This document shows positions 1 through 64,000 of a stretch of DNA of 64,000 bases, in pieces; the stretch's first letter is position 1; each line of letters opens with the position of its first letter. This stretch comes from an uncultured Alphaproteobacteria bacterium (GTDB lineage: Bacteria > Pseudomonadota > Alphaproteobacteria > Rs-D84). The position numbers were made by a program, and so were the translations under genes. Under the pieces are notes generated by a model that was given only the letters and a program-made list of their open reading frames with translations, had not been told where the DNA came from and did no database searches. Where the stretch lies: the NCBI GenBank assembly GCA_944390125.1, contig CALXOX010000001.1, positions 385,364 through 449,363 of the forward strand, written 5' to 3'.

Positions 1-1075
1 CATACAAAGATATTTTACCTGGGTTTGGAATAAATGTTTCTGGATCTTCTGCATTGATACGGAATTCAATTGCATGACCGTGCGGCACAACGTTTGATTG
101 TGTGTACCCCAGTTTCTCGCCGGCTGCAACACGAATTTGTTCGCGCACCAAATCAATGCCATATACCATTTCTGTTACAGGGTGTTCCACCTGCAGACGA
201 GTATTCATTTCTAGAAAATAGAATTTACCGTCTTCAAACATAAATTCGAATGTTCCAGCATTTACATAACCCATTTTCTTTGCAGCGTTTTTGCATATTT
301 CAATCATATCATCGCGCTGTTTTTGTGTAAGAATTGCTGCCGGACATTCTTCCATAACTTTTTGGTTTTTACGTTGCAGCGAGCAATCACGTTCACCAAA
401 GATTACAACGTTCCCGTGCTTATCGCCAAGAACCTGAAATTCGATATGGCGTGGATGCATCAGCAATTTTTCCATATACAACGTATCGTCGCCAAAGCCA
501 GATTTAGCTTCGTTCTTAGTCATTTGGAATGCTTCTGGCATCTGTTCTGGTGACATAACTGGGCGAATTCCACGACCACCACCACCAGCTGCAGCCTTTA
601 ACATAACTGGATAGCCAATTTTTTCTGCCCAATCTAATGCGTCTTCCAATGTTTCAACGGCACCATCTGAACCTGGTACAACTGGCAAACCACATTTTAT
701 CGCAGTTTGTTTTGCATTTACCTTATCGCCCATTTTTTCAATCATGGCGGCAGATGGCCCAATCCAAATCAGTCCATGCTGTTCTACTTTTTGAGCAAAG
801 TCTGCACGTTCTGACAAGAAACCATATCCTGGATGGATAGCGTCTGCGTTAGTCAATAACGCTGCCGTTAAAATTGCAGACTCATTTAAATAAGAATCTT
901 TTGAAGGTCCTGGACCAATACAAACAGATTCGTCCGCTAACTGAACGTGCATAGCATTTTTATCAACAGTGGAATACACTGCAACAGTACGAATACCCAT
1001 ATCACGGCATGCACGAATAATGCGCAGTGCAATTTCACCACGGTTGGCAATTAAAACTTTTTTAATTTGTGACAT
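1..1075 (-). CDS. accC: Acetyl-CoA carboxylase biotin carboxylase subunit (runs off window start)
   Basis: Not in ORF track; reverse strand from CAT at 1073-1075 reads [27 protein letters not shown]..., with [19 protein letters not shown] and [16 protein letters not shown] motifs; follows accB. Confidence 0.97.
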
Positions 1076-1089
1076 TTTTTATTTGTTGC

Positions 1090-1545
1090 TTATTCTATAA
1101 CTATAATAGGTTGATCGAATTCAACGGCTTGCCCATCTGTTACCAAGATTTCTTTTACAACGCCGTCTTTATCAGACTTGATAGGATTGAATGTTTTCAT
1201 CGCTTCTATCAAAGCAACAGTATCCCCTGCTTTAATTTGTGCACCGACAGACGTGAATGGTTTTGCGCCTGGTTCTGGTGCCAAATAAGCAACACCGACC
1301 ATAGGAGATTTTAATGCATAACCATTGATAGCTTTTTCTGTATCAGTTGGCTCACTATTTGTATTTTTTGACTCTGTGGCGATTGGAAAATTAGGCATTG
1401 CAACTGCCGTGGCGCCTTGCTGTTTAGATAAATGAATGTGTTTACGATATACACCAAATAAAAATTGACGTTCTAAATCTAATTCTGTAATACCCATTTC
1501 ATCCATGATTTTTGACATAGATTCAACGGTTGCTCTAAAAGACAT
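1090..1545 (-). CDS. accB: Biotin carboxyl carrier protein
   Basis: SPMVG and IEAMKTFN biotinylation motif; upstream of accC. Confidence 0.95.
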
Positions 1546-1632
1546 TTTTTCTATCCTTTTATATGTATACTTGTACTAAGTACTTATAAAAATACCCAAT
1601 GTGGTGAAATTTTACCACAATCAGCCCTGTTG

Positions 1633-1872
1633 TCAAGGGACAGGGTCATAGCCAAAACCGCCCCCTGGTCTGCAGCGCAGTATTCTGCGTATTCCAAGTA
1701 ATGTTCCTTTCCATATACCATACTTTTCAATAGCTTGACGAGTATATTCACTGCATGTTGGGATGAATCTGCAAGCTGCGCGCCCACCTATAAAAGGAGA
1801 AATACAAGACTGATAAAATAATACGAATTTAACAGCCACTTTTTTAGCTAAATTTGACAAAGGGCTAGGCAT
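1633..1872 (-). CDS. yidD: Membrane protein insertion efficiency factor YidD
   Basis: CRFIPTCSEY...RILRCRP...GYDPVP signature; overlaps rnpA end. Confidence 0.95.
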   Translation of the reverse strand: MPSPLSNLAKKVAVKFVLFYQSCISPFIGGRAACRFIPTCSEYTRQAIEKYGIWKGTLLGIRRILRCRPGGGFGYDPVP

Positions 1873-2215
1873 TTGTTATTTCAGCGTTTAGTTTCTTTAT
1901 ATAATGCAAGGCTTTACGCATAGCTTCACGACCGTCTGTGCGATTTGTCTGAAGTATGCCGCGTCTTGCGATAAATATATAGTCTAAGTTGTCACACATG
2001 TATTTTTCATTAAAGCGAATCCAGTCGCGCAACAAGCGCTTTGCACGATTTCTATCAACAGCAAATTTGAACAGTTTTTTCGTAACAACTAGACCGTATT
2101 GAGGGTCTTCTGTAAAGTGTGCCGGACGAGCACGTACGAAGAATAGTGCACAACGCGCGTTTATATCATTCTCGCCAATTAAAAAGTTTTGATGTTTCTT
2201 TATAGTATTTCTCAT
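1865..2215 (-). CDS. rnpA: Ribonuclease P protein component
   Basis: GLVVTKK..AVDRNRAKRLLR (RNR motif); likely start MRNTIKK at 2215. Confidence 0.92.
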   Translation of the reverse strand: MRNTIKKHQNFLIGENDINARCALFFVRARPAHFTEDPQYGLVVTKKLFKFAVDRNRAKRLLRDWIRFNEKYMCDNLDYIFIARRGILQTNRTDGREAMRKALHYIKKLNAEITNA

Positions 2216-2331
2216 ATCGGCTATATAATACCACAATATACGTATAAGCAAATAAAAAACACAAAATTAGTGTATGGCTGCTTGATTTTTTGCTTATCAG
2301 GTTTTATAGTGCAAAAAAATCACTACATTAG

Positions 2332-3389
<1,058 letters not shown>

Positions 3390-3390
<1 letters not shown>

Positions 3391-3415
3391 AAAAACTGGC
3401 ATTTGCCAGTTTTTT
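3390..3415 (+). terminator. Intrinsic terminator after mreB
   Basis: AAAAAACTGGC-ATTT-GCCAGTTTTTT. Confidence 0.85.
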
Positions 3416-3469
3416 ATTTGGGATTTTTTTGTCTAGATTTTATTGCTTTATATTGCAATAATACTTATT

Positions 3470-3650
3470 GCACTGGACGACTACCAATGCGGGGCGTGAT
3501 AACCTCTGAAGTTGTCGGAAACGACATAAAACATTTACTCCAACTAAGCGTTGCAGGTTGGAGGGTCGTGATATATATGAATAAACGACGCTATTACTTC
3601 AATAGTTATCAACCTCCAACCGCCATTAGTCAGGCGGCGTTTTTATTTGC
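3470..3650 (+). ncRNA. C4/CI-antisense-like structured leader RNA / attenuator (copy 1)
   Basis: P1 GGTTGGAGG(3556-64)/CCTCCAACC(3613-21); P2 GTCGT/ACGAC; P3 GCTATT-ACTTC-AATAGT; loop and bulge complementary to upstream TGAAGT and TGATAAC; terminator overlaps P1; same layout at 27000-27225. Confidence 0.65.
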
Positions 3651-3678
3651 ATTTTTTGCAAAAAATAGGGGAAATACT

Positions 3679-4269
3679 ATGAAGAAAATATTATGTTTAA
3701 TTAGCTTACTTTTGTGTGATGCGGCATTTGCGGTGGGGACACCTACACTCTATTACTGTAATTGTGGGCCTGGTTATGAAAGTACTAATAGCGTTTATAA
3801 TCGTTTGGATGCGTGTAAAAGTTCAAGTGATACAGAATGTATAGTGTCATCTTCGTCAACTGGATTTGTGTACAGAATGTCATATCAGGAAGCAGAACCA
3901 GCCTGTGGTGTGTGTCAGTGTTATTCAACTGTAAATGACTGGGAGTATAGCAGCTATTGTACGGTAAAAAGGACTAATATCAGAGTTTATGATAGCGGTG
4001 AGTTTTCAACAACTTGCAATTATGAATTTGAAACAGACGTTGGGTGTGATGACGGATGTTATATGGAGTGGTATGAACCTCAGGATCGTGATATTGGGTG
4101 TACAAGCTGTCCCAGAGTTTCTGATGATTGGACAGATTGTTATGGAAGAAGCAAAATAGGAAATAAACAAGGAATAGATGGATGCTGGCTTCCTTATTGT
4201 GGTAATATGGACGATGAAACTGGTACTTGGGTTATTACGGAAGACGAAAAATGCTTTTATCAACAGTAA
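3679..4269 (+). CDS. Cys-rich secreted hypothetical protein
   Basis: AGGGG RBS then MKKILCLISLLLCDAAFA signal peptide; about 17 Cys in mature part; the ORF-track start at 3403 runs through the terminator and leader RNA. Confidence 0.8.
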   Translation: MKKILCLISLLLCDAAFAVGTPTLYYCNCGPGYESTNSVYNRLDACKSSSDTECIVSSSSTGFVYRMSYQEAEPACGVCQCYSTVNDWEYSSYCTVKRTNIRVYDSGEFSTTCNYEFETDVGCDDGCYMEWYEPQDRDIGCTSCPRVSDDWTDCYGRSKIGNKQGIDGCWLPYCGNMDDETGTWVITEDEKCFYQQ

Positions 4270-4278
4270 TAATATAAC

Positions 4279-4743
4279 TTATTGATTTCTTTTCTTTCTA
4301 AATTCGTCCAATGAAACAACGCGACCGTTGTCTGGTACTGTGTCTGGTTTTTCTTCCAATGGTAATTCCATATCATTATCTGCAGCGGCCGCACCTTTCG
4401 GATGAAAAGATAGCATAAAGTCAACTGATGGGTCTTTGAATTCAACCAGCGCAGAAAAAGGAACGCGAATAAAGAAAGGTCTGCCGTCAAAGGTCAATTG
4501 TACACCAAATTCTTTATCTGAAACGTGTAAGTTATTATAAGAATACTGTAAAACAATTGTCATTATATCTGGATAACGAATTCTTAAAAAATCAGGCAGA
4601 ACAACGCCAGGGGCACGGGTTTTAAATGTTATATAAAAATGAGTACCATCGCCCAAACCGTTAAATTGTGCGTGTATCAACGCTTCTTTAACTACGGATT
4701 TTAATGCGTTATCTAATAATGCTTGATAATCAATTTTGCTCAT
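4279..4743 (-). CDS. sspB: ClpXP adaptor SspB (alphaproteobacterial type)
   Basis: HFYITFKT...YPDIMTIVLQ...F.DPSV.F and C-terminal VVSLDEFRKK ClpX-binding tail. Confidence 0.9.
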   Translation of the reverse strand: MSKIDYQALLDNALKSVVKEALIHAQFNGLGDGTHFYITFKTRAPGVVLPDFLRIRYPDIMTIVLQYSYNNLHVSDKEFGVQLTFDGRPFFIRVPFSALVEFKDPSVDFMLSFHPKGAAAADNDMELPLEEKPDTVPDNGRVVSLDEFRKKRNQ

Positions 4744-5827
4744 CTGTATTCTCCGGCACCAGTATATTATTTATTTCACCATCCTTGCAAGCAACAAATA
4801 CCGCATTTGGTACATCTTTGAAAACATCTGGATCTAAACCAGTTGCCCATACCTGTGCATCGGCAGCACCCAAATCGCGGAATAGTCTGGCACGTGCGTC
4901 TGAATCTAGGTGTGCAGCTGCTTCGTCCAATAATATCAGTGGTCTGCGATTTGTTTTTGTATGTATAAGTTTAGCATGCGCCAAAATTAAATTTAATAAA
5001 ACCGTTTTTTGTTGTCCGGTACTTGTTAAAGATGCAGGTAAGTTTAATTTCTTATTAAATACTCCAAAGTCAGATTTGTGTGGACCGTCCAAAATCATTT
5101 TGTCTCCGACTAACTCACGGTTATTTTGAAGATAATTTAAGTATTGTCTTTCTGCCTCGCCAGTTGTTGCACCGTCTATCAGCATTTGTTCGACAAGTCC
5201 CGATACAGTTACGGCGCAATTTGTCAGAAAGTAATTTAATTCGCCCGCATATTGAATACGTGCGGCGGCAATTGCAACAGATGTTCCGGCGATTTGTTCG
5301 TCTAATGCATCAAGCCAATTTTTGTCGCTGCCGTTTTTTATAGCGAATGCACGTTCTGATAATAGTTTTGAAAGGCGTGCCACCCTGCCCCCGTGAGATG
5401 TATCAAAACTTGTTGCCAGTCTATCAAAGAAAGCACGACGTTCTGATGCTGCATCAACAAATAGTCTGTCTTCACGTGGTGTCAACCATACCATTCGTAA
5501 TATATTGCTAAGGTTACCAAGTGTGGCACTGTCACCGTCTATTTTGGCTCGTCGATTAGAATCATTATTTGTAAAATATACAGAAATTTCTGTTTCGTCA
5601 TTTAATTCTGCTGTGATTGAAAAGCATCCGTCTCCATTAAATTTTGCAATTTCAGCCATTGGTGCTCCGCGAAGTCCTTTGTCGCCAGATAGCATGGATA
5701 CGGCTTCTAATATAGCAGTTTTGCCTGCACCATTTGGTCCAGTAATGATAACATTGCGACGACCGTGCGTTATTATTCGTGCTGTCGTATGATTGCGAAA
5801 ATTATAAAGAGTAATTGTTTCAATCAT
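4730..5827 (-). CDS. recF: DNA replication and repair protein RecF
   Basis: NFRN, GPNGAGKT Walker A, GPHKSD, STGQQK, LLDEAAAHLD. Confidence 0.95.
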   Translation of the reverse strand: MIETITLYNFRNHTTARIITHGRRNVIITGPNGAGKTAILEAVSMLSGDKGLRGAPMAEIAKFNGDGCFSITAELNDETEISVYFTNNDSNRRAKIDGDSATLGNLSNILRMVWLTPREDRLFVDAASERRAFFDRLATSFDTSHGGRVARLSKLLSERAFAIKNGSDKNWLDALDEQIAGTSVAIAAARIQYAGELNYFLTNCAVTVSGLVEQMLIDGATTGEAERQYLNYLQNNRELVGDKMILDGPHKSDFGVFNKKLNLPASLTSTGQQKTVLLNLILAHAKLIHTKTNRRPLILLDEAAAHLDSDARARLFRDLGAADAQVWATGLDPDVFKDVPNAVFVACKDGEINNILVPENTDEQN

Positions 5828-5906
5828 AGCCGGATGATACAACGTTTCTAAGAAAAATACAAAAGAAAAGCAAAACGAAACGCCCGTATTGGTGGGCGTT
5901 TAAATT

Positions 5907-5980
5907 TGGAGGCCTGGGTCGGAATCGAACCGGCATACAAGGATTTGCAGTCCTCTGCATAACCACTCTGCCACCAGGCC
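5907..5980 (-). tRNA. tRNA-Cys(GCA)
   Basis: GGCCTGG acceptor stem, GCA anticodon, GGTTCGATTCC T-arm, encoded CCA; terminator hairpin at about 5877-5903. Confidence 0.97.
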
Positions 5981-6076
5981 AAGTTTTGTGTACCTATACT
6001 AAGCAAAAAAAAATTGTAATTCAACATAAAAATTGTATTATATAATATATTTTGTATCATGGGGGACAGGAGAGTT

Positions 6077-7405
6077 ATGAAGAAAATTCTAGCAGTTTTG
6101 TGCTTGCTGCCGACTAGTGTCTTGGCGGCAACGGATAATTGCCGTACGATGGAAATGGTCCCAGAAGGTGAATTGACACTGCAACAAGTAATTGAATTGG
6201 GGTTATGTCGTAATCCAGAAACAGCATCCGCTTATTTATCGTTGGAATCTGCAAGATTTAATAAAAATGCTGGGTATGCTCAGTACTTACCTAGTGTTAG
6301 TGTTTCTGGTTCTGCCAGTTTGCCTTATCGCAACCAGGAATGGTCTGATTGGTCTTATGGAGCATCAATTTCTGCGTCTTATTTAATTTTTGATTTTGGC
6401 AAGCGTTTGTCTGATGTAAATCAGTTGATATCGACGTGGCGTGCGACTGGGTTTGATTACAGCGAATCAGTTCAGAATTATGTTTATGGTGTAATTGGTG
6501 CATATTATGCGCTGTTGAATGCAGATGCGGACGTAAAAACAGCACAGGCTGTTAAAGATGTATCGCAGACAGCAAAAGATACGGCGGATACAAAATTCAA
6601 GGCAGGTGCAGTTGCCAAGGCGGACGTGTTAAAGGCTGATGTTACATTGTCTAGCAGTATTTTGGATTTAGAGCGTGCGAAGAATAATCGTGAAATTGCG
6701 AAGGGAAATTTGTTGGCAAAACTGTCCTTTCCATCGGAGCAAGAGATAGAAATTGCCGATATGCCATCTGATTTTGGGTCTGAAGAAGAAAACAAAAGCA
6801 TAGAAGAATTGATTGCAGAGGCGCGTGAAAAACGCCCTGACCTGTTGCGTGCGACAGCGAACAAGGATGCAGCGTGGCATCGTAGAAACAGTGCATTTTT
6901 ATCTAATTTGCCAAGTATTTCTGCAAGTGGTAGTTTGTCTTGGAATAATATTCCGTCAGACGTGTTTAATGCGGGGCAAGACGAGTGGAGTGGCAGTATA
7001 GGTATTCGGGCGTCTATGCCTATATTTGCGGGATTTGCAAATATGTATAACGTACGTTCGGCTCAAGCGAATTATGAACGCGCCAAGGAACAGGAACGTT
7101 TAACGGTTGATAATGCGATGCTGGATGTATTCACAGCATATCAGAATTATAAGACCGCTCAGATGGTTCTGAAGCAGACAGAAGTCCTGTTGGCTTCCGC
7201 AAAAGAATCTGAAAATGTTACTGCCGGTATGTATAAGGTTGGTAAAGCAACGATGTTAGATTGGCAGACGTCTTTAGCAGATTTGTCTGATGCGCACAAA
7301 CAAAACAATGCCGCGAAATACGATTTGTTTACAAAGCGTGCTGCTTTGGCATTGGCAATTGGCGATATTAAAGAGGGTTTAATGGAGGAAGAAGTAGATG
7401 AATAA
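6077..7405 (+). CDS. TolC-family outer membrane factor
   Basis: Signal peptide, duplicated OEP halves (YLPSVS/NLPSIS, IFDFG/PIFAG); heads the MacAB-like operon. Confidence 0.9.
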   Translation: MKKILAVLCLLPTSVLAATDNCRTMEMVPEGELTLQQVIELGLCRNPETASAYLSLESARFNKNAGYAQYLPSVSVSGSASLPYRNQEWSDWSYGASISASYLIFDFGKRLSDVNQLISTWRATGFDYSESVQNYVYGVIGAYYALLNADADVKTAQAVKDVSQTAKDTADTKFKAGAVAKADVLKADVTLSSSILDLERAKNNREIAKGNLLAKLSFPSEQEIEIADMPSDFGSEEENKSIEELIAEAREKRPDLLRATANKDAAWHRRNSAFLSNLPSISASGSLSWNNIPSDVFNAGQDEWSGSIGIRASMPIFAGFANMYNVRSAQANYERAKEQERLTVDNAMLDVFTAYQNYKTAQMVLKQTEVLLASAKESENVTAGMYKVGKATMLDWQTSLADLSDAHKQNNAAKYDLFTKRAALALAIGDIKEGLMEEEVDE

Positions 7406-8582
7406 GGAAGAAAAGAAAAAAGGTGGACTTTGGTCATGGATAAAACGCCGTAAATGGTGGATTCTTCTTGTTGCCATAGTTGCTGGGACTGCTGTTTATT
7501 TTATGGGTGGCAGCAGCAATAATCAGGGAACTGGTTTTGCAACCGCAACAATTACCAAAGGGGATTTGCGACAGGTTGTGACCGCAACTGGTGAAATTCA
7601 GCCATTAAACACCATAAATGTGGGCTCTCAGGTAAGTGGTACAATTGAAGCAATTTACGTTGACTATAATTCAAAAGTGAAAAAAGGAGATGTTCTGTTA
7701 AAAATAGAACCATCTGTGTTGCAGGCGTCTGTAGATGAGGCGTATGCATCTTTGGTAAGTTCTGAGTCTCAGCGTAATTATGCGAAAAGCGAATACGAAC
7801 GTAATAAGACACTATTTGATGCGGGATTTATTTCACGTGCAGAATTAGAGCAGTCTCAAACAACTTATGAACAGGCCGAGCAGAATGTGAATAAGATGAA
7901 ATCACAATATGATCGTGCTGTGACGAATTTGGGATATGCTACAATTACTTCTCCTGTTGATGGTACAGTTATTTCCCGTCAGGTGGACGTTGGACAAACT
8001 GTTGCTGCATCATTCCAGACACCAGATTTGTTTGAAATTGCAGAGGATTTGTCTCAGATGCAAATTGAAACATCTGTATCAGAAGCCGATATTGGTATGA
8101 TTGCGGAAGGTCAGTCTGTGACGTTCACAGTTGATGCGTATCCAAGTCAAACCTTTGAAGGATTTGTACGTCAGGTGCGTTTGTCCCCGACCATCACATC
8201 GAACGTTGTTGTGTACACGGTTGTAATTGATGTAGATAACACAGATTTGCGCTTAAAGCCTGGTATGACAGCGTTTGTAACAATACTAATTTCTGAAAAG
8301 AAAGATATATGGAAGGTTCAAAATTCCGCGTTGATTCTGCGTAGCTTTGACGGTATTGTTGCGGATCCTGGCGACGCAACGCCAAGCGACCATTTGGCAA
8401 TTCAACGCATGGTAAATGGTGAACCAACAGTCGTTTTGGTGCCTTATGAAAAAGGGCTTGTAACTGCAACAGAAACAGAAATTATTTCTGACGAGATTCA
8501 AGAAGGCGACAGAATAATATTTGGCCGTTATGGTTTATCTTCGACAGGTTCGTCTAGTATGCGTATGGGACCACCAATGTAA
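7398..8582 (+). CDS. MacA-like periplasmic adaptor (membrane fusion protein)
   Basis: N-terminal TM, VGSQVSG, SPVDGTV..R.VDVGQTVAASFQTP, VDAYP, LKPGMTA. Confidence 0.93.
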   Translation: MNKEEKKKGGLWSWIKRRKWWILLVAIVAGTAVYFMGGSSNNQGTGFATATITKGDLRQVVTATGEIQPLNTINVGSQVSGTIEAIYVDYNSKVKKGDVLLKIEPSVLQASVDEAYASLVSSESQRNYAKSEYERNKTLFDAGFISRAELEQSQTTYEQAEQNVNKMKSQYDRAVTNLGYATITSPVDGTVISRQVDVGQTVAASFQTPDLFEIAEDLSQMQIETSVSEADIGMIAEGQSVTFTVDAYPSQTFEGFVRQVRLSPTITSNVVVYTVVIDVDNTDLRLKPGMTAFVTILISEKKDIWKVQNSALILRSFDGIVADPGDATPSDHLAIQRMVNGEPTVVLVPYEKGLVTATETEIISDEIQEGDRIIFGRYGLSSTGSSSMRMGPPM

Positions 8583-8674
8583 AAAAATTAGATAGCGGGG
8601 CAAGTGCCCCGTTATTTTTTGTAAAAATTTTCGTCATAAATGATATAATTTTCTGGGTAAAGAGAGAATGTAAT

Positions 8675-9418
8675 ATGAAGAAAACTAACGGGAAAAAATC
8701 AGACGTAAATATTATTTCTATGAACAAAATTTGTAAAAGTTTCCCCGTTGAAATGGGGGGCGAACAGCAAGTTTTGTTTGATATAACTTTTGATGTAAAT
8801 CAGGGTGAATTTGTATCCATTATGGGGCCGTCTGGCAGTGGAAAATCAACATGTATGAATATAATTGGTGCATTGGATACGCCTACTAGTGGTACGTATA
8901 AATTGTACGGGAAAGATGTTACTAATTTATCATCGGATGAGTTGGCAATTGTCAGAAATGAATATATTGGATTTGTATTTCAGCAGTTTAATTTATTATC
9001 GAAACGTAGTGTGCTAGATAATGTAATGATGCCGTTGATGTATCGTGGTCTGCCGATGAGTGAACGCATAAGACGGGCTCGTGAAATGTTAAAACGGGTT
9101 GGACTGGAAAAGTTTGAATCTTACTTGCCGACTCAGTTGTCGGGTGGTATGAAACAGCGTGTTGCAATTGCGCGTGCATTGGCAGGCGATCCAAAGTTGA
9201 TTTTGGCAGACGAACCAACTGGTGCCTTGGACAGTAAGATGGGAAATGAAATTCTGCAATTTTTCAAAAAATTGAATGAAGAGATGGGTATTACAATCGT
9301 AATGATTACTCATGAATTTGAAATTGCGCAGTATTCAAACCGTTTAATTCACATCTACGACGGCCATATAACTTATGATGGTAAAGTTCCGCGTGACGAA
9401 AAGGTATTACAGAAATAA
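8675..9418 (+). CDS. MacB-type ABC transporter ATP-binding protein
   Basis: GPSGSGKS, LSGG..QRVAIARAL, LADEPTGALD. Confidence 0.95.
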   Translation: MKKTNGKKSDVNIISMNKICKSFPVEMGGEQQVLFDITFDVNQGEFVSIMGPSGSGKSTCMNIIGALDTPTSGTYKLYGKDVTNLSSDELAIVRNEYIGFVFQQFNLLSKRSVLDNVMMPLMYRGLPMSERIRRAREMLKRVGLEKFESYLPTQLSGGMKQRVAIARALAGDPKLILADEPTGALDSKMGNEILQFFKKLNEEMGITIVMITHEFEIAQYSNRLIHIYDGHITYDGKVPRDEKVLQK

Positions 9419-9433
9419 AAAGCAGGTAAGAAA

Positions 9434-10651
9434 ATGACTTTTAATGATATTATGAAAGAATCTTGGTTGTCTATTAGTGGCAACAAAGTCCGTTCGTTTT
9501 TGACTGTATTGGGTATAGTTATTGGCGTTATGGCAGTTGTTATAATGGTTGCTGTTGGTGAAACTGTATCAAAACAGATAAGCGACCAATTTTCATCATT
9601 GGGAACAAATACTATTATGATACGTGCAGGTGCTGCGCAAAGCGCGGGCGTCAGAACAGGAAATCGCCAAACTTTAACGACACAGGATGCGGAATTTATA
9701 GGTCAGTTGCCAGATGTTGCTTCGTTCAGCCCGGTTCAAAACGCGGCTGCGCAGGTAATTTATGGTAATCAAAACTGGGCTACATCAATGGTTGGTGTTT
9801 ATCCTGGTTATGAGCAGGTCCAAAACCTGGAAATGGAATACGGCACATTTTTCAACCAGGCAGCGGTTAGAAATGGTTCTACATATGCTATAATCGGACC
9901 AAAAACGGCAGAAGAGTTAGGTATGCCAGAGAATCCAGTAGGCGAGATAATTCGTGTTCTGAATGTACCTCTTACTGTTATAGGTATGACAAAAGAGCGT
10001 GGTGATTCTGCCATGGGAAGTCAGGACGATATGATAATAATTCCTATTACAACGTTAAAAAAACGTTTACAGGGTAGTCGTTTTCCAAATGCAGTAAGCA
10101 TGATAACAATAAAATTAAAAGAAGGTGCAGACAATGCGCTGGTGATAGAACAGATTACTGCCCTACTTCGCGAACGCCATAAATTGGCAGATGATGCTGC
10201 AGATGATTTCCAGATTATGGATATGAAACAGGTTATGGAAGCAATGGATACTGTTACTGGCTATATGACACTGCTGTTAGTTGCCATTGCGGCCGTATCA
10301 TTGTTGGTTGGTTCTATTGGTATTATGAACATGATGCTGGTATCAGTTGCTGAACGTACGCGTGAAATTGGTATACGTAAAGCAATTGGTGCACGCGAAA
10401 GACATATTATCGTTCAATTCTTATCAGAAACAATTTTGATATCTTTTATGGGTTCTATGGCAGGTTTATTACTGGGGGTTGGTTTATCACAAGGAATAGG
10501 AAGATTTGTTCTTGGGTATAACGTTCCATTCAGTGCATGGCCTGTTGTTGTATCTGTAACTGTTGCAGTTGTTGTTGGATTGGCATCTGGTGTTATGCCG
10601 GCAATGAAAGCCGCAAAATTGAATCCAATAGATAGTTTAAGATACGAATAA
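9434..10651 (+). CDS. MacB/FtsX-type ABC transporter permease
   Basis: RSFLTVLGIVIG, GIMNMMLVSVAERTREIGIRKAIGA, LNPIDSLRYE. Confidence 0.95.
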   Translation: MTFNDIMKESWLSISGNKVRSFLTVLGIVIGVMAVVIMVAVGETVSKQISDQFSSLGTNTIMIRAGAAQSAGVRTGNRQTLTTQDAEFIGQLPDVASFSPVQNAAAQVIYGNQNWATSMVGVYPGYEQVQNLEMEYGTFFNQAAVRNGSTYAIIGPKTAEELGMPENPVGEIIRVLNVPLTVIGMTKERGDSAMGSQDDMIIIPITTLKKRLQGSRFPNAVSMITIKLKEGADNALVIEQITALLRERHKLADDAADDFQIMDMKQVMEAMDTVTGYMTLLLVAIAAVSLLVGSIGIMNMMLVSVAERTREIGIRKAIGARERHIIVQFLSETILISFMGSMAGLLLGVGLSQGIGRFVLGYNVPFSAWPVVVSVTVAVVVGLASGVMPAMKAAKLNPIDSLRYE

Positions 10652-10657
10652 GAAAGC

Positions 10658-10686
10658 AAAACATCCGCTTTGCGGGTGTTTTTTTT
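10658..10686 (+). terminator. Intrinsic terminator after efflux operon
   Basis: AAAACATCCGC-TTT-GCGGGTGTTTTTTT. Confidence 0.75.
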
Positions 10687-10736
10687 ATGTCTAATTTAAT
10701 TGACGAATCTTATATTTGTGTTATTGTTTTGCTGTC

Positions 10737-11714
10737 ATGAATAAAGATTTTTTGATAGATTTTTATGTAAAGTATTTAAATTTGGTGGACAAATTATTGC
10801 CCGTAGGTGGCTTTGTTCGAAGATTGCCGTATGTTTTGGTGTTTAAGACTACAAATTATTGTTGGTATAATTGCCTGCATTGCTGTGAAAATTCTGGACC
10901 TGACCAAGCGAAATATTATATCCCTGCACCAGTAATTAAAAGTTATATATCGCAGGCTTTAACTGACCCAACATTTTCTAAAAATGTTGTTTTTACTGGC
11001 GGTGAAATAATGTCTTCGTACCGTTTTGGTGATAAAAATTACGTTCCGGAATTATTGACGTTTTGTCAAAAAAACGGTGTCGGTGTAAATATAAAAACTA
11101 ATGCTGCTTGGGTAAATGCGGATTTCGGAAAGAAAATTTTTGATGATTTAAGCGAAGTTATTTCAAATGGCAAACCATACAGTTTGCAGATATCGGTGTC
11201 TTTAGATAATTATCACAAAAACAGTCTAAAAAACTGTATAGGATTTATAAAAGGATTGCATAAAAGGGATAATATGCACACAATTGTACATTTATCTTCG
11301 TTTGATAAGGATAAGTATTTATACACAGAATTATGCAACGGGTTAAGAAAAGAAGGTATTAAATTAAATCAGGCGATTTTTTCTGATGGAAGAATTTTGG
11401 ACGTTGCTGGGGACAAATTGATATTAGTTGCATCAAGTGCAGTATTGTTTAATGGTGGGCGTGCTGTACAACTAGAAGAAGCTCAAAAAATAGCGTTCCC
11501 TCAATTTTCTTTTTTATCGCCGAACAAGCAGGTTTTAATGGCGTTTGATTCTTTTGGTTGTGTTACGCTTGGGGAAAATTCTGGTCGCAAGATAAACACA
11601 AAATGGAAGCACAATGAAGAGGAAATATACTCTTTAGAACATATCAAGCAAAACTTGATTTCAAGTGCTCATTTTGAAGAAATACGCGCAAGGTTATTTT
11701 ATAAATGGCGTTAA
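10737..11714 (+). CDS. Radical SAM protein, function unknown
   Basis: CWYNCLHC (Cx3Cx2C), FTGGE, TNA, SLDNYH motifs. Confidence 0.85.
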   Translation: MNKDFLIDFYVKYLNLVDKLLPVGGFVRRLPYVLVFKTTNYCWYNCLHCCENSGPDQAKYYIPAPVIKSYISQALTDPTFSKNVVFTGGEIMSSYRFGDKNYVPELLTFCQKNGVGVNIKTNAAWVNADFGKKIFDDLSEVISNGKPYSLQISVSLDNYHKNSLKNCIGFIKGLHKRDNMHTIVHLSSFDKDKYLYTELCNGLRKEGIKLNQAIFSDGRILDVAGDKLILVASSAVLFNGGRAVQLEEAQKIAFPQFSFLSPNKQVLMAFDSFGCVTLGENSGRKINTKWKHNEEEIYSLEHIKQNLISSAHFEEIRARLFYKWR

Positions 11715-11738
11715 AAAACCGGCATTTGCCGGTTTTTT
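11713..11738. terminator. Bidirectional terminator
   Basis: AAAAAACCGGC-ATTT-GCCGGTTTTTT between convergent genes. Confidence 0.88.
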
Positions 11739-12603
11739 AGACCAAATTCATTTTCTTTTGCATTTCTATTAAAACTGGTGTTTGGATACCCATATTCTGG
11801 GCGCGGTGTATCAAACCGGCCAATGCGAATATACCTTCAACAGTTCCTTCTGGTTTTTCACCGCGAGCAATTGCCATACCTCCTGCAAAATTACGGCTGG
11901 TTGCTGATGTCGCCGATAAGAACAAGTCCCCTATTCCACATAAGTCAAGGAATGTAGCCATTTTTGCACCACATTTTAAACCAATTTCCATAACTTCGTT
12001 CCAAGCACGTGTGAATAGCATAGCGCGTTCATTTTCGCCGGCTGCCGCAATAGAATTATAGCCGCATATCAATGCAACTGCGTTTTTCCCTACACCGCAT
12101 ATTTCAGCACCAACAACGTCATCACTTGGATTTATATATAATTTATTCAAAATTAGTTTTCCCGCTTCAACGGCTTTTGAATTGCCTGCAAGTGTGCTGC
12201 CTGTTGGGACACCACGTGCCACTTCTGCTGCAAATTGTGGACCGGATAAAACACCGTAATCTGTCACTTCCGGCATTTCTGTGGATATAATTTCTGACAT
12301 AAAATCGCCGGTTGAGCTTTCGGCACCCTTTGTGCATACGATTATAGGCTGATTCTTATAAAATAATTTTGCTTTGCGCAAAGTTTCACGGAAAAAAGCA
12401 GCAGGAGTTACTATCAACCATGCCTCACATTTTCCAAGTTCGCTCATATCATTTGTAATTGTCAGATTTTCTGGCATATCAACGCCATCGAATTCTTTGA
12501 AGGCACCGTCATAAGACCATAAAATTACATCAGAACCGCCACGCGCGGAGATAACAGCCAGCGCGGTTCCCCACGCACCAGCACCAATTACACCAACTTT
12601 CAT
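11737..12603 (-). CDS. gpsA: NAD(P)H-dependent glycerol-3-phosphate dehydrogenase
   Basis: GAGAWGTAL, CTKG, LSGP.FA.EVA, KNAVA, GIGDL, SRNF, VEG. Confidence 0.95.
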   Translation of the reverse strand: MKVGVIGAGAWGTALAVISARGGSDVILWSYDGAFKEFDGVDMPENLTITNDMSELGKCEAWLIVTPAAFFRETLRKAKLFYKNQPIIVCTKGAESSTGDFMSEIISTEMPEVTDYGVLSGPQFAAEVARGVPTGSTLAGNSKAVEAGKLILNKLYINPSDDVVGAEICGVGKNAVALICGYNSIAAAGENERAMLFTRAWNEVMEIGLKCGAKMATFLDLCGIGDLFLSATSATSRNFAGGMAIARGEKPEGTVEGIFALAGLIHRAQNMGIQTPVLIEMQKKMNLV

Positions 12604-14216
12604 TTTATTTCCCTTAATTTCTTTTGAATTTTTGGAACGACAACCAAACCATCATCAGATAATTCAATTGCACGTAAATACGCATCACGTGCTAATTTTT
12701 CGTCCCCTGCGGCGACGTATAAATCGCCAAGTTGCTCAAATAAAGAAGAGCAAGATGCAGATACTTCACCTACACGCACCAAAACATCCAATGCAGGTTT
12801 AATACCTTCGCGTATAGTTATTACATAACCCAACGTGTCCCATGCCATTATATCCGTTGGATCTTGTTTTACCAGAGCCATTGCATAATCATATGCATTT
12901 TCAATTTCTCTGCCCTGTGATGCCCAAATTTTTGCCTGTAATGCTAATATTTCTGCATCCAATGGCAGTGTCTTTGCCGCATCATGTAAGTCTTTCTGAG
13001 CACGTTCCAAATCATCAAATACATAATAAATGTGTGCCCTGCTCTTTAAGAAAAATGCCCGACCTATTTCATTTAAATTTTCATCATCCAGCGCCATATT
13101 TACAAAACGTAAAGCAGTACGTTTATTGCCCTGCTGTATGTTATACGCAATCAATTTGTTCACAGCAGGGACAAATAAAGGGTTTTCTTTTACAGCATCT
13201 TTTAATACATCAATATTGTCTGTTTTTTCTGCCGTACGTAAGACTGCAAACAGATAAAAAGGGCTTTCTTTAGAAATATTTTTAAAGTATTCAGCATAAT
13301 CCCCAATGTTATTGTAAAAGAACTGACCCAAATAATAATTTATAGCATCACTACTTTTACCAAAATCCGGGCTGGTTATTTGTGCGAAGCGCAACAGTAA
13401 TATTGCCAAATCGGAATACATCATTACTTGGGTATGAGACACAGTCTGAACCAAACTGAACGCCAGCTGATTTTGCAATCCTGAAAACATTGACCAATCT
13501 GGAATATTGCTATAATCCAGCATATACATGCCACCTGGACGTGATGTAAATTCATCATGTAATTTATGCGCTTCTTCCATCAGGTTATTGTGATGATAAA
13601 AAGACATTAAATACAAATAGTCATTTATATTCATAAAGTCCACACGAACCTTTGCAAAAGCTTCTGAAGCTTTTTGTGTGTCGCCAGTTTCTGCATAAAC
13701 TTGACCGGTTATAAAGTTTTGCCAAGATTCGTTTGTTGGCAAATTCTTTATAAATTTCAAAGCGTCTTGTTCTTTATCAATTGCGACAGAAGCCCACACA
13801 CGTAATGGCGCTGCCAGTGCGGATTCGTCTTTCTTATGACGTTGATATAAGTCTTTCCACTTCTCTTGTTGAACCAGATAAGCGTCGTAAATCAGACGAG
13901 ATGCAGTAGTTTTTTCTTCTTCAAGAATTATAACCCCTTCTGGCATCTTGCCACTTAAAAATTCGGATAAAAATTTAGTAGATTGAACAATTGGGTAATC
14001 AACATCTGTAAGCTGTGCAGAAAATTTTGATGCATTTTCAAAATCATTTACATATACAGCATGTTGTGCGGCTAAAAATGCGCCATATTGACTGGTTGGA
14101 TAAACGAAATTTTCTGCATTTTTCCCTGCATAATTGTGATACCACACGGCACCGCCGGTAATTGCAATTGTGGCAACTAATATACTGCCAATAAATAATG
14201 TTTGTGCTTTCTTCAT
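12600..14216 (-). CDS. Membrane-anchored TPR protein
   Basis: N-terminal TM, YGAFLAA, C-terminal TPR repeats (DTLGY..., LGDLY...A...Y.RAIEL). Confidence 0.8.
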   Translation of the reverse strand: MKKAQTLFIGSILVATIAITGGAVWYHNYAGKNAENFVYPTSQYGAFLAAQHAVYVNDFENASKFSAQLTDVDYPIVQSTKFLSEFLSGKMPEGVIILEEEKTTASRLIYDAYLVQQEKWKDLYQRHKKDESALAAPLRVWASVAIDKEQDALKFIKNLPTNESWQNFITGQVYAETGDTQKASEAFAKVRVDFMNINDYLYLMSFYHHNNLMEEAHKLHDEFTSRPGGMYMLDYSNIPDWSMFSGLQNQLAFSLVQTVSHTQVMMYSDLAILLLRFAQITSPDFGKSSDAINYYLGQFFYNNIGDYAEYFKNISKESPFYLFAVLRTAEKTDNIDVLKDAVKENPLFVPAVNKLIAYNIQQGNKRTALRFVNMALDDENLNEIGRAFFLKSRAHIYYVFDDLERAQKDLHDAAKTLPLDAEILALQAKIWASQGREIENAYDYAMALVKQDPTDIMAWDTLGYVITIREGIKPALDVLVRVGEVSASCSSLFEQLGDLYVAAGDEKLARDAYLRAIELSDDGLVVVPKIQKKLREIK

Positions 14217-14242
14217 AGTAAAAATATGCTACAATAATCTTT

Positions 14243-14800
14243 ATGAATAATAAAGAGAAATTTAACCGGTATGCCGAAATGCTGCGAGATTGGTCTACGC
14301 GTATGAATCTTGTTGCCCCAAGTACCCTTGGTGATATAGAAAAACGGCACTTCGCTGACAGTGCACAATTAGCCGATGTCTTGCCATCAGGTGCGCATGT
14401 AATAGATTTAGGTAGTGGTGCGGGCTTTCCTGGTGTTGTATTGGCTATTTTAGGTTGGCAGGTTGTTTGTATAGAGTCTGTTGGTAAAAAAGTTGCATTT
14501 TTGACGGCAGTAAAAGAAGCATTAAAGTTAAATAATTTGACCATATACCATGGCAGAGTTGAAAACTATGTTTCTGCCCTGCCCCAAGACGAAAAAATTG
14601 TTTTTACAGCGCGCGCCTTTGCACCATTGATAAAAATATTAGATTACGTTGCAAAGACAAAGAAACCTCTTTTCTTATTAAAAGGCCGGGAAATATCGGC
14701 TGAGATAGAAACAGCACACAAAAAATATAAATTTGATTATAATCTAGTACCATCAAAAACCGGTGACGGAAATATAATTATTATTAAAAAATACCGGTAA
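14243..14800 (+). CDS. rsmG: 16S rRNA m7G527 methyltransferase RsmG (GidB)
   Basis: MNLV, RHFADS, DLGSGAGFPG, ARAFA, KG motifs; near parAB. Confidence 0.95.
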   Translation: MNNKEKFNRYAEMLRDWSTRMNLVAPSTLGDIEKRHFADSAQLADVLPSGAHVIDLGSGAGFPGVVLAILGWQVVCIESVGKKVAFLTAVKEALKLNNLTIYHGRVENYVSALPQDEKIVFTARAFAPLIKILDYVAKTKKPLFLLKGREISAEIETAHKKYKFDYNLVPSKTGDGNIIIIKKYR

Positions 14801-14814
14801 TTTCATATGAAACA
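14799..14814. promoter_or_regulatory. parS-like palindrome, variant (site 1)
   Basis: AATTTCATATGAAACA versus canonical TGTTTCACGTGAAACA; 1.1 kb upstream of parA. Confidence 0.6.
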
Positions 14815-14832
14815 ATAAATAATATATTGTTA

Positions 14833-15744
14833 TTAGTGTATTTTTTGTTTTTGTAAAAATATGTAATTTTGGCCGGTAAGAACCATCACAATTGAATCAA
14901 CTGTATTTATAAGTTTCTTTTTTTGTTCACTGCTGGCTGCATCCCAAATGTTTACAGGACCGTGTTTTGACTCAAATTGCCACATTGGGCCCCAAACACC
15001 AAGGTGTGGACAGAATATAATTTGATTATACTCGTTGCATAAATTGTTCGTTATGTATTTTCTTGGAATGTCGCAATTGTTTATGGCATTCTTTATTGTC
15101 GTTTTATATAGGCCTCGTTTTGTTTCACTAACAAATCTTTCTGTTGCACATTCCATAATTATGTCTGCTAATTGTTGATTATTATAGTTTAATGGCCATG
15201 TCAATCTTTGTTCTGTTGCTGCCTTTATAATCAAATCATCTGCTTTTTTGATAAAATTCTTGTTCGTTGGGAAACGGTGTCCAGTTTCAAATCTATAGTC
15301 CAATGCTTCTATAATTTCTGCGGCGGGTGCGACGATTTCATTTTGTGCTGCAATTGCCCCGCGTGTATTTGGAGAATAGTACCAAATATTTTTTGTTAAA
15401 TTTGCTTTTCTTGCATGTTCTTTTTCGTGGCGCAACACCAACCGCATCTGTCGGTTATTCGAATTACAAAAGTTTCGTACTTTTGTATTCGTACCAATGT
15501 GTTGGAAATAATATAACTTTATTTTTCCGGATTCTGGCATAAAGACACCTGCGGCAAAAGAACCTGCCTTTTTCATCATATCGTCAGAAACTTTTATGGT
15601 GTCTGTTTGTTCGTAAATATAAGATGGTAAATTACCGGCATTTACCGGCTTTTCATTATAGAAAGACACAAGGCTTAGAACCAAATTTGTGTTCAAGCCC
15701 AATAAAATTGTCGCACTTAAAGAATATAAAAAGTTAAATTTCAT
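14833..15744 (-). CDS. Hypothetical protein with N-terminal hydrophobic segment and HExxH motif
   Basis: LVLRHEKEHARK plus a downstream E (NEIVA); AT-rich; interrupts rsmG-parA. Confidence 0.7.
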   Translation of the reverse strand: MKFNFLYSLSATILLGLNTNLVLSLVSFYNEKPVNAGNLPSYIYEQTDTIKVSDDMMKKAGSFAAGVFMPESGKIKLYYFQHIGTNTKVRNFCNSNNRQMRLVLRHEKEHARKANLTKNIWYYSPNTRGAIAAQNEIVAPAAEIIEALDYRFETGHRFPTNKNFIKKADDLIIKAATEQRLTWPLNYNNQQLADIIMECATERFVSETKRGLYKTTIKNAINNCDIPRKYITNNLCNEYNQIIFCPHLGVWGPMWQFESKHGPVNIWDAASSEQKKKLINTVDSIVMVLTGQNYIFLQKQKIH

Positions 15745-15791
15745 AGTATACTTATATATATAACATAAAAGCAGATTGTCAACTGCGGTTT

Positions 15792-15807
15792 TATTTCATA
15801 TGAAACA
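15792..15807. promoter_or_regulatory. parS-like palindrome, variant (site 2)
   Basis: TATTTCATATGAAACA; about 120 bp upstream of parA. Confidence 0.6.
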
Positions 15808-15929
15808 AACAATAGTTTGTTGTTTATACGATGTTTTTTAAATATAAAAATATATTATCTTGACCGAATCGATGGGTTTATTCTATTCTTTGAATGTTAA
15901 ATAACTATTTTGATAGGTGGAAAGGAAAT

Positions 15930-16700
15930 ATGGTACAGATAATTGCTTTTGCGAATCAGAAAGGCGGTGTCGGTAAAACCACAACGGCTATAAATATTGG
16001 CGCATCATTAGCAACAATTAAAAAACGTGTTTTATTGGTTGACTTAGATCCACAGGGAAATGCCGGCACGGGTTTAGGTTTTGTTCGTGCTGCGCATCCT
16101 CAAAGTGTCTACGGCGTTATTATGGGTACGGCCAGTGCAGCAGATAACATTTTGTCTACTGCGGTTCCCGGCTTGCATATCATGCCGTCATCAATGTCTT
16201 TGGCAGGGGCTGAAGTAGATTTATTAGATATGGAAAATCGTGAGTACCGTTTACGTGATGTCTTGATGCCATTGTACGATTACTACGATTATATTTTGTT
16301 AGATTGTCCGCCTGCAATGGGTTTCTTGACGCTGAATGCTTTAACAACGGCAAACAATGTTATTATTCCACTGCAGTGCGAATTTTATGCATTAGAGGGA
16401 ATCAGTCATTTGGTTCGTTCTATTGGAGAAATAAAAAACAAATGGAATCCGGAATTAGAAATTCTGGGTGTTTTATTGACAATGTATGATAAACGTTATG
16501 GGGTAACGCGTGTCGTTGAAGATGATGTCAGAAAGACATTTGGCGACGCTGTGTTTAAAACGGTGATACCACGTAATATTCGTGTGTCAGAGGCGCCAAG
16601 TCATGGAAAACCGGCTTTGTTTTACGATTTTAATTCAAGTGGTGCGCAGGCTTATTTGCGCGTTGCAACAGAGGTTGTTCAGAAAACGCAGGGGGAATAA
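15930..16700 (+). CDS. parA: Chromosome partitioning ATPase ParA
   Basis: NQKGGVGKTT, DLDPQGN, DCPP, PLQCEFYALEG, EAPSHG; AAGGA RBS before MVQII. Confidence 0.97.
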   Translation: MVQIIAFANQKGGVGKTTTAINIGASLATIKKRVLLVDLDPQGNAGTGLGFVRAAHPQSVYGVIMGTASAADNILSTAVPGLHIMPSSMSLAGAEVDLLDMENREYRLRDVLMPLYDYYDYILLDCPPAMGFLTLNALTTANNVIIPLQCEFYALEGISHLVRSIGEIKNKWNPELEILGVLLTMYDKRYGVTRVVEDDVRKTFGDAVFKTVIPRNIRVSEAPSHGKPALFYDFNSSGAQAYLRVATEVVQKTQGE

Positions 16701-16703
16701 GAT

Positions 16704-17579
16704 ATGTCTAAATTTGGTTTGGGACGTGGTTTGGCAGATTTAAATAAAGAAATGGGAACTATACCAGATATATCTATTTTAACTGGTGCAGAACGTGTTG
16801 TTGTAAAACAAATACCGCTTGCGCAGATTGGCGCAAATCCTGATCAGCCACGTAAGACTTTTACTGAATCAGAATTATCTGATTTGGCAGCGTCCATAAA
16901 AGAAAAAGGGGTTTTACAACCTATATTATTACGCGCGGTATCTGGTCGCCCATATATGTACGAAATTGTTGCGGGCGAACGTCGTTTTCGTGCAAGTAAA
17001 TTGGCTGGACTGACAGAAATTCCGGCATTGGTGAAACAAATTACACCAGAAAATGCGATGGAAATAGCACTGATTGAAAATGTTCAGCGCGAAAACTTGA
17101 ATCCGATAGAAGAGGGCAATGCATACAAAAATATAATGGAAAAATGCGGATATGAATTAGCAGATGTTTCACGTTTGATAGGGAAGTCTGAGAGCTATAT
17201 CAGAAATATTATGCGTTTAGATTCTTTACCATCAGATGTAAAGCAAATGGTTGAAACTGGTGTGCTGTCTGCTTCACATGCGCGTGCGATATCTGTTGCC
17301 GAAAACCCAACTGAATTGGCTAAGCAAATTATAGACAATAAGATGTCTGTTGCAGAAACCGAGAAAATGGTCAAGGGTTCTGCACGCAAATCTACCAGCA
17401 GGGCTTATATAGCAAAGACAATAGACGCCGAGACTGTCCGTCAGATAGAAACAAATATTTCTAATGCGCTTGGTGTAAAAGCGAAGTTGCAAGAAAAACG
17501 TGGTGGGGCAGGGCAAATAGTTTTGTCTTTCGCAACACGAGTTCAGATGCAAGAGTTGATTGATAAATTAGTAAAATAA
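16704..17579 (+). CDS. parB: Chromosome partitioning protein ParB
   Basis: GLGRGL, QPRK.F, GERRFRA (CTP box), ENVQRENL, HTH. Confidence 0.97.
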   Translation: MSKFGLGRGLADLNKEMGTIPDISILTGAERVVVKQIPLAQIGANPDQPRKTFTESELSDLAASIKEKGVLQPILLRAVSGRPYMYEIVAGERRFRASKLAGLTEIPALVKQITPENAMEIALIENVQRENLNPIEEGNAYKNIMEKCGYELADVSRLIGKSESYIRNIMRLDSLPSDVKQMVETGVLSASHARAISVAENPTELAKQIIDNKMSVAETEKMVKGSARKSTSRAYIAKTIDAETVRQIETNISNALGVKAKLQEKRGGAGQIVLSFATRVQMQELIDKLVK

Positions 17580-17648
17580 TATAGCCGGTTTTTACCGGCT
17601 TTTTTGTGTCTTTTGCTTTTAATTTTATTATATAAGTACACAAACAAA

Positions 17649-17676
17649 AAAAACACCGGCATTTGCCGGTGTTTTT
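17649..17676 (-). terminator. Terminator of pal (a separate parB terminator lies at about 17583-17605)
   Basis: AAAAACACCGGC-ATTT-GCCGGTGTTTTT. Confidence 0.8.
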
Positions 17677-17690
17677 ATACAATTAAATAA

Positions 17691-18107
17691 TTATTTAACT
17701 GTTGTTGTGGCGTTACGATTCCATTTCCATACTTCTTCGCCTGTGCCTTGAACCAATGGGCGTTCTTTACCGTAAGAAATTGTGGAAATACGTGCGGAAT
17801 CAATGCCGTCTTTTACCAATACTTCCTTAGCAGCATTTGCACGACGTGCACCTAATGCCAAGTTGTATTCTGTGGAACCACGTTCGTCGCAGTTACCAGC
17901 AATTTGGATTTTAACATCTTCGTGATTCTTCATGTACAATGACTGACCCAACAGGTTGTCACGTGCTTCATCAGAAATTTCAGATGAATTGAACGCGAAG
18001 AATACGCGTTGATCATTCAAATCAGCTGGTTCAACTATGGATGAACCACCGCAAGCGGCCAACAGACCCGCTACACCAGCCAACATAGCAAAGTTTTTAA
18101 TTTTCAT
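17691..18107 (-). CDS. pal: Peptidoglycan-associated lipoprotein Pal
   Basis: LAAC lipobox; GNCDERGSTEYNLALGARRA, ISYGKERP. Confidence 0.95.
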   Translation of the reverse strand: MKIKNFAMLAGVAGLLAACGGSSIVEPADLNDQRVFFAFNSSEISDEARDNLLGQSLYMKNHEDVKIQIAGNCDERGSTEYNLALGARRANAAKEVLVKDGIDSARISTISYGKERPLVQGTGEEVWKWNRNATTTVK

Positions 18108-18185
18108 GAAAATACTCCCTTGAGTTTCTGTTGCTCGTGTTCTATTTTAGAATAAAAGGTTTGAGAAATCAAGGAAAAACAAGTT

Positions 18186-18989
18186 ATGGACGATTGTGAT
18201 ATCAGGGATTTAGTTTTGGCTGGTGTGAAATGGGAACTGACGGATATGCCAGCTGCCTTGGCAGCTGTTGCAAAGGCGGCTTTGGCGCCAACTGCGGACG
18301 TTCAAGTTTCTTCAAATGTAAGTAATGTGGTGAATGGTAATGTGAACACTATGCGAACACAGACGTCTATTGTACCGCCAATTGCACCACAGCAGGCTAT
18401 ATCAGTTGATACGGCGGTGGCAATGGCTGCACGTCCTGTGGATATAGATTCTTTGTGCAGAATGATTTCCGAGTTTAATCATCCATTGCGAGCTGGTGCA
18501 ACGAACGTTGTTTTGCCGCACGTTGCAAAGAATCCAAATGGATTAGTTATTATTACTGATGTTCCTGGTGGTGAAGACGATGCGACAGGGCGAATTTTAT
18601 CGGGTGCTGCAGGTGAATTATTGGATAAAATGTTAGCGGCAATAGGCATGTCTCGTGATAATGTATCGATTGTGCCACTTGTATTTTGGCGTACACCAGG
18701 TGGACGCACCCCAAATCGGGCGGAATTAGATTTGGCACGACCTTTCTTTGATAGGGTGTTAGCATTGCTGCCACCTCGGTTTATTTTGACACTGGGGACA
18801 TTGTCCGCAACGGAGGTCGCAAATGTAAGTTTACCACGTGGGCATGGTATAACAGTTTCTTTGCCTTCTGGTATAACAGCGATGCCAATATATCATCCTA
18901 ATTATTTGATATTAAAACCTGCGGCGAAACGTGACGCGTGGAACGCATTGCAAATAGTGCAAAATTTGTTGAAAAGTGCTGATAAATAG
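18186..18989 (+). CDS. Uracil-DNA glycosylase family 4-like protein
   Basis: G.LLDKMLAAIG, WRTPGGRTP, LG, YHPNYL..P..KR.AW; catalytic motifs degenerate. Confidence 0.8.
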   Translation: MDDCDIRDLVLAGVKWELTDMPAALAAVAKAALAPTADVQVSSNVSNVVNGNVNTMRTQTSIVPPIAPQQAISVDTAVAMAARPVDIDSLCRMISEFNHPLRAGATNVVLPHVAKNPNGLVIITDVPGGEDDATGRILSGAAGELLDKMLAAIGMSRDNVSIVPLVFWRTPGGRTPNRAELDLARPFFDRVLALLPPRFILTLGTLSATEVANVSLPRGHGITVSLPSGITAMPIYHPNYLILKPAAKRDAWNALQIVQNLLKSADK

Positions 18990-19026
18990 ATAATAATTGC
19001 GTCATAACGTTTAAAAGGAGCCTAAG

Positions 19027-19584
19027 ATTAAAACGTCATTTAACCGTGATAATCGCCGGGATACGGGCCCGCGCATCAATAATCGGATTTTTGCAAAATC
19101 TGTTCAGGTAATTAGTTCTACTGGTCAAAATTTAGGTATTATGCCAACATCTCAGGCTTTACAAATGGCCACAGACGAGGGGTTGGATTTGGTTGAAATC
19201 AGTACAAATGGTAATGTCACAATTACCAAGATTATGGATTTTGGTAAATTCAAATACGAACAGAAAAAGCGCGCGTCTGAGGCACGTAAAAATCAGAAGA
19301 CAGTCGAAATGAAAGAAGTTTGGGTAAAACCTTTCATTGAAGAAAACGACTTGAACATCAAGATGAAAAAAGTTTTTGAATTCTTGGGCGAGGGCAACAA
19401 GGTAAAAATTGCCGTTATGACTCGTGGTTCAAAGAAAGTTTTGGCACGTGGGAAAGATGCGGTTCCAGAATTATTTGCCAGAATTATGGAAATTGTTGGT
19501 GATAAAGGTACATTGGAAGCAAAATCTAAGCCGGATGAAAGGACGAAATCTATAATTATAGCGCCAGCCAAAGCGACCAAATAA
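19027..19584 (+). CDS. infC: Translation initiation factor IF-3 (ATT start)
   Basis: AAGGAG RBS at 19015-20, in-frame ATT at 19027 giving ...PRINNRI...; LDLVEI, KIMDFGKFKYE. Confidence 0.93.
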   Translation: MKTSFNRDNRRDTGPRINNRIFAKSVQVISSTGQNLGIMPTSQALQMATDEGLDLVEISTNGNVTITKIMDFGKFKYEQKKRASEARKNQKTVEMKEVWVKPFIEENDLNIKMKKVFEFLGEGNKVKIAVMTRGSKKVLARGKDAVPELFARIMEIVGDKGTLEAKSKPDERTKSIIIAPAKATK

Positions 19585-19588
19585 TTAC

Positions 19589-19610
19589 ACCGCCGAAAGG
19601 CGGTTTTTTA
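19589..19610 (+). terminator. Terminator after infC
   Basis: ACCGCC-GAAA-GGCGGT-TTTTT. Confidence 0.85.
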
Positions 19611-19685
19611 TTGAATTTTTTATAAAAAATCTTTGCCTTTTAAAGTTTCTTTTTGTATGGTTTTGATATATTAAAAGGGTTATTT

Positions 19686-19889
19686 ATGGACGATAAAAAA
19701 TTATCTTTTGAAGAAGCATACAAACAGCTGACAGAATTAGTAAAAAAAATGGAATCTGGTGAATTGCCTTTAGCGGATTCCGTTGCTGCGTATGAGCAGG
19801 GAATTAAACTGAAAGCGTATTGCGAACAGTTATTGAAAGAGGCAGAACTAAAGATTGAAACACTGAAGGTTACACCTGCACAAGCATAA
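19686..19889 (+). CDS. xseB: Exodeoxyribonuclease VII small subunit
   Basis: LSFEEA..L..V..ME.GELPL..S...YE.G..L...C...L..AE. Confidence 0.93.
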   Translation: MDDKKLSFEEAYKQLTELVKKMESGELPLADSVAAYEQGIKLKAYCEQLLKEAELKIETLKVTPAQA

Positions 19890-19899
19890 TGGATTTATC

Positions 19900-22452
19900 G
19901 TGGTGGACAAAAGTAAACTGACCCCTGTTATGCAACAGTATGTTGACATGAAGGCGGAAAACCCTGACGCTTTATTGATGTTTCGTCTTGGGGATTTTTA
20001 TGAAGCTTTTTTTGAAGATGCAAAGACGATTAGTCAGAATTTAGGTTTGGTTTTAACACAGCGTGGCACAGATGCAGACGGTGAAAATATACCGATGTGT
20101 GGGATACCTTGGCATGCGGCAGATAATTATTTTGGACGCTTGGTTCGTGCGGGTTTTCGTGTTGCGTTGGTAGAACAAATGGAAACACCGGCAGAGGCAA
20201 AGGCACGTGGTCATAAATTTATTGATAGAAAAATCATTCGTGTTTTGACACCTGGTACGCTTACAGACGAAAATTTACTGACACCTAAGAATTCTAATTT
20301 TTTAATATCTGTTGTGATACTTGAAAACGGAGTATTTGATATTGCAGGTTGCGATATCTCAACAGGTGAATTTTTTGTTGGAAAAACGGCGGACGTTTTA
20401 GATGATTTAGTGCGCATAAATCCAGCTGAAATAATATATCCAGAAAACTTGGCTGAAAATGAAACGATTATGCACTTGCGCGATGTATTTAAGACCACGC
20501 CAGTATATGAAAAGTTATATCATCGTGCAGATATTGGTGCGATAGTTTCCAGTGTGTTTGGGGGTGCGGTAAAAGCAGATGATAATACTATTGTAAATCA
20601 AGACAGTGCGATAAAATTGCTAGCTGGATATTTGTTTAATACTCAACGTGGCGCATCAATTACTTTTCGTGCACCTTATGTTTTCAAGTCTGGCAGGCAA
20701 CTGTTGATAGATTCTGCAACGTGGAGAAGTTTGGAAATAGATGCGCCAATAAATGATGGTGGGTTATGTTTAACAGATGTTTTGGATAATACAAAGACCG
20801 CGGCTGGTGCCAGAAAATTGCGTTCTTATTTACGTACGTTATCGGGTGATATAGAAGAAATAAAACGTCGTCAAAGTCATATTGGGCATCTGTTGTTAAA
20901 TACAGATGTTATGGGTGGTGTTGCAGCCGCTTTGAGTTCTGTACCAGACGTTGGAAGAAGTTTGTCTCGTTTATTATCTGGTCGTGGTACACCCCGTGAC
21001 ATGCGTCATATTGCTGATTTTATGATAGAATTACCAAATGCAAAAATGTTAGGTGCGCGGTTGGATGCAGATTTGTTGCAGCGCTTTTCTAGAATTGATA
21101 CTCACGACGCTTTGGCAATGGAATTAAATTCTGCATTGAATGATGAATTACCAACTTTTTTCCGTGATGGTGATGTTATTCGCACTGGTTTTGATTTAAG
21201 TTTGGATCATATGCGTGGTCTGGCGCATGGGGCTAAGGAAACAATTGCAGGAATGCAGGCAGAATATGCTGCAGCAACCGGCATACATAATTTGAAAATC
21301 AAATATAATAACATTCTTGGTTATTTTATAGAGGTTCCAAGTGCTCGTGCAGATGCGTTGATGAAGCCAGAATCTGGTTTTATACATCGTCAGACAATGT
21401 CAGGTAATATGCGATTCACGACAGCGCGTTTAATTGATTTGGATAACGACGTGCGTAGCGCTGCGGAAAAATCCGCCGCAATAGAGGCAGACATTATTTC
21501 AAGCTTGATTGAAAAAATACGTGCAGTTGCAGACGATTTACTGGCGACTGCAGAATTACTGGCAGATTTGGATGTTTGGTACTCTTTGGCGGTTGTTGCA
21601 GATAAATATTCTTGGGTCAGACCAGAGGTAACGAATGACGTTGCGTTTGATATAGTTGGTGGTCGTCATCCAGTAATTGATTTTGCTTTGCGCAGTCGTG
21701 GCGATAATTTTGTTAAAAATGACTGCAATTTGAATGTTAAATCGATTGCATTGCTGACGGGACCAAATATGGCTGGTAAATCAACTTACCTGCGTCAGAA
21801 TGCGTTGCTTGTTGTATTGGCTCATTTGGGGTCTTTTGTGCCTGCGGTACGTGCAACAATCGGTATTTGTGACCAGTTGTTTAGTCGTGTAGGGGCATCT
21901 GATAATTTGGCGGCTGGGCAATCTACGTTTATGGTTGAAATGAGTGAGACGGCTAATATTTTACGTCGTGCGACACGTTCTTCGTTTATTATATTTGACG
22001 AGATTGGTCGCGGCACGTCAACATATGATGGTATGGCGATTGCTCAGGCTGTATTAGAATATCTGAATGAATTACAACCAAGAACTCTTTTTGCGACACA
22101 TTATCATGAATTGACTGCGCTGGTCGGATGTAATCCAGGTCAGTTGCAAAATGTTTCGTGTTTGACAATAGACGTGCGTGAACATAACAACGAGATAATA
22201 TTTATGCACAAAATAGTTGCTGGGGTTGCAAATCGTTCTTATGGGATACAAGTTGCCAAGATGGCGGGAATGCCAGCATCTGTTGTTTCGCGTGCAGAAG
22301 AAGTTCTGTCTGGATTAGAATCTCACAATGAAACTTTGTGTAAAGATATAGCGCCAGCAGAGCAAAAGACAGAAAAGACAAAAGGGGAGAGAAAAGAACC
22401 AAAAGCGTCTCAACCTTCTGGGACAAAGACGCAACTGAATCTGTTTGGATAG
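19900..22452 (+). CDS. mutS: DNA mismatch repair protein MutS
   Basis: TP.MQQY, GDFYE, TGPNMAGKST, STFMVEM, DEIGRGTST, THYHEL; C-terminal QLNLF beta-clamp motif. Confidence 0.98.
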   Translation: MVDKSKLTPVMQQYVDMKAENPDALLMFRLGDFYEAFFEDAKTISQNLGLVLTQRGTDADGENIPMCGIPWHAADNYFGRLVRAGFRVALVEQMETPAEAKARGHKFIDRKIIRVLTPGTLTDENLLTPKNSNFLISVVILENGVFDIAGCDISTGEFFVGKTADVLDDLVRINPAEIIYPENLAENETIMHLRDVFKTTPVYEKLYHRADIGAIVSSVFGGAVKADDNTIVNQDSAIKLLAGYLFNTQRGASITFRAPYVFKSGRQLLIDSATWRSLEIDAPINDGGLCLTDVLDNTKTAAGARKLRSYLRTLSGDIEEIKRRQSHIGHLLLNTDVMGGVAAALSSVPDVGRSLSRLLSGRGTPRDMRHIADFMIELPNAKMLGARLDADLLQRFSRIDTHDALAMELNSALNDELPTFFRDGDVIRTGFDLSLDHMRGLAHGAKETIAGMQAEYAAATGIHNLKIKYNNILGYFIEVPSARADALMKPESGFIHRQTMSGNMRFTTARLIDLDNDVRSAAEKSAAIEADIISSLIEKIRAVADDLLATAELLADLDVWYSLAVVADKYSWVRPEVTNDVAFDIVGGRHPVIDFALRSRGDNFVKNDCNLNVKSIALLTGPNMAGKSTYLRQNALLVVLAHLGSFVPAVRATIGICDQLFSRVGASDNLAAGQSTFMVEMSETANILRRATRSSFIIFDEIGRGTSTYDGMAIAQAVLEYLNELQPRTLFATHYHELTALVGCNPGQLQNVSCLTIDVREHNNEIIFMHKIVAGVANRSYGIQVAKMAGMPASVVSRAEEVLSGLESHNETLCKDIAPAEQKTEKTKGERKEPKASQPSGTKTQLNLFG

Positions 22453-22467
22453 CCAAAAGGACCGTAA

Positions 22468-22956
22468 ATGCATGTCAGGAAGTTGTTCGTATTCAAGACC
22501 CCATTTTATTCTCCAAAATATAAAGAGTTTTATTCCATAGAAGAGCTTAGAGAATTTTTGAAAGGTTTTGATTTTATGAAGCCTCATACGGTCAGTAATT
22601 TTTCTACGGGTTTACCTGAGTTTCAGGTTGGGGCTAAAGTTCTGTTTGGGATTGATGGCGAGTTTGTCCAGTCAGAGGTTTATTGGGGGCCTCGTTTTAT
22701 AGTTGGTCGCGGTGTTAGCGTAGAAGACAAGAAAATTTATGCACTTGTCCCCATGGATAAAGCGTCTATCAGTAAAAATGGTTTGGTTGAGCGGGAATAT
22801 AAATCCGTAAAATTGCCAAATGGTACGGTAGATGCCGTAATTGATTTAAGAAATATGTATCAGTTGTGGCCTAAATGCCATAAAAGAACAAAAACAGAGT
22901 TTGATAAATTTATATCTTTCATCTTGCGTAAGCAATATAGGATTAGAGGTTTGTGA
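22468..22956 (+). CDS. Hypothetical protein
   Basis: 162-aa ORF with AAGGA RBS filling the mutS-truB gap; no recognised motif. Confidence 0.65.
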   Translation: MHVRKLFVFKTPFYSPKYKEFYSIEELREFLKGFDFMKPHTVSNFSTGLPEFQVGAKVLFGIDGEFVQSEVYWGPRFIVGRGVSVEDKKIYALVPMDKASISKNGLVEREYKSVKLPNGTVDAVIDLRNMYQLWPKCHKRTKTEFDKFISFILRKQYRIRGL

Positions 22957-23831
22957 TGGTTTCCGGTTGGATTATTTTAGATAAACCATCGGGTGTATTC
23001 AGTCGTACGGCTGGCGCACGTGTTGCTCGTATGTTTGGCGAGAAAACATTTGGACATATTGGAACATTGGATCCAATGGCTTCTGGGGTGTTGCCAATTG
23101 CGATTGGCTCAGCGACTAAGGTGATACCTTTTGTTGAAGAAATTCGTTCGTCAACAAAGGAATATTTATTTTCAGTTCAGTTTGGGTTTGAAACAGACAC
23201 TTTAGACATAACGGGGAAGGAAATATCACGTACGGATATTATACCTAGTAAGGAAGAAGTTTTATCTGTATTGCCTAAGTTGGTTGGTGATATAGAGCAG
23301 ATTCCGCCAATGTATAGTGCTGTGCACATTGATGGCAAGCGTGCATATGAATTAGCACGTCAGGGCAGGGCGGTTGAAAATATAGCCCCACGCCAAGTTC
23401 GCATAGAATCTTTGGATTTGGTTGAAATAAACGGAAATAGTTGGACTTTTAAGGTGCGTTGCAGCCGCGGCACCTATGTGCGTTCTATTGCGCGAGATAT
23501 TGCAAAAATGTGTGAAACGGTTGCGACGGTGGATATGATAAGGCGTACAGAAAGTATAGGTTTTGGAATAAAAGACGCTGTACAACTTGATTTTTTAGAA
23601 AATCTGTTTAATAATAGTGCAGATTTCAAGGAATTCTTGAAACCAACAGATTATGGACTGGGGGACATTCCGGTTCAGAATCTGGACGATAAACAGACTG
23701 TTTTGTATAAAAACGGTGGGTTTATTGAAACTGGTGCGCAAGACGGTTATAGTCGTGTTTATAGCGGTTCTGAGTTTGTAGGAATTGGTATAGTTACGGA
23801 CGGGGTTTTGCGACCGAAACGAACAATTTAA
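22956..23831 (+). CDS. truB: tRNA pseudouridine(55) synthase TruB
   Basis: LDKP.G, GHIGTLDPMASGVL, QIPPMYSA, CSRGTYVRS. Confidence 0.96.
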   Translation: MVSGWIILDKPSGVFSRTAGARVARMFGEKTFGHIGTLDPMASGVLPIAIGSATKVIPFVEEIRSSTKEYLFSVQFGFETDTLDITGKEISRTDIIPSKEEVLSVLPKLVGDIEQIPPMYSAVHIDGKRAYELARQGRAVENIAPRQVRIESLDLVEINGNSWTFKVRCSRGTYVRSIARDIAKMCETVATVDMIRRTESIGFGIKDAVQLDFLENLFNNSADFKEFLKPTDYGLGDIPVQNLDDKQTVLYKNGGFIETGAQDGYSRVYSGSEFVGIGIVTDGVLRPKRTI

Positions 23832-23849
23832 AACTAAAGAGGAAAAATA

Positions 23850-24122
23850 ATGTCCGTTACAAAAGAAAAAAAGAGCGAATTGATTCAGGCGTACAAGACG
23901 ACTGAAAAAGATAATGGTGGTTCTGCTGCATCTCAGGTTGCAGTATTGACAGAACGCATTCGCAATTTGACAGAACACATGAAGAATAATCACAAAGACG
24001 AACATTCAAAACGTGGTCTGTTGTTGATGGTAAATCGTCGTAAGAAATTATTGGCGTACATCAAGAAACGTAATGTTTCAGAATACGAAGAACTGATTAA
24101 AAAATTAGGTCTGCGTAAATAA
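23850..24122 (+). CDS. rpsO: 30S ribosomal protein S15
   Basis: [13 protein letters not shown]...KDEHS.RGLL.MV.RR.KLL.Y. Confidence 0.98.
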
Positions 24123-24125
24123 CAA

Positions 24126-24153
24126 AGAACCGGCAATTGCCGGTCTTTATTTT
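24126..24153 (+). terminator. Terminator after rpsO
   Basis: ACCGGC-AATT-GCCGGT followed by CTTTATTTT. Confidence 0.75.
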
Positions 24154-24190
24154 TATTTGCAAACAATTAAATATACTTTATAATCAACTG

Positions 24191-24258
24191 GTGCGAAGGG
24201 GAAATTGTTCATTCTTGCATTTTTATAGAATGCAAAAACGAATGATTTTTCTTCGCAT
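24191..24258 (+). promoter_or_regulatory. Long 5'-UTR stem-loop of pnp (candidate RNase III site)
   Basis: TGCGAAG/CTTCGCA outer stem, GAAATTGTTC/GAATGATTTT middle stem, TTGCATT/AATGCAA inner stem. Confidence 0.6.
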
Positions 24259-24275
24259 TTATTAGAACTAAAAAA

Positions 24276-26456
24276 ATGGAGAAATATATGTTATTTGGTT
24301 TGTTTAACAAAGATGAAAAGACGCACTTGAATAATCCCGTTGTAGTAGAAGTACAATATGGTGATGAGGTCTTGCGTTTGGAAACAGGTCGTATGGCAAA
24401 GCAGGCAAACGGTTCTGTTCTGGCGACTATGGGTGGTACAATGGTCTTGGCAACAGTATGTGCAGAAAAAACAGCTGTTGAAGGTCAAGATTTCTTCCCG
24501 TTGACGGTTGACTATCAAGAAAAATTTGCATCTGCTGGTCGTATCCCAGGTTCTCGTGATAGACGTGAAGGCAAGGCATCAACTGGTGAAACATTGATTG
24601 CACGTTTAATTGATCGTCCTATTCGTCCGTTGTTCCCAGAAACATTTAAAAACAAAGTTCAAATAATTGCGCAGGTATTTTCTTATGATAAGAAAAACCA
24701 GCCGGATATTTTGGCTATGATTGCCTCTTCTGCAGCTTTGGCTTTGTCTGGTGTTCCTTTTGCGGGACCGATTGGTGCGGCACGTGTAGGTTATATGGAT
24801 GGTAAATACATTTTGAATCCTTCTAAGAAAATGACGGAAGATTCTGAAATGGATTTGGTTGTTGCTGCAACAAAAGACGGTGTTTTGATGGTTGAATCAG
24901 AAATCGGCGAGTTGGATGAAGCGACAACTTTGGGTGCAGTTAAATTTGGTTTTGATGCACAGCAAACAGTTATCAACGCAATCAATGAATTGGCGGAAAA
25001 AGCTGGTAAAGAACGTTGGGCTGTTCCAGAAAAGTCTGCTGAATACATTGCAATGGAAAAAGATTTTGAATCTTTTGCTGGTGAAGTAGAATCTGCATTA
25101 CAGATTAAAGAAAAGTTGGTTCGTTTGGAAACTTTGGGCAATATTCATGCCGAAGCCAAGGCGCGCATTCCAGAATTGTTCCCAGAAACAACAACGGCAA
25201 CATCTACATTAGAATCTTGGGCAGATGAAATTGTTGAAAATCTGACTGCGCGCATTATGCGTGGTAATATTTTGGCAGGTAAACCACGTATTGATGGTCG
25301 TGATAACAAGACTGTTCGTCCAATTGAAATTGAATTGGGTGTATTGCCACGTGCACATGGTTCTGCACTGTTCACACGTGGTGAAACGCAAGCCTTGGTG
25401 TCTTTGACATTGGGGGGCGGCAAAGATGCATTGCCAATTGAATCTTTGGATGGTGATGAAGAACGTGATTTCATCTTGAATTATAACTTCCCAGGCTATT
25501 CTGTTGGCGAATGCAAAGGTTTGAAATCACCTGGTCGTCGTGAAATTGGTCACGGTAATTTGGCATGGCGTGCTTTGCATCCAATGGTACCAAGTCGTTC
25601 AGAATTTGACTATGTTATCCGCGTAGTATCAGATATTTTGGAATCTAATGGTTCTTCATCTATGGCAACTACATGCGGTGCAACACTGGCTATGATGGAC
25701 GGTGGTGTGCCTTTGAAACGTCCAGTTGCAGGTATTGCGATGGGATTGATTAAAGAAGGCGATGATTACGCGATTTTGACAGATATCTTGGGGGATGAAG
25801 ATCACTTAGGTGATATGGACTTCAAGGTAACTGGTACGAATCAGGGTATTACAGCGTTGCAGATGGATATTAAAATCACATCTATAACGTTTGAAATCAT
25901 GGAACATGCTTTGGCACAGGCGAAAGAAGGTCGTATGCATATCTTGGGCAAGATTGAAAAAGCAATCAAAGCTCCACGTAAGCAAGTATCTGAATTTGCG
26001 CCACAGGCATATGCTATGAAAATCAATCCAGATAAAGTACGTGATGTAATTGGTAAGGGTGGTTCTGTTATTCAGGCTTTGACCCGTGAAACAAATACTC
26101 AGATAGATTTAGAAGACGATGGTTCTATCAAAATTATGGCGACTTCGAAAGAAGACGCAGAAGCAGCGATGGCACGTATTAAAGACATTGTTGCAGAACC
26201 AGAAGTTGGCGTTATTTATCCGGGTGTAGTATCTGGAATTAAAGATTTTGGCTTGTTTGTAAAAATCTTGAATGGTTTTGAATCCATGGTTCATATTTCT
26301 GAAATCACTGGTGAAAGAATTGCAAAGATTGAAGATACCAAGATAAAAGAAGGCGACAAAGTATTTGTAAGATATTTGGGCGCAGACAAACGTGGTAAGA
26401 CACGTATGTCAATGGTTGGTATTGACCAAAAAACAGGTAAAGAAATTGAAAAATAA
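24276..26456 (+). CDS. pnp: Polyribonucleotide nucleotidyltransferase (PNPase)
   Basis: DFFPLTVDY, RLIDRPIRPLF, RREIGHG, ESNGSSSMA, DHLGDMDFKV, KH and S1 domains. Confidence 0.99.
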   Translation: MEKYMLFGLFNKDEKTHLNNPVVVEVQYGDEVLRLETGRMAKQANGSVLATMGGTMVLATVCAEKTAVEGQDFFPLTVDYQEKFASAGRIPGSRDRREGKASTGETLIARLIDRPIRPLFPETFKNKVQIIAQVFSYDKKNQPDILAMIASSAALALSGVPFAGPIGAARVGYMDGKYILNPSKKMTEDSEMDLVVAATKDGVLMVESEIGELDEATTLGAVKFGFDAQQTVINAINELAEKAGKERWAVPEKSAEYIAMEKDFESFAGEVESALQIKEKLVRLETLGNIHAEAKARIPELFPETTTATSTLESWADEIVENLTARIMRGNILAGKPRIDGRDNKTVRPIEIELGVLPRAHGSALFTRGETQALVSLTLGGGKDALPIESLDGDEERDFILNYNFPGYSVGECKGLKSPGRREIGHGNLAWRALHPMVPSRSEFDYVIRVVSDILESNGSSSMATTCGATLAMMDGGVPLKRPVAGIAMGLIKEGDDYAILTDILGDEDHLGDMDFKVTGTNQGITALQMDIKITSITFEIMEHALAQAKEGRMHILGKIEKAIKAPRKQVSEFAPQAYAMKINPDKVRDVIGKGGSVIQALTRETNTQIDLEDDGSIKIMATSKEDAEAAMARIKDIVAEPEVGVIYPGVVSGIKDFGLFVKILNGFESMVHISEITGERIAKIEDTKIKEGDKVFVRYLGADKRGKTRMSMVGIDQKTGKEIEK

Positions 26457-26510
26457 GTAAAATAGATGCGCCCCTAAAAAGGGGCGCGTTTATAACGTAC
26501 GGAGAAAACT

Positions 26511-26810
26511 ATGGATATGGAAGCATTGATGGCACAGGCAAGTGCTTTGCAGGATAAAGTAACGGCAGCCCAGGAACAGTTGGCGTCTATGCATGTAAAA
26601 GGTATTGCGGAAGAAGGGGCTGTTATTATCGATATGACTGGTAAGTATGATTTGGCAGGTATAAAAATTCGTGAAGATGTAATGTCTCGTGGTGCCGCTG
26701 GTGTTGAAGCCTTGATTTCTGCTGCATATAATGATGCCAAGGCGAAAGCAGATGATTTAATTGACCGTGTAATGGGTGAAGCAACGGCAGGTATGCCAAT
26801 GCCTAAATAA
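26511..26810 (+). CDS. YbaB/EbfC nucleoid-associated protein
   Basis: LMAQA..LQ.K...AQE.L....V.G; LI.AAYNDA. Confidence 0.88.
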   Translation: MDMEALMAQASALQDKVTAAQEQLASMHVKGIAEEGAVIIDMTGKYDLAGIKIREDVMSRGAAGVEALISAAYNDAKAKADDLIDRVMGEATAGMPMPK

Positions 26811-26858
26811 AAAACTGGACAAGTGGAAAAAAATAGTTTATTATTCAGCCACTGTTTC

Positions 26859-26935
26859 GGATGTTTAGCTCAGTTGATTAGAGCATCTCGTTTACACCGA
26901 GAGGGTCGGGGGTTTGAGTCCCTCAACATCCACCA
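26859..26935 (+). tRNA. tRNA-Val(TAC)
   Basis: GGATGTT/AACATCC acceptor, TCTCG-TTTACAC-CGAGA anticodon arm, CCA end; unusual A19 and T56. Confidence 0.95.
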
Positions 26936-26943
26936 GAGATTTT

Positions 26944-26966
26944 AACCGCCGTATGGCGGTTTTTTG
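26944..26966 (+). terminator. Terminator after tRNA-Val
   Basis: AACCGCC-GTAT-GGCGGTTTTTT. Confidence 0.85.
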
Positions 26967-26999
26967 ATTTGCGTTCCAGTGAAAATATTATATCATACT

Positions 27000-27225
27000 C
27001 TACAGAATCCACAGGGATGTGGTTTCGGGGCTGTAGCAAGCCTATACATGCGGTGCGTAAGCATCGTTATTCTGATGTTTCGGTGCTGGCGCGCCGTTAT
27101 GTCCCCGATGACATTGGTCGGGGAGCCGTTCGTTATAAAAAAGGCAATGCTGAAGACAACGGAATCATTCATGTATTGATTGCTAACTCCCCGACCGCCT
27201 TCCTTTGGCGGTCTAATTTTTATGT
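27000..27225 (+). ncRNA. C4/CI-antisense-like structured leader RNA / attenuator (copy 2)
   Basis: P1 GGTCGGGGAG(27116-25)/CTCCCCGACC(27187-96); P2 CCGTT/AACGG; P3 AATCA-TTCATGTAT-TGATT; loop and bulge complementary to upstream ATACATG and TAGCAA; terminator GACCGCC/GGCGGTC overlaps P1. Confidence 0.65.
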
Positions 27226-27236
27226 TGGGGGATAAT

Positions 27237-28139
27237 ATGAAAATCTCGATAATAATACCGGCATATAACTGTGAAAAGTATATATGTCAGACTTTAGATT
27301 GCATCAGAACGCAGACTTTTCCTCAGAAAGATATGGAAATAATAGTCTTTCTTGATGGTTGTACTGATTCTACGCCATTTGAGGTTGTTGAGTATTCAAA
27401 GAAACATCCAGATATGAATATAAAATTATTGAAAGTTGATGAAAAGCAAGGACCATCAAATGCTAGGAATTGCGCTTTACAATGTGCAACTGGTGAATAC
27501 GTTCATTTTTTTGACGCAGATGATGTTATAAATCAAGATTTTTATAGATTACTATATGAGGCCGCAAAGAAAGCGGATTCAGATATCGCAGTGGCTTCAT
27601 TCAGTCATGAACGCTTCCCAAATGATAGTGTCATCTTTACCGATTCGATAGTTTTATCAGTTCCTCAAGATAAATTGAATGCCACAAAAGTTGATAAGCA
27701 TGGGTTTTCATGGCGATATTTAATAAAGCGAAACTTTTTACAAAAGAATCATTTTCTGTTTCCAACTGATATGAAATATTGTGAAGATATGCTGATAATG
27801 ACGAAATGTATATATTACAGCAATAACATTGTGTTAGTGCCAAAGGCTTTGTATGTATATAAATACAGGCAGAATTCATTACTAACAACACATGAAACAA
27901 AGCGGGAACAAAACACTTACTATAAACAGGCAAAAATACAAGTTCGTGTTTTCTTATCTCAGTTTGATTTATCACCGACAAGAAATTATCATAAACGGAC
28001 GAGATATGTTTTATTTGGGCTTATCCCACTCATACTTACAGTTGATAGAGATGAATGTAATAAAATATATTATCTGCTTGGTATAATTCCGTTATTTAGC
28101 CGTAGAACGAACTATAAGCAAGAACGATTGGTTATTTGA
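27237..28139 (+). CDS. Family 2 glycosyltransferase
   Basis: ISIIIPAYN, DGCTD, GPSNARN, FFDADD, EDM; AT-rich. Confidence 0.93.
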   Translation: MKISIIIPAYNCEKYICQTLDCIRTQTFPQKDMEIIVFLDGCTDSTPFEVVEYSKKHPDMNIKLLKVDEKQGPSNARNCALQCATGEYVHFFDADDVINQDFYRLLYEAAKKADSDIAVASFSHERFPNDSVIFTDSIVLSVPQDKLNATKVDKHGFSWRYLIKRNFLQKNHFLFPTDMKYCEDMLIMTKCIYYSNNIVLVPKALYVYKYRQNSLLTTHETKREQNTYYKQAKIQVRVFLSQFDLSPTRNYHKRTRYVLFGLIPLILTVDRDECNKIYYLLGIIPLFSRRTNYKQERLVI

Positions 28140-28140
28140 T

Positions 28141-28169
28141 AAAAGAACCGCCAAATTGGCGGTTCTTTT
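28141..28169. terminator. Bidirectional terminator
   Basis: AAAAGAACCGCCA-AAT-TGGCGGTTCTTTT between convergent genes. Confidence 0.88.
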
Positions 28170-28920
28170 ACCTTTGTCTGTTTTTGTTGTTCCATTTCAA
28201 GGCGTTTAAAACATAGTTTGTTGCAAGATTTATATCAAATTGATTAGTGCCTTGTTTTTTTAAATTATATTCAGCATCTATCCAAGTTTTATAAAAATTT
28301 GGCAATACGTATGAAATTTCAGTTAAATTTTCAGATATATTTTCTGCAGACAGCCCACCGGAATAACCGTGATCACGGCCTGCGAAGTAAGGAGTTTCCC
28401 AAAGTTTTGGATGACGCCCAGAACCGTAAGAGGAATCATAAAGCAGTGAGAAAGGTAAACCAGCATCATAAAGTTGTTTTACAAACATCATAACAATGGG
28501 GCCTTTGTTAAATGAAAAAATGAACTCTTTTTCGGGGTTATCTTTAATTACGGATTTAATACCATCAGTTTTTGTCAGATTCATACTATTGCTGATGTTT
28601 AATTGCCAGCGATTGATTACAGGTGTCCCAGTTGTTTGATTTTTTAAGTCTAATAACTCTTTTAATTCTGGTGCAATTTTACCTGCACACAAATCGGTAC
28701 ACCAATCACCATTTATATGGAGAGCTAATTTCATATTTGCAGATTCTTGCGTGTTTAATAATTGTTCAAACCATTCGTATTGAGGCTTTCCTTTTTTCAT
28801 GGTGCTTGAGTTCGCAATGATGCCTATTTCTACGAGATTTGATGTGTTTGCTAAGTTTATCAGTTCTTTTATATTGGTGTTTTCATTTGCGCCAGAGCAT
28901 GTTATATAACGTAATTGCAT
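28168..28920 (-). CDS. TIM-barrel protein, phosphoribosylanthranilate-isomerase-like family
   Basis: TCSGA, EIG, LHING, RWQLN, LYDSS.G.G, GYSGGL.AENI, WIDAE pattern. Confidence 0.6.
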   Translation of the reverse strand: MQLRYITCSGANENTNIKELINLANTSNLVEIGIIANSSTMKKGKPQYEWFEQLLNTQESANMKLALHINGDWCTDLCAGKIAPELKELLDLKNQTTGTPVINRWQLNISNSMNLTKTDGIKSVIKDNPEKEFIFSFNKGPIVMMFVKQLYDAGLPFSLLYDSSYGSGRHPKLWETPYFAGRDHGYSGGLSAENISENLTEISYVLPNFYKTWIDAEYNLKKQGTNQFDINLATNYVLNALKWNNKNRQR

Positions 28921-29086
28921 TTTTTACCCTTTGCTATTAGATAATGTGTGGCTTTGCACCACAAAATTATGCTAGTACAAAATCAAAAATGTTGTCAATA
29001 GTATGAGAATTTAAATATTTTTATCTTTGATTGCGGTTTTGTTTTCTTAGTTTTATAATTAGGCAGGTGTATATAAGGAGAGTTTT

Positions 29087-29734
29087 ATGAAGAAATTTTT
29101 AATTTTAGGTTTAATTGTTTCTATGTTAAATGCATGTGCGACAGTAAATCCGTACACTGGCGAGGCACAGACGTCTAAGGCCGTTTGGGGAACCGCGATT
29201 GGCGCCGCGACTGGTGCCGCAGCAGGTGCGCTGGTTGCTAAAAATAGTGGTGCAGGCGCCTTAGTAGGTGGTCTTGCGGGTGCGGCCATTGGTGGTGGTA
29301 CAGGATATTATTTAGATGTACAAGAAGCAGAATTGCGTCAAGAATTGGCATCAACGGGTGTCAGTGTTGTTCGTGGAGATGACAGCATTCGTTTAATTAT
29401 GCCTGGTAACATCACGTTTAAAACAGATTCTTCAGATATAAATGCCAGTTTTTATGCGACATTAAATTCAGTGGCAAAAGTATTGAATAAATACGATGAT
29501 TCGACTGTAATGGTATTGGGGTATACAGATAGTACAGGTACTGCAGAATACAATCAGACACTATCAAAGCAACGTGCCAACGCGGTTGCGGCATATTTGC
29601 AGGGACAAGGCGTAAAAGCATCACGTTTTGAGGTTATGGGGTTAGGTTCTTCGAATCCTATTGCGTCTAACGCTACGGCCGAAGGGCGTCAACAGAACCG
29701 TAGGGTAGAAATTAAAATTATACCTAATAAGTAA
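29087..29734 (+). CDS. OmpA-family lipoprotein (YiaD-like)
   Basis: LNAC lipobox, Gly-zipper, GYTDSTG...NQTLS.QRA, NRRVEI. Confidence 0.93.
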   Translation: MKKFLILGLIVSMLNACATVNPYTGEAQTSKAVWGTAIGAATGAAAGALVAKNSGAGALVGGLAGAAIGGGTGYYLDVQEAELRQELASTGVSVVRGDDSIRLIMPGNITFKTDSSDINASFYATLNSVAKVLNKYDDSTVMVLGYTDSTGTAEYNQTLSKQRANAVAAYLQGQGVKASRFEVMGLGSSNPIASNATAEGRQQNRRVEIKIIPNK

Positions 29735-29738
29735 AATA

Positions 29739-29763
29739 AGACCCGCTGAAAAGCGGGTTTTGT
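29739..29763. terminator. Terminator
   Basis: AGACCCGCT-GAAA-AGCGGGTTTT. Confidence 0.8.
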
Positions 29764-29876
29764 TTCATCGTTGATTTTGTTTCCATTGCAGGACGTTTCG
29801 TATATAAGTTTATACCTTTGGGGAGGCTTATTACTTTATTTACCGATGTATTTTCTCTAAGTTATATAGCGTATGT

Positions 29877-30983
29877 TTATTTTTTGCCTTTGGCGTTATT
29901 TAAACGTAACTGACCGCAGGCACTTCCTATATCCTGCCCGCGCTCGCGTCTAATTCTGGTGTGAATTCCGTTTTTAATCAGAATGTCCTGAAATCTGTGA
30001 ACGGCATTCCCTGAAGGTGATGCGAAATCACGCTCGTCAACTGCATTCCACGGTATCAAATTTACCATGCAGTTTTTACCTTTTAACAGCACAGACAATT
30101 TTTCCGCATATTCTGGTGTAGAATTTAATAATTCTGTTTCCCCATTTGAATTCTTTTTGCCAAGCAATATATATTCAATCATCAATTGACGATTATGCAG
30201 GTCAGAAAATTCGAAAGCAGCGTCCAGCACTTCTTCTAATCTGTACTTATTGTTTATAGGCATAATTTGACTGCGTAATTCATTGGTTGGAGCATGCAAA
30301 GATATTGCCAAGTTTATTGGTCGTCCCCATTTTGTTAGTTCTTTAATTCCAGGTACTATTCCACACGTAGAAACTGTAATTTTTCGCCAGCCAATCCCCA
30401 TATCAGAATTTGCACGTTCAATGAATCCAATTACATTCTCAACATTTTGTAGAGGTTCCCCAGTTCCCATTATAACTATGTGAGACACATCGCCGTTGTT
30501 TGCATCGCCGTTTGGTCTAATTGGTTTATCTGAAAACTTATCGTTTCTTAATTCCCATTGAGCGGTTAAAATTTGGGAATAAATTTCGTTTACAGTTAAA
30601 TTTCGTTTCAGACCTAGTAATGTGCTGGCACAGAATTTACACCCCATTGCGCAGCCAGCCTGAGAACTTACGCATACGCTGTTTCCATAACTTGTTCGCA
30701 TCAGAACACATTCTATTTGTTCTGTGTCGTTTAGTTCTAACAAGAATTTAGTTGTTTGGCCATCAGAAGACTCCAGCTTTTTTACAATACGTACAGGCAG
30801 AGTCTGTGCATTAGCATCTAATTCTTCGCGCAATTTTTCTGGCAGATTTTTCATAGATTGGAAATTCGGCGCGCCCCTATCCAACCATTCTCTAATTTGT
30901 TTGGCACGAAACTTAGGCTGTCCCAGGTTCGTAATAAATTCGACTAATTCTGCGTCTGTGAAGTTAAATAAAATTGGTTTCAT
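29877..30983 (-). CDS. rlmN: 23S rRNA m2A2503 methyltransferase RlmN
   Basis: CVSSQAGCAMGCKFC, MGTGEPL, ISLHA, NLIPWN, ACGQL. Confidence 0.97.
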   Translation of the reverse strand: MKPILFNFTDAELVEFITNLGQPKFRAKQIREWLDRGAPNFQSMKNLPEKLREELDANAQTLPVRIVKKLESSDGQTTKFLLELNDTEQIECVLMRTSYGNSVCVSSQAGCAMGCKFCASTLLGLKRNLTVNEIYSQILTAQWELRNDKFSDKPIRPNGDANNGDVSHIVIMGTGEPLQNVENVIGFIERANSDMGIGWRKITVSTCGIVPGIKELTKWGRPINLAISLHAPTNELRSQIMPINNKYRLEEVLDAAFEFSDLHNRQLMIEYILLGKKNSNGETELLNSTPEYAEKLSVLLKGKNCMVNLIPWNAVDERDFASPSGNAVHRFQDILIKNGIHTRIRRERGQDIGSACGQLRLNNAKGKK

Positions 30984-31801
30984 AATTCGTATCTATCATC
31001 ATTTATAACGACTACGGCTTTACGGCGTAGTTGCTTTAGTTGTTGATCTGCAATGAACATTGCCTGCTTAAATAAAGCGTTTTGCTCAATCATATCGTCC
31101 AATTTCCCATATTCTGTGGTTTTCTTTGTGTCGCATACTAATAATACAGAACGGTCAACGACAGGCGACCATGTTAGTTTCGGTAAAGTTGCAACACGTT
31201 CGCGAATATCTTGGGCCAGTTCATATTGTAATGCTGTAAATTTTTGGGGTGCGCCGCCTAAATTACGTGCCATCTCCATTGCGGCATCACAACTGGACGG
31301 TTTTGTTAGTTTGGTCGCTACATCTGCAGGAATGTCAATCAATCGAATAATAGTCATTTCTATTGGCAGACCTTGTTCTTTAGCTATTTCTGCGCGCTCT
31401 GCAGCAATTTCTGCATCTGTAACATCAACTGTAGGTAAAATTGTTCTTGCAACGATTATTTGCCATGCAATTTCTGCACGCATAGCAGATTTTGCCATCG
31501 CTTTTTCTGTCGCTGACAACTCTCCAAGATTCATTTTCTTTAATTCTGCATCAACAGTATCATCATCGGGAATTGCATTAAAGTTTTGTGCGTACGCCAG
31601 TTTTACGCTGTCGTCAATTATATTTTGTAAAGCGACACGTCTGTTGTTGGTGGAAGTATTCCCCTGTTTTGCCATTAAAGTGGTGCGTGCTGTTATATCA
31701 TCATCTGTTATCGGTGTTCCATTTACAGATGCAACAACGGATGCCGCATAAGAAGGCAACACAAGTATTGATGATAATATTGCTACGAATAACTTTTTCA
31801 T
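30980..31801 (-). CDS. SurA-like periplasmic chaperone
   Basis: Signal peptide, VASVNG.PIT..D, C-terminal L..LRRKA.V; downstream of lptD. Confidence 0.75.
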   Translation of the reverse strand: MKKLFVAILSSILVLPSYAASVVASVNGTPITDDDITARTTLMAKQGNTSTNNRRVALQNIIDDSVKLAYAQNFNAIPDDDTVDAELKKMNLGELSATEKAMAKSAMRAEIAWQIIVARTILPTVDVTDAEIAAERAEIAKEQGLPIEMTIIRLIDIPADVATKLTKPSSCDAAMEMARNLGGAPQKFTALQYELAQDIRERVATLPKLTWSPVVDRSVLLVCDTKKTTEYGKLDDMIEQNALFKQAMFIADQQLKQLRRKAVVVINDDRYEL

Positions 31802-31819
31802 ATAATCCTTCCTTTAAAT

Positions 31820-33832
31820 TTAATAGCGCTGACCGTTGATACTCATTCCGAACTTGAATTGAAATGTAGTATTACCAACATAGTCTGATTTTACGGCGTT
31901 ATCACGACGATATTGCAACGACAAGTAATAACATGGATGAGTATAAAATATCCCGCCTGTATGCCGTTGGAAATGATTTTCAGTCGCGTTATATACTGCA
32001 TTAAAGCGCACTGACCAGCGTGTTGTCAATTGGACTCCAACCCCAGCCGTCAATTCATTTATAGCATCATCCATGGTATTTTCATCTATAAATTGCTGTG
32101 ACCAAATATGTCCAATATTTAAGTAATTTTTTCTCATTTTAAGATAAGCAGAAGTTTCCATATGGCGCAAAGAAAGATTTTCTTGGTCTAATCTAAAACG
32201 TGTTGATAAATTCAACCACTTCATATTGTTGTACTCTAATCTCCCAACATAATCAGATGCCCCGTTATGAAAACCGCTATTTAAGTTAGTTTCTGCTCGG
32301 TCATAAAAGTCATATGTTTGTCCAACAAATACTTTAAAAGTGTGACCTTTAGTGTTAAAGGCAGAATACTGTACACCATAATCCGCATATGTTCCGTTTT
32401 CCCATAAGTCTAATCCCGCATAGCGATTGTCCGAGAATAAAGTTGTGTCTGATAAGAAAGTTCCAGCAGAATCGTTGTTTAAAGTGAATTGATCTTCATC
32501 TGTTTCTCGCATAACTGTCAATCTAGCACGAGGCTCAATTATTTGTGTCCATTCAGAATCTATACGGAATAAAGGCAAGCTCCATTCTACGTAGCCACTT
32601 GGCAAGAAACGGTCTTTAAGCCCCGAAAATTCGGCAGCATCAACCATTTCTGTGTTATAGAAATTGTAAATATCATATCTGGCAGATAAACTTGCAGTCA
32701 AACGGTTCCCGCCCCAAAGAGTCCACGGAGACATAATTCTTGCATCGCCGATAAGACGCTGATATGAAGTTCCATCACCAGATATGCCCAAAACGTCGCC
32801 GTCAAATGTAAGATAAGTTTCTTTAAATAATGGGGCGGTTTGATATGTGGCTCGTATGTTAGGTAAAATGTTGCCAGATGGGGCAGTATAAGTCCCTGTT
32901 GACTGACGTAATTCCTGGAATATGTGCGCATCTGCAACGACGTAGCTAGATTGACCAAAAACTTCAATCTTTGCACCAGAATCCAAATATGGTTGATCTT
33001 CGTAAAAACCGTACTTTTGCAAGAATGTTTTATCTGAAGCGCGTTCTAAGAATATTGAAGCCCTGGCATAGTCACCCAGTTCAATAACGTCATTATTGAA
33101 GATATACCAACGATTTTCCCCTTCTTTATTATGGGTAAAGGCGCCCTTTGTACGGTATTCAGAATGGTCCAGATTTAATCTGTGTTCTAACTGGAATAGC
33201 GGATTTTCTTTTGTCAGATATGATGTTGTAAATGTCATATCATGATAGTCAGAGAAATTTACGTATAGTGGAATATTGACCTGTGTTCCCATATTATTTG
33301 TGGAACCAAAATCAGGCATCAGAAAGCCTGTTTTGTATTTTACACTTGGATCAGGCATTTCAAAGAAAGGCAGCCAGAATACAGGAATATGATAAGTCCA
33401 TAATACAGGATTAAAAAAACGTAGCATCCGGTCATCCATGTCATGAATTATTTTGGATGTTTGGATTTCCCACGCGTCTCCATATGCGTCGCAATCATCA
33501 CACGCAGTAAACATTGCTTTGTAAGCAATTGTTTCATTACCTTCGTGTACGAATTTGTCTGATTCAATATAAACGTGATCACCCAGCCATAATTTAATAT
33601 CATTACCGGATAACGTATCACCTTTTTGTGATAAATAAGAATCTGTTAAAGTCAGTCGTTGTCCGGTCTCATTCACTATTTCTGTATCACCAGATGTCGT
33701 TATTGTTTCTGTCTTAACATCATACTCTATTTTTTGTGCTGTGATAGTCTTTGGCGTTTCAATATCAATAGAAGCCGCCTGGGCAACCACAGGCGCTAAG
33801 CAAAGTACTAAAAGAGGCTTAAATTTTTTCAT
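31820..33832 (-). CDS. lptD: LPS assembly protein LptD
   Basis: FTACD.C, W.I....I.HD, P.FW.P, TGFL.P, EPR, LFSDNRY.GLD; beta-barrel C-terminus. Confidence 0.92.
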   Translation of the reverse strand: MKKFKPLLVLCLAPVVAQAASIDIETPKTITAQKIEYDVKTETITTSGDTEIVNETGQRLTLTDSYLSQKGDTLSGNDIKLWLGDHVYIESDKFVHEGNETIAYKAMFTACDDCDAYGDAWEIQTSKIIHDMDDRMLRFFNPVLWTYHIPVFWLPFFEMPDPSVKYKTGFLMPDFGSTNNMGTQVNIPLYVNFSDYHDMTFTTSYLTKENPLFQLEHRLNLDHSEYRTKGAFTHNKEGENRWYIFNNDVIELGDYARASIFLERASDKTFLQKYGFYEDQPYLDSGAKIEVFGQSSYVVADAHIFQELRQSTGTYTAPSGNILPNIRATYQTAPLFKETYLTFDGDVLGISGDGTSYQRLIGDARIMSPWTLWGGNRLTASLSARYDIYNFYNTEMVDAAEFSGLKDRFLPSGYVEWSLPLFRIDSEWTQIIEPRARLTVMRETDEDQFTLNNDSAGTFLSDTTLFSDNRYAGLDLWENGTYADYGVQYSAFNTKGHTFKVFVGQTYDFYDRAETNLNSGFHNGASDYVGRLEYNNMKWLNLSTRFRLDQENLSLRHMETSAYLKMRKNYLNIGHIWSQQFIDENTMDDAINELTAGVGVQLTTRWSVRFNAVYNATENHFQRHTGGIFYTHPCYYLSLQYRRDNAVKSDYVGNTTFQFKFGMSINGQRY

Positions 33833-34887
33833 TTTCTAAATAATACGAATAAAATCCCACTAAGTATAGCAAGAATTGCAAGGGCCAACAGCAGAAAATC
33901 GGTTACACTGCTAATCATATTTGATGTAGACATAAACAGTGACATTGCAATTGCCATTGCCGCGACGGCAACCGCCGGGGCAAAACTGGTCCTACGTCTA
34001 AGTAGGGAGGTGCGTAACAATATTGTTGCACATAATGCAGCTAAAATGAGGTTCATAATTGGGCCCAAAAAGCGAGAACTTAGTTCTGATAGAACCATTT
34101 TATGCTGCTTTTCTGATGGTGAGTCCAGAACAGATTTCACCAATGTCATTGTTGGAACACGTCTTACCTTGAATGATGTTTCGCCTTCTTTGTCTGCAAC
34201 GTTTAAGTCCATATCAAAACTATCGAATGTTCCGGTTGTCAAAGTATCACCACTTGCCTGTAATGAACCGTTGGTCATCACAATTGATAGTCCGCGCGTG
34301 GTTGATACTAATTTTCCTTTTTCGGCAAATATTGTTATAGGGGCGTCTTTGTCGCGCATATCTGATAGCATCACTTGGCTTAAATCATGCCCCGATACCT
34401 TATCTACATACACAACCAAGCCATCAGCCAGTTGAGTGAAAGCTGATTCTTGCAGTTTTAAATGCGCCAAGCCATAACGCAAATTCCATTGTGTCGAATA
34501 AAAGGTAGCTTGTGTTTGTGGTACAATCCATACGTTTAGTATGAAGTGAAGTACCGCCAGTACGGTGGCCAGCAACAAAGCAGGGCGGGCAATTTGTTTA
34601 GGCGACAGGCCAGAGGCAGCCATTACGGTTATTTCGTTATCAGAAATCAACTTGTTGTAAACGAAAATTATTGCTATGAACGTGACGAATGGCACAATAA
34701 TAGAAACAATAAATGGGACCATCAATATTGTCAGCCCTAAGAAACTAGATAAATCAACACCGTAATTTAACAAGAATTTCATCATGGACATAATTTGCAA
34801 CATCCATGCCAATCCTGTTAGCACCAACAGCAGCATCACAAAAATTGCGACAAGTTGGCGTGTAAAATATCTGTTTAATATTCTCAT
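33829..34887 (-). CDS. LptF/LptG family LPS export permease
   Basis: ILNRYF, YNKLISDNEITVMAASG.S, multiple TMs; upstream of lptD. Confidence 0.9.
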   Translation of the reverse strand: MRILNRYFTRQLVAIFVMLLLVLTGLAWMLQIMSMMKFLLNYGVDLSSFLGLTILMVPFIVSIIVPFVTFIAIIFVYNKLISDNEITVMAASGLSPKQIARPALLLATVLAVLHFILNVWIVPQTQATFYSTQWNLRYGLAHLKLQESAFTQLADGLVVYVDKVSGHDLSQVMLSDMRDKDAPITIFAEKGKLVSTTRGLSIVMTNGSLQASGDTLTTGTFDSFDMDLNVADKEGETSFKVRRVPTMTLVKSVLDSPSEKQHKMVLSELSSRFLGPIMNLILAALCATILLRTSLLRRRTSFAPAVAVAAMAIAMSLFMSTSNMISSVTDFLLLALAILAILSGILFVLFRK

Positions 34888-35028
34888 ATTTCGCAGTATA
34901 AAGCCCAAAACCCATAGCGTCAAATTATATTTAACAAAAAAGGATGATAAAAATTCGGGAAAGTGCAGAATTTTCTTGCATTTGTCTGATTCGGAATACA
35001 TAATACAAGTGTTCTTAAAAGATTTTTT

Positions 35029-35056
35029 AAGAGCGGGGTTGAAGAACCCCGCTCTT
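35029..35056 (+). promoter_or_regulatory. rimP-leader-like hairpin upstream of nusA
   Basis: Perfect 12-bp stem AAGAGCGGGGTT-GAAG-AACCCCGCTCTT, downstream of TTGCAT-N17-CATAAT promoter. Confidence 0.6.
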
Positions 35057-35098
35057 TCAATAAAAGAGACATAAAAAACAAAACGAAGGAGAAAGCAA

Positions 35099-36634
35099 AT
35101 GTCTTTTGTTTCTATGCCCCGTCAAGATTTGCTTCTGGCCATTGATTCTTTGGCACAGGAAAAGCAAATTGACCGCGAAATAGTTATTGAATCGCTAGAA
35201 GCAGCAATTGCTAAAATTGCTAAGCATAAGTATGGTGAAGAATTTAATATTACGGCTGAAATAGATCGTAAGAATGGGGCTATACATGTAAAGCGTTTGT
35301 TTGAAGTTATTGAATCACCAGAATCAAAAGGTGAAGAATACGACGCAAATACAATGCTGACTGTTGAAAAGGCTAAGAAGTATGCCAAGAACCCACAGGT
35401 TGGTGATATTGTAGAAGACGCGTTACCAGAACCAGAGTTTGGTCGTATGGCGTTTCAGACTGCACGTCAAATTATGACTGCGCGTGTTCGTGATGCGGAA
35501 AAGGGTCGTCAATACGAAGAATTTAAAGATAACATTGGCGATATTGTCAGCGGTGTTGTTAAACGTATCGAATTTGGTAATGTTTTTGTTGATATAAATG
35601 GCAAAGCCGAAGGTTATATCAAGAGCACAGAATTGATTCCTGGTGAACGTTTGGCGGTTGGGGATCGCGTTCGTGCTTTGATTATGGACGTTGCCCGTTC
35701 TAATTCTGGTCCACAGATTTTCTTGACACGTACGCATCCTATGTTCATGGAAAAACTGTTTGTTCAAGAAGTTCCAGAAATTTATGAAGGCATTATTAAA
35801 ATTAAATCTGTTGCACGTGCACCCGGCAGTCATGCAAAGATTGCTGTTGAAACGCAAGATCCATCTATTGATGCTGTCGGTATGACAGTTGGTATCAAGG
35901 GTACACGTATTCAGCCTGTTATAAATGAATGTCATGGCGAGAAAATTGACGTTATTTTGTATTCGGAAGACCCTGCTGTTTTCATTGTAAATGCTATGCA
36001 GCCTGCAAAAGTTGCAAAGATTATTGTTGATGAAGATACACGCAGTGCAGCAGTCGTTGTAAACGAAGATCAGCAGTCTTTGGCGATTGGTCGCCGTGGT
36101 CAGAACGTTCGTTTGGCTTCTCAGTTGACTGGTTGGAATATAGACGTTATGAATGAAGCTGAAGAACAAGAACGTCGTGCAAAAGAAGTTAAAGAAAAGA
36201 CAGAATTGTTCATTAGTGCGCTGGATGTTGACGAAATGTTGGCTCATTTGTTGGTGACGGAAGGCTTCAGAACAATTGAAGAAATTGCGTTTGTTGATGT
36301 GTCTGAATTACAAAGCATTGAAGGATTTAATGCTGAATTGGCCACAGAATTACAAAATCGTGCAAAAGCATATTTGGCTCGTCAGGAAGAGCAGTATAAG
36401 GAAGACGGACACAAATTGGGGATGCAGGATGACTTATTAAACTTTGATTTTATCAAGCGTCCTATTATAATGCAGTTGGGCAATGCTGGGATAAAGTCAT
36501 TGGAAGATTTGGCTGATTTGTCAACAGATGAGTTGGTTGAAATTTTGGGTGAAGACACGATGAGTTCTCGTTTGGCAGCACGTGTTATTATGAAGGCACG
36601 TGAATTGGCTTACGGTATTACCCAGGGTGAATAG
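35099..36634 (+). CDS. nusA: Transcription termination factor NusA
   Basis: FGR.A.QTARQ, S1/KH domains, EVPEIY.G, SLAIGRRGQNVRLASQLTGW, acidic C-terminal repeats. Confidence 0.98.
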   Translation: MSFVSMPRQDLLLAIDSLAQEKQIDREIVIESLEAAIAKIAKHKYGEEFNITAEIDRKNGAIHVKRLFEVIESPESKGEEYDANTMLTVEKAKKYAKNPQVGDIVEDALPEPEFGRMAFQTARQIMTARVRDAEKGRQYEEFKDNIGDIVSGVVKRIEFGNVFVDINGKAEGYIKSTELIPGERLAVGDRVRALIMDVARSNSGPQIFLTRTHPMFMEKLFVQEVPEIYEGIIKIKSVARAPGSHAKIAVETQDPSIDAVGMTVGIKGTRIQPVINECHGEKIDVILYSEDPAVFIVNAMQPAKVAKIIVDEDTRSAAVVVNEDQQSLAIGRRGQNVRLASQLTGWNIDVMNEAEEQERRAKEVKEKTELFISALDVDEMLAHLLVTEGFRTIEEIAFVDVSELQSIEGFNAELATELQNRAKAYLARQEEQYKEDGHKLGMQDDLLNFDFIKRPIIMQLGNAGIKSLEDLADLSTDELVEILGEDTMSSRLAARVIMKARELAYGITQGE

Positions 36635-36655
36635 TGATATAACGGAGTATGCTTT

Positions 36656-39064
36656 ATGGCGACATTGACACTTGGAAAATCAGTAACGATTGATGCGGTG
36701 CAAAGCAAGAAAGGCGATGCGGTGTTCGTTGAACGCCGCCGCCGTGTTGTTGCGCCTGGCAGCAAGGAATTACGTGAAGAACCCGTTGCACCTTCTGCAC
36801 CAAAGAACGCAGCGGATGAAAAGTTGCGTGCTGTGTTAGAGGCTGCAAAGGCGCGTGAAGAAGAACGTAAGAAACGTGCTGAAGAAGAGGCCGCACAACG
36901 TGCCGCACGCGAGGCTGAAATAGAACGTGAAACTCGTGAATATGAACAGGTTAAAGAGCAGTTAGCAGCGCGTGAAAATGTTGTCGAAGATACTCCGGAG
37001 GCGCCAAAAGAGAAAAAGGTTGCTGAACCTGTTGCAACGCAGAAAAAGCAATTTACGAATTCTCCGTCGCGTGCAAAGCAGAACCGTGATGAAGATGAAG
37101 ACGCAGGAATGGGGCGTTCATCTAAGTTTGGTAATTCTAAGAAAGATTTTAAAAAGACGGGTAAAATTTCACTACACGACATTGTGATTGGTGGTGATGA
37201 CGATGATGATGACGAAATAGGATTGCGTGGTGCAAACCGTCGTCGTTCAGAAGCATCATTAAAACGTTTCCGTGAAAAGGCGCGCGCAGTATTTACGGCG
37301 CCTCAGAAAGTTGAACACGTTGTGACGCTGGGTGACACCATTACTGTCAAAGATTTGGCTGCAGCAATGGCAGAAAAGGTTGGAAACGTCATCAAGAAGT
37401 TGATGGAAATGGGAATGATGGCGTCTCAGAATCAGACTATTGATGCGGATACAGCAGAATTGATTGCAGGTGAATTTGGCGCAAAGGTAAAGCGTGTAGA
37501 TGTGAAACCGTATGCCGACCAATTGGAACGTCAACCGGACCCAGAACATTTACAGCCTCGTTCACCGGTTGTGACTGTTGTAGGACACGTTGACCATGGT
37601 AAAACGTCTTTATTAGATGCTTTCCGTCATGCAAATGTCGCAGCGCGTGAAGCAGGTGGTATTACACAGCATATTTCTGCGTATGAAGTAAAGACAAAGT
37701 CTGGTGCAATGATAACGTTCTTGGATACACCAGGACATGAAACATTTACTGCGATGCGTGCACGTGGTGCCCAGATGGCAGATATTGTTGTTTTGGTTGT
37801 TGCTGCGAACGATTCCATCATGCCACAGACGATTGAGGCGATAAATCACATTCGTGCTGCAAAAGTTCCGTTTATTGTTGCGATAAATAAGATTGATTTG
37901 CCTGATGCAGATCCTACACGTGTTAAAACAGATTTGTTGCAACAAGAGGTGCAGGTTGAAGAATTGGGTGGTGATGTACAGTGCGTAGAAATTTCTGCCA
38001 CGAAACATATTGGCTTGGACAAATTAGAAGAAGCCATATTACTGCAGGCAGGAATTATGGATTTGAAAGCCGATCCAGATATGCCAGCAGTTGCATACGT
38101 GGTTGAAGCAAAAATGGAACGTGGTTTGGGTGCAACAGCAACTGTTTTGATGCGTCAAGGTACATTAAAAATAGGCGATGTATTTGTTGTAGGTGAAACG
38201 TTTGGTCGTGTGCGTGGTTTGATAAATTCTGCAGGTGAACGAGTAAAGTCTGTAAAACCAGGACAGCCAGTTGTTGTCTTGGGATTAGATACAGTACCAA
38301 GTGCTGGTGATGAATTACACGTTATGGAAACAGAAGCACAAACTCGTGAAGTTGCTGCATACCGTGCTCAAAAGGCTCGCGACAAAGCAAATGCTGTTAA
38401 ACGTTCTTCTTTGCAAGAATTGTTTGCGAAACGTGATGAAAACAAGAAGTTGACGTTGCCGATTGTATTACGTGCCGACGTTCAAGGTAGTGTGGAAGCA
38501 ATCAATGACATGTTGAAAGACATCAATACGGACAAAGTTGGTGTTGAAGTGTTGTCTTCTGGTGTTGGTCAAATTACAGAAGGTGATATACGTTTGGCTG
38601 CGGCATCTGGTGCAATTATAATTGCATTTAATGTTCGTGCTGATGCAGCTGTTCGTGACATGGCACGTGCGTCTGGTGTTGATATTCGTTACCATAGCGT
38701 TGTTTATCGCATTACTGATGAAATAAAGGAAATCTTGTCTGGTAAATTGGCGCCAGAAAGAAAAGAAAACTTCATTGGTTATGCAGACGTTATTGCTTTG
38801 TTTACAGTTGGCAAAGGTATACGTGTTGCCGGTTGTCGTGTAAGCGAAGGCACGATAAAGAAAGAAGCCTTTGTTCGCTTGTTGCGTAACAATATTGTTA
38901 TATACGATGGCAAGATTGGTGAATTACGTCGTGAAAAGAACGAGGTAAAAGAAGTATCTGGTGCTGGCGTTGAATTCGGTATGTCTTTTGATAAATACAA
39001 TGACTTGAAAGAAGGCGACCGCGTAGAATGTTACGAGGTTGAAGAAGTTCGCGCCAAGTTATAA
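36656..39064 (+). CDS. infB: Translation initiation factor IF-2
   Basis: [42 protein letters not shown]. Confidence 0.99.
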
Positions 39065-39075
39065 CAGAACTGGTA

Positions 39076-39109
39076 ATAAAAAATACCGGCATTTGCCGGT
39101 ATTTTTATT
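39076..39109. terminator. Bidirectional terminator
   Basis: ATAAAAAATACCGGC-ATTT-GCCGGTATTTTTATT. Confidence 0.88.
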
Positions 39110-40454
39110 TGTCATCAAACGGATTTTCATCCTTCTGATATTCTATGGTTATTGGCAAATGTTCCCAGTTCAGCGCGGCCGCCAGCCCACGACGCAGATA
39201 TCTGGTATAAGATTCTGGTATATCGGAAGCCCCACCAACATTGATTGTTATTTTCATTGGATGACGTCCCGTTTGGCGCGCAAATTTAATTTTCATTGGG
39301 CGCTTTAAACGAGACATAGGTGGTTGACGGTCTGAAACTAGTTTTTCTACAATTCTGTTTATCAGGCTTGTTGGCGCGTCAGAGTTTGAAATGTCCCACT
39401 GTTCATATATTCGTCTGAACATATTCTGCACACCAGTTCCTGTTTCTGCAGATATTGCCAAAATCATAGGCTTTATTATCTGATGAAAAGAATTTGAGAA
39501 TTGATGTTTCAGTTTTAACAACTTTTCATCACGAATTTCTGGTTCAACTAAATCCCATTTATTCAACGCAACGCATAAAATTTTACCTGCATCATATATA
39601 CGTGCCGCGATTCCCAACGCTTGATTTTCAATGTTTTTTGTAGCATCTACAACCAATACGACAACATCGGCTTTTTCAATTGCGTCTAATGATTTTAATG
39701 CAGATAACGTTTCTACATCGTCCTTTACACCAGCTTTACGACGTAAACCGGCGGTATCCATTAAAATGATATCACGACCATAAAAGTTGACCGGAATTTT
39801 AACGGTGTCGCGTGTAATTCCAGGTGCATCCATAACAATTTGACGCTTTTGCCCCAATACACGATTTACCAACGTAGATTTTCCAACGTTAGGTTGCCCC
39901 ATAATCGCAATTTTTAACTTTTGTGGGGCGGAAGTCGTTTCATCAACTTTTGATGCATCAGGGGCTGTTTTATCAAGAAATTCGTATATGCTATCAAAAC
40001 CAGATTTGTGCTCTGCAGAAATCATGACGGGTTCGCCGAATCCTAATTTATAAAACTCATGGATGTCCGCCATACGTTTGCCGGATTCAGACTTGTTTAC
40101 TAATAACAAAACCGGTGCTTTCGTCTTGCGACGAACCAGACGCGCCCACTCGATATCTTCTGGTGTTAAACCAACACGTCCGTCAACAACAAACAAAACG
40201 GCGTTTGATTGTGCTATGGCATCCAAAGCCATATTCGTGGAATCTGCCGCAATTCCGTTTTTTGCATTTTCCAAACCGGCGGTATCAGAAACAGTCCAGT
40301 TTCTGTCGCGCATTTGACCACTAATTGTGTCACGTGTAACACCCGGACGGTCGTGAACCAGCGCGTCACGGGTTCCCGTCAAGGCATTAAACAAAGTTGA
40401 CTTGCCCGTATTCGGGCGTCCTGCAATAGTTAGTTTTAACATTACTTTTTCCAT
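39105..40454 (-). CDS. der: Ribosome biogenesis GTPase Der (EngA)
   Basis: Two G domains: GRPNTGKS/TRD/DTAG/NKSE and GQPNVGKS/TRD/DTAG/NKWD. Confidence 0.96.
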   Translation of the reverse strand: MEKVMLKLTIAGRPNTGKSTLFNALTGTRDALVHDRPGVTRDTISGQMRDRNWTVSDTAGLENAKNGIAADSTNMALDAIAQSNAVLFVVDGRVGLTPEDIEWARLVRRKTKAPVLLLVNKSESGKRMADIHEFYKLGFGEPVMISAEHKSGFDSIYEFLDKTAPDASKVDETTSAPQKLKIAIMGQPNVGKSTLVNRVLGQKRQIVMDAPGITRDTVKIPVNFYGRDIILMDTAGLRRKAGVKDDVETLSALKSLDAIEKADVVVLVVDATKNIENQALGIAARIYDAGKILCVALNKWDLVEPEIRDEKLLKLKHQFSNSFHQIIKPMILAISAETGTGVQNMFRRIYEQWDISNSDAPTSLINRIVEKLVSDRQPPMSRLKRPMKIKFARQTGRHPMKITINVGGASDIPESYTRYLRRGLAAALNWEHLPITIEYQKDENPFDDK

Positions 40455-40511
40455 TGATTTTTTTTCATTATAAAGCAAAAATATAAATAATCAAATTGGG
40501 GGTGAAAAACG

Positions 40512-41105
40512 ATGAAAAATATCAAAAAAGCATTAAAACACATAAAGGATTTGTTGATAAACCCAAAACGCTATTTTACCAAGATTGTGGCAGACGGTAA
40601 TATGGAAGAGTCTATGCTGAAAGCCTTTATTTATGGCTTGTTGGGGGGGTGCTTAGTACTGTTGCTGCGTTTAATCGGTGGTGCGACAATTACGATTGGT
40701 GCGGTGTTTACTGCATTGATAATTGTCCCTGTTTTGGCAGTTGCATTGCTGTTTGTCTTCGGCGGATTGATGATGTTGGTATCTGAAATCACCGGTGGTG
40801 AGCGTGATTGGGAAATTGCTATAAAGGGATTGGCATCTGTATTCTTTATTTATCCAGTAGTACTGGTATTAAATGCGTTGGCGTTTAATTGCACATCTAT
40901 GTGGATTATAAGTTTGATTGTCGATATTTATGTACTGTTCTTGTTCTATAACATTGCGTTATATTGCATGCGTGGTAAGCGCAGCAATGTAATTGTAGTC
41001 ATATCTATTTTGGCATTGTTCCTGATAACGATATATACAACAGATTACAGAATAGGCTGGTTTATGTTAAAGAATGCCAGTGCTACATTAGCGTGCTTGC
41101 TATAA
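40512..41105 (+). CDS. Yip1-like membrane protein
   Basis: L.NP..YF..I start, about 5 TM segments, GG loop. Confidence 0.65.
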   Translation: MKNIKKALKHIKDLLINPKRYFTKIVADGNMEESMLKAFIYGLLGGCLVLLLRLIGGATITIGAVFTALIIVPVLAVALLFVFGGLMMLVSEITGGERDWEIAIKGLASVFFIYPVVLVLNALAFNCTSMWIISLIVDIYVLFLFYNIALYCMRGKRSNVIVVISILALFLITIYTTDYRIGWFMLKNASATLACLL

Positions 41106-41146
41106 GTCAGCAAGACAAAAATAAACCGCGATTTATTCGCGGTTTT

Positions 41147-41872
41147 TTATTGTATTATATTGCCTGTTTCGGCGTTTATTTTTACTTCGCCAACGGTAAT
41201 TATTTTATTTTTATACGTTGGCGCTGCTTGTTGTTTTACTTCTGTGCGCCAATAAACAGAACCGTCAGAAGTACGGACTGCGTACAAGTAATTGTCTGTC
41301 CCGACGACAAACGCGACCTTATTTGATACAATAAAAGGTACCGCTGTGCCTATTTCTGTACACCATTTCTTTGTTCCAGATATTGCGTCTATGCGGCAAA
41401 AAGCATCACCCAGACCACCGGCATAAACACTGCCGTTGTTTATGACCAATGGCGCGACTATATCAACAATAGATGCACCACCTGTCATATTACTTTTACG
41501 GAATACATCTGCAATCCACATAACCTTACGGCTATTGGGAGCAACTTTTATAACTTCACCTGTTGTTAGGCCAGCGTAAACATAGCCACTTTTGCAAATA
41601 GGTTTTTGATTGCTGGCAACAGAATTATTTGTAGGAAACCCACTAAAGATTTTTCTATCACCATCACGAATTACATTTGATGAATCCTGTGTATACGGGC
41701 AGTTAGAGCTGTCTTCTACAGGAATCGTTTCTGGTAGATTAGGTACATCTGTGTTTAAGATTTTTATGTTTTGTGTATCAAAAATTGGGGTGCGGACACC
41801 AGGTAAAATTGGATCGTGTTCCGCACACCCACACAATGCAAGTAAACAACAAAGTGATGCTATCTTTCGCAT
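41147..41872 (-). CDS. PQQ-like beta-propeller lipoprotein (short BamB-like)
   Basis: LCGC lipobox, ILPG.R, G..KW/G.VYW propeller repeats; follows YfgM-like gene, near der. Confidence 0.75.
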   Translation of the reverse strand: MRKIASLCCLLALCGCAEHDPILPGVRTPIFDTQNIKILNTDVPNLPETIPVEDSSNCPYTQDSSNVIRDGDRKIFSGFPTNNSVASNQKPICKSGYVYAGLTTGEVIKVAPNSRKVMWIADVFRKSNMTGGASIVDIVAPLVINNGSVYAGGLGDAFCRIDAISGTKKWCTEIGTAVPFIVSNKVAFVVGTDNYLYAVRTSDGSVYWRTEVKQQAAPTYKNKIITVGEVKINAETGNIIQ

Positions 41873-41891
41873 AGTCTTTCTTTTTTGTTTT

Positions 41892-42542
41892 TTATCTTAA
41901 AGTTTGTGCATCTGCAGAAATTGCGGCAGGGGCATCAGAATCATTGATGATAACGTCCAACCATTTGTTGGCTGCATCACGATTACCTTCTGCTAAGTAC
42001 TTTCTGGCAACAGTTATACGCCCTGTATAATAGTATGGCGATTTTTTAGTGTTTAAAGGTTCTAAGTACTTTTCAACCTCGATTGCGGTCATTTCATCAC
42101 CACGTAATCCGACAATGTGCAAACGCGCCAAATCACGAAAATCTCTTGTATCACCATCGTTTGCCAACTTTTCTAACTTTTCTATATCATTATCCAATAC
42201 GTAGGCCTGAAACAATGCTAAATCAGCCGTTGCACCACTGGCGTTTTCCGCAACAGATACCAACATATTTGAATCTAATTTTTGTACTGCTAACTCATAA
42301 TTTTCTGCGATGGCTAACTTGTGAGCACGATATGTTCGCACACCGATAACAGCGACTGTTGCGATAATCATTATAGCCAAAGCACCAGCAACGATATAGC
42401 GGTAATATTTCTTAATGAAAGCCTGCGTTTTTTCGTTGTTGACTTCTTCCCATACTTCGCGATACAGCGCGTCTTCAGCGTATTCTTCGCGAGTTTTTTT
42501 TGCTGGTTTTAATTTCTTATTTCTTTCCAATATGGATGCCAT
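41892..42542 (-). CDS. YfgM-like membrane-anchored TPR-like protein
   Basis: D.LYREV.EE, single TM, helical domain; yfgM-bamB-der synteny. Confidence 0.75.
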   Translation of the reverse strand: MASILERNKKLKPAKKTREEYAEDALYREVWEEVNNEKTQAFIKKYYRYIVAGALAIMIIATVAVIGVRTYRAHKLAIAENYELAVQKLDSNMLVSVAENASGATADLALFQAYVLDNDIEKLEKLANDGDTRDFRDLARLHIVGLRGDEMTAIEVEKYLEPLNTKKSPYYYTGRITVARKYLAEGNRDAANKWLDVIINDSDAPAAISADAQTLR

Positions 42543-42606
42543 TTGAACTTTCTCCTGTATTATGGTGGCTTGATAATTCTTATTTTATTGCTATACTATA
42601 AAAGTT

Positions 42607-43518
42607 ATGAAAAAGCAAATCAAGAACGCTTTACCGGCAGTACAAAATCAAAGTCTGGTTGCCGCTCGTGGTGTAAACGACGAAACCAGCTTGGCGCAGT
42701 ATATTCAAAATATACAAAAGTTCCCAATTTTGTCTGCCGAAGAAGAATACGAATACGCAACAAAATGGGTAAAAGACCAAGATAAAGAGGCCGCAGAAAA
42801 ACTTGTGGCCAGCCATTTGCGTATGGTTGTATCTGTTGCGTACGATTTTCGTAACTATGGTGTACCATTTGCGGAATTGATTGCTAGTGGCAATATGGGG
42901 CTGATGCAGGCACTACAGAAATTTGACCCAGAAAAAGGTTTCAGATTTTCTACTTATGCGATGTTCTGGATAAAGGCAGAAATATATGAAACTATTTTGA
43001 ATAATTGGTCTATTGTAAAAATTGGGACGTCTGCCAACCAGAAACGCGTTTTCTTCAACTTAAATAGGGCAAAACGTGCGTTGGGAATAATGGATGGTAA
43101 TTTATCTGATGACCAGACAAAACAGATTGCAGATTACCTGAATGTTCCAGAAAACGATGTTAAACGTATGTCAACTCGCTTGTCAGCGCGTGATGTGTCT
43201 TTGAATTCACCGGCGCATTCCGATGATGATGCGCGTGATGTTTTATCAAATATGCCAGATGAGAAGGGTAGCGTTGAAGAAGATTTAGAACAGTTGGAAT
43301 TCCGTCGTCGTGGTTATGATTTACTGCGTAAGAATCTGGAAAAGTTACCAGAAAGGGATCGTGAAATATTACGCGCCCGCCGCTTGTCTGACCCCGTTGC
43401 AACGTTAGAATCTTTGTCTCAGAAATATGGAATTTCGCGTGAACGAGTACGTCAAATAGAAGAACGTGCATATAACAAATTGCGCGATGCGATATTGAAA
43501 GAAGCTCAGGAATCTTAA
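42607..43518 (+). CDS. rpoH: RNA polymerase sigma-32 factor RpoH
   Basis: GNMGLMQA..KFDP..GFRFSTYA.FWI; RpoH box QKRVFFNL; SRERVRQIE. Confidence 0.93.
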   Translation: MKKQIKNALPAVQNQSLVAARGVNDETSLAQYIQNIQKFPILSAEEEYEYATKWVKDQDKEAAEKLVASHLRMVVSVAYDFRNYGVPFAELIASGNMGLMQALQKFDPEKGFRFSTYAMFWIKAEIYETILNNWSIVKIGTSANQKRVFFNLNRAKRALGIMDGNLSDDQTKQIADYLNVPENDVKRMSTRLSARDVSLNSPAHSDDDARDVLSNMPDEKGSVEEDLEQLEFRRRGYDLLRKNLEKLPERDREILRARRLSDPVATLESLSQKYGISRERVRQIEERAYNKLRDAILKEAQES

Positions 43519-43520
43519 GA

Positions 43521-44543
43521 ATGAAAATATCAATACCAGCAATTTTAGTGTTTTTTACAAGTGTAATTTCAACTGCTGCCAATGCATTAGAGTACGATAA
43601 CGGGCGTTTAGGCTTAAAGTTAAATGGTTACGGTACCGCGGGTGTTTTAGAACCAGACTTTGAAACGCCTGATTTTATTGGTGATTGGCGCGTACGTGGC
43701 GAGGCGAATTACCTGATTACAGATGATAATACATTGGGACTGGTGTATGCGATTGACGCTGCCGCAGTTGATGAAGATAAGTTTATGCGCGAAGCATTCA
43801 CATATTGGCAAAATCGTAATTATGGTCGTGTAGAGTTAGGTTTTACAGATTCTATTGCACGTAAATTGGGTGTAGGGTTACCAGACGTTGGTGGTTTGCG
43901 TGTGAATGATAAACCATTGTTTTACAAAAAGATTACGCCATCGGGACCTGTAATTTCTGATACAACGCTTACAACGGGTCGCAGTGCGTTGCGTGCGAAT
44001 TTTGCAACTATGCCAATAGGTAAGGCGCAATATGGTTTGTCTGTATCTGGCATAACTGATGACTATGATTACGCGGTTGATGCAGCATTAAAGATACGTC
44101 AGCCATCTGGTAAGGTAAAAATGGCATATGCGTTGGGGGCTTCGTTTATGTCAAAACCGGATGGATATCGTACAGATGCATATACGCCCCGTGTTTATGC
44201 AGATTGGCGTGCACAAGTTTCTGGTGGTATGAATTTACAGTATAACAGTTGGATGTGGGGCGTAACAGCACGTTTGATTTACGATGAAAATCCAATTGGG
44301 CCGGTATCTGATGGGTTAGCGCTAGGTACGGGTGTAAGTTATGACATTTTGAATTATAGTGTATCTTTGACATATATTTTCTCGGATACCGGCATTTGGA
44401 ATCATGACGTTAAAGATTATATGGACCATACGGCAATTGCTTCGTTTAGGTATAAATACAGTGAAAACGTAGATGGTTGGATGTCGTTGGGTATAACGAC
44501 AGATACACCGTTCTTGGCTGTTGGTATGAGATTGACGTTCTAA
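43521..44543 (+). CDS. Outer membrane porin
   Basis: Signal peptide, YGRVELG, amphipathic beta strands, terminal Phe. Confidence 0.8.
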   Translation: MKISIPAILVFFTSVISTAANALEYDNGRLGLKLNGYGTAGVLEPDFETPDFIGDWRVRGEANYLITDDNTLGLVYAIDAAAVDEDKFMREAFTYWQNRNYGRVELGFTDSIARKLGVGLPDVGGLRVNDKPLFYKKITPSGPVISDTTLTTGRSALRANFATMPIGKAQYGLSVSGITDDYDYAVDAALKIRQPSGKVKMAYALGASFMSKPDGYRTDAYTPRVYADWRAQVSGGMNLQYNSWMWGVTARLIYDENPIGPVSDGLALGTGVSYDILNYSVSLTYIFSDTGIWNHDVKDYMDHTAIASFRYKYSENVDGWMSLGITTDTPFLAVGMRLTF

Positions 44544-44576
44544 AAAATAACACCAGAAGTTCTGGTGTTATTTTTT
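44542..44576. terminator. Bidirectional terminator
   Basis: AAAAAATAACACCAGA-AGT-TCTGGTGTTATTTTTT. Confidence 0.88.
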
Positions 44577-46790
44577 TATTGGTTCCAATTCTTTTGTTTC
44601 TTTGGTTTGTGGAATATAAATACGAGGATTACCCGAATAACCAAGAGCCGCATGATGCGATGGTATCAAGAACTCTGGCAGCGGACTACACGCACCCATC
44701 GCCATATAGCTTGCCAGGCGAGAGTCCGCAAAAGCCATTTGTTTATCGGCCTCAATTGGACGATGATACCAACCTTGGAATATTACCAGCTGTTTCTTGT
44801 CGTCTAACTTCATAATGTCCATAGGTGAGTACAACAGTTCTTCACTTTTTTCTTCTTTTTCTTTACCGTCAGCGCCTTTAACAGATTTAATCTTTATCTT
44901 GTATCCCATCATATCAGAGAAACGTTTGGCTGTATCTGGGTCGTTTTGACGTAGTACCACCTTTGCTGCAGTCGTGGATATAATGGTTGCTGCTGCATCT
45001 GCACCATATTTTTCTTGAATCTGATGTAAGTCTTGACCGATAATCAAGTAAGATACTTTTTGCCCACGGCCAAGGTCTGGCCCCTGGATAACGGCCTGCA
45101 ACTTCTGCATTTTTGGCATTTCATCTAATACAAACAGTACTGGGTAAGGGCCCAGTTTTTCACCGTTATTTTCTTGCTCTGGGGCATTTGCCAGCAAGAA
45201 ATTAGTCATCAATTCAATAAATATACCGGTAATTGGGTTTAAAGCTTCTGCGTCAACCATATTTATAGACAGGTAAACAGTAACAGGTTTTATCTTCCCG
45301 TCACTTGGGTCACGAAGCCCACGCAGGTCGGAAAAGTGGAAATCGGAATGGCTTGTACGATTACGAACGGCGGCGTTACGGAATATTGATAACCCCGCCA
45401 TAATTGTCGATATAATAGAACCACGTTCTTTATCTGGTGTGTTTGCCAATTGTGTCAATTCCAATACTGCACGGTGGGCGTACGCATATCTACGTGCTTC
45501 TTCAACTGCGTCCATGAATAAATCGTGCATAGGGTCCGCCATCATTACCATTTGGTCACCCTGACGACGGCGCTCTTCTAGTTGCTGAGCCATGTTTATC
45601 TGACTCGCATTTATCCAATCTAGAATCATAGACAATGATGCTTCACGTCCTTTCCAAGCATCTGGAATATTCGCCCACGTGCCGATATGAACATAATTCA
45701 TGGCATTCAATTCGCCATTTTGTAGTAAAGAATACGCAGCGTACGCATTAGGATCATTCATCATTGAAAGATAGTAATCACCCAATACGGCGGCATCTTC
45801 AGCGTCAAAAGCACCAGATGTTATACGCGCATAGAAATAGTCATCTGCCTTTGCGCGTTCTACTTTGGATATCATAAACTGTATAAGACCAGACAGACCG
45901 GCACGACCAGAAATTGTCCAGTGTGGGTCCGCAGAAGAAGACGTTTTGTCCGCAACCAAAACATTACATATAGAATCAACATACAGGTCACGCTGTTCCT
46001 GATTAAATGGTACGTGCTCTGGCGATAATGGGTTCCAAGAAGGGTAATAAATACCACGCTCTGGGTCATCTTGCCCCGCCCAGTTCATAATGAATACTGG
46101 CCCAACTGTTGAACGATATGCAGAAGATGACTGATATAGTTCGGGTTTAGGGTCATTTATAATCATTGAAACGTTGTTGCATTCCAAAATTGTTGGCAAA
46201 ACGACGCCCTGAGTTTTACCGGTCCCCGGAGGGGCAACACACAACGTTGACAGACATTCGTTCATCATTAAAGGCTTTTTCTTAAAGTAGCCCAATACCA
46301 TCATAAAGCCCTTTAAAAGTCCCATTTTTTCTATGTCTTCTTTAGAGGCCTTATTGGATGATTTGTCATCAAATTTATCATTACCGTACGGGTTAAATTC
46401 TTTTACCAACGTCGCATCAGCCATAAAGAAGTACGCAATTATTGGCAATAATGGGGTGATGCAGGCGATATCTGTGCGCAACAAAGTGCGAACAAACCAG
46501 GCAGGAACTTCTGCAAGTACTGACATACCTCCGCTGGTCAGTACGTTATAGAAGTATAGACTGGTCCATTTGGCAGTAGCCGGTGACCAGCCATAGCGCC
46601 AAATGTGTTCAATCCAGAAAGAAAGTCCGAAAGCCAATGCGCAAACCAACCATATGCCAACTGCCCAACGCAGTGACCAGAACAAAGATGCCATAGGAGT
46701 GCGCAAACTTTCTTTATATGCGCTGGACTTGAATATATTCAATCCCTTAGACTTACCGCCGGCTGATAAAATCTTGAACTTTTCGACCAT
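44568..46790 (-). CDS. virD4: Type IV secretion coupling protein (VirD4/TraG family)
   Basis: N-terminal TMs, APPGTGKT.G.V.P Walker A, DPKPE, WNPL, SDF...DLR, LDEMP Walker B, Q...QI..KYG, ND..TA..FS. Confidence 0.88.
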   Translation of the reverse strand: MVEKFKILSAGGKSKGLNIFKSSAYKESLRTPMASLFWSLRWAVGIWLVCALAFGLSFWIEHIWRYGWSPATAKWTSLYFYNVLTSGGMSVLAEVPAWFVRTLLRTDIACITPLLPIIAYFFMADATLVKEFNPYGNDKFDDKSSNKASKEDIEKMGLLKGFMMVLGYFKKKPLMMNECLSTLCVAPPGTGKTQGVVLPTILECNNVSMIINDPKPELYQSSSAYRSTVGPVFIMNWAGQDDPERGIYYPSWNPLSPEHVPFNQEQRDLYVDSICNVLVADKTSSSADPHWTISGRAGLSGLIQFMISKVERAKADDYFYARITSGAFDAEDAAVLGDYYLSMMNDPNAYAAYSLLQNGELNAMNYVHIGTWANIPDAWKGREASLSMILDWINASQINMAQQLEERRRQGDQMVMMADPMHDLFMDAVEEARRYAYAHRAVLELTQLANTPDKERGSIISTIMAGLSIFRNAAVRNRTSHSDFHFSDLRGLRDPSDGKIKPVTVYLSINMVDAEALNPITGIFIELMTNFLLANAPEQENNGEKLGPYPVLFVLDEMPKMQKLQAVIQGPDLGRGQKVSYLIIGQDLHQIQEKYGADAAATIISTTAAKVVLRQNDPDTAKRFSDMMGYKIKIKSVKGADGKEKEEKSEELLYSPMDIMKLDDKKQLVIFQGWYHRPIEADKQMAFADSRLASYMAMGACSPLPEFLIPSHHAALGYSGNPRIYIPQTKETKELEPIKK

Positions 46791-46847
46791 TGTGTTATGA
46801 TTATATCAGAATTTTAAGATATTATAAATCAGAATTAAAAAAAGTTT

Positions 46848-47504
46848 ATGAAAAACGTCCCACGTATTTATCTTGGTGAAAATATATCAGCAGGAATGAA
46901 TTTTCCTGTTGCTCGTGATGTTGCACATTATTTGTCGCATGTAATGCGCAGACGGGATTTCTTGGCGTTCGGGGCAGGGAAAGAGTTTGTTGCAACACTG
47001 TCAGAAGATGGAAAGTTCGTTGCTATAGGTGAACAAACTGAGCACAAAGATCCTGCAAATGATATCACGTTGATGTTTGCGCCTATAAAACGCACAGATG
47101 ATTTGCTGAATATGGCGACTCAATTGGGGGTAAAGACTTTTCAGCCAGTTATTACTGAACGTACGGTTGCTAATCATATAAATTGGGAGCGCATGCGGAA
47201 AATAGTTACAGAGGCATCAGAACAATCTAATCGTAATAGCGTTCCAGAAATTTTACCAGAAAAGCTGTTTGGTGACATTGATTTAACGGGACTTGTTTTT
47301 GCGGATGAGCGCGCAGCATATGGTTTAAAGTTGCCGACAAATGCGAAAACATCAAAGACAGTTTTTGTTGGACCAGAGGGCGGTTTTTCGGATAAAGAGT
47401 TTTCTGCGTTTGATTCAGCAGGTGCCATTGGTATAGGTTTAGGAAAAACGATATTGCGTGCAGAATTAGCTGCAGCGATTGCAATTAGTCGGATTGTATT
47501 ATGA
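46848..47504 (+). CDS. rsmE: 16S rRNA m3U1498 methyltransferase RsmE
   Basis: HYL.HVMR, ATQLGV, EASEQS.R, VGPEGGFS, LG..ILRAE. Confidence 0.95.
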   Translation: MKNVPRIYLGENISAGMNFPVARDVAHYLSHVMRRRDFLAFGAGKEFVATLSEDGKFVAIGEQTEHKDPANDITLMFAPIKRTDDLLNMATQLGVKTFQPVITERTVANHINWERMRKIVTEASEQSNRNSVPEILPEKLFGDIDLTGLVFADERAAYGLKLPTNAKTSKTVFVGPEGGFSDKEFSAFDSAGAIGIGLGKTILRAELAAAIAISRIVL

Positions 47505-48199
47505 GTGTTCGCATAGCAAAATTTATTGCAGATAGTGGTGCTTCATCACGACGTGGTGCGGAAGATTTAATTGCACAGGGTCGTGTTAAAGTAAATGGTA
47601 TTGTGATTGATACACCAGTTGTATTTGTAGAAGACACAGATACTGTTTCTATTGATGATAATATTATAAGTGTTCGCAAGGAAACAGAGTTATACGCTTT
47701 TCATAAACCTGTAAATACCATGACTACGGCGCATGACCCCATGGGGCGTCGTACGATATATGATTGTTTGCCAAAAGAATATAAGAAATTAAAATATGTT
47801 GGGCGTTTAGATTTTAAAACGACCGGTTTATTGTTGCTGACAAATGACGGAGAATTGGCGCGCCGTTTAACATTGCCTTCATCACATATACCACGAGAAT
47901 ATATTGCAACTGTTGCGAGAATAGATGAGGATGGCTTAAATCGTGCGCGTAATGGAATAACAGTTGATGGTGTTAGATACAGACCAATGGATATTGAAGT
48001 TGTTTCTGATAAGGAATTGCGTGTTCGTGTAACAGAGGGTAAGAAAAACGAAGTTCGTATAGTTTTGCGTGCGTGCGGATGTCCGGTGATGAAATTGCAC
48101 AGGGTTTCTTTTGGCCCAATTAAATTGGGAAATTTATCTGTTGGTAAAATTCAGAAAATAGAACAGAAAACAATTGACGCGTTGTTAAAAACTCTCTAA
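47501..48199 (+). CDS. rRNA pseudouridine synthase, RsuA/RluB family
   Basis: S4 domain (SRR.AE.LI..GRV), HKP, VGRLD..T.GLLLLTNDG, EGKKNEVR. Confidence 0.93.
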   Translation: MSVRIAKFIADSGASSRRGAEDLIAQGRVKVNGIVIDTPVVFVEDTDTVSIDDNIISVRKETELYAFHKPVNTMTTAHDPMGRRTIYDCLPKEYKKLKYVGRLDFKTTGLLLLTNDGELARRLTLPSSHIPREYIATVARIDEDGLNRARNGITVDGVRYRPMDIEVVSDKELRVRVTEGKKNEVRIVLRACGCPVMKLHRVSFGPIKLGNLSVGKIQKIEQKTIDALLKTL

Positions 48200-48229
48200 A
48201 ATCCTGATAAAGGAAGAGGGAGTTTTATT

Positions 48230-49225
48230 ATGAAAAAAAACACTGCCAATAAGAATCAGACGACTAAGAAAAACACGAAGGCCGCGATAAAACCGGCTTT
48301 GAAAAGTGTTGAAACAAAACGCACAGTAAATCCTTGGTCTTTATCAATTTATGTTTATTGGTTTATAATTTTGTTCTTTATTGCAGCAACATTTTATATT
48401 TTAGGGCGCAGTCATGGCACATGTACGGATATGAGTGGTAATGCCAATAATGTAGAAATTACAGAAGAAGCTTTATTGCAAGCATCCGACTATTACCAGA
48501 GTGCCAAGGAAAAATTGGTTGCAGGGAATGTGGCAGATGCAATTGCAGATTTGACTACGGCTATTGAGGCAGGAAACGCAACAGCAGAAATGTATATTTT
48601 GCGTGGAGAAGCCTATATGCAGACAGCAGAATATCGTAAAGCGTTGGCAGATTTTAATAGTGCCATTGAAATGGACCAAGTGAATGCAATTGCTTATTAT
48701 GACAGAGCATTGCTAAATATTCGTTTGGAAGATTATAACACAGCACTATCAGATATAAATAATGCGCTGGCATCTCAGACTGCAAATCCAACATCTGTTT
48801 TGCAGATGCGTGATTTGTATGCAAAGCGTGGTCAGTTGAATTTGTGGTTAAAGAACTGGGAAGGTGCAATTGCTGACTATACTAATTCTTTGGCACGTCC
48901 AGACGGTGTTGTAAATCCAACTGTTTATGCAGAACGTGCAGAAGCCTATACTCAGTTGGGTAATTATGCTGACGCAATCAACGACTATGCGTCTGCGATT
49001 CGTGTAATTTCCGAACAGATTCAGGGCGCTACAAGTGCTGCAGAACGTGAAAACTTATCAAGCAATGCAATGGGCTATTTTGAAAAGTCTGCAGCATTGA
49101 ATTTGGCGACAGGTAACGTTGATGCAGCACGTAGTGATTTGAATTCTGCTTATACAATTGCTGTCGCTTTAACAGATAGTGCAAGTATGGAAAGAATTCA
49201 AAACTTGATATCAGAATTGCAGTAA
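48230..49225 (+). CDS. Membrane-anchored TPR protein
   Basis: Basic N-terminus, one TM, repeated A..D...AI TPR units. Confidence 0.85.
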   Translation: MKKNTANKNQTTKKNTKAAIKPALKSVETKRTVNPWSLSIYVYWFIILFFIAATFYILGRSHGTCTDMSGNANNVEITEEALLQASDYYQSAKEKLVAGNVADAIADLTTAIEAGNATAEMYILRGEAYMQTAEYRKALADFNSAIEMDQVNAIAYYDRALLNIRLEDYNTALSDINNALASQTANPTSVLQMRDLYAKRGQLNLWLKNWEGAIADYTNSLARPDGVVNPTVYAERAEAYTQLGNYADAINDYASAIRVISEQIQGATSAAERENLSSNAMGYFEKSAALNLATGNVDAARSDLNSAYTIAVALTDSASMERIQNLISELQ

Positions 49226-49240
49226 GTAAATTATACGTAA

Positions 49241-49268
49241 TAAAAATCCCGCAATTGCGGGATTTTTA
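49241..49268. terminator. Bidirectional terminator
   Basis: TAAAAATCCCGC-AATT-GCGGGATTTTTA. Confidence 0.85.
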
Positions 49269-49286
49269 TTTTAAAATTTAATTTTT

Positions 49287-49727
49287 TTACTGCAAAGTAG
49301 CGTTGTCAATGATTGCGGTAAATGTTGCTTCAGAGACTTTTTTGCCGCTAACCATTGCAATACCATGAAATTTATACAGGCGCATTTTAGACATAACCAA
49401 TTCGACGTGCAATTCCAACACATCTCCTGGTTTTACCATATGTGAAAACTTGATTTTTTCCATTGTGGTAAAATAACCTAATGTTTTGCCATCAGAAACA
49501 CCCATTTGAGACAAAGCGATAAAACACGCTGTTTGTGCCAATGCTTCAACAATTAAAACGCCTGGCATAATAGGGTTGCCTGGGAAATGTCCTGTGCACC
49601 AAAATTCATCGTCACGTACATATTTAATGCCTACGCCGCTGGTTTCATTAAATTCACGAATTTCATCAACCAGGCGCATTGCACCACGATGTGGAATTAC
49701 CTTCTCTATACCTTTTGCATCAATCAT
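49287..49727 (-). CDS. fabZ: 3-hydroxyacyl-ACP dehydratase FabZ
   Basis: PHR..M.LVD, GHFPGNPIMPGVLIVEALAQ, VKPGD.L. Confidence 0.96.
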   Translation of the reverse strand: MIDAKGIEKVIPHRGAMRLVDEIREFNETSGVGIKYVRDDEFWCTGHFPGNPIMPGVLIVEALAQTACFIALSQMGVSDGKTLGYFTTMEKIKFSHMVKPGDVLELHVELVMSKMRLYKFHGIAMVSGKKVSEATFTAIIDNATLQ

Positions 49728-49747
49728 TTATATCTCTCCTAGTTTTA

Positions 49748-50791
49748 TTAGTTTTTTGCGTTCTTGCGTAACCATGCATAATGACGCATAAATTCTGTTC
49801 CTGGACCGGCTGGATACCCCATATGGCGTTGTCCATCTGGTACATTTCTGAAAACGCCACTATGCGCACCGACTTCTGCGTCATTACCAATGTGAACGCC
49901 GTTTGCGATACCTACTTGACCTGCTAATAAAGCGCGGTCACCGACTACTGAACCACCTGCCAAACCAACGCCAGATGCCAAGAAACATTCAGAGCCAATA
50001 ACAACACCATGTGCAATTTGACACAGGTTGTCTATCTTTGTCCCATCTCCGACACGAGTATCTGTCATCGCGCCGCGGTCAATGCACGTGTTTGCACCAA
50101 CAGATACACGATTACCAATTACAACACGACCAACATGTGGAATAAACACATTATGCCCGTTTTGACGCGTATATCCAAAACCATCTTTTCCGATAACTGC
50201 ACCAGCATTTATCACACAATCTTCGCCAATTGTGGCATTTTCAATGTGTGCACCTGTTTGAATTATTGTGCCGCGACCAATTGTCACATTGCGGCCTATA
50301 TAAGCACTCGGATAAATTTTTACATCAGGTTCTATCACTGCACCGCGTTCAATTGTTGCATATTGACCAACATAGACAGTACTGCGTTTGCGGAAAAATA
50401 CACCACGTTCAACCGTTGCACGTTTGCTTATTCCAAAGCGTGGTGGTTCGCGGTATATTTCACCAAGAATCTTTACAATATTCCCACGTGGTGTTTCTGT
50501 AATTAAAAGAGTTGCACCAACAGGGGCGTTTTCTACCTGCTCAGGCTGAATCAGAATCACACTAGCACGAGTGTTTTTCAAAACTTCGATTGGCAGTATT
50601 TTGAAAGCAGAACTATTTTGTTCTGTTGAATAAAAAGCCAATTGCCCTGGGCGAGCATCTGCGATAGGTGCGACACCACGAATAACGGTGTCAGGATTGC
50701 CCTGTAATTCCAGACCGAATTTTTCGGCCAACTGACCGGCTGTTGTTTGTGTGGCCGCCGGTAAAAACCAAGATCTAATTTTGTCTAACAT
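49748..50791 (-). CDS. lpxD: UDP-3-O-acylglucosamine N-acyltransferase LpxD
   Basis: Hexapeptide repeats, DGFGY, GANTCIDRG, KIDNLCQIAH. Confidence 0.96.
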   Translation of the reverse strand: MLDKIRSWFLPAATQTTAGQLAEKFGLELQGNPDTVIRGVAPIADARPGQLAFYSTEQNSSAFKILPIEVLKNTRASVILIQPEQVENAPVGATLLITETPRGNIVKILGEIYREPPRFGISKRATVERGVFFRKRSTVYVGQYATIERGAVIEPDVKIYPSAYIGRNVTIGRGTIIQTGAHIENATIGEDCVINAGAVIGKDGFGYTRQNGHNVFIPHVGRVVIGNRVSVGANTCIDRGAMTDTRVGDGTKIDNLCQIAHGVVIGSECFLASGVGLAGGSVVGDRALLAGQVGIANGVHIGNDAEVGAHSGVFRNVPDGQRHMGYPAGPGTEFMRHYAWLRKNAKN

Positions 50792-50883
50792 ACCGCGATT
50801 ATACCCGTTTAATTTCAAAATGAAAGTAAATATTAGTTAAAAAAAGCACCGCCAACTGGCGGTGTTTTTTTAGTTATTGTTTC

Positions 50884-51558
50884 TTAGAAACCCTGTGGAG
50901 TATCCATTTTTACTTTTGAAACTTTTTTATTCAAAGCAGAAACAACTTCTTCTGTGATATCTAAGTTTTCTACACCGTTGCCCAAACGAGTGAAACGGCC
51001 ATCCAAAACCATAGACAAGTTCTTTTTGGCAATAACGCCTTCGATGATTGGGTTCAGGTGTTCATTTTGAACTTCATTTAACGCTTTCTGGAAAGCGATT
51101 TCAACGCTTTGTGCACGTTCTGTCAAATCGCGCTGCAATTCGTTCACACGGTTTTGATAATCGACAATGCGGCGTTGCAAAGCATCACGAGACAATACGT
51201 CTTGAGATTTTTCAATTTCTGCTTTTTCTGCTTCTAATTCTTTCTGTCTTTTTTCCAGTTCATCACGCAATTTGTTTTCGTAATTTTCGCGCTGTTTTGC
51301 TAAGTCCTTCAGAACTTCTGCATCGGATTGGATAGCGTCCATGCGAATTACTGCGATACGCAAATCTGCGGCATTGGCAGCGTCTGTCGTGACAACTTCC
51401 ATTGCTTCTTCGACTGTTGCTGTATTACCACCACGCAGTGCACTGATACCCCAAGCGCCCAACGCAGCAACAACAATGACAACAGCAGCGATGATGCCGA
51501 ACTTTACATACTTTTTTACAGCCGGATTGGCTGGAGTTTTATTTGCCATAATTTCCAT
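50884..51558 (-). CDS. OmpH/Skp periplasmic chaperone
   Basis: IAVI.MD.I, coiled coil, LDIT.EV...LN; upstream of lpxD; unusually N-terminal TM. Confidence 0.85.
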   Translation of the reverse strand: MEIMANKTPANPAVKKYVKFGIIAAVVIVVAALGAWGISALRGGNTATVEEAMEVVTTDAANAADLRIAVIRMDAIQSDAEVLKDLAKQRENYENKLRDELEKRQKELEAEKAEIEKSQDVLSRDALQRRIVDYQNRVNELQRDLTERAQSVEIAFQKALNEVQNEHLNPIIEGVIAKKNLSMVLDGRFTRLGNGVENLDITEEVVSALNKKVSKVKMDTPQGF

Positions 51559-51627
51559 CCTTTTTTATTGTTATGATGGCAGTATAGCAACTATTTTTTT
51601 AAATTTCAAAGTGAAAGTTACCCGCTG

Positions 51628-52305
51628 TTATCTTGCTGGAACTAAGCGTATCTCAATGCGGCGATTAGTAAGCCTTCCTATATCGTCTTGGGCTGCAATC
51701 GGTCTGGCCGCACCCCGTCCTACTATAAACATACGTGCAGTGTTTATGTCGTGCTGGGATAAAAACACACCAACACGTTGTGCCATGTCTAAAGACAATG
51801 CTTCGGCCTGTCTTTGTGCCATTGCGTCCGTGTATCCAGCTATTTCCAAGAAAGTTGCATCATACTTTTTTAATATTTTTGCAATTGTTTTTAGAGTATC
51901 AGCACCATCCGCAGAAATGTCTGCCACATTTAATTCCATAATGGCGTCGCGAACTAATATTACAACCACATCTGTCCCCGCACGCTGAACAGAGATACCA
52001 GGTTTACGTAAAGAATCATATAATTCATATTCCAGATTTGCCATATAATTTACGCTGATTGCCGTATCGTTCTGTATTTTATCTCCGTAATCCATTTTTG
52101 TAGGTGCGTCAACAGAACTAATAAGTTTACCACCAGCCCCTAAAAATACTGGACGTTTAGCAATTCTTGCTGGTTCTGTCATATCGGTAAAACTTGCGCC
52201 ACGTAAATATTGTGACCATGTGGAACGTGCAGGACTGTGATATTGCATACAGCCTGTAGTTAAAAAAAGCGTGGCCATCAATAAAAAGTAGTTGCTTAGT
52301 TTCAT
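51628..52305 (-). CDS. OmpA-family lipoprotein
   Basis: TTGC lipobox, GYTD, LS...A..V, GRG...PIA, NRRIEI. Confidence 0.88.
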   Translation of the reverse strand: MKLSNYFLLMATLFLTTGCMQYHSPARSTWSQYLRGASFTDMTEPARIAKRPVFLGAGGKLISSVDAPTKMDYGDKIQNDTAISVNYMANLEYELYDSLRKPGISVQRAGTDVVVILVRDAIMELNVADISADGADTLKTIAKILKKYDATFLEIAGYTDAMAQRQAEALSLDMAQRVGVFLSQHDINTARMFIVGRGAARPIAAQDDIGRLTNRRIEIRLVPAR

Positions 52306-52773
52306 CTATTTTGTCGGTTCTACCATAAAAGAAATTTGATTTGTTGATGTTGAAAAACAGTTTGGACTTGTTGTGCTGGTTACGCCATTTACGACAACAC
52401 TTGTTGCCCACTTAGGTTGTGCAGACGTGAAATACTCACATTCACTTTTTGTCAGCTGTGTAAGGTTTATGGCGTAGCCTTTCCCATCAGATGTTGCGGC
52501 AACTGACCAGTCGTCTCCACCAATTGGAGCGTAATTATTTTTTAATGCACCAGCAGATACTAAGTAATCGACAGATAAACCTGTATAATCGTCGCGCATT
52601 CCCATTAAAAGTTCGGTGTTTTTTGCAATTTGTTCTAATTCAACAGATGCAATTTTACGTGTTTGGTTGTTTTTAATTACGTTGTACATGCTTATTGCGG
52701 CAGCGCTCATTACGCCAGCAATTGCTAATACACCAATAATTTCTATCATTGACGCACCGAATTCTTGTTTCAT
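52306..52773 (-). CDS. Type IV pilin, PilS/type IVb-like
   Basis: Class III signal MKQEFG|ASMIEIIGVLAIAGV (E5); YTGL...L...G and C-terminal Cys pair. Confidence 0.8.
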   Translation of the reverse strand: MKQEFGASMIEIIGVLAIAGVMSAAAISMYNVIKNNQTRKIASVELEQIAKNTELLMGMRDDYTGLSVDYLVSAGALKNNYAPIGGDDWSVAATSDGKGYAINLTQLTKSECEYFTSAQPKWATSVVVNGVTSTTSPNCFSTSTNQISFMVEPTK

Positions 52774-52785
52774 TTCTCACCTCGT

Positions 52786-54324
52786 TTATTTAACGCCGAC
52801 AATTTCAGCATCTGCAAATAAGTCCATAGCGCTTGCAACCAATGGGTCTGCTTCTAACTCTTCTTTCTTTTGTTCTGTTATAGTGTGTGTGTTTTGGGAC
52901 TCTTGCATTTTTTCCAATGACCATTCATGTCCAGTTTTATCTTTCAGCCATGCTGCCATCTTATGTGCAAAATCCGCGTCACCACGTCTGTCAAAATACT
53001 TTAATGTTCCATCGATAATTTCAACAACTTCTATATTGCTGGTGTAGTAAGAATACAACAATATTTCTTTTGATTCTTGTAAAGCCTTTGCTAAATCATC
53101 CGCGCTATTTATAGAGACAGTTTTTTGTGCTTGTGGTGCAACAGTTGGCTTCACAGGCGCAGCAGAAGAAGTTTCGCGTGTTTGTTGTTTCTTTAATATT
53201 TCGTTTACAGAAGGCATATCAGCAATATGCATCAATCGTACAATCAACATATCAAAGCATTGCTTTTGATTGCCAGATGCTTGCATTTCTGGTACTGCAG
53301 CAACCATAACCTGCCAAATTCTGGACAGAGTATTTAAAGATATCTTTGTGTTTATTTTCTTGATTTGTTCACGTTGGTCTGCGGTATATGGAGAATTTAC
53401 AACTTCACCTGCATGAATTGCTGGGTGCATACGTGTTGCCCAATGAGTCCACTCCATCATATCTGTCAGCAACATTGCCAAGTCCGCACCATTGGTGTAA
53501 ATCTCATCTGCTTTTTGTAACGCAGCAGCAGTATCACCAGACAGCAGTGTTTCCATAAAGTTCACAACAACACCGCGGTCTGCACGCTTTAACATATCAA
53601 GAACAGATTTTTCATCAACGTGCCCGCCTGTTTGGGCGATGGCTTGGTCTAAAAGAGATAGTCCATCACGAACAGAACCGTCCGCGGCACGCGCCAATAG
53701 TTCGTTTGCGGCATCGCTGAGTTCTATCTTTTCTTGTTCTGCAATCCAGGCGAAATGTTTTTTCAATGTTTCGACTGGTACGCGAACCAAGTCAAAACGT
53801 TGACAGCGAGATAAAATTGTAACAGGTACTTTACGAATTTCGGTCGTTGCCAATATAAATATCACATGTGCAGGAGGTTCTTCCAGAGTCTTTAACAAAG
53901 CGTTAAATGCGCTGGTGGATAACATATGTACTTCGTCGATGATGTAGACTTTATATCTGCCGTTTGTTGGGCGATATTGAGCCGCATCTAAAATATCACG
54001 CATATTGTCAACGCCAGTATGAGAAGCGGCGTCGATTTCCATAACATCGATATGCTGACCAGCAGCAATTGCACGACAGTTCTCGCATACACCACATGGT
54101 TCTGCAGTTGGGCCATCTGACGATAAGCAGTTTAGTGCTTTTGCTAAAATACGTGCTGTACTGGTTTTACCAGTTCCACGAATTCCGGTAAAAATATAAG
54201 CATGCGCAATGCGGCCTGTGTTGATTGCTGTTGTCAGCGTTTTTACTAAAACGTCTTGACCAATCAAAGATTTAAAATCTTGGCTGCGATATTTGCGCGC
54301 TAAAACTGTGTAATTGCTATCCAT
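52786..54324 (-). CDS. dnaX: DNA polymerase III subunit gamma/tau
   Basis: LARKYR, GIRGTGKT, CxxC Zn site, EIDAAS, IIDEVHMLS, LKTLEEPP, SRCQRF. Confidence 0.97.
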   Translation of the reverse strand: MDSNYTVLARKYRSQDFKSLIGQDVLVKTLTTAINTGRIAHAYIFTGIRGTGKTSTARILAKALNCLSSDGPTAEPCGVCENCRAIAAGQHIDVMEIDAASHTGVDNMRDILDAAQYRPTNGRYKVYIIDEVHMLSTSAFNALLKTLEEPPAHVIFILATTEIRKVPVTILSRCQRFDLVRVPVETLKKHFAWIAEQEKIELSDAANELLARAADGSVRDGLSLLDQAIAQTGGHVDEKSVLDMLKRADRGVVVNFMETLLSGDTAAALQKADEIYTNGADLAMLLTDMMEWTHWATRMHPAIHAGEVVNSPYTADQREQIKKINTKISLNTLSRIWQVMVAAVPEMQASGNQKQCFDMLIVRLMHIADMPSVNEILKKQQTRETSSAAPVKPTVAPQAQKTVSINSADDLAKALQESKEILLYSYYTSNIEVVEIIDGTLKYFDRRGDADFAHKMAAWLKDKTGHEWSLEKMQESQNTHTITEQKKEELEADPLVASAMDLFADAEIVGVK

Positions 54325-54405
54325 TGCTAAAACTTCCTTTGGGGCAAGCATAGCAAAACACAGTAAAATTTCAAGGATTAAAGTGCGCTTTTACCGTATA
54401 AAAAT

Positions 54406-54720
54406 TTATTTTTCGTTGGTAATAAAATCAGGAAAAACAGTTTCTGTTTCTTCGTCGTCGACAGAATCTATATTTTCAACGACATCAACGTTTTCTTCAA
54501 TAACAGGTGTCTTGTCTTTTGGATCGCGTGTGGAGTCAATTTTTCCTTGTTCTGCGTTTACAATTCGACCGTAATGTTCCGCGGCTTGCATTAAACGTTC
54601 GCGTTCAATTTCGTCAGAAGTTTGACGAGCTTGATCCATGTATTGTTTTCTTTTTTGACGCCATTTATGACAGCGTTGAATCATCATACCAACAGACGAC
54701 TGATTTTTTTTATTTTGCAT
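54406..54720 (-). CDS. DUF4167-like protein
   Basis: Y...AR....D....E...Q.AEHY.RI and C-terminal PDF; alphaproteobacterial family. Confidence 0.65.
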   Translation of the reverse strand: MQNKKNQSSVGMMIQRCHKWRQKRKQYMDQARQTSDEIERERLMQAAEHYGRIVNAEQGKIDSTRDPKDKTPVIEENVDVVENIDSVDDEETETVFPDFITNEK

Positions 54721-54864
54721 ATTCGTTTTTCTTTTTACAGGAAATCTTCAATAGCAACTTATTGCTATCACTCTTTCAACAACAGGGATAATAATGTATC
54801 TTAAAACCGATTGCAATATTTTTTTTCGCTTGCTAATATTTACGCATGTAGGAGGGTGCTTGAT

Positions 54865-56220
54865 TTGCGGCAACAGAATGGAAATTTTTTATTACAGGCT
54901 TTGCTTGCGTTGACGCTGATATTTTCATTCATACCGTTTTTTGCACAACGTCTGTCTGCGCGTGATATAGATTCACAGATGTATGCATCTACTCAAAAGG
55001 TAGAATTGGCACAAACTGCTGCACGTATATTTATTCGTGAGCGCGCAAATGATTTACCTTATAATACCACAGTTGTTTCTGGTGATGCTTTTTCTGATTT
55101 GTTAGAATCGTATGGTTTGCCTTTGGGCTTTGTGCCAAGGACTGCATTGGGACAAGATATTTCGCTGGTTATAAATAAAACACCTATTGCAGTAACGGCA
55201 TATTTGCAATTATCTGGTGGTGATTTGTCCGCTGTGCAGTTGGCTGAATTAGCGCGTCGTATAGGTTTTTATGCATCTGTTTCTGGACAAACGGTAGTTG
55301 TTGGTTTGGCTTTAGATTCTACATATTCGGATATAGTTCGGCGTAATGAGCAAGATTTGGATAACGGTGCTTTTTTGACTAATTTGGATATGGGTGGTTT
55401 TTCTTTTAATAACGGCGGCGAAGTTTTTGCACGGCGTGGTGAATTTGACAGTGGTCAGTTTGATACACTTTCTATATATGGCACAGAAGATGGGCGCAAG
55501 GTTCGTAGTAATATAGAACTTATGGTTGCTGATAGGGCGGTATTTCAAAGTATGCTTGGAGAGGCTGCTTTGTCTTTGACGCGTGGTTCTTTGTATGCGA
55601 ATAATGTGTCTGCAAAGACTGTTTCTGCATTTGGTGATACCGGTAATTTTACATCTAATGTTGCGTCTGTTTATGATTTTGCAATGACAGCTGGTCGTAC
55701 CAGTTTTTCGGGCCCATTGAATTGGTCAGTAAACGGTGATGTTGTAAGCACTAATATAAACTTCAGCGTTGAGCGTCTAGATATAAACTCCTACATAGAT
55801 GCATCGCGTGGACAGGATGTTTATATAGATCCAGATGAACTGGAGTATAGCAGTCGTAGTGGTATAGAAGCAAATCGTGTAATTGCGTCGAATATAACAA
55901 TGCGTGATCAAACATCAGATGCTTTAAATGAGGGGGAAACTGGTGCGGTTGTTTTAGATATTCGACCAGCGGATACATCTATATTGCCCGATGTTTTGTT
56001 GGATGGTATAAATAATGATGGTTTTTCAATAATCAGCAAGCCTTCTGAAGAGGGAGATAAATCGCAAACTTGTAGAGATATAATTTCTAAATTGGAAGGA
56101 AGATATAATTCTAAGTCGTTATCACAATATATAATATGTCAGTATTATTTCTGGCAACGGTTAGAGAAGAGAATAGACGTAAAGCAATGTTTGATGGAAG
56201 GCCGCAGTGACTGTAAGTAA
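54865..56220 (+). CDS. Prepilin-type PilV-like protein 1 (lacks E5)
   Basis: AGGAGG RBS then TTG start; G|NFLLQALLAL hydrophobic helix; L..YGLP.GF; RR....AFLTNLDMGGFSFNN. Confidence 0.65.
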   Translation: MRQQNGNFLLQALLALTLIFSFIPFFAQRLSARDIDSQMYASTQKVELAQTAARIFIRERANDLPYNTTVVSGDAFSDLLESYGLPLGFVPRTALGQDISLVINKTPIAVTAYLQLSGGDLSAVQLAELARRIGFYASVSGQTVVVGLALDSTYSDIVRRNEQDLDNGAFLTNLDMGGFSFNNGGEVFARRGEFDSGQFDTLSIYGTEDGRKVRSNIELMVADRAVFQSMLGEAALSLTRGSLYANNVSAKTVSAFGDTGNFTSNVASVYDFAMTAGRTSFSGPLNWSVNGDVVSTNINFSVERLDINSYIDASRGQDVYIDPDELEYSSRSGIEANRVIASNITMRDQTSDALNEGETGAVVLDIRPADTSILPDVLLDGINNDGFSIISKPSEEGDKSQTCRDIISKLEGRYNSKSLSQYIICQYYFWQRLEKRIDVKQCLMEGRSDCK

Positions 56221-57409
56221 GAAGAAAATTTTTTATAATTCCGAACGCGGTGCAAGTATGTTAGAAGTCTTGCTGGCTATGGCTATTGTGGCAATGGCCA
56301 CGCCATTTTTATACAGTCAGATATCTGATACAAATGATACATTGCGAGATATGGCAACGGCTAATAAAATTATTAGTTTGCGTGATCCTGTTTTAAATTT
56401 TGTCAGATTGAATCAAAACGATTGGCCAGAAGTTGCCCAGATAAAATTGTCAGAAGAAGAACTGGACGAAATTTCTGACAAACCTGTTGCTGGGTTTATA
56501 GATAAATATGCTGTAAACGGGGCGACTGTAACTGATGTTTATTTGGCGTTTGATATGGAAGGTACAGATTTGCGAACTTCGCAAATTGCGCGTCACATAG
56601 GCAATGATGCGGCGGTCGTTGGTAACGATGGAATTGCGTATGGCCGTACATGGGCAGTTGCCGCCCCAGATTTTAAACCTGGGAATTTAATTTATAAAAT
56701 ATCGCGTGATTTAGAAGGAGAAGATAAAACCAAATACCTGCATAGGACAGAAACTGGTGAAGATAATTTAAATATGATGATGCGCGATTTAAATATGAAC
56801 AAAAATCGTGTATATGATGTTGGCGGTGTAAATGGTAAATCTGCAAAAATCAATAGTGCATCTGTTCAATTCGTCGAGACAGATAGTTTAGTGGCAAATA
56901 CACTATATTTTTCAAATGGTGCAAATCTTGACGGGGATAAAGCGATATTTGATTCTTTGCGTGTTACTGGAGATATATCTGGATTTAGGAATATATACGC
57001 AGATACATTGAATAGTAAATCTTACACCACATCTGGTCGTATAATTACAGACAGGGCAACAGTTGTAAATTCGGTAAATGTTGGCAATACATTGACTTTA
57101 AAATCAGATTCTTCAAGGACGATAAGTGGTTTTACTGGAATTACGGCGCATTCGGTGACGACATCATATGTTTCTACAGAAGAAATTATATTTTATGATA
57201 ATTTTGGTCTGACCATATCTGGCGAGTTATTATATTCAACAACAGCACCATTAAAGATAGGTAATTGGACATTCCCATCTTTAACTCCGCCGAAATTTAC
57301 AGAGTTGAATTTATCTCGTGGTTCTGTACCGGCAATGCCTAATAATAAAGAATTTAGTGTAATCTTGTCCGATGATTGGCAGGCTGCCATGCCAAAGGAA
57401 ATGCAGTAA
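56207..57409 (+). CDS. Prepilin-type PilV-like protein 2
   Basis: ERG|ASMLEVLLAMAIV; YLHR...NLNMMMRDLNMNKNRVYDV motif; beta-rich C-terminus. Confidence 0.7.
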   Translation: MTVSKKKIFYNSERGASMLEVLLAMAIVAMATPFLYSQISDTNDTLRDMATANKIISLRDPVLNFVRLNQNDWPEVAQIKLSEEELDEISDKPVAGFIDKYAVNGATVTDVYLAFDMEGTDLRTSQIARHIGNDAAVVGNDGIAYGRTWAVAAPDFKPGNLIYKISRDLEGEDKTKYLHRTETGEDNLNMMMRDLNMNKNRVYDVGGVNGKSAKINSASVQFVETDSLVANTLYFSNGANLDGDKAIFDSLRVTGDISGFRNIYADTLNSKSYTTSGRIITDRATVVNSVNVGNTLTLKSDSSRTISGFTGITAHSVTTSYVSTEEIIFYDNFGLTISGELLYSTTAPLKIGNWTFPSLTPPKFTELNLSRGSVPAMPNNKEFSVILSDDWQAAMPKEMQ

Positions 57410-58731
57410 TGAAAAAAAAGTATAAATTTTTTCATCGTAGTTTAATGGAACAATCAGGTTCTATGCTGATTGAGTTGCTGATGACTGTTGCGCTGGCCGC
57501 AATAATTATGCCGTTTATTTTTAGATATCAACAAAGCGTAGTTCAACGTGCAGAGAATATGGTCATTACAGAGCAGATGTCAGAAATTCAGACGGCTTTG
57601 GAAAGATATATTTTGGACAATAGGGAAAACTTATTAAATACTGTTGGTCAAAATATTACTCGTGTAAATATTGCAGATTTAGAGCAATATGGTCTGTCAT
57701 CAGATTTGGCTGCAGATGTTGATAAGCAATATCAATTAAGAATATTAAAGTCTAATGACTTGGACGGCAGGTCCACACTACAGGGCGTTATAGTTTTTTC
57801 TTCTGATGATATAACCCCGTTGCGCACCCGTGAGATTGTTGCTATGGGCGGAGATACTATGGGGTTTATCGAAGGCAATCGTGCCTATGGTACTTTTGGG
57901 GCTTGGCATACCGACACGATAGATTTGGGGGTAAATGTTACTGGTGGTATAGTCGAAACTACGTCTGTAAATACGGATAATTCACTATACCTTTACCGTG
58001 TGCCAACAGATAAAGAGTCTGATGCGACTATGTTGTCGGGTTTAAATTTAGGTAGTCATGATATAACTAACGCAGCATTTTTTAATTCAAGTTCTGCAGA
58101 TTTTAGTGAAACGTTGACTTTGGGTGCAACTGTTGCAAAGGATGTGATATTTCAAAATAGAACAACGCTTGATAATAACATGGAAATTCGCAATGCGACT
58201 GTTTCCGGAATTCTTTCCGCGGATTCCAGAGCAATGGAAGTATCAAAAGTGTTTTCCATGGCAGATACTGGTAAGTTCACTAGTTTTACGACTGGGGACT
58301 TGTGGGTAAATAATATGACGCTTGGTGGGTTGTCGATATACGCCGACGAAGACGGGCCTGCGGTTTTAAGTATAAACAAGTCATTGGATATGACTGGTGG
58401 AACAATAGACGCAATGTTTGTTACGGTTGGTTTTGCTGGTTCTATTACACCACGTTTAGTTGTGTACGACAGAATTGAAGATTCCGTAAATCCTAACTAC
58501 TATTGGGACGTTACATATGGGGTTGCAAATTTGAAAGATTTGTCTTTACAGGATTTAAATCGTATGGCACCAATGGCTGTGTACGAAGAAAATTCTACGA
58601 CTACTGAAGCAGGGCGTATATTTAGTTCTGTTTCTTCAAACAAAAATGCAACAGCGTCTGATTATATGAATGCCATAAATGAAATTCAGAAAGCAGTACG
58701 TGCAAAATATCGTCGGTTGAATTTAGAATAA
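57409..58731 (+). CDS. Prepilin-type PilV-like protein 3
   Basis: QSG|SMLIELLMTVAL; GFI....AYGTFGAW; YLYRVP...TMLSGLNLGSHDITN. Confidence 0.72.
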   Translation: MKKKYKFFHRSLMEQSGSMLIELLMTVALAAIIMPFIFRYQQSVVQRAENMVITEQMSEIQTALERYILDNRENLLNTVGQNITRVNIADLEQYGLSSDLAADVDKQYQLRILKSNDLDGRSTLQGVIVFSSDDITPLRTREIVAMGGDTMGFIEGNRAYGTFGAWHTDTIDLGVNVTGGIVETTSVNTDNSLYLYRVPTDKESDATMLSGLNLGSHDITNAAFFNSSSADFSETLTLGATVAKDVIFQNRTTLDNNMEIRNATVSGILSADSRAMEVSKVFSMADTGKFTSFTTGDLWVNNMTLGGLSIYADEDGPAVLSINKSLDMTGGTIDAMFVTVGFAGSITPRLVVYDRIEDSVNPNYYWDVTYGVANLKDLSLQDLNRMAPMAVYEENSTTTEAGRIFSSVSSNKNATASDYMNAINEIQKAVRAKYRRLNLE

Positions 58732-58751
58732 TTTGTGGTATAAATCGTCTT

Positions 58752-59261
58752 ATGAAAACAGTATGTGATTTTTGCAAAACAGAATATACGTTGGATGCGG
58801 CTCCAACTTGCCCTGTAAAATGTGCAGTATGTGGTCATACATGGGTTGTTCAGCGTCCTCAAAGGCGTAGTCCAATTTTGGTTTTTATTGCAGCTTTGTG
58901 TGCTTTGCTGGCGGCGCTGGTTTTTGCTGTTGCGGTGTTGTATCAGCACCAAGTTACAGAAATTCAAGAAAAGCCTCTTATTGCAGAAATAAGCGAAGTT
59001 ACCACAGATACAGATGAAAATGGTATAACACGTTTTGTTGTTACCGGTCGTGTTGTAAATCGATCCGAACAAATTTATGGTGTTCCGCGCTTGATTGTTG
59101 TTTCATATGATGCGAATGGCAAGGTGATTGAACGTCAGCGTTTTATGCCGTCTGCAACATTATTAGATGCTGGCGGAAATGTAAAATTTAAGCATACGTT
59201 GTCGGTCCCAATTACTAATGTTGAAAAGATTGCGGTAGAACTGGAAAATCAGGGGGCATAA
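58752..59261 (+). CDS. Zinc-ribbon (MJ0042-like) / DUF3426-like membrane protein
   Basis: CDFC.TEY...VKCAVCGHTW, one TM, V.G.V.N Ig-like domain. Confidence 0.8.
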   Translation: MKTVCDFCKTEYTLDAAPTCPVKCAVCGHTWVVQRPQRRSPILVFIAALCALLAALVFAVAVLYQHQVTEIQEKPLIAEISEVTTDTDENGITRFVVTGRVVNRSEQIYGVPRLIVVSYDANGKVIERQRFMPSATLLDAGGNVKFKHTLSVPITNVEKIAVELENQGA

Positions 59262-59741
59262 ATGAAAAAAGTTTTATTTTCTGTTGTCTGGTGCTTGATG
59301 CTTTGTAGTTCGGCAATGGCGGCGGATGCTGAGCAAAAGCCGACGCCAAGTCAGCCGCGCGTCAGCATATTTTCAACTAGTACTGACTGGGAAGGTTTGA
59401 CTGGATTACGGTATTCAGAATACCGTGGAAAGTTTGTATCTTCTTCTGGTTTGGTCGGTCGTGGATTAGTTTTGTATTATTTAGACGGTTTTCCTTGTTA
59501 TGGTTTGGGCGAGGGCGTTCGTGTATGGATTGGGCCGAATAATAAACATGAAGGGGAATTACAAATTGCATGTTTATATGCTCCGACAGAGATAAAATTT
59601 ACTTGGCGAAACGCCACACGTGATGCGGACCAAGCTCAAAGCACAGGTATATTGATTTGTCCTGTTGAGAGTTCTGGGCGAGAGCTGACTATCGATTTAG
59701 AAAAATGTGAAAAAGGCCCTGATTGGTCTGAGTATAAATAG
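59262..59741 (+). CDS. Secreted hypothetical protein
   Basis: Signal peptide ending AMA; 4 Cys in mature part. Confidence 0.7.
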   Translation: MKKVLFSVVWCLMLCSSAMAADAEQKPTPSQPRVSIFSTSTDWEGLTGLRYSEYRGKFVSSSGLVGRGLVLYYLDGFPCYGLGEGVRVWIGPNNKHEGELQIACLYAPTEIKFTWRNATRDADQAQSTGILICPVESSGRELTIDLEKCEKGPDWSEYK

Positions 59742-59748
59742 GTATCAT

Positions 59749-60708
59749 ATGCAAGATATTCGTGAATTTATAGTAGCAGAAGATGAGGTTGGTGTACGTT
59801 TGGATAAATTTCTAGTATCCAAGTTGCCAGAGTTTTCGCGTAGTGAAATTCAACGCTTTTCAGTCAGCCTAAATTCTGGAGAGGCTAAGTTTTCGACGAA
59901 GTTACGTGCTGGTGATGCTGTGTCTGTCGTAATTCCTGAAAGGCAGACAGATATTGCTGCGCAAAATATTTCTACTGATATTGATTTGGATATCTTGTAT
60001 GAAGATGATGATATAATTGTGATAAATAAACCGCGTGGGGTAGTAATGTACCCGTCTGCTGGTAATAAGACAGGTACACTTGTTCAAAATATTCTGTCAC
60101 ATACCAGTTTGTCTGCATTAGGTGGTGAAACAAGACCAGGTGTTGTACACAGATTAGATAAAGACACTAGTGGTGTAATGGTTTTTGCAAAATCTGATGC
60201 AGCGTTTCGCGGCTTAGTAAAGATTTTTTCTGCGCATGATTTGACCAGAAAGTATATAGCGTTTGTGTGGGGGGTACCGAATTGGGATGGGGCAGATATT
60301 ACGGGTAATATTGCCAGATCATCACGTAATCGCCAAAAAATGACAATGGTAAAGACGGGTGGAAAGCCTGCACATACGCAGGTTACGGTTGCGGATGTCT
60401 GGTCTCGTGCAGGGGTTTCTGAGTTTAGGTGTACATTGTTGACTGGACGTACTCATCAAATTCGTGTTCATTTGTCAGCACATGGCTTTCCTGTTTTGTG
60501 CGATCCAGTTTATGGTCGTGTTTCAAATAGATTGGCCAGTGTAAAAAATCCTGATTTATTAGAGTTTCTAAAAACTCACGACGGTCAAATGTTGCATGCC
60601 GAAGTTTTAGATTTTGTCCATCCTGTAACAGGTGAACAAATGCACTTTAAGGCTCGTATGCCCGATGATATGAGTGAGTTGAAAGCGATATTAGACGAAA
60701 TTGGTTAA
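59749..60708 (+). CDS. rluD: RluA/RluD-family pseudouridine synthase
   Basis: RLDKFL S4 domain, NKPRG, RPGVVHRLDKDTSG, TGRTHQIRVH, LHA. Confidence 0.92.
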   Translation: MQDIREFIVAEDEVGVRLDKFLVSKLPEFSRSEIQRFSVSLNSGEAKFSTKLRAGDAVSVVIPERQTDIAAQNISTDIDLDILYEDDDIIVINKPRGVVMYPSAGNKTGTLVQNILSHTSLSALGGETRPGVVHRLDKDTSGVMVFAKSDAAFRGLVKIFSAHDLTRKYIAFVWGVPNWDGADITGNIARSSRNRQKMTMVKTGGKPAHTQVTVADVWSRAGVSEFRCTLLTGRTHQIRVHLSAHGFPVLCDPVYGRVSNRLASVKNPDLLEFLKTHDGQMLHAEVLDFVHPVTGEQMHFKARMPDDMSELKAILDEIG

Positions 60709-60835
60709 AGTATTGGAAAAGTGGGGGCAAAAAGCCCCTGTTTTTTTTATCAAATGTTTAATATTTCGTGTATTTTTCCTTTGTCTGAAAATGTTTTTAT
60801 GTTATACTTAAAGTAATAAGTATGGAGTGAGTCGA

Positions 60836-63800
60836 ATGAACTTTCTGAAAAAAACTGTAGGTTTCTTGGCTGTTTGCGGCGTTGTGCCTGCTGCATATGC
60901 GCTTACTGCGCGTCCAAGCGTTGTCGGGGCTGCGTCTTCCAGACTGCCGACAATGACAGCGTACATCAATGGTTATGTAAATACGTCTGGTTCAACGTCT
61001 AATTTGTTAGACAATGCAGAATGTATTGATGCTTATACCTCTTGCTTAAAGGGGGCAGATGTTTGTGGTACTAATTTTGAAGAATGCACCACGAAGGTTT
61101 TGTTCCACGGAAAAATGCCACAGTGTTTAAGTACATTGGCGCAATGCTCGACGTCTGGTGTCAACGCATTGTTTGGTACGTCTTCTACAACGGCATTATC
61201 AAATGTTGCGTCCAAGAATTCTTATGGTGAAATAACAGATTATACTTATCCTACGGATGGCAGTGTTTTGGGACAAATGATTGCAGGCGCTGCAATTTCC
61301 AATATGTACAATACAAGCGACTGTGTCCGTCGTTACACTTCATGCTTACAGCGCGATAATGTTTGTGGTTCTGATTTTGAATTGTGCACAACTAATACAG
61401 AATTCAGAAAACAAATGGTTTACTGTGATTCTACTTTGGCGCGTTGTCAGAGTGATGGCAAAATTGAATTGTTTGGTTCTGCGACAGTGACTGGCAGTCC
61501 GGCAGCAGATAGTCGTGTTGGTATTATGATTACCGAGGGCGCGGCTTTGGCGGCAGTGAATGCTGTATCTACATGTTATAAAGTTGTGGATCAGTGTATT
61601 TTGAATGCTTGCGCAACTAACCCATACAAGTGTAATCCGGATTCAACAGTCAGCACAATTGATTTAGTTGATGCAATCAACACAGGTACTGCGGTCGATG
61701 TTTCTACATTAAACATGAGTGTTGATACAAACAGCAATTCTGCTGTACAGTCATATATCAAGAACGCATGCTTGGACACAATTGGTTCTAATAAGTATTG
61801 TTATGCGACTTTCTTGGGTAATGGTTCCATGCCAACATCATCTCAGTTGAGTGATGCAGATAACCAAGAAGATGTTTTTGCAGAAGCGTATGCTTCACGT
61901 ATGAATTCTTCTATGAAAGCACGTATTACAGAGTTGATTGAACAGTTTGATAGTGAAGCAAAGTCGAACTGTGCGAATACAATTAAGACATGTGCTATGC
62001 GCGTTTGTGGTGGCGGCAGCGGGGCTGCTTGTTATTCACAGGTGTTTGGTGCAACAGACAAGACAATCAACAATGCTGTAAGTTACGAAGAAATTAAAAC
62101 AGGTTGTTCTGATATTGTGAATACAGATGCGTATTGTAAATATGCTGCGGCAAATCCGGACAGCACGGGAGGTTATACTTACACATATATAAATAATAAT
62201 GCTTTTGATACTTTGTTCCCGAAGTACAGCAGCAACAGTGGTGACCCAATTGGTGTAATTGCGGCGTTGAATGCTTCTTTGGCAACAAGTTATAGTGACG
62301 CGGCAATTGCTCAGATGCGTACTCAGTGTGAATCTGTTGCAAAAAGCTGTGTGCGCTCTATGTGCGGTTCAGATTATAGTGGTTGTTATCGCAATCGTAC
62401 GGATGTTTATTCATCTTTAACTGATTCTGGTAATTCTGCATACGACGCCAGTATGAATAAAGTTGGTGGCGTATTGGATTACACAGTTGTATTAGGGTTG
62501 TGCTTAGATACAGTTAAGAATGCATCTGTATGTCAAGAACACTTAGCAATTGAACAGAACAAATTAAAGATTGCAGATTCGTCGAACAGTGCGTCATCTT
62601 GGGGTGCTGGTACAACGAGTGTTCGTGAAGGTTGGATTGACGCTGGTGCGGCAACCCAGGTAACAGCAAGCCAAGTTCAGGCAACAGACACAGAAGGAAA
62701 TCCTTTGTGCTCTGCATCTGACGGAAGTCAAGGTGTATGTTATTCTGTTGATGCAAATGGAAAGGTATATGACACACCAGTTTACACATCATATACAACA
62801 TATTTGCAGAATCAGGCGGCATCAACTTTGTTCCGTGATTTGGTATATGACTTAGAGAAAGAAGCTCAGGCTATATATAACAAGAAACTGACTGAAGAAC
62901 AGAATATGTGCTTGGCATCAAATAATGGTGGCGTATTAGCCAGCAATGATACGGGCAGCACATTTATGTGGGTGAAATTGAAATCTAAGAACGTGCCAAA
63001 TGACTATAGCGTTATGGGGCTGGAACGTAAGGATTTTGAAGCAAGTAATGATTTGTATGGTTCTTTCTGCAGCGTACAAGTAAGATTGCAGTCTGATGAT
63101 ATGGATATCCAGAAGGCAATGAATGGTGCGGATTGGGCAACAGCGTATTTCGCGGTTGGTGATACATTTACTTGCGGCAGCTGGATACCAGCAGATACCT
63201 TAGAAGATTTAGCAAATGCAGCTGTAAACGAAGCGACAAAAGATATGCGTGATAGACAAGGCAGAACAGAATTCTGGACAACACTGTTGGGTACTGTTGG
63301 TGGCGCTATCGGTGGCGGTTATTTAGGCGCAGGTATTCGGGACGGTACTGTATTTGGTAAGATGACCGGATTGAAGAAAGATTCCTCTGAAACGTCAATG
63401 GCAGTTAAGTATATTGACGCTATAAAGAATTCGATGAATTCTTCAAATCCTGATGTGGCTACAGTCACTAACTGGATGGTTTCTTTGAAAACGGAGGCAA
63501 AGAAGCTTAAAGTAAGTGACTCTGATATAACGCCTGCTGATAATGCTGTAGCAGTTTGGGCTTCGGCGCAGAAAACGTTGAATAGTGCATCTAAACCTAC
63601 AGAGGAACAGAAGTCTGCGGTTGTAACTGCAAAAACAAATGCTGTAAGCGCGTTAGATGTTTTGAAGACCGCTTGTGAGAATGCAGATGGTACAACCGAA
63701 AGCAAGAATCAGTGGTTGGCACCGACCTTGGGCGCTGTATTGACTAGTGCTGCGGGTGGTTTCTTGGTCAATAAGGCGACTCGCGATATTCAGGCATCTA

Positions 63801-63928
63801 ATTTGAGTTCTGCAGAAAAAGCTGCGTACGAAGAATGGATGAACAATGTCGGTAAACACATCAAATGTTATATCGGGCCAGATGAAGCTGGTGAGTACGG
63901 CGACATTTTGAGTGTAACCATGGAATAA
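60836..63928 (+). CDS. Large secreted Cys-repeat protein with C-terminal Gly-zipper helices
   Basis: Signal peptide ending AYA; duplicated C-x6-C-x6-C-x6-C unit; three C-x6-C-x4-C units; two hydrophobic Gly-rich segments near C-terminus. Confidence 0.8.
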   Translation: MNFLKKTVGFLAVCGVVPAAYALTARPSVVGAASSRLPTMTAYINGYVNTSGSTSNLLDNAECIDAYTSCLKGADVCGTNFEECTTKVLFHGKMPQCLSTLAQCSTSGVNALFGTSSTTALSNVASKNSYGEITDYTYPTDGSVLGQMIAGAAISNMYNTSDCVRRYTSCLQRDNVCGSDFELCTTNTEFRKQMVYCDSTLARCQSDGKIELFGSATVTGSPAADSRVGIMITEGAALAAVNAVSTCYKVVDQCILNACATNPYKCNPDSTVSTIDLVDAINTGTAVDVSTLNMSVDTNSNSAVQSYIKNACLDTIGSNKYCYATFLGNGSMPTSSQLSDADNQEDVFAEAYASRMNSSMKARITELIEQFDSEAKSNCANTIKTCAMRVCGGGSGAACYSQVFGATDKTINNAVSYEEIKTGCSDIVNTDAYCKYAAANPDSTGGYTYTYINNNAFDTLFPKYSSNSGDPIGVIAALNASLATSYSDAAIAQMRTQCESVAKSCVRSMCGSDYSGCYRNRTDVYSSLTDSGNSAYDASMNKVGGVLDYTVVLGLCLDTVKNASVCQEHLAIEQNKLKIADSSNSASSWGAGTTSVREGWIDAGAATQVTASQVQATDTEGNPLCSASDGSQGVCYSVDANGKVYDTPVYTSYTTYLQNQAASTLFRDLVYDLEKEAQAIYNKKLTEEQNMCLASNNGGVLASNDTGSTFMWVKLKSKNVPNDYSVMGLERKDFEASNDLYGSFCSVQVRLQSDDMDIQKAMNGADWATAYFAVGDTFTCGSWIPADTLEDLANAAVNEATKDMRDRQGRTEFWTTLLGTVGGAIGGGYLGAGIRDGTVFGKMTGLKKDSSETSMAVKYIDAIKNSMNSSNPDVATVTNWMVSLKTEAKKLKVSDSDITPADNAVAVWASAQKTLNSASKPTEEQKSAVVTAKTNAVSALDVLKTACENADGTTESKNQWLAPTLGAVLTSAAGGFLVNKATRDIQASNLSSAEKAAYEEWMNNVGKHIKCYIGPDEAGEYGDILSVTME

Positions 63929-63936
63929 TAAATATA

Positions 63937-63961
63937 ACCCGCCGAAAGGCGGGTGTTTTTT
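63937..63961 (+). terminator. Terminator
   Basis: ACCCGCC-GAAA-GGCGGGT-GTTTTTT. Confidence 0.88.
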
Positions 63962-64000
63962 ACTATATTATCTTGTTTTGGTTTTTTGCTTTAAAAAATC

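What the first reader, a model, noticed from the sequence alone, without database searches (positions are those of the whole stretch)
3470..3681. C4/CI-like antisense RNA switch in front of a host secreted-protein gene (copy 1 of a covarying pair)
Seen, 5' to 3': CGGGGC (3490); site a TGATAAC (3497-3503); site b TGAAGT (3507-12); GNRA hairpin TGTCG-GAAA-CGACA; decoy CTCCAAC (3538-44); then a three-stem RNA with P1 GGTTGGAGG/CCTCCAACC, P2 GTCGT/ACGAC and P3 GCTATT/AATAGT. The P3 loop ACTTC(A) is the exact complement of b, and GTTATCA at the bulge (3605-11) is the exact complement of a. A terminator CCGCC/GGCGG+T5 shares bases with the P1 3' strand. An element with the same order of parts but a different sequence in every stem lies at 27000-27225, so the pairings covary. 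Established: upstream a/b targets with a cloverleaf RNA carrying b' in a loop and a' in a bulge is the design of phage P1/P7 c4 and the related P4 CI immunity RNAs. Inference: two exclusive folds exist. P1 formed means antitermination; a/a' + b/b' + decoy paired frees the terminator. No prophage genes are nearby, so this looks like a domesticated, addressable RNA switch family controlling envelope or secreted genes. It may be flipped in trans by a cognate RNA from a paralogous locus or an incoming phage.
Basis: partly seen in the sequence, partly recalled or inferred. Interest (0 to 1): 0.9.

Follow-up and report, generated by a model that had tools for sequence, protein, structure and literature searches.

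The report
Self-addressed c4-like leader RNA family
This is one copy of a many-copy family of about 200-base leader RNAs, built like the phage P1 c4 antisense system, that sit with a terminator in front of secreted-protein genes in a small-genome gut bacterium and probably decide whether each gene is transcribed.

Summary
Copy 1 (3434-3645) and copy 2 (26964-27221) are 2 of 21 copies in this 897-kb genome, whose nearest named relatives by RecF are 'Candidatus Enterousia'.

Every copy has the same order of parts:
- a promoter and a 5' hairpin;
- a G-run, site a in a small hairpin loop, then site b;
- a hairpin and a decoy;
- a three-way-junction core with b' in the P3 loop and a' in the junction;
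- an intrinsic terminator whose stem base overlaps the P1 3' strand by 2-6 nt;
- a ribosome-binding site and a gene.

Both folds, the c4-like core and the leader-to-core pairing, are kept by compensatory changes.

Each copy has its own a/b code, and that code occurs nowhere else in the genome. So there are no P1-style a2/b2 targets and no paralogue that could act as a trigger.

Rfam C4 and c4-a1b1 do not match. sRNA-Xcc1 matches below its cut-off.

The family is in 24 of 24 genomes of the genus sampled (2-58 copies each) and in 18 of 149 other alphaproteobacterial families sampled.

Most likely function: a self-addressed terminator/antiterminator switch. The trigger and any action in trans are unproven, and the RNA data were uninformative.

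It is a new variant of a known kind.

The parts
3393..4292 (+). Whole cassette: promoter, leader RNA and secreted-protein gene, inserted between the mreB terminator and the sspB stop codon
   Evidence: 99-100% identical to locus L014 of another species, while the flanks are about 80-89% identical. Five related species have an empty site with a 29-50 bp gap. A contig of run X1 carries a different 1279-letter insert between 3392 and 4279.
3434..3462 (+). Weak sigma-70-like promoter, TAGATT-17-AATAAT (8 of 12)
   Evidence: My scan. In 17 of 21 copies the best -10 hexamer ends 31-37 nt before site a. The stricter tool scan found no + strand promoter for copy 1. The transcription start is inferred, not shown.
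3470..3490 (+). 5' hairpin at the inferred start of the transcript
   Evidence: Paired in the minimum-free-energy fold. A hairpin is present at this position in the other copies.
3491..3494 (+). G-run, which pairs with CUCC of the P1 3' strand in the leader-paired fold
   Evidence: In alignment A5 the four pairs hold in 7, 7, 9 and 9 of 9 copies; one is an invariant G-U.
3497..3503 (+). Site a (TGATAAC), in the loop of a small GGG/CC hairpin
   Evidence: Exact complement of 3605-3611. The a:a' pairs covary.
3507..3512 (+). Site b (TGAAGT)
   Evidence: Complement of ACTTCA at 3596-3601. The b sites differ in all 21 copies.
3513..3526 (+). Hairpin H (TGTCG-GAAA-CGACA). In other copies it is enlarged, and some carry a G+C-rich hairpin followed by a T-run
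3538..3545 (+). Decoy (CTCCAACT), which pairs with the P1 5' strand
   Evidence: A decoy hairpin of 5-11 bp was found in 20 of 21 copies, though the one picked for C1_141097 looks mis-parsed. The decoy follows the three P1 sequence types.
3556..3621 (+). c4-like three-way-junction core: P1 3556-3564/3613-3621, P2 3565-3589, P3 3590-3606 with the b' loop at 3596-3600, and a' at 3605-3611
   Evidence: Model R1 scores 83.3 bits and R2 80.2 bits.
3620..3644 (+). Intrinsic terminator (stem 3620-3637, T-run 3640-3644). It shares CC 3620-3621 with the P1 3' strand
   Evidence: The overlap is 2-6 nt (median 4) in 21 of 21 copies.
3679..4269 (+). Gene for a 196-aa cysteine-rich protein with a signal-peptide-like N terminus. 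AGGGG at 3667-3671 is the likely ribosome-binding site
   Evidence: No Pfam family. Contigs of the metatranscriptome run X5 cover 3782-4243.
26964..27221 (+). Copy 2: promoter TTGATT-16-TATTAT 26964-26991; 5' hairpin 27009-27022; G-run 27027-27030; a 27034-27039; b 27044-27050; decoy 27102-27109; core 27116-27196; terminator 27193-27213 plus a T-run
   Evidence: sRNA-Xcc1 matches at 39.4 bits against a cut-off of 53. R2 scores 63.2 bits.
27237..28139 (+). Gene downstream of copy 2: family 2 glycosyltransferase
   Evidence: Pfam Glycos_transf_2, E = 7.2e-29.

Best explanation
Each copy is the 5' leader of a small, self-contained expression cassette and works as a transcription attenuator whose two states are set by RNA-RNA pairing within one transcript.

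Shown by sequence and covariation. The leader carries a G-run, site a (in a hairpin loop) and site b. Some 50-110 nt further on lies a three-way-junction core with b' in the P3 loop, a' between P3 and P1, and a P1 stem whose 3' strand runs 2-6 nt into the base of an intrinsic terminator. A decoy just 5' of the core can pair with the P1 5' strand.

Inferred.
- OFF state: the decoy holds the P1 5' strand, and G-run/a/b zip onto b'/a'/the P1 3' strand. The terminator stem is then complete and transcription stops about 35 nt before the start codon. This leaves a roughly 170-230-nt self-paired RNA.
- ON state: P1 forms (the c4-like fold), takes the bottom pairs of the terminator, and polymerase reads into the gene.

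The copy-specific a/b codes insulate the 21-59 copies in one cell from each other. This only matters if free pieces of these RNAs meet other transcripts. Candidate pieces are a core released by RNase P, as for P1 c4, or a short leader RNA, as for IsrK. I therefore think each cassette also feeds back on itself in trans. Neither the sign of that feedback nor the trigger is known.
For: Copies and architecture.
- There are 21 copies with the same order of parts.
- Core fold: 92.6% of cells paired and 17 of 22 pairs compensatory.
- Leader-to-core helix: 96% paired and 5 of 11 pairs compensatory, on an alignment not fitted to structure.
- Leader-to-core duplexes form in 21 of 21 copies. Sites a and b were found automatically in 54 of 59 copies of a second genome.
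- An invariant G-U pair (9 of 9 copies) and further G-U pairs mean the structure exists on this strand only, that is, as RNA.

Terminator and promoter.
- The terminator (5-10 bp plus a T-rich tail) overlaps the P1 3' strand in 21 of 21 copies (tool scans).
- A decoy hairpin was found in 20 of 21 copies.
- The promoter -10 hexamer ends 31-37 nt before site a in 17 of 21 copies.
- Only 40-57 nt separate the core's end from the start codon in 18 of the 20 copies for which an ORF was found, which leaves no room for a second promoter. One of the other two is the ORF-less upstream copy of a tandem pair (298 nt); no ORF was found for the twenty-first copy.
- In an equilibrium model the free leader has P1 probability 0.00 and terminator probability 0.91 (20 copies), so the default state is OFF.

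Codes.
- All 21 (a,b) pairs differ.
- Each exact code occurs only in its own leader, apart from chance hits for the shortest codes.
- Cognate duplexes average -14.9 kcal/mol and non-cognate ones -7.2 +/- 2.8. The cognate partner is best in both directions for 15 of 21 copies.
- Among three close homologues, differences pile up in a, b, a' and b': 16 of 28 columns against 14 of 154 (Fisher p = 4.5e-8), and 16 of 29 against 24 of 153 (p = 1.7e-5).

Precedent.
- P1 has promoter-a1-b1-c4 in the same order, and its precursor folds with a1:a' and b1:b' paired in cis.
- Passages of Weiss et al. 2016 (PMC5320573) state that C4 is cut out by RNase P and that a'/b' give target specificity.
- Passages of Tu et al. 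2016 (PMC5387305) describe abundant roughly 200-nt Bartonella Brt RNAs that end at a terminator-like structure before poorly transcribed genes.
Against: - No RNA data for the element. Only assembled contigs were available, and none from the two RNA runs covers 3470-3650. Transcription, the 3' end and read-through are therefore not shown.
- In the equilibrium model, blocking a and b raises P1 only to a mean of 0.13 (highest 0.65). The three central terminator pairs stay at 0.86. Occupying a/b in trans is thus not a sufficient trigger in silico.
- The terminator measure used only the three pairs that do not overlap P1, so it cannot show loss of the stem base.
- The enrichment test rests on two non-independent comparisons, with segments that I delimited myself.
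- Codes are not strictly unique. In the second genome one tandem pair shares its code, and site a repeats (46 distinct among 59 copies).
- ORF-less copies and tandem arrays exist, so not every copy can be a leader for a gene.
- Neither Rfam C4 nor c4-a1b1 recognises the family.
Confidence: 0.6

Rival explanations
1. Cis-only, non-switching RNA. The leader is always terminated, and the self-paired roughly 200-nt RNA is the product or an inert by-product. Downstream genes get a fixed trickle of read-through, and the a/b pairings merely stabilise one compact fold.
For: The equilibrium model puts every one of 20 copies in the leader-paired, terminator-on fold. ORF-less copies and tandem arrays exist. 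Passages of the Bartonella Brt paper report abundant short RNA and little downstream transcript.
Against: P1 (9-12 bp) is kept by compensatory changes although it is never the equilibrium fold. Its overlap with the terminator base is conserved in 21 of 21 copies and in the distant homologues I read. Rapid, coordinated turnover of a/a' and b/b' while the rest stays constant is not expected for a merely structural helix.
Confidence: 0.2
2. The three-way junction is a sensor for a protein or a small molecule. Binding stabilises P1 and prevents termination, as in ON-type riboswitches, and the a/b pairing is only the default lock.
For: The geometry, with an aptamer-like P1 competing with a terminator, fits. 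The P2 loop of the short type is far more conserved than other unpaired parts. Blocking a/b alone does not flip the model.
Against: The junction strand a' and the P3 loop b' are the most variable parts, unlike ligand pockets. The family precedes unrelated genes, including secreted proteins, a glycosyltransferase and an XRE-like regulator, so no common metabolite suggests itself.
Confidence: 0.12
3. A classical trans-acting c4-type antisense RNA gene whose real targets (a2/b2) lie on other mRNAs or on incoming phages or plasmids.
For: P1 c4 works this way. Authors suggested this for the Acinetobacter C4-like sRNAs (passages). True copies occur in 5 of the 39 virus-classed contigs checked.
Against: For 16 of 21 copies the exact a..b code occurs only in its own leader. 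The extra hits for the other five involve the shorter codes (5- or 6-nt sites) or a single stray site each, and look like chance. Only exact matches with a spacing of 40 nt or less were searched. No convincing complement lies in the 110 nt after the terminator (-8 to -21 kcal/mol, unconstrained). Targets outside this genome cannot be excluded.
Confidence: 0.06
4. A DNA-level repeat, such as a recombination site or the end of a miniature mobile element. The inverted repeats would then serve DNA transactions, not RNA.
For: The 0.9-kb unit is exchanged between species and occupies a hot spot. sRNA-Xcc1 was described as integron-, transposon- and plasmid-borne (title of Chen et al. 2011, seen only in a reference list).
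Against: Invariant and frequent G-U pairs exist on one strand only. The orientation relative to promoter, terminator and gene is fixed in all copies. The element lies inside the cassette, not at its ends.
Confidence: 0.04

Closest known systems
Phage P1/P7 immI: c4 antisense RNA with its upstream a1/b1 sites (Rfam C4 RF01695 and c4-a1b1 RF03163)
   Same: The order promoter - 5' hairpin - hairpin presenting a - b - hairpin - three-way-junction RNA with b' in the P3 loop and a' in the junction - RCC after P1. The P1 precursor also folds with a1:a' and b1:b' paired in cis. Specificity lies in short variable codes (passages of PMC5320573).
   Different: - No a2/b2 sites at the ribosome-binding site of the next gene.
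- An intrinsic terminator overlaps P1, where P1 phage has a2-b2-icd-ant.
- There is a decoy for the P1 5' strand.
- The setting is not phage immunity.
- Neither Rfam model matches, and my model misses P1 c4.
sRNA-Xcc1 (Rfam RF02221; Xanthomonas, with multi-copy sXF homologues in Xylella)
   Same: This is the only Rfam family with significant similarity. The long type scores 27-50.7 bits (E down to 1.5e-8), with the same P1-P2-P3 layout and ACC after P1. Like the present family it is multi-copy, tandem and island-borne in Xylella, where it can lie next to C4 and isrK matches (table in PMC12189769).
   Different: All matches fall below the 53-bit cut-off, and the short type, including copy 1, does not match at all. 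In the passages I read, no upstream a/b sites, decoy or terminator overlap are described for sRNA-Xcc1, and it is treated as a trans-acting sRNA.
Phage P4 CI RNA immunity (recalled from memory; no call)
   Same: A small RNA processed from the leader of the operon it controls. It pairs with complementary sites in the same transcript and causes premature termination.
   Different: P4 has sites on both sides of CI and acts in prophage immunity. No sequence comparison was made here.
IsrK of Salmonella Gifsy-1 (Rfam RF01394)
   Same: The isrK model matches the a1b1-plus-terminator part of P1 at 35 bits. This shows that a short leader RNA carrying a/b-type hairpins can be a product in its own right. 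Some copies here have a hairpin plus a T-run after b.
   Different: There is no significant isrK match at the elements: the only hit, 13.9 bits, lies on the tRNA terminator upstream of copy 2. The activating mechanism of IsrK is recalled, not checked.
Acinetobacter baumannii Group 1 C4-like sRNAs (Weiss et al. 2016, PMC5320573; passages read)
   Same: A large set of c4-shaped RNAs in one chromosome, variable in a', highly expressed and apparently processed at the start of P1.
   Different: Those RNAs match Rfam C4 and occur in a gammaproteobacterium. They were not described as leaders with their own a/b sites and a terminator before a gene.
Bartonella Brt RNAs with Trp regulators (Tu et al. 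2016, PMC5387305; passages read)
   Same: Nine RNAs of about 200 nt with stable folds and a terminator-like 3' end. Each lies directly before a gene with no promoter of its own, in an alphaproteobacterium, and the authors propose a terminator switch. Here one copy precedes a 65-aa XRE-like gene, and so does a distant homologue (L090).
   Different: Homology was not tested, because no Bartonella sequence was reachable. The authors found no relatives outside Bartonella by BLAST.

Membership tests
Rfam C4 antisense RNA (RF01695) | Scores at or above the 45-bit gathering cut-off of the covariance model | tested here: not met
   No match in the window at the gathering score. None at E<=10 in 3380-3700 or 26930-27260. 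None at E<=1 in the whole genome. As a positive control, P1 c4 scores 68.8 bits.
Rfam C4 antisense RNA (RF01695) | Three-way junction with b' in the loop of the second hairpin and a' in the strand leading back to P1 | tested here: met
   Structure counts, positions of a' and b', and comparison with the C4 consensus line on P1.
Rfam C4 antisense RNA (RF01695) | Target sites a2/b2 downstream, at the ribosome-binding site of the controlled gene | tested here: not met
   No second occurrence of any exact a..b code near the genes. Only weak, unconstrained duplexes with the 110 nt after the terminator.
Rfam C4 antisense RNA (RF01695) | Released from a precursor by RNase P at the 5' end of P1 | not testable with these tools
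   Only assembled contigs of RNA runs were available. An R-C/T-C motif follows P1 in all 21 copies (alignment A1), but it is also part of the terminator stem.
Rfam c4-a1b1 (RF03163) | Scores at or above the 46.7-bit cut-off | tested here: not met
   Not listed even at E<=10 for either copy. P1 scores 51 bits.
Rfam c4-a1b1 (RF03163) | A 5' hairpin followed directly by a short hairpin presenting site a in its loop, then site b | tested here: met
   The GGG-a-CC context appears in the list, and the 5' hairpins. The same layout is in the model's consensus on P1.
Rfam sRNA-Xcc1 (RF02221) | Scores at or above the 53-bit cut-off | tested here: not met
   The best score in the genome is 50.7 bits. Seven matches at E<=1 are all under the cut-off. 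Copy 2 scores 39.4 bits, and copy 1 has no match. The E-values (1.5e-8 to 6e-3) still point to a distant relationship for the long type.
Terminator/antiterminator attenuator | An intrinsic terminator between the promoter and the gene | tested here: met
   Tool scans; present in 21 of 21 copies.
Terminator/antiterminator attenuator | A conserved alternative helix that shares bases with the terminator, and a third helix that blocks it | tested here: met
   P1 overlaps the terminator by 2-6 nt in 21 of 21 copies, and a decoy hairpin was found in 20 of 21. P1 covaries.
Terminator/antiterminator attenuator | Read-through that changes with a signal | not testable with these tools
   No raw RNA reads were available. 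The equilibrium model gives OFF as the default state.
Bartonella Brt RNAs | Sequence or structure homology to Brt1-9 | not tested
   No Bartonella sequence was reachable. The resemblance rests on passages of PMC5387305.

The most novel reading that the evidence does not exclude
A genome-wide set of orthogonally addressed RNA switches. Every accessory or secreted-protein cassette brings its own c4-like RNA and its own private a/b code. Processed pieces of each leader would act in trans only on transcripts of the same cassette, giving each gene its own feedback loop. That loop could be bistable, so cells might express different subsets of up to about 59 cysteine-rich secreted proteins. Code divergence would be selected to avoid cross-talk, as in heteroimmune phages or plasmid incompatibility. 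The same mechanism would explain the Bartonella Brt/Trp 'riboswitch', and it would be widespread in small-genome Alphaproteobacteria.
Probability: 0.2. Interest if true: 0.85.

Novelty: new variant of a known kind. Interest (0 to 1): 0.62.

Why it matters
If the model holds, the immunity logic of phage P1, an antisense RNA with short address codes, has been turned into a portable promoter-plus-switch module. That module travels with accessory genes and has multiplied to 21-59 copies in genomes of under 1 Mb. It is also present in about one in eight of the alphaproteobacterial families sampled.

This would give three things:
- A natural library of dozens of mutually insulated RNA-RNA code pairs, useful for studying and engineering orthogonal regulators.
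- A concrete, testable mechanism for the unexplained Brt 'riboswitch' of Bartonella.
- A handle on how uncultured, host-dependent gut bacteria control their large sets of secreted cysteine-rich proteins.

None of the curated RNA families finds it at threshold, so it is currently invisible to standard annotation.

Tried and rejected
- Unconstrained duplex energies between whole leaders and core halves were dominated by unrelated G+C-rich hairpins and did not separate cognate from non-cognate pairs. I replaced them with short windows. Even there, 6 of 21 copies fail the best-both-ways test. At least two of the 21 copies (C1_130201 and C4_93863) had their sites mis-extracted by the script.
- MAFFT alignments of all 21 cores (A1) and RNAalifold on them recovered only part of P1 and the terminator, because the alignment was out of register. 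I used model-based realignment instead.
- In the full-leader alignment A5, the b:b' pairing and the decoy could not be annotated in register. Only the G-run and a:a' were counted by the tool. The b:b' and decoy results rest on my scripts.
- RNA evidence. The run search gave only assembled contigs. When laid, the two runs on record as RNA have no contig over 3394-3744. X5 covers 3782-4243 inside the gene, and DNA carry-over cannot be excluded. This says nothing either way about transcription of the element.
- A weak R1 match at 41059-41159 (22.7 bits) is only a gene end with a terminator.
- Reverse-strand model matches at the elements come from the palindromic decoy/P1 arrangement.
- Of the 39 virus-classed contigs found by the two P1-stem patterns, 34 are not elements by model R2. 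For the 18-base pattern, chance alone could give about that many hits (my estimate).
- I looked for a sampled genome with nine clustered copies before XRE genes, as described for Bartonella. Five genomes were re-searched and none fits.
- Papers. The P1 genome paper and Hartmann et al. 1995 are not held, so the RNase P statement rests on passages of PMC5320573. Additional File 1 of Weinberg et al. 2010 (on c4-a1b1) and Figure S1 of Tu et al. 2016 may bear on the comparison, and I did not see them.
- Not-in-print claim. Searches for 'c4-a1b1' (1 paper), 'sRNA-Xcc1' (24 papers, 12 listed) and 'Enterousia' (16 papers, 10 listed) found no description of this family. I saw only the listings, plus passages of one paper from each of the three searches. 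The Enterousia genome paper, PMC12306168, has 0 occurrences of 'RNA'.
I added it and sent the same report again.
Full report
WHAT IS THERE

Folding 3470-3660 gives -59.6 kcal/mol against -42.5 +/- 4.0 for shuffles (z = -4.26; 0 of 200 shuffles as good). Folding 27010-27225 gives -85.8 kcal/mol (z = -4.73; 0 of 200). In both minimum-energy folds the upstream G-run, a and b pair with the P1 3' strand, a' and b'. The decoy pairs with the P1 5' strand, and the terminator stands free.

A FAMILY, NOT A PAIR

The window lies in an 897-kb genome of 8 contigs, 39% G+C and 99% complete. An nhmmer profile built from 9 copies finds 21 copies at E<0.01. A covariance model built from 20 of them (R2) finds the same 21, plus one reverse-strand echo.

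All 21 share this order of parts:
- a sigma-70-like promoter whose -10 hexamer ends 31-37 nt before site a (17 of 21 copies);
- a 5' hairpin;
- a G-run, site a in the loop of a GGG/CC mini-hairpin, and site b;
- hairpin H, sometimes enlarged with a G+C-rich hairpin and a T-run;
- a decoy;
- P1-P2-P3;
- a terminator.

The start codon follows 40-57 nt after the end of P1 in 18 of the 20 copies for which an ORF was found.

There are three P1 sequence types (GGTTGGAGG, GTCAGGAGG and GGTCGGGGAG). The decoy and the G-run follow the type. There is also a short and a long form of P2.

COVARIATION

On the model-fitted alignment of 20 cores, 92.6% of cells pair. Of 22 pairs, 17 have changes on both sides. 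No shuffle of 500 reaches this, and slid controls give 29-55%. That alignment leans towards the structure.

I therefore also counted the long-range helix (G-run plus a:a') on a plain MAFFT alignment of the 9 copies with short leaders:
- 96% of cells are paired;
- 5 of 11 pairs are compensatory;
- 0 of 500 shuffles reach the covariation score;
- slid controls give 28-58%.

One of these pairs is G-U in 9 of 9 copies, so the helix exists only on the + strand, that is, in RNA.

Scripts give the remaining figures:
- leader-to-core duplexes in 21 of 21 copies;
- contiguous a and b complements, listed copy by copy (two copies were mis-parsed but are visible by eye);
- a decoy hairpin of 5-11 bp in 20 of 21 copies;
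- a terminator of 5-10 bp plus a T-rich tail in 21 of 21 copies, with its 5' strand starting 2-6 nt (median 4) inside the P1 3' strand.

The tool scans agree for both window copies.

THE CODES

All 21 (a,b) combinations differ. The b sites differ in every copy, while a keeps a T...AAC frame and recurs a few times.

An exact a...b code (spacing of 40 nt or less) occurs only at its own leader. The exceptions are a few extra hits for the shortest codes. So there is no P1-style a2/b2 target and no paralogue that could address another copy.

With short windows, cognate pairs average -14.9 kcal/mol and non-cognate pairs -7.2 +/- 2.8. The cognate partner is best in both row and column for 15 of 21 copies.

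Three close homologues precede nearly the same gene: C1_53515, C3_122655 and a copy in genome G117. They are almost identical from P1 to the start codon except in b' and a', with matching changes in b and a. Differences fall in 16 of 28 code columns against 14 of 154 others (p = 4.5e-8), and in 16 of 29 against 24 of 153 (p = 1.7e-5). These are two non-independent comparisons, and I delimited the segments myself.

In a second genome (G013), 59 copies were found. Sites a and b were found automatically in 54 of them. The b strings were all different, but one tandem pair (both in L188) plainly shares its code, and a had 46 distinct forms.

WHAT THE ELEMENTS PRECEDE

An ORF with a ribosome-binding site was found for 20 of 21 copies, giving 19 distinct ORFs:
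- 15 encode cysteine-rich proteins with signal-peptide-like N termini. I judged this by eye; no predictor was run.
- The other four are a family 2 glycosyltransferase (copy 2), a 65-aa XRE-like protein, a 57-aa membrane protein and a 227-aa protein.

Of ten downstream proteins scanned against Pfam, nine have no family. One has two Ribosomal_L12 C-terminal-like domains. The copy 1 product (196 aa) has no Pfam family.

The neighbours of both window copies are housekeeping genes: MreB, SspB and RecF for copy 1; PNPase, a tRNA, an OmpA-like protein and RlmN for copy 2.

ORGANISM AND DISTRIBUTION

RecF relatives (at most 81% identical) carry titles such as 'Candidatus Enterousia' and uncultured gut Alphaproteobacteria. 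Passages of PMC12306168 describe this genus (order Rs-D84) as having genomes under 1 Mb that lack many biosynthetic pathways.

R2 finds the family in:
- 24 of 24 sampled genomes of the genus, with 2-58 copies each, and 12 of 16 other genomes of the order;
- 18 of 149 other alphaproteobacterial families, one genome each;
- 1 of 150 genomes in a phylum-wide draw, besides the window's own genome; that one is an alphaproteobacterium.

The ten distant loci and one same-genus locus that I read all show the full design, including a/b sites, decoy and terminator overlap. They precede lipoproteins, a prepilin-like protein, XRE-like regulators and other genes.

THE CASSETTE MOVES

Window 3393-4292 is 99-100% identical to locus L014 of another species. 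That species' flanks are about 80-89% identical, and its RecF is 76% identical.

Five related species with the same mreB/sspB arrangement have only 29-50 bp at this site. The insert is flanked by TTATT on both sides. A contig of run X1 has a different 1279-letter insert between 3392 and 4279.

Two pattern scans of viral contigs gave 39 loci, and R2 confirms 5 of them. One, L109, lies beside genes for a tail sheath, a tape measure and a tail protein.

So the unit of promoter, leader and gene behaves like a moron-type cargo cassette. I did not find how it moves.

COMPARISON WITH KNOWN SYSTEMS

Rfam at gathering scores finds only two tRNAs in the window.
- C4 and c4-a1b1 do not match, even at permissive thresholds.
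- sRNA-Xcc1 matches copy 2 at 39.4 bits and seven other long-type copies at 27-50.7 bits. All are under the 53-bit cut-off.
- R2 does not find c4 of P1.

Yet the annotated P1 record has P1c4 promoter - a1 - b1 - c4 - a2 - b2 - icd. The Rfam consensus lines show the same three-way junction, with the loop and junction positions of b' and a'. They also show the same 5' hairpin followed by a mini-hairpin presenting a. The P1 precursor folds with a1:a' and b1:b' in cis.

The family thus works like the a1b1-c4 part of immI, but it is not a member of those Rfam families by their own tests.

It differs from P1 in four ways:
- it lacks a2/b2;
- it has the decoy;
- P1 is fused to a terminator;
- it sits in front of cellular or cargo genes.

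Published parallels, from passages only:
- C4-like multi-copy sRNAs in Acinetobacter (PMC5320573);
- tandem sRNA-Xcc1 homologues in Xylella, next to C4 and isrK matches (PMC12189769);
- the Brt RNAs of Bartonella, of about 200 nt, abundant, ending before poorly transcribed XRE-type genes and called genus-specific by BLAST (PMC5387305).

I could not test whether Brt is homologous.

MECHANISM

Shown: two mutually exclusive, covarying sets of helices, and a terminator that shares its base with one of them.

Inferred: this is a three-tier attenuator, with a terminator, an antiterminator (P1) and an anti-antiterminator (decoy plus G-run/a/b).

An equilibrium model of 20 copies puts P1 at probability 0.00 and the terminator core at 0.91, so the default state is OFF. 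Forbidding a and b from pairing raises P1 only to 0.13 on average (highest 0.65).

Occupying a/b in trans is therefore not a sufficient trigger in silico. The decoy must also be overcome, perhaps kinetically or by a factor. I do not know the trigger.

The fast, coordinated turnover of the codes argues that free RNA pieces meet other transcripts. That is why I favour an added self-specific trans component, but this is inference.

The RNA run data could not test any of it.

VERDICT

This is a real, strongly supported structured RNA family. It is a new variant of the c4/a1b1 kind, distantly tied to sRNA-Xcc1, and is used as a portable leader switch. Confidence is about 0.9 that the structures are real, about 0.6 for the attenuator function, and about 0.2-0.3 for code-specific action in trans.

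Noticed in passing
window 3393-4292; L014; L008, L009, L011, L013, L062: The 0.9-kb cassette is 99-100% identical in another species whose flanks are only about 80-89% identical. Five related species have an empty site, and TTATT flanks the insert on both sides. A contig of run X1 has a different 1279-letter insert at the same two junctions (3392/4279). The site looks like an insertion hot spot, and there is no recombinase in the insert.
   Followed up: partly
L078 (G000:C1:384192-385663), just upstream of the window start: Two copies lie in tandem, with cores at genome positions 384452 and 384696. The first has no ORF of its own, and the second precedes a 65-aa XRE-like helix-turn-helix ORF. 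Between them, a/a' differ by one compensatory pair and b/b' are wholly different.
   Followed up: partly
G013:C3:144088-145336 (L179) and other G013 loci: A related genome has 59 copies, including five on one strand within 1.25 kb, with gaps too short for genes of normal size (no ORF scan was run). One tandem pair (L188:231-336 and L188:486-590) has the same a/b code.
   Followed up: partly
L069:379-1119 (G000:C1:40221-40961): The protein after copy C1_40103 has a signal-peptide-like start and a cysteine-rich N-terminal part. It also has two stretches matching the C-terminal domain of ribosomal protein L7/L12 (Pfam E = 6.5e-27), an odd combination for a secreted protein.
   Followed up: no
genes after 15 of the 21 copies (for example window 3679-4269, L071:438-848, L079:381-1025): There are at least two paralogous groups of cysteine-rich, signal-peptide-bearing proteins. 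One is about 136-145 aa with an ...AVTKC... start and a CWCK motif. The other is about 180-230 aa, in several members ending ...DCY...C.Y(S/T)(E/N). Nine of the ten scanned have no Pfam family.
   Followed up: partly
L109:12104-12205 (IMG/VR contig): A true copy (81 bits) with its own a/b code lies about 3 kb beyond P2-like genes for a tail sheath, a tape measure and a tail protein. A DNA methyltransferase-like gene is nearby, so the cassette may ride on prophages.
   Followed up: partly
alignment A2; window 3570-3584: The P2 loop of the short type (about GAATATATTGAATAA) is nearly invariant among 13 copies, while other unpaired parts vary. It may be a contact site for a protein or another RNA.
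   Followed up: no
window 26859-26932 and 5910-5980: tRNA genes of 66 and 58.6 bits. Copy 2 starts directly after the first tRNA and its terminator (26944-26961).
   Followed up: no

Follow-up and report, generated by a model that had tools for sequence, protein, structure and literature searches.

A C4-like leader RNA with copy-specific, self-complementary codes precedes envelope-type genes in an uncultured alphaproteobacterial lineage

Results and discussion

The 64,000-nucleotide stretch of DNA that we analysed (the window) carries on its + strand, at ~26964–27222, a structured leader RNA of ~225 nt that precedes a glycosyltransferase gene and is one member of a multi-copy family. The family is best read as a 5' domain of the a1/b1 type (H0, Ha and b) joined to a 3' junction of the C4 type, the same pairing of parts that is found in phage P1 and at sRNA-Xcc1 loci. 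We favour, with about evenly balanced confidence, the view that the element is a cis-acting, self-addressed transcription attenuator derived from RNAs of the C4/sRNA-Xcc1 kind.

Structure of the leader

From 5' to 3' the element consists of a promoter, hairpin H0, hairpin Ha with the code 'a' in its loop, the code 'b', variable hairpins, a C-rich decoy, a P1/P2/P3 junction, a terminator and then the Shine-Dalgarno sequence (SD) and start codon, which in the family layout come 11–27 nt after the terminator. The parts of this copy are given below together with copy 1, a second element in the window. Covariance model R1 was built from the element at ~26964–27222, and alignment A5 holds 44 full-length copies aligned with MAFFT and not fitted to structure.

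26964–26991, + strand: sigma-70-like promoter, TTGATT / 16 nt / TATTAT (motif scan)
27005–27026, + strand: hairpin H0, GAATCCACA-GGGA-TGTGGTTTC (sequence and covariation in A5)
27026–27030, + strand: G-run CGGGG 5' of Ha (CGGGGC = 27026–27031) (sequence)
27029–27042, + strand: hairpin Ha, GGCT/AGCC (27029–27032 / 27039–27042) (sequence; 88.5% paired in A5)
27034–27039, + strand: code a = TAGCAA, within the Ha loop (sequence)
27044–27050, + strand: code b = ATACATG, complement of b' (sequence, duplex tests, genome seed search)
27051–27066, + strand: middle hairpin M1, CGGTGC-GTAA-GCATCG (sequence; covariation in A5)
27081–27096, + strand: second variable middle hairpin (sequence)
27102–27108, + strand: C-rich decoy TCCCCGA, complement of the P1 5' strand (sequence, minimum-energy fold)
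27116–27196, + strand: three-way junction of the C4/sRNA-Xcc1 type (model R1, 97.2 bits; covariation)
27116–27125 / 27187–27196, + strand: P1, GGTCGGGGAG / CTCCCCGACC, 10 bp (sequence)
27126–27162, + strand: P2, CCGTT / AACGG (27126–27130 / 27158–27162) (sequence)
27163–27181, + strand: P3, AATCA / TGATT (27163–27167 / 27177–27181) (sequence)
27170–27176, + strand: b' = CATGTAT, in the P3 loop (sequence)
27180–27185, + strand: a' = TTGCTA, in the joiner between P3 and P1 (sequence)
27193–27221, + strand: intrinsic terminator GACCGCC-TTCCTTT-GGCGGTC (arms 27193–27199 / 27207–27213), then T-run TAATTTTT (motif scan)
27227–27239, + strand: SD GGGGGA (27227–27232) and ATG start (27237–27239) (sequence)
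27237–28139, + strand: family-2 glycosyltransferase gene, 300 aa (Pfam PF00535, E 7e-29)
3498–3651, + strand: copy 1, subfamily B; a/b site 3498–3512, core 3554–3651 (model R1, duplex tests)

That the element has structure beyond chance follows from its RNAfold z-score of -5.17 (0 of 200 shuffles fold equally well), from the matches to promoter and terminator in the motif scan and from the rarity of the exact pattern a-N(0–9)-b, which occurs only twice in the 897-kb genome, once at this site and once, trivially, as b'..a' on the opposite strand. Transcription is expected to start at ~26998, and of the 23 aligned copies with sufficient upstream sequence, 20 have a -10-like TAnnnT within 22 nt 5' of H0. 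Every motif listed by the original prediction, on which this analysis follows up, is present in the sequence at its predicted position. The proposed overlap of terminator and P1 is likewise borne out: the 5' arm of the terminator has GACC in common with the P1 3' strand, as seen in the motif scan, and the two helices have three columns in common in A5.

In A5 the pairings of H0, P1, P2, a:a' and the terminator covary, and Ha likewise has covariation support. H0 was paired in 92.9% of cells, with both-side changes in 7 of 9 pairs, and M1 in 93.2% (5 of 6 pairs), while the figures for P1, P2 and the terminator stem, the three columns common to P1 included, were 97.7%, 81.9% and 97.3%. The a:a' helix was paired in 89.8% of cells; five of its six pairs changed on both sides and three columns contained all four Watson-Crick types. 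In a set of 48 cores, 95.5% of cells were paired and both-side changes occurred in 25 of 29 pairs, with slid controls at 29–51%. The b:b' helix was paired in only 54.5% of A5 cells because the length of b is variable, and this pairing is supported by the duplex tests described below. A GNRA loop on the middle hairpin had also been predicted and is present in this copy (GTAA), but the M1 loop varies in sequence among copies and is GNRA in just 9 of the 44, which rules out a tetraloop-receptor role for this hairpin and any standing of the loop as a family feature.

Copy-specific codes and the search for targets

Duplexes formed by a/b with b'..a' were far more stable within a copy than between copies, with means of -15.6 and -10.3 kcal/mol respectively for 16 copies of the own genome (0 of 20,000 permutations reach the own-copy value). 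For 49 foreign copies the corresponding values were -18.6 and -11.6, counts that include six copies whose P1 3' strand was not recognised automatically (L037, L040, L041, L042, L047 and L213). Copy 1, whose existence had been predicted together with codes unlike those at 27 kb, carries a GATAAC/GTTATC and b TGAAGT/ACTTCA and precedes a 196-aa Cys-rich protein of secreted type that starts at 3679; sequence and duplex tests confirm both that its codes differ and that each copy is internally complementary. The same divergence was found on a larger scale in genome G019, where we compared 39 copies (from 40 retrieved of 49 matches, one stretch being cut by a contig end). The b'..a' region was distinct in 38 of these 39, (a,b) combinations almost never recurred, and three otherwise near-identical copies differed solely at a/a', with full compensation. 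Duplex permutations, A5 and G019 thus agree with the original prediction that the codes differ between copies and covary.

Searches of the 897-kb genome with exact and one-mismatch seeds found neither a trans target nor a second a/b-type site. An a2/b2 pairing over the ribosome site is absent as well, since duplexes with the downstream region were about as stable for own copies (-9.0) as for others (-8.6; 1130 of 5000 permutations reach the own value).

These results weigh on an alternative that we consider unlikely, namely that the element is a stand-alone gene for a trans-acting sRNA of the C4 type. Such an RNA would end at its own terminator, perhaps after RNase P cleavage at the start of P1, and would act through a'/b' on targets that lie outside the genome, in phages, mobile elements or other cells, or that pair imperfectly; the upstream a/b would then be a self-masking or processing aid, and read-through would be incidental. 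Either of these roles has been proposed for a1/b1 in phage P1. The architecture, which is that of P1 c4 and sRNA-Xcc1, agrees with this view, as do the few family members that sit on IMG/VR contigs and the presence of RNase P-type motifs, with P1 beginning GGT in 38 of 44 copies and RCCA following it in 23 of 44. GGW is described as the motif where RNase P cuts C4 in the part of one study available to us (PMC5320573), which also reports multi-copy chromosomal C4-like sRNAs in Acinetobacter baumannii that seem to arise by processing of longer transcripts, and the available portion of another assigns the 3' RCCA a role in RNase P cleavage (PMC12710915). However, the copy at 27 kb has GGT with GCCT in place of RCCA, and elsewhere RCCA lies inside the terminator stem. 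Besides the empty search for a second a/b-type site, blastn searches of phage and plasmid collections with the element as query found no similar DNA. The orientation is constant and the 11–27 nt to the SD and start codon leave no room for a further promoter; the intrinsic terminator stands between leader and gene, and a motif scan from 27000 to the ATG found no + strand promoter motif.

Alternative pairings and the terminator

The decoy can pair with the 5' strand of P1, and in the minimum-energy fold of this copy it does so at 27118–27124. This decoy:P1-5' helix was paired in 89.3% of A5 cells with seven both-side changes at column pair 227:258, a covariation that falls on the same column as covariation inside P1. 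The minimum-energy fold is the long-range, terminator-on form in all 16 own copies, an incomplete ranking in that RNAfold is unable to score the pseudoknotted form (the C4 fold with a/b docked). P1 and the terminator overlap by only 3–4 nt, which means that the terminator could form alongside a truncated P1. A long-range helix between the G-run and the P1 3' strand is nearly invariant, and its covariation is mixed, with about two cases for it and three to four against.

Two further candidates were discarded. A helix between the G-run and the decoy was no better than shuffles (159 of 500), and a leader peptide starting at the ATG in b (frame to 27179) is ruled out by the differences in b among copies and by the lack of a preceding SD. 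By eye, 8 of the 16 genes linked to the element have a GGGG near the SD, compared with 127 of 618 crude background starts, which is a weak hint of SD pairing with the C-rich strands.

A rival that we judge rather improbable is a single compact, static leader fold in which a C4-like junction with a/b docked as pseudoknots is bound by a protein or small ligand that controls all the envelope genes jointly, the codes being ordinary covarying helices. In its favour, variation and covariation in the P2 helices are on a par with those of a:a' (9 of 9 P2 pairs in A5), and sequence conservation is seen in P1, in the loop of H0 and in the internal loop of P2 (ATAnAAnA / GAAAG). The downstream genes, moreover, belong to a single functional class: N-termini resembling signal peptides or lipoboxes are encoded behind 39 of 59 copies compared with 229 of 772 background ORFs. 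A single fold, however, has no need of a decoy that is conserved and covaries with the P1 5' strand. The 38 distinct codes among 39 copies in G019, and the three near-identical copies there that differ only at a/a', also argue against it, and neither a ligand pocket nor a binding protein has been identified.

Distribution and genomic setting

Model R1 has 20 matches in the own 897-kb genome, 16 of which proved on inspection to have the whole architecture, with two more probable. Among relatives, 35 of 41 genomes have a match, including all 24 of the genus, and matches number up to 49 per genome. Counting copies and classing the genes behind them, as the original prediction proposed, therefore gave 16 verified copies in the own genome, as many as 49 in a relative, and genes of envelope type. 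Beyond these, 15 of 149 further alphaproteobacterial families contain an R1 match. A pattern scan of genome contigs returned at least 120 stretches, of which 80 were scored with R1 to give 15 matches; all four non-family pattern loci run through Rfam were occurrences of the pattern on a tRNA, and 10 of 18 pattern matches on viral contigs were tRNA-Pro. The subfamily-B pattern was absent from the viral contigs searched. Three distant members (L057, L211 and L218) have a hairpin without a T-run or no hairpin, so that termination is not family-wide.

Family matches include MAGs of Candidatus Enterousia, and the lineage is uncultured and genome-reduced. Public runs containing DNA of the window are mostly chicken-gut metagenomes. 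The sole metatranscriptome contig found in public runs spans 26627–26893, upstream of the element.

The leaders hold a fixed position before envelope-type genes. ORF starts preceded by an SD lie within 45 nt of the RNA in 51 of 59 copies, and for homologues of the glycosyltransferase in other species a leader of the same kind was found at 10 of 29 loci. The idea that the element, beside tRNA-Val, is a selfish repeat or the decayed remains of a prophage or mobile element, with no regulatory role and, as the original prediction put it, no consistent link to downstream genes, draws on the many copies, some of them at contig ends in G019, on a variant on a viral contig whose code is identical to that of own-genome copy C4:26921 and on the tRNA-Val that adjoins the element here, but is very improbable given this gene linkage, neighbours that are core genes (pnp, ybaB, Pal/OmpA-like, rlmN and lptD), the absence of a nearby tRNA at all seven glycosyltransferase loci checked in other species (five with the leader), the strict orientation and spacing relative to start codons and the compensatory changes in every helix. 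No terminal repeats were noticed on casual inspection.

Proposed mechanism and significance

Under the self-addressed attenuator that we favour, we infer that termination is regulated, and our choice of the 'on' conformer and of candidate triggers is of the same standing. In this model a and b would dock onto a' and b' of the same RNA molecule. By default, the decoy would occupy the 5' strand of P1 and leave its 3' strand free, the terminator would form, and the outcome would be a short RNA with the gene off. In the alternative state, closure of P1 (the C4 fold) would take the base of the terminator stem and let RNA polymerase enter the gene. The copy-specific code would prevent cross-pairing among the paralogous leaders of one cell. 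Candidate triggers would be a protein, RNase P, or the C4-like RNA of the locus itself, which after release or processing would act on nascent a/b.

A bolder version, to which we give little credence, makes the leaders bistable self-addressed switches in which the terminator-released or processed RNA feeds back, through its unique two-part code, on nascent transcripts of its own locus only. Dozens of genes for surface proteins and glycans could then be switched independently, which would amount to RNA-based phase or antigenic variation; selection would keep the codes distinct, and recombination of the inner b..b' block would reshuffle them. Overall, the interpretation of the original prediction is partly supported; alternation of the two conformers in vivo and independent switching of genes by the codes for antigenic variation are conjecture.

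If the leaders do switch, RNA could be a major control of the cell surface in this lineage; in a reduced-genome gut alphaproteobacterium we would expect few protein regulators. In this family the C4 module and its a1/b1 partner no longer have the target at the ribosome site and have acquired a terminator, and the resulting leader has multiplied to 16–49 copies per 0.9–1 Mb genome, before secreted, lipoprotein, outer-membrane or glycan genes. The family also offers a natural set of hundreds of orthogonal RNA–RNA address pairs on one scaffold, which makes it attractive to studies of RNA folding and to synthetic biology.

Comparison with known RNAs

Antisense RNAs of the C4 type are known both from phages, where they confer immunity, and as small RNAs of scattered occurrence. 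Against Rfam the element has no match, either at the gathering score of any family or at E<=10. The C4 model itself (RF01695, cut-off 45 bits) likewise gave nothing at E<=10, whether over the region, over the window or across the entire genome, while the phage P1 control scored 68.8 bits, and RF02944 found nothing in the genome. The c4-a1b1 model (RF03163, cut-off 46.7 bits) had no match on the element at E<=10; its best score in the genome, 17.3 bits, falls on the a/b region of another copy, and controls also match in 14 of 14 genomes. The only nearby match, isrK at 21 bits, sits on the 3' half of tRNA-Val and its terminator, and we read it as chance.

The likeness to phage C4 lies in the layout, for which our reference was the P1 annotation together with the Rfam matches on phage P1. 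As in P1 c4 with a1/b1, a promoter is followed by a pair of neighbouring hairpins, the second of which presents a1 in its loop, and then by b1 a few nucleotides on; after a spacer of ~65 nt comes a three-way junction whose P3 loop holds b' and whose P3–P1 joiner holds a'. As in c4 of P1 and P7, P1 usually begins GGT and the codes vary from copy to copy; the heteroimmune phages P1 and P7 themselves have different c4 codes. Unlike phage C4, the leader has a P1 of 10 bp rather than ~17 bp and a long P2 with a conserved internal loop; no a2/b2 covers the ribosome site, and an intrinsic terminator overlaps P1. The leader is carried on the chromosome, in at least 16 copies, and stands before envelope genes, here a GT2 glycosyltransferase, instead of phage immunity genes of the icd/ant type.

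By score the closest known RNA is sRNA-Xcc1 (RF02221, cut-off 53), an RNA of Xanthomonas integron cassettes that is multi-copy in Xylella. Although the copy at 27 kb has no match to this model, sibling copies score 27–50.7 bits, six of the seven matches falling on R1 copies, and a family member in Microvirga scores 36.3 bits. Genuine sRNA-Xcc1 (14 loci above cut-off) has, like the leader, a hairpin-loop 'a' and then 'b' upstream, and it too occurs in multiple copies per genome, as is also described in the accessible part of PMC12189769. It differs in that an a2/b2 flanks the SD of the next ORF (downstream duplexes -18.3 for own copies versus -14.9 for others); the leader family is without this target, has a T-run terminator in its place and reaches a far higher copy number per megabase. 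The order a1/b1, RNA, a2/b2 at the SD seen at genuine loci points to sRNA-Xcc1 and C4 being a single type of regulator encoded in cis; the available text of a recent preprint describes sRNA-Xcc1 as trans-acting and upstream of symE in cassettes (bioRxiv 10.1101/2025.06.18.660453). The C4-like character claimed by the original prediction consequently stands for the junction, whose P3 loop and joiner hold b' and a' respectively, for the upstream a/b resembling a1/b1 and for a sub-threshold relation of the 3' domain of sibling copies to sRNA-Xcc1; it does not extend to an Rfam C4 match, an a2/b2 or a trans target in the genome.

The Group 1 C4-like sRNAs of A. baumannii likewise form a large chromosomal set with variable a' within longer transcripts, but they match the Rfam C4 motif and are gammaproteobacterial, and the portion of that report available to us does not mention a matching a/b site in cis, overlap of a terminator with P1 or a constant place in front of envelope genes (Microb Genom 2016, PMC5320573). 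Classical attenuators, T-box leaders and riboswitch platforms are alike by analogy only, in that the 5' arm of the terminator can pair upstream, here within P1, and that the decoy resembles the extra segment that competes for an antiterminator strand. They differ in that the present leader has no evident ligand, tRNA or leader peptide, its sensor being a junction of the C4 type that pairs with its own 5' end.

The leader and its surroundings

The motifs listed for 27000-27240 in the original prediction were all found in place when the sequence was read. The element region folds with z = -5.17, a value equalled by none of 200 shuffles, and is surrounded by the core genes pnp, ybaB, a Pal/OmpA-like gene, rlmN and lptD. 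We read the element as a cis-acting attenuator, an assessment held with about even confidence.

Features of the element, its neighbourhood and the earlier copy in the window (copy 1)
3554-3651: core of copy 1, subfamily B, P1 GGTTGGAGGG/CCTCCAACC, with its own terminator motif (region 3430-4269)
26859-26935: tRNA-Val, upstream of the element, with its own promoter-like site and terminator
26964-26991, + strand: sigma-70-like promoter (motif scan)
27193-27213, + strand: intrinsic-terminator motif, then TAATTTTTAT (motif scan)
27237, + strand: ATG, behind the Shine-Dalgarno (SD) sequence GGGGGA, of a 300-aa family-2 glycosyltransferase, about 15 nt or less past the T-run

A weak isrK match at 26905-26966, spanning the 3' half of tRNA-Val and its terminator, is read as a chance match (21 bits against a cut-off of 50). 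Within 26964-27235 the element also overlaps two mechanically called ORFs that start with TTG (71 and 88 aa); helix covariation argues against their being genes.

A multi-copy family

Searching with the element by blastn returned additional copies in its own 897-kb genome, where R1, a covariance model trained on the 3' cores of six copies, found 20 matches. Inspection showed the whole architecture in 16 of these, the rest being one match at a contig end and three terminators only; the sRNA-Xcc1 model added one further probable copy. Their P1 sequence separates the copies into subfamilies A (GGTCGGGGAG) and B (GGTCAGGAGG or GGTTGGAGGG). R1 matched 35 of 41 related genomes, including all 24 congeneric genomes and 10 of 16 from other families of the order, with a maximum of 49 matches in one 1-Mb genome (G019). 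Many G019 copies are no more than about 300 nt from a contig end (C3:119-238, C4:150-267, C6:119-241, C13:178-298, C32:49-169), as expected if repeats break the assembly, and copy counts from draft genomes are therefore lower bounds.

In a class-wide sample, R1 matched 15 of 149 other families, and the layout was unchanged in the copies read. Among the matches listed, strong ones came from Candidatus Enterousia MAGs, gut 'Alphaproteobacteria bacterium' and one 'Rickettsiales bacterium', and weaker yet architecturally complete copies from Microvirga and one Acidobacteriaceae MAG. The public runs containing the window are mostly chicken-gut metagenomes, available as contigs, and their one metatranscriptome contig spans 26627-26893, short of the element. 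Ca. Enterousia, of the order Rs-D84, is described as a group of gut inhabitants whose genomes are smaller than about 1 Mb (PMC12306168), and we infer membership of this group for the window's genome. A pattern of the P1 strands also hit tRNA genes, namely tRNA-Pro on viral contigs (L220-L237), and unspecified tRNAs in four non-family loci on genome contigs (L049-L128), many of these matches, among those listed, being from Sphingomonadales records; they are pattern artefacts, not family members.

Covariation of the helices

When 48 cores were aligned to R1, and thus fitted to the model, 95.5% of cells were paired and 25 of 29 pairs showed changes on both sides, compared with 29-51% paired in slid controls. 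A MAFFT alignment of 44 full-length subfamily-A copies, fitted to no structure, gave the following.

Helix statistics in the MAFFT alignment (cells paired; pairs with both-side changes)
5' hairpin H0: 92.9%; 7 of 9
Middle hairpin M1: 93.2%; 5 of 6
P1: 97.7%; 3 of 10
P2: 81.9%; 9 of 9
Long-range a:a': 89.8%; 5 of 6

All four Watson-Crick pair types occur at three a:a' columns of this alignment. The b:b' helix is paired in only 54.5% of cells because its length varies; the duplex tests described below support it.

Copy-specific codes

The expectation that codes differ between copies yet remain complementary within each was borne out in three sets. Among 16 own-genome copies, duplexes of a/b with the b'..a' region of the same copy averaged -15.6 kcal/mol, a mean reached by none of 20000 permutations, compared with -10.3 for those of other copies; the corresponding values were -18.6 and -11.6 for 49 copies from foreign genomes, and -17.0 and -10.5 for 39 G019 copies. 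Three near-identical G019 copies differ at a and a' only, with full compensation. Glycosyltransferase leaders of other species have different codes and keep the complementarity, and in four of them a is identical and b and b' are altered together. In G019, 38 of 39 b'..a' regions are distinct and a few a words are joined with many b words, a pattern compatible both with selection that keeps the codes distinct and with copies exchanging the inner b..b' block. One variant (G000:C4:26921-27109; L226:5251-5363; L120, L061, L034) has a constant code (GTGGTG.. / GCAGACG) and a constant promoter region across several species and one IMG/VR contig; it precedes genes for non-secreted proteins and may ride on a mobile element.

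That the RNA is instead a stand-alone sRNA acting in trans seems unlikely. In the own genome, the exact a-N(0-9)-b pattern of 11 of the 16 copies occurs only at its own site and, trivially, on the antisense strand; the other five, which have short codes, have one or two additional matches.

Alternative pairings

The P1 5' strand has two rival partners, and this much is supported: the C-rich decoy pairs with it in 89.3% of cells of the MAFFT alignment, and the P1 column that covaries with the decoy also covaries with the P1 3' strand. The last three P1 columns are also used by the terminator stem. For all 16 own copies RNAfold gave the long-range form (a:a', b:b', decoy hairpin, terminator) with none of nine P1 pairs, and forcing P1 cost 4-16 kcal/mol, a ranking that is incomplete because pseudoknots are unscored. 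In the attenuator that we favour, a/b would dock onto a'/b' of the same leader and the decoy would hold the P1 5' strand, so that terminator formation keeps the gene off; P1 closure would deprive the terminator stem of its base and allow read-through. Distinct codes would prevent cross-pairing among paralogous leaders.

A full two-state switch is a candidate reading. A helix between the 5' G-run and the P1 3' strand is possible in 92% of cells, is nearly invariant and offers few, mixed informative cases, and G-run:decoy pairing did not exceed shuffles. A static leader bound by a protein or ligand, its codes being ordinary helices, is likewise improbable; it would have to accommodate the two partners of the P1 5' strand.

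GGGG occurs, by eye, in the SDs behind 8 of 16 leaders, including that of the glycosyltransferase gene (27227-27232), compared with 127 of 618 crude background starts; CCCC in the decoy or in the 3' strand of P1 is a potential partner, a hint that translation may be affected as well.

Downstream genes

An ORF start with an SD lies within 45 nt downstream of 51 of the 59 copies with enough downstream sequence, and for 39 of the 59, judged by a crude rule, the protein encoded downstream has a signal-peptide-, lipobox- or membrane-like N-terminus, compared with 229 of 772 own-genome background ORFs. Copy 1 precedes a 196-aa Cys-rich protein with a signal-peptide-like start and no Pfam match. In the own genome 13 of 18 copies (e.g. 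G000:C1:388917, C1:141000, C3:69748) precede Cys-rich proteins of 130-250 aa (6-10% cysteine, signal-peptide-like N-termini), which may constitute a large secreted or surface family.

Across 28 other genomes, R1 lies immediately upstream of glycosyltransferase homologues at 10 of 29 loci, and no tRNA was found near the seven loci checked (five with the leader); the RNA therefore goes with the gene and not with tRNA-Val. A selfish repeat or prophage remnant beside tRNA-Val, with no link to a gene, is accordingly very hard to credit.

Relationship to C4 and sRNA-Xcc1

The Rfam models C4, c4-2 and c4-a1b1 did not match the element; the phage P1 reference scored 68.8 bits with C4 and 51 bits with c4-a1b1. 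Phage P1 is annotated in the order promoter, a1, b1, c4, a2, b2, icd, and directly upstream of its c4 (L048, AF234172, 48325-48360) ACGCCC, pairable with GGGCGT of the c4 closing-stem 5' strand, appears to resemble the family decoy. The sRNA-Xcc1 model hit seven places in the own genome at 27-50.7 bits (cut-off 53), all but one of them R1 copies, did not match the window's glycosyltransferase-leader copy, and exceeded its cut-off in 24 of 151 genomes of a phylum sample.

Genuine sRNA-Xcc1 (14 loci, L278-L291) has an upstream hairpin with a in its loop, then b, and in most loci a second pair (a2/b2) flanks the SD of the next ORF; judged by sequence this is the full C4 layout, although Rfam keeps sRNA-Xcc1 outside the C4 clan. 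Unlike both, the element's family has the first a/b pair and lacks the second: candidate downstream a2/b2 duplexes averaged -9.0 for own and -8.6 for other copies, reached by 1130 of 5000 permutations. The C4-like reading thus holds for the build, and fails for Rfam C4 membership and for a ribosome-site target or a trans target in the own genome. Acinetobacter baumannii is reported to carry multi-copy chromosomal C4-like sRNAs (PMC5320573), and Xylella seven sRNA-Xcc1 copies (PMC12189769). The element is probably C4-like by descent.
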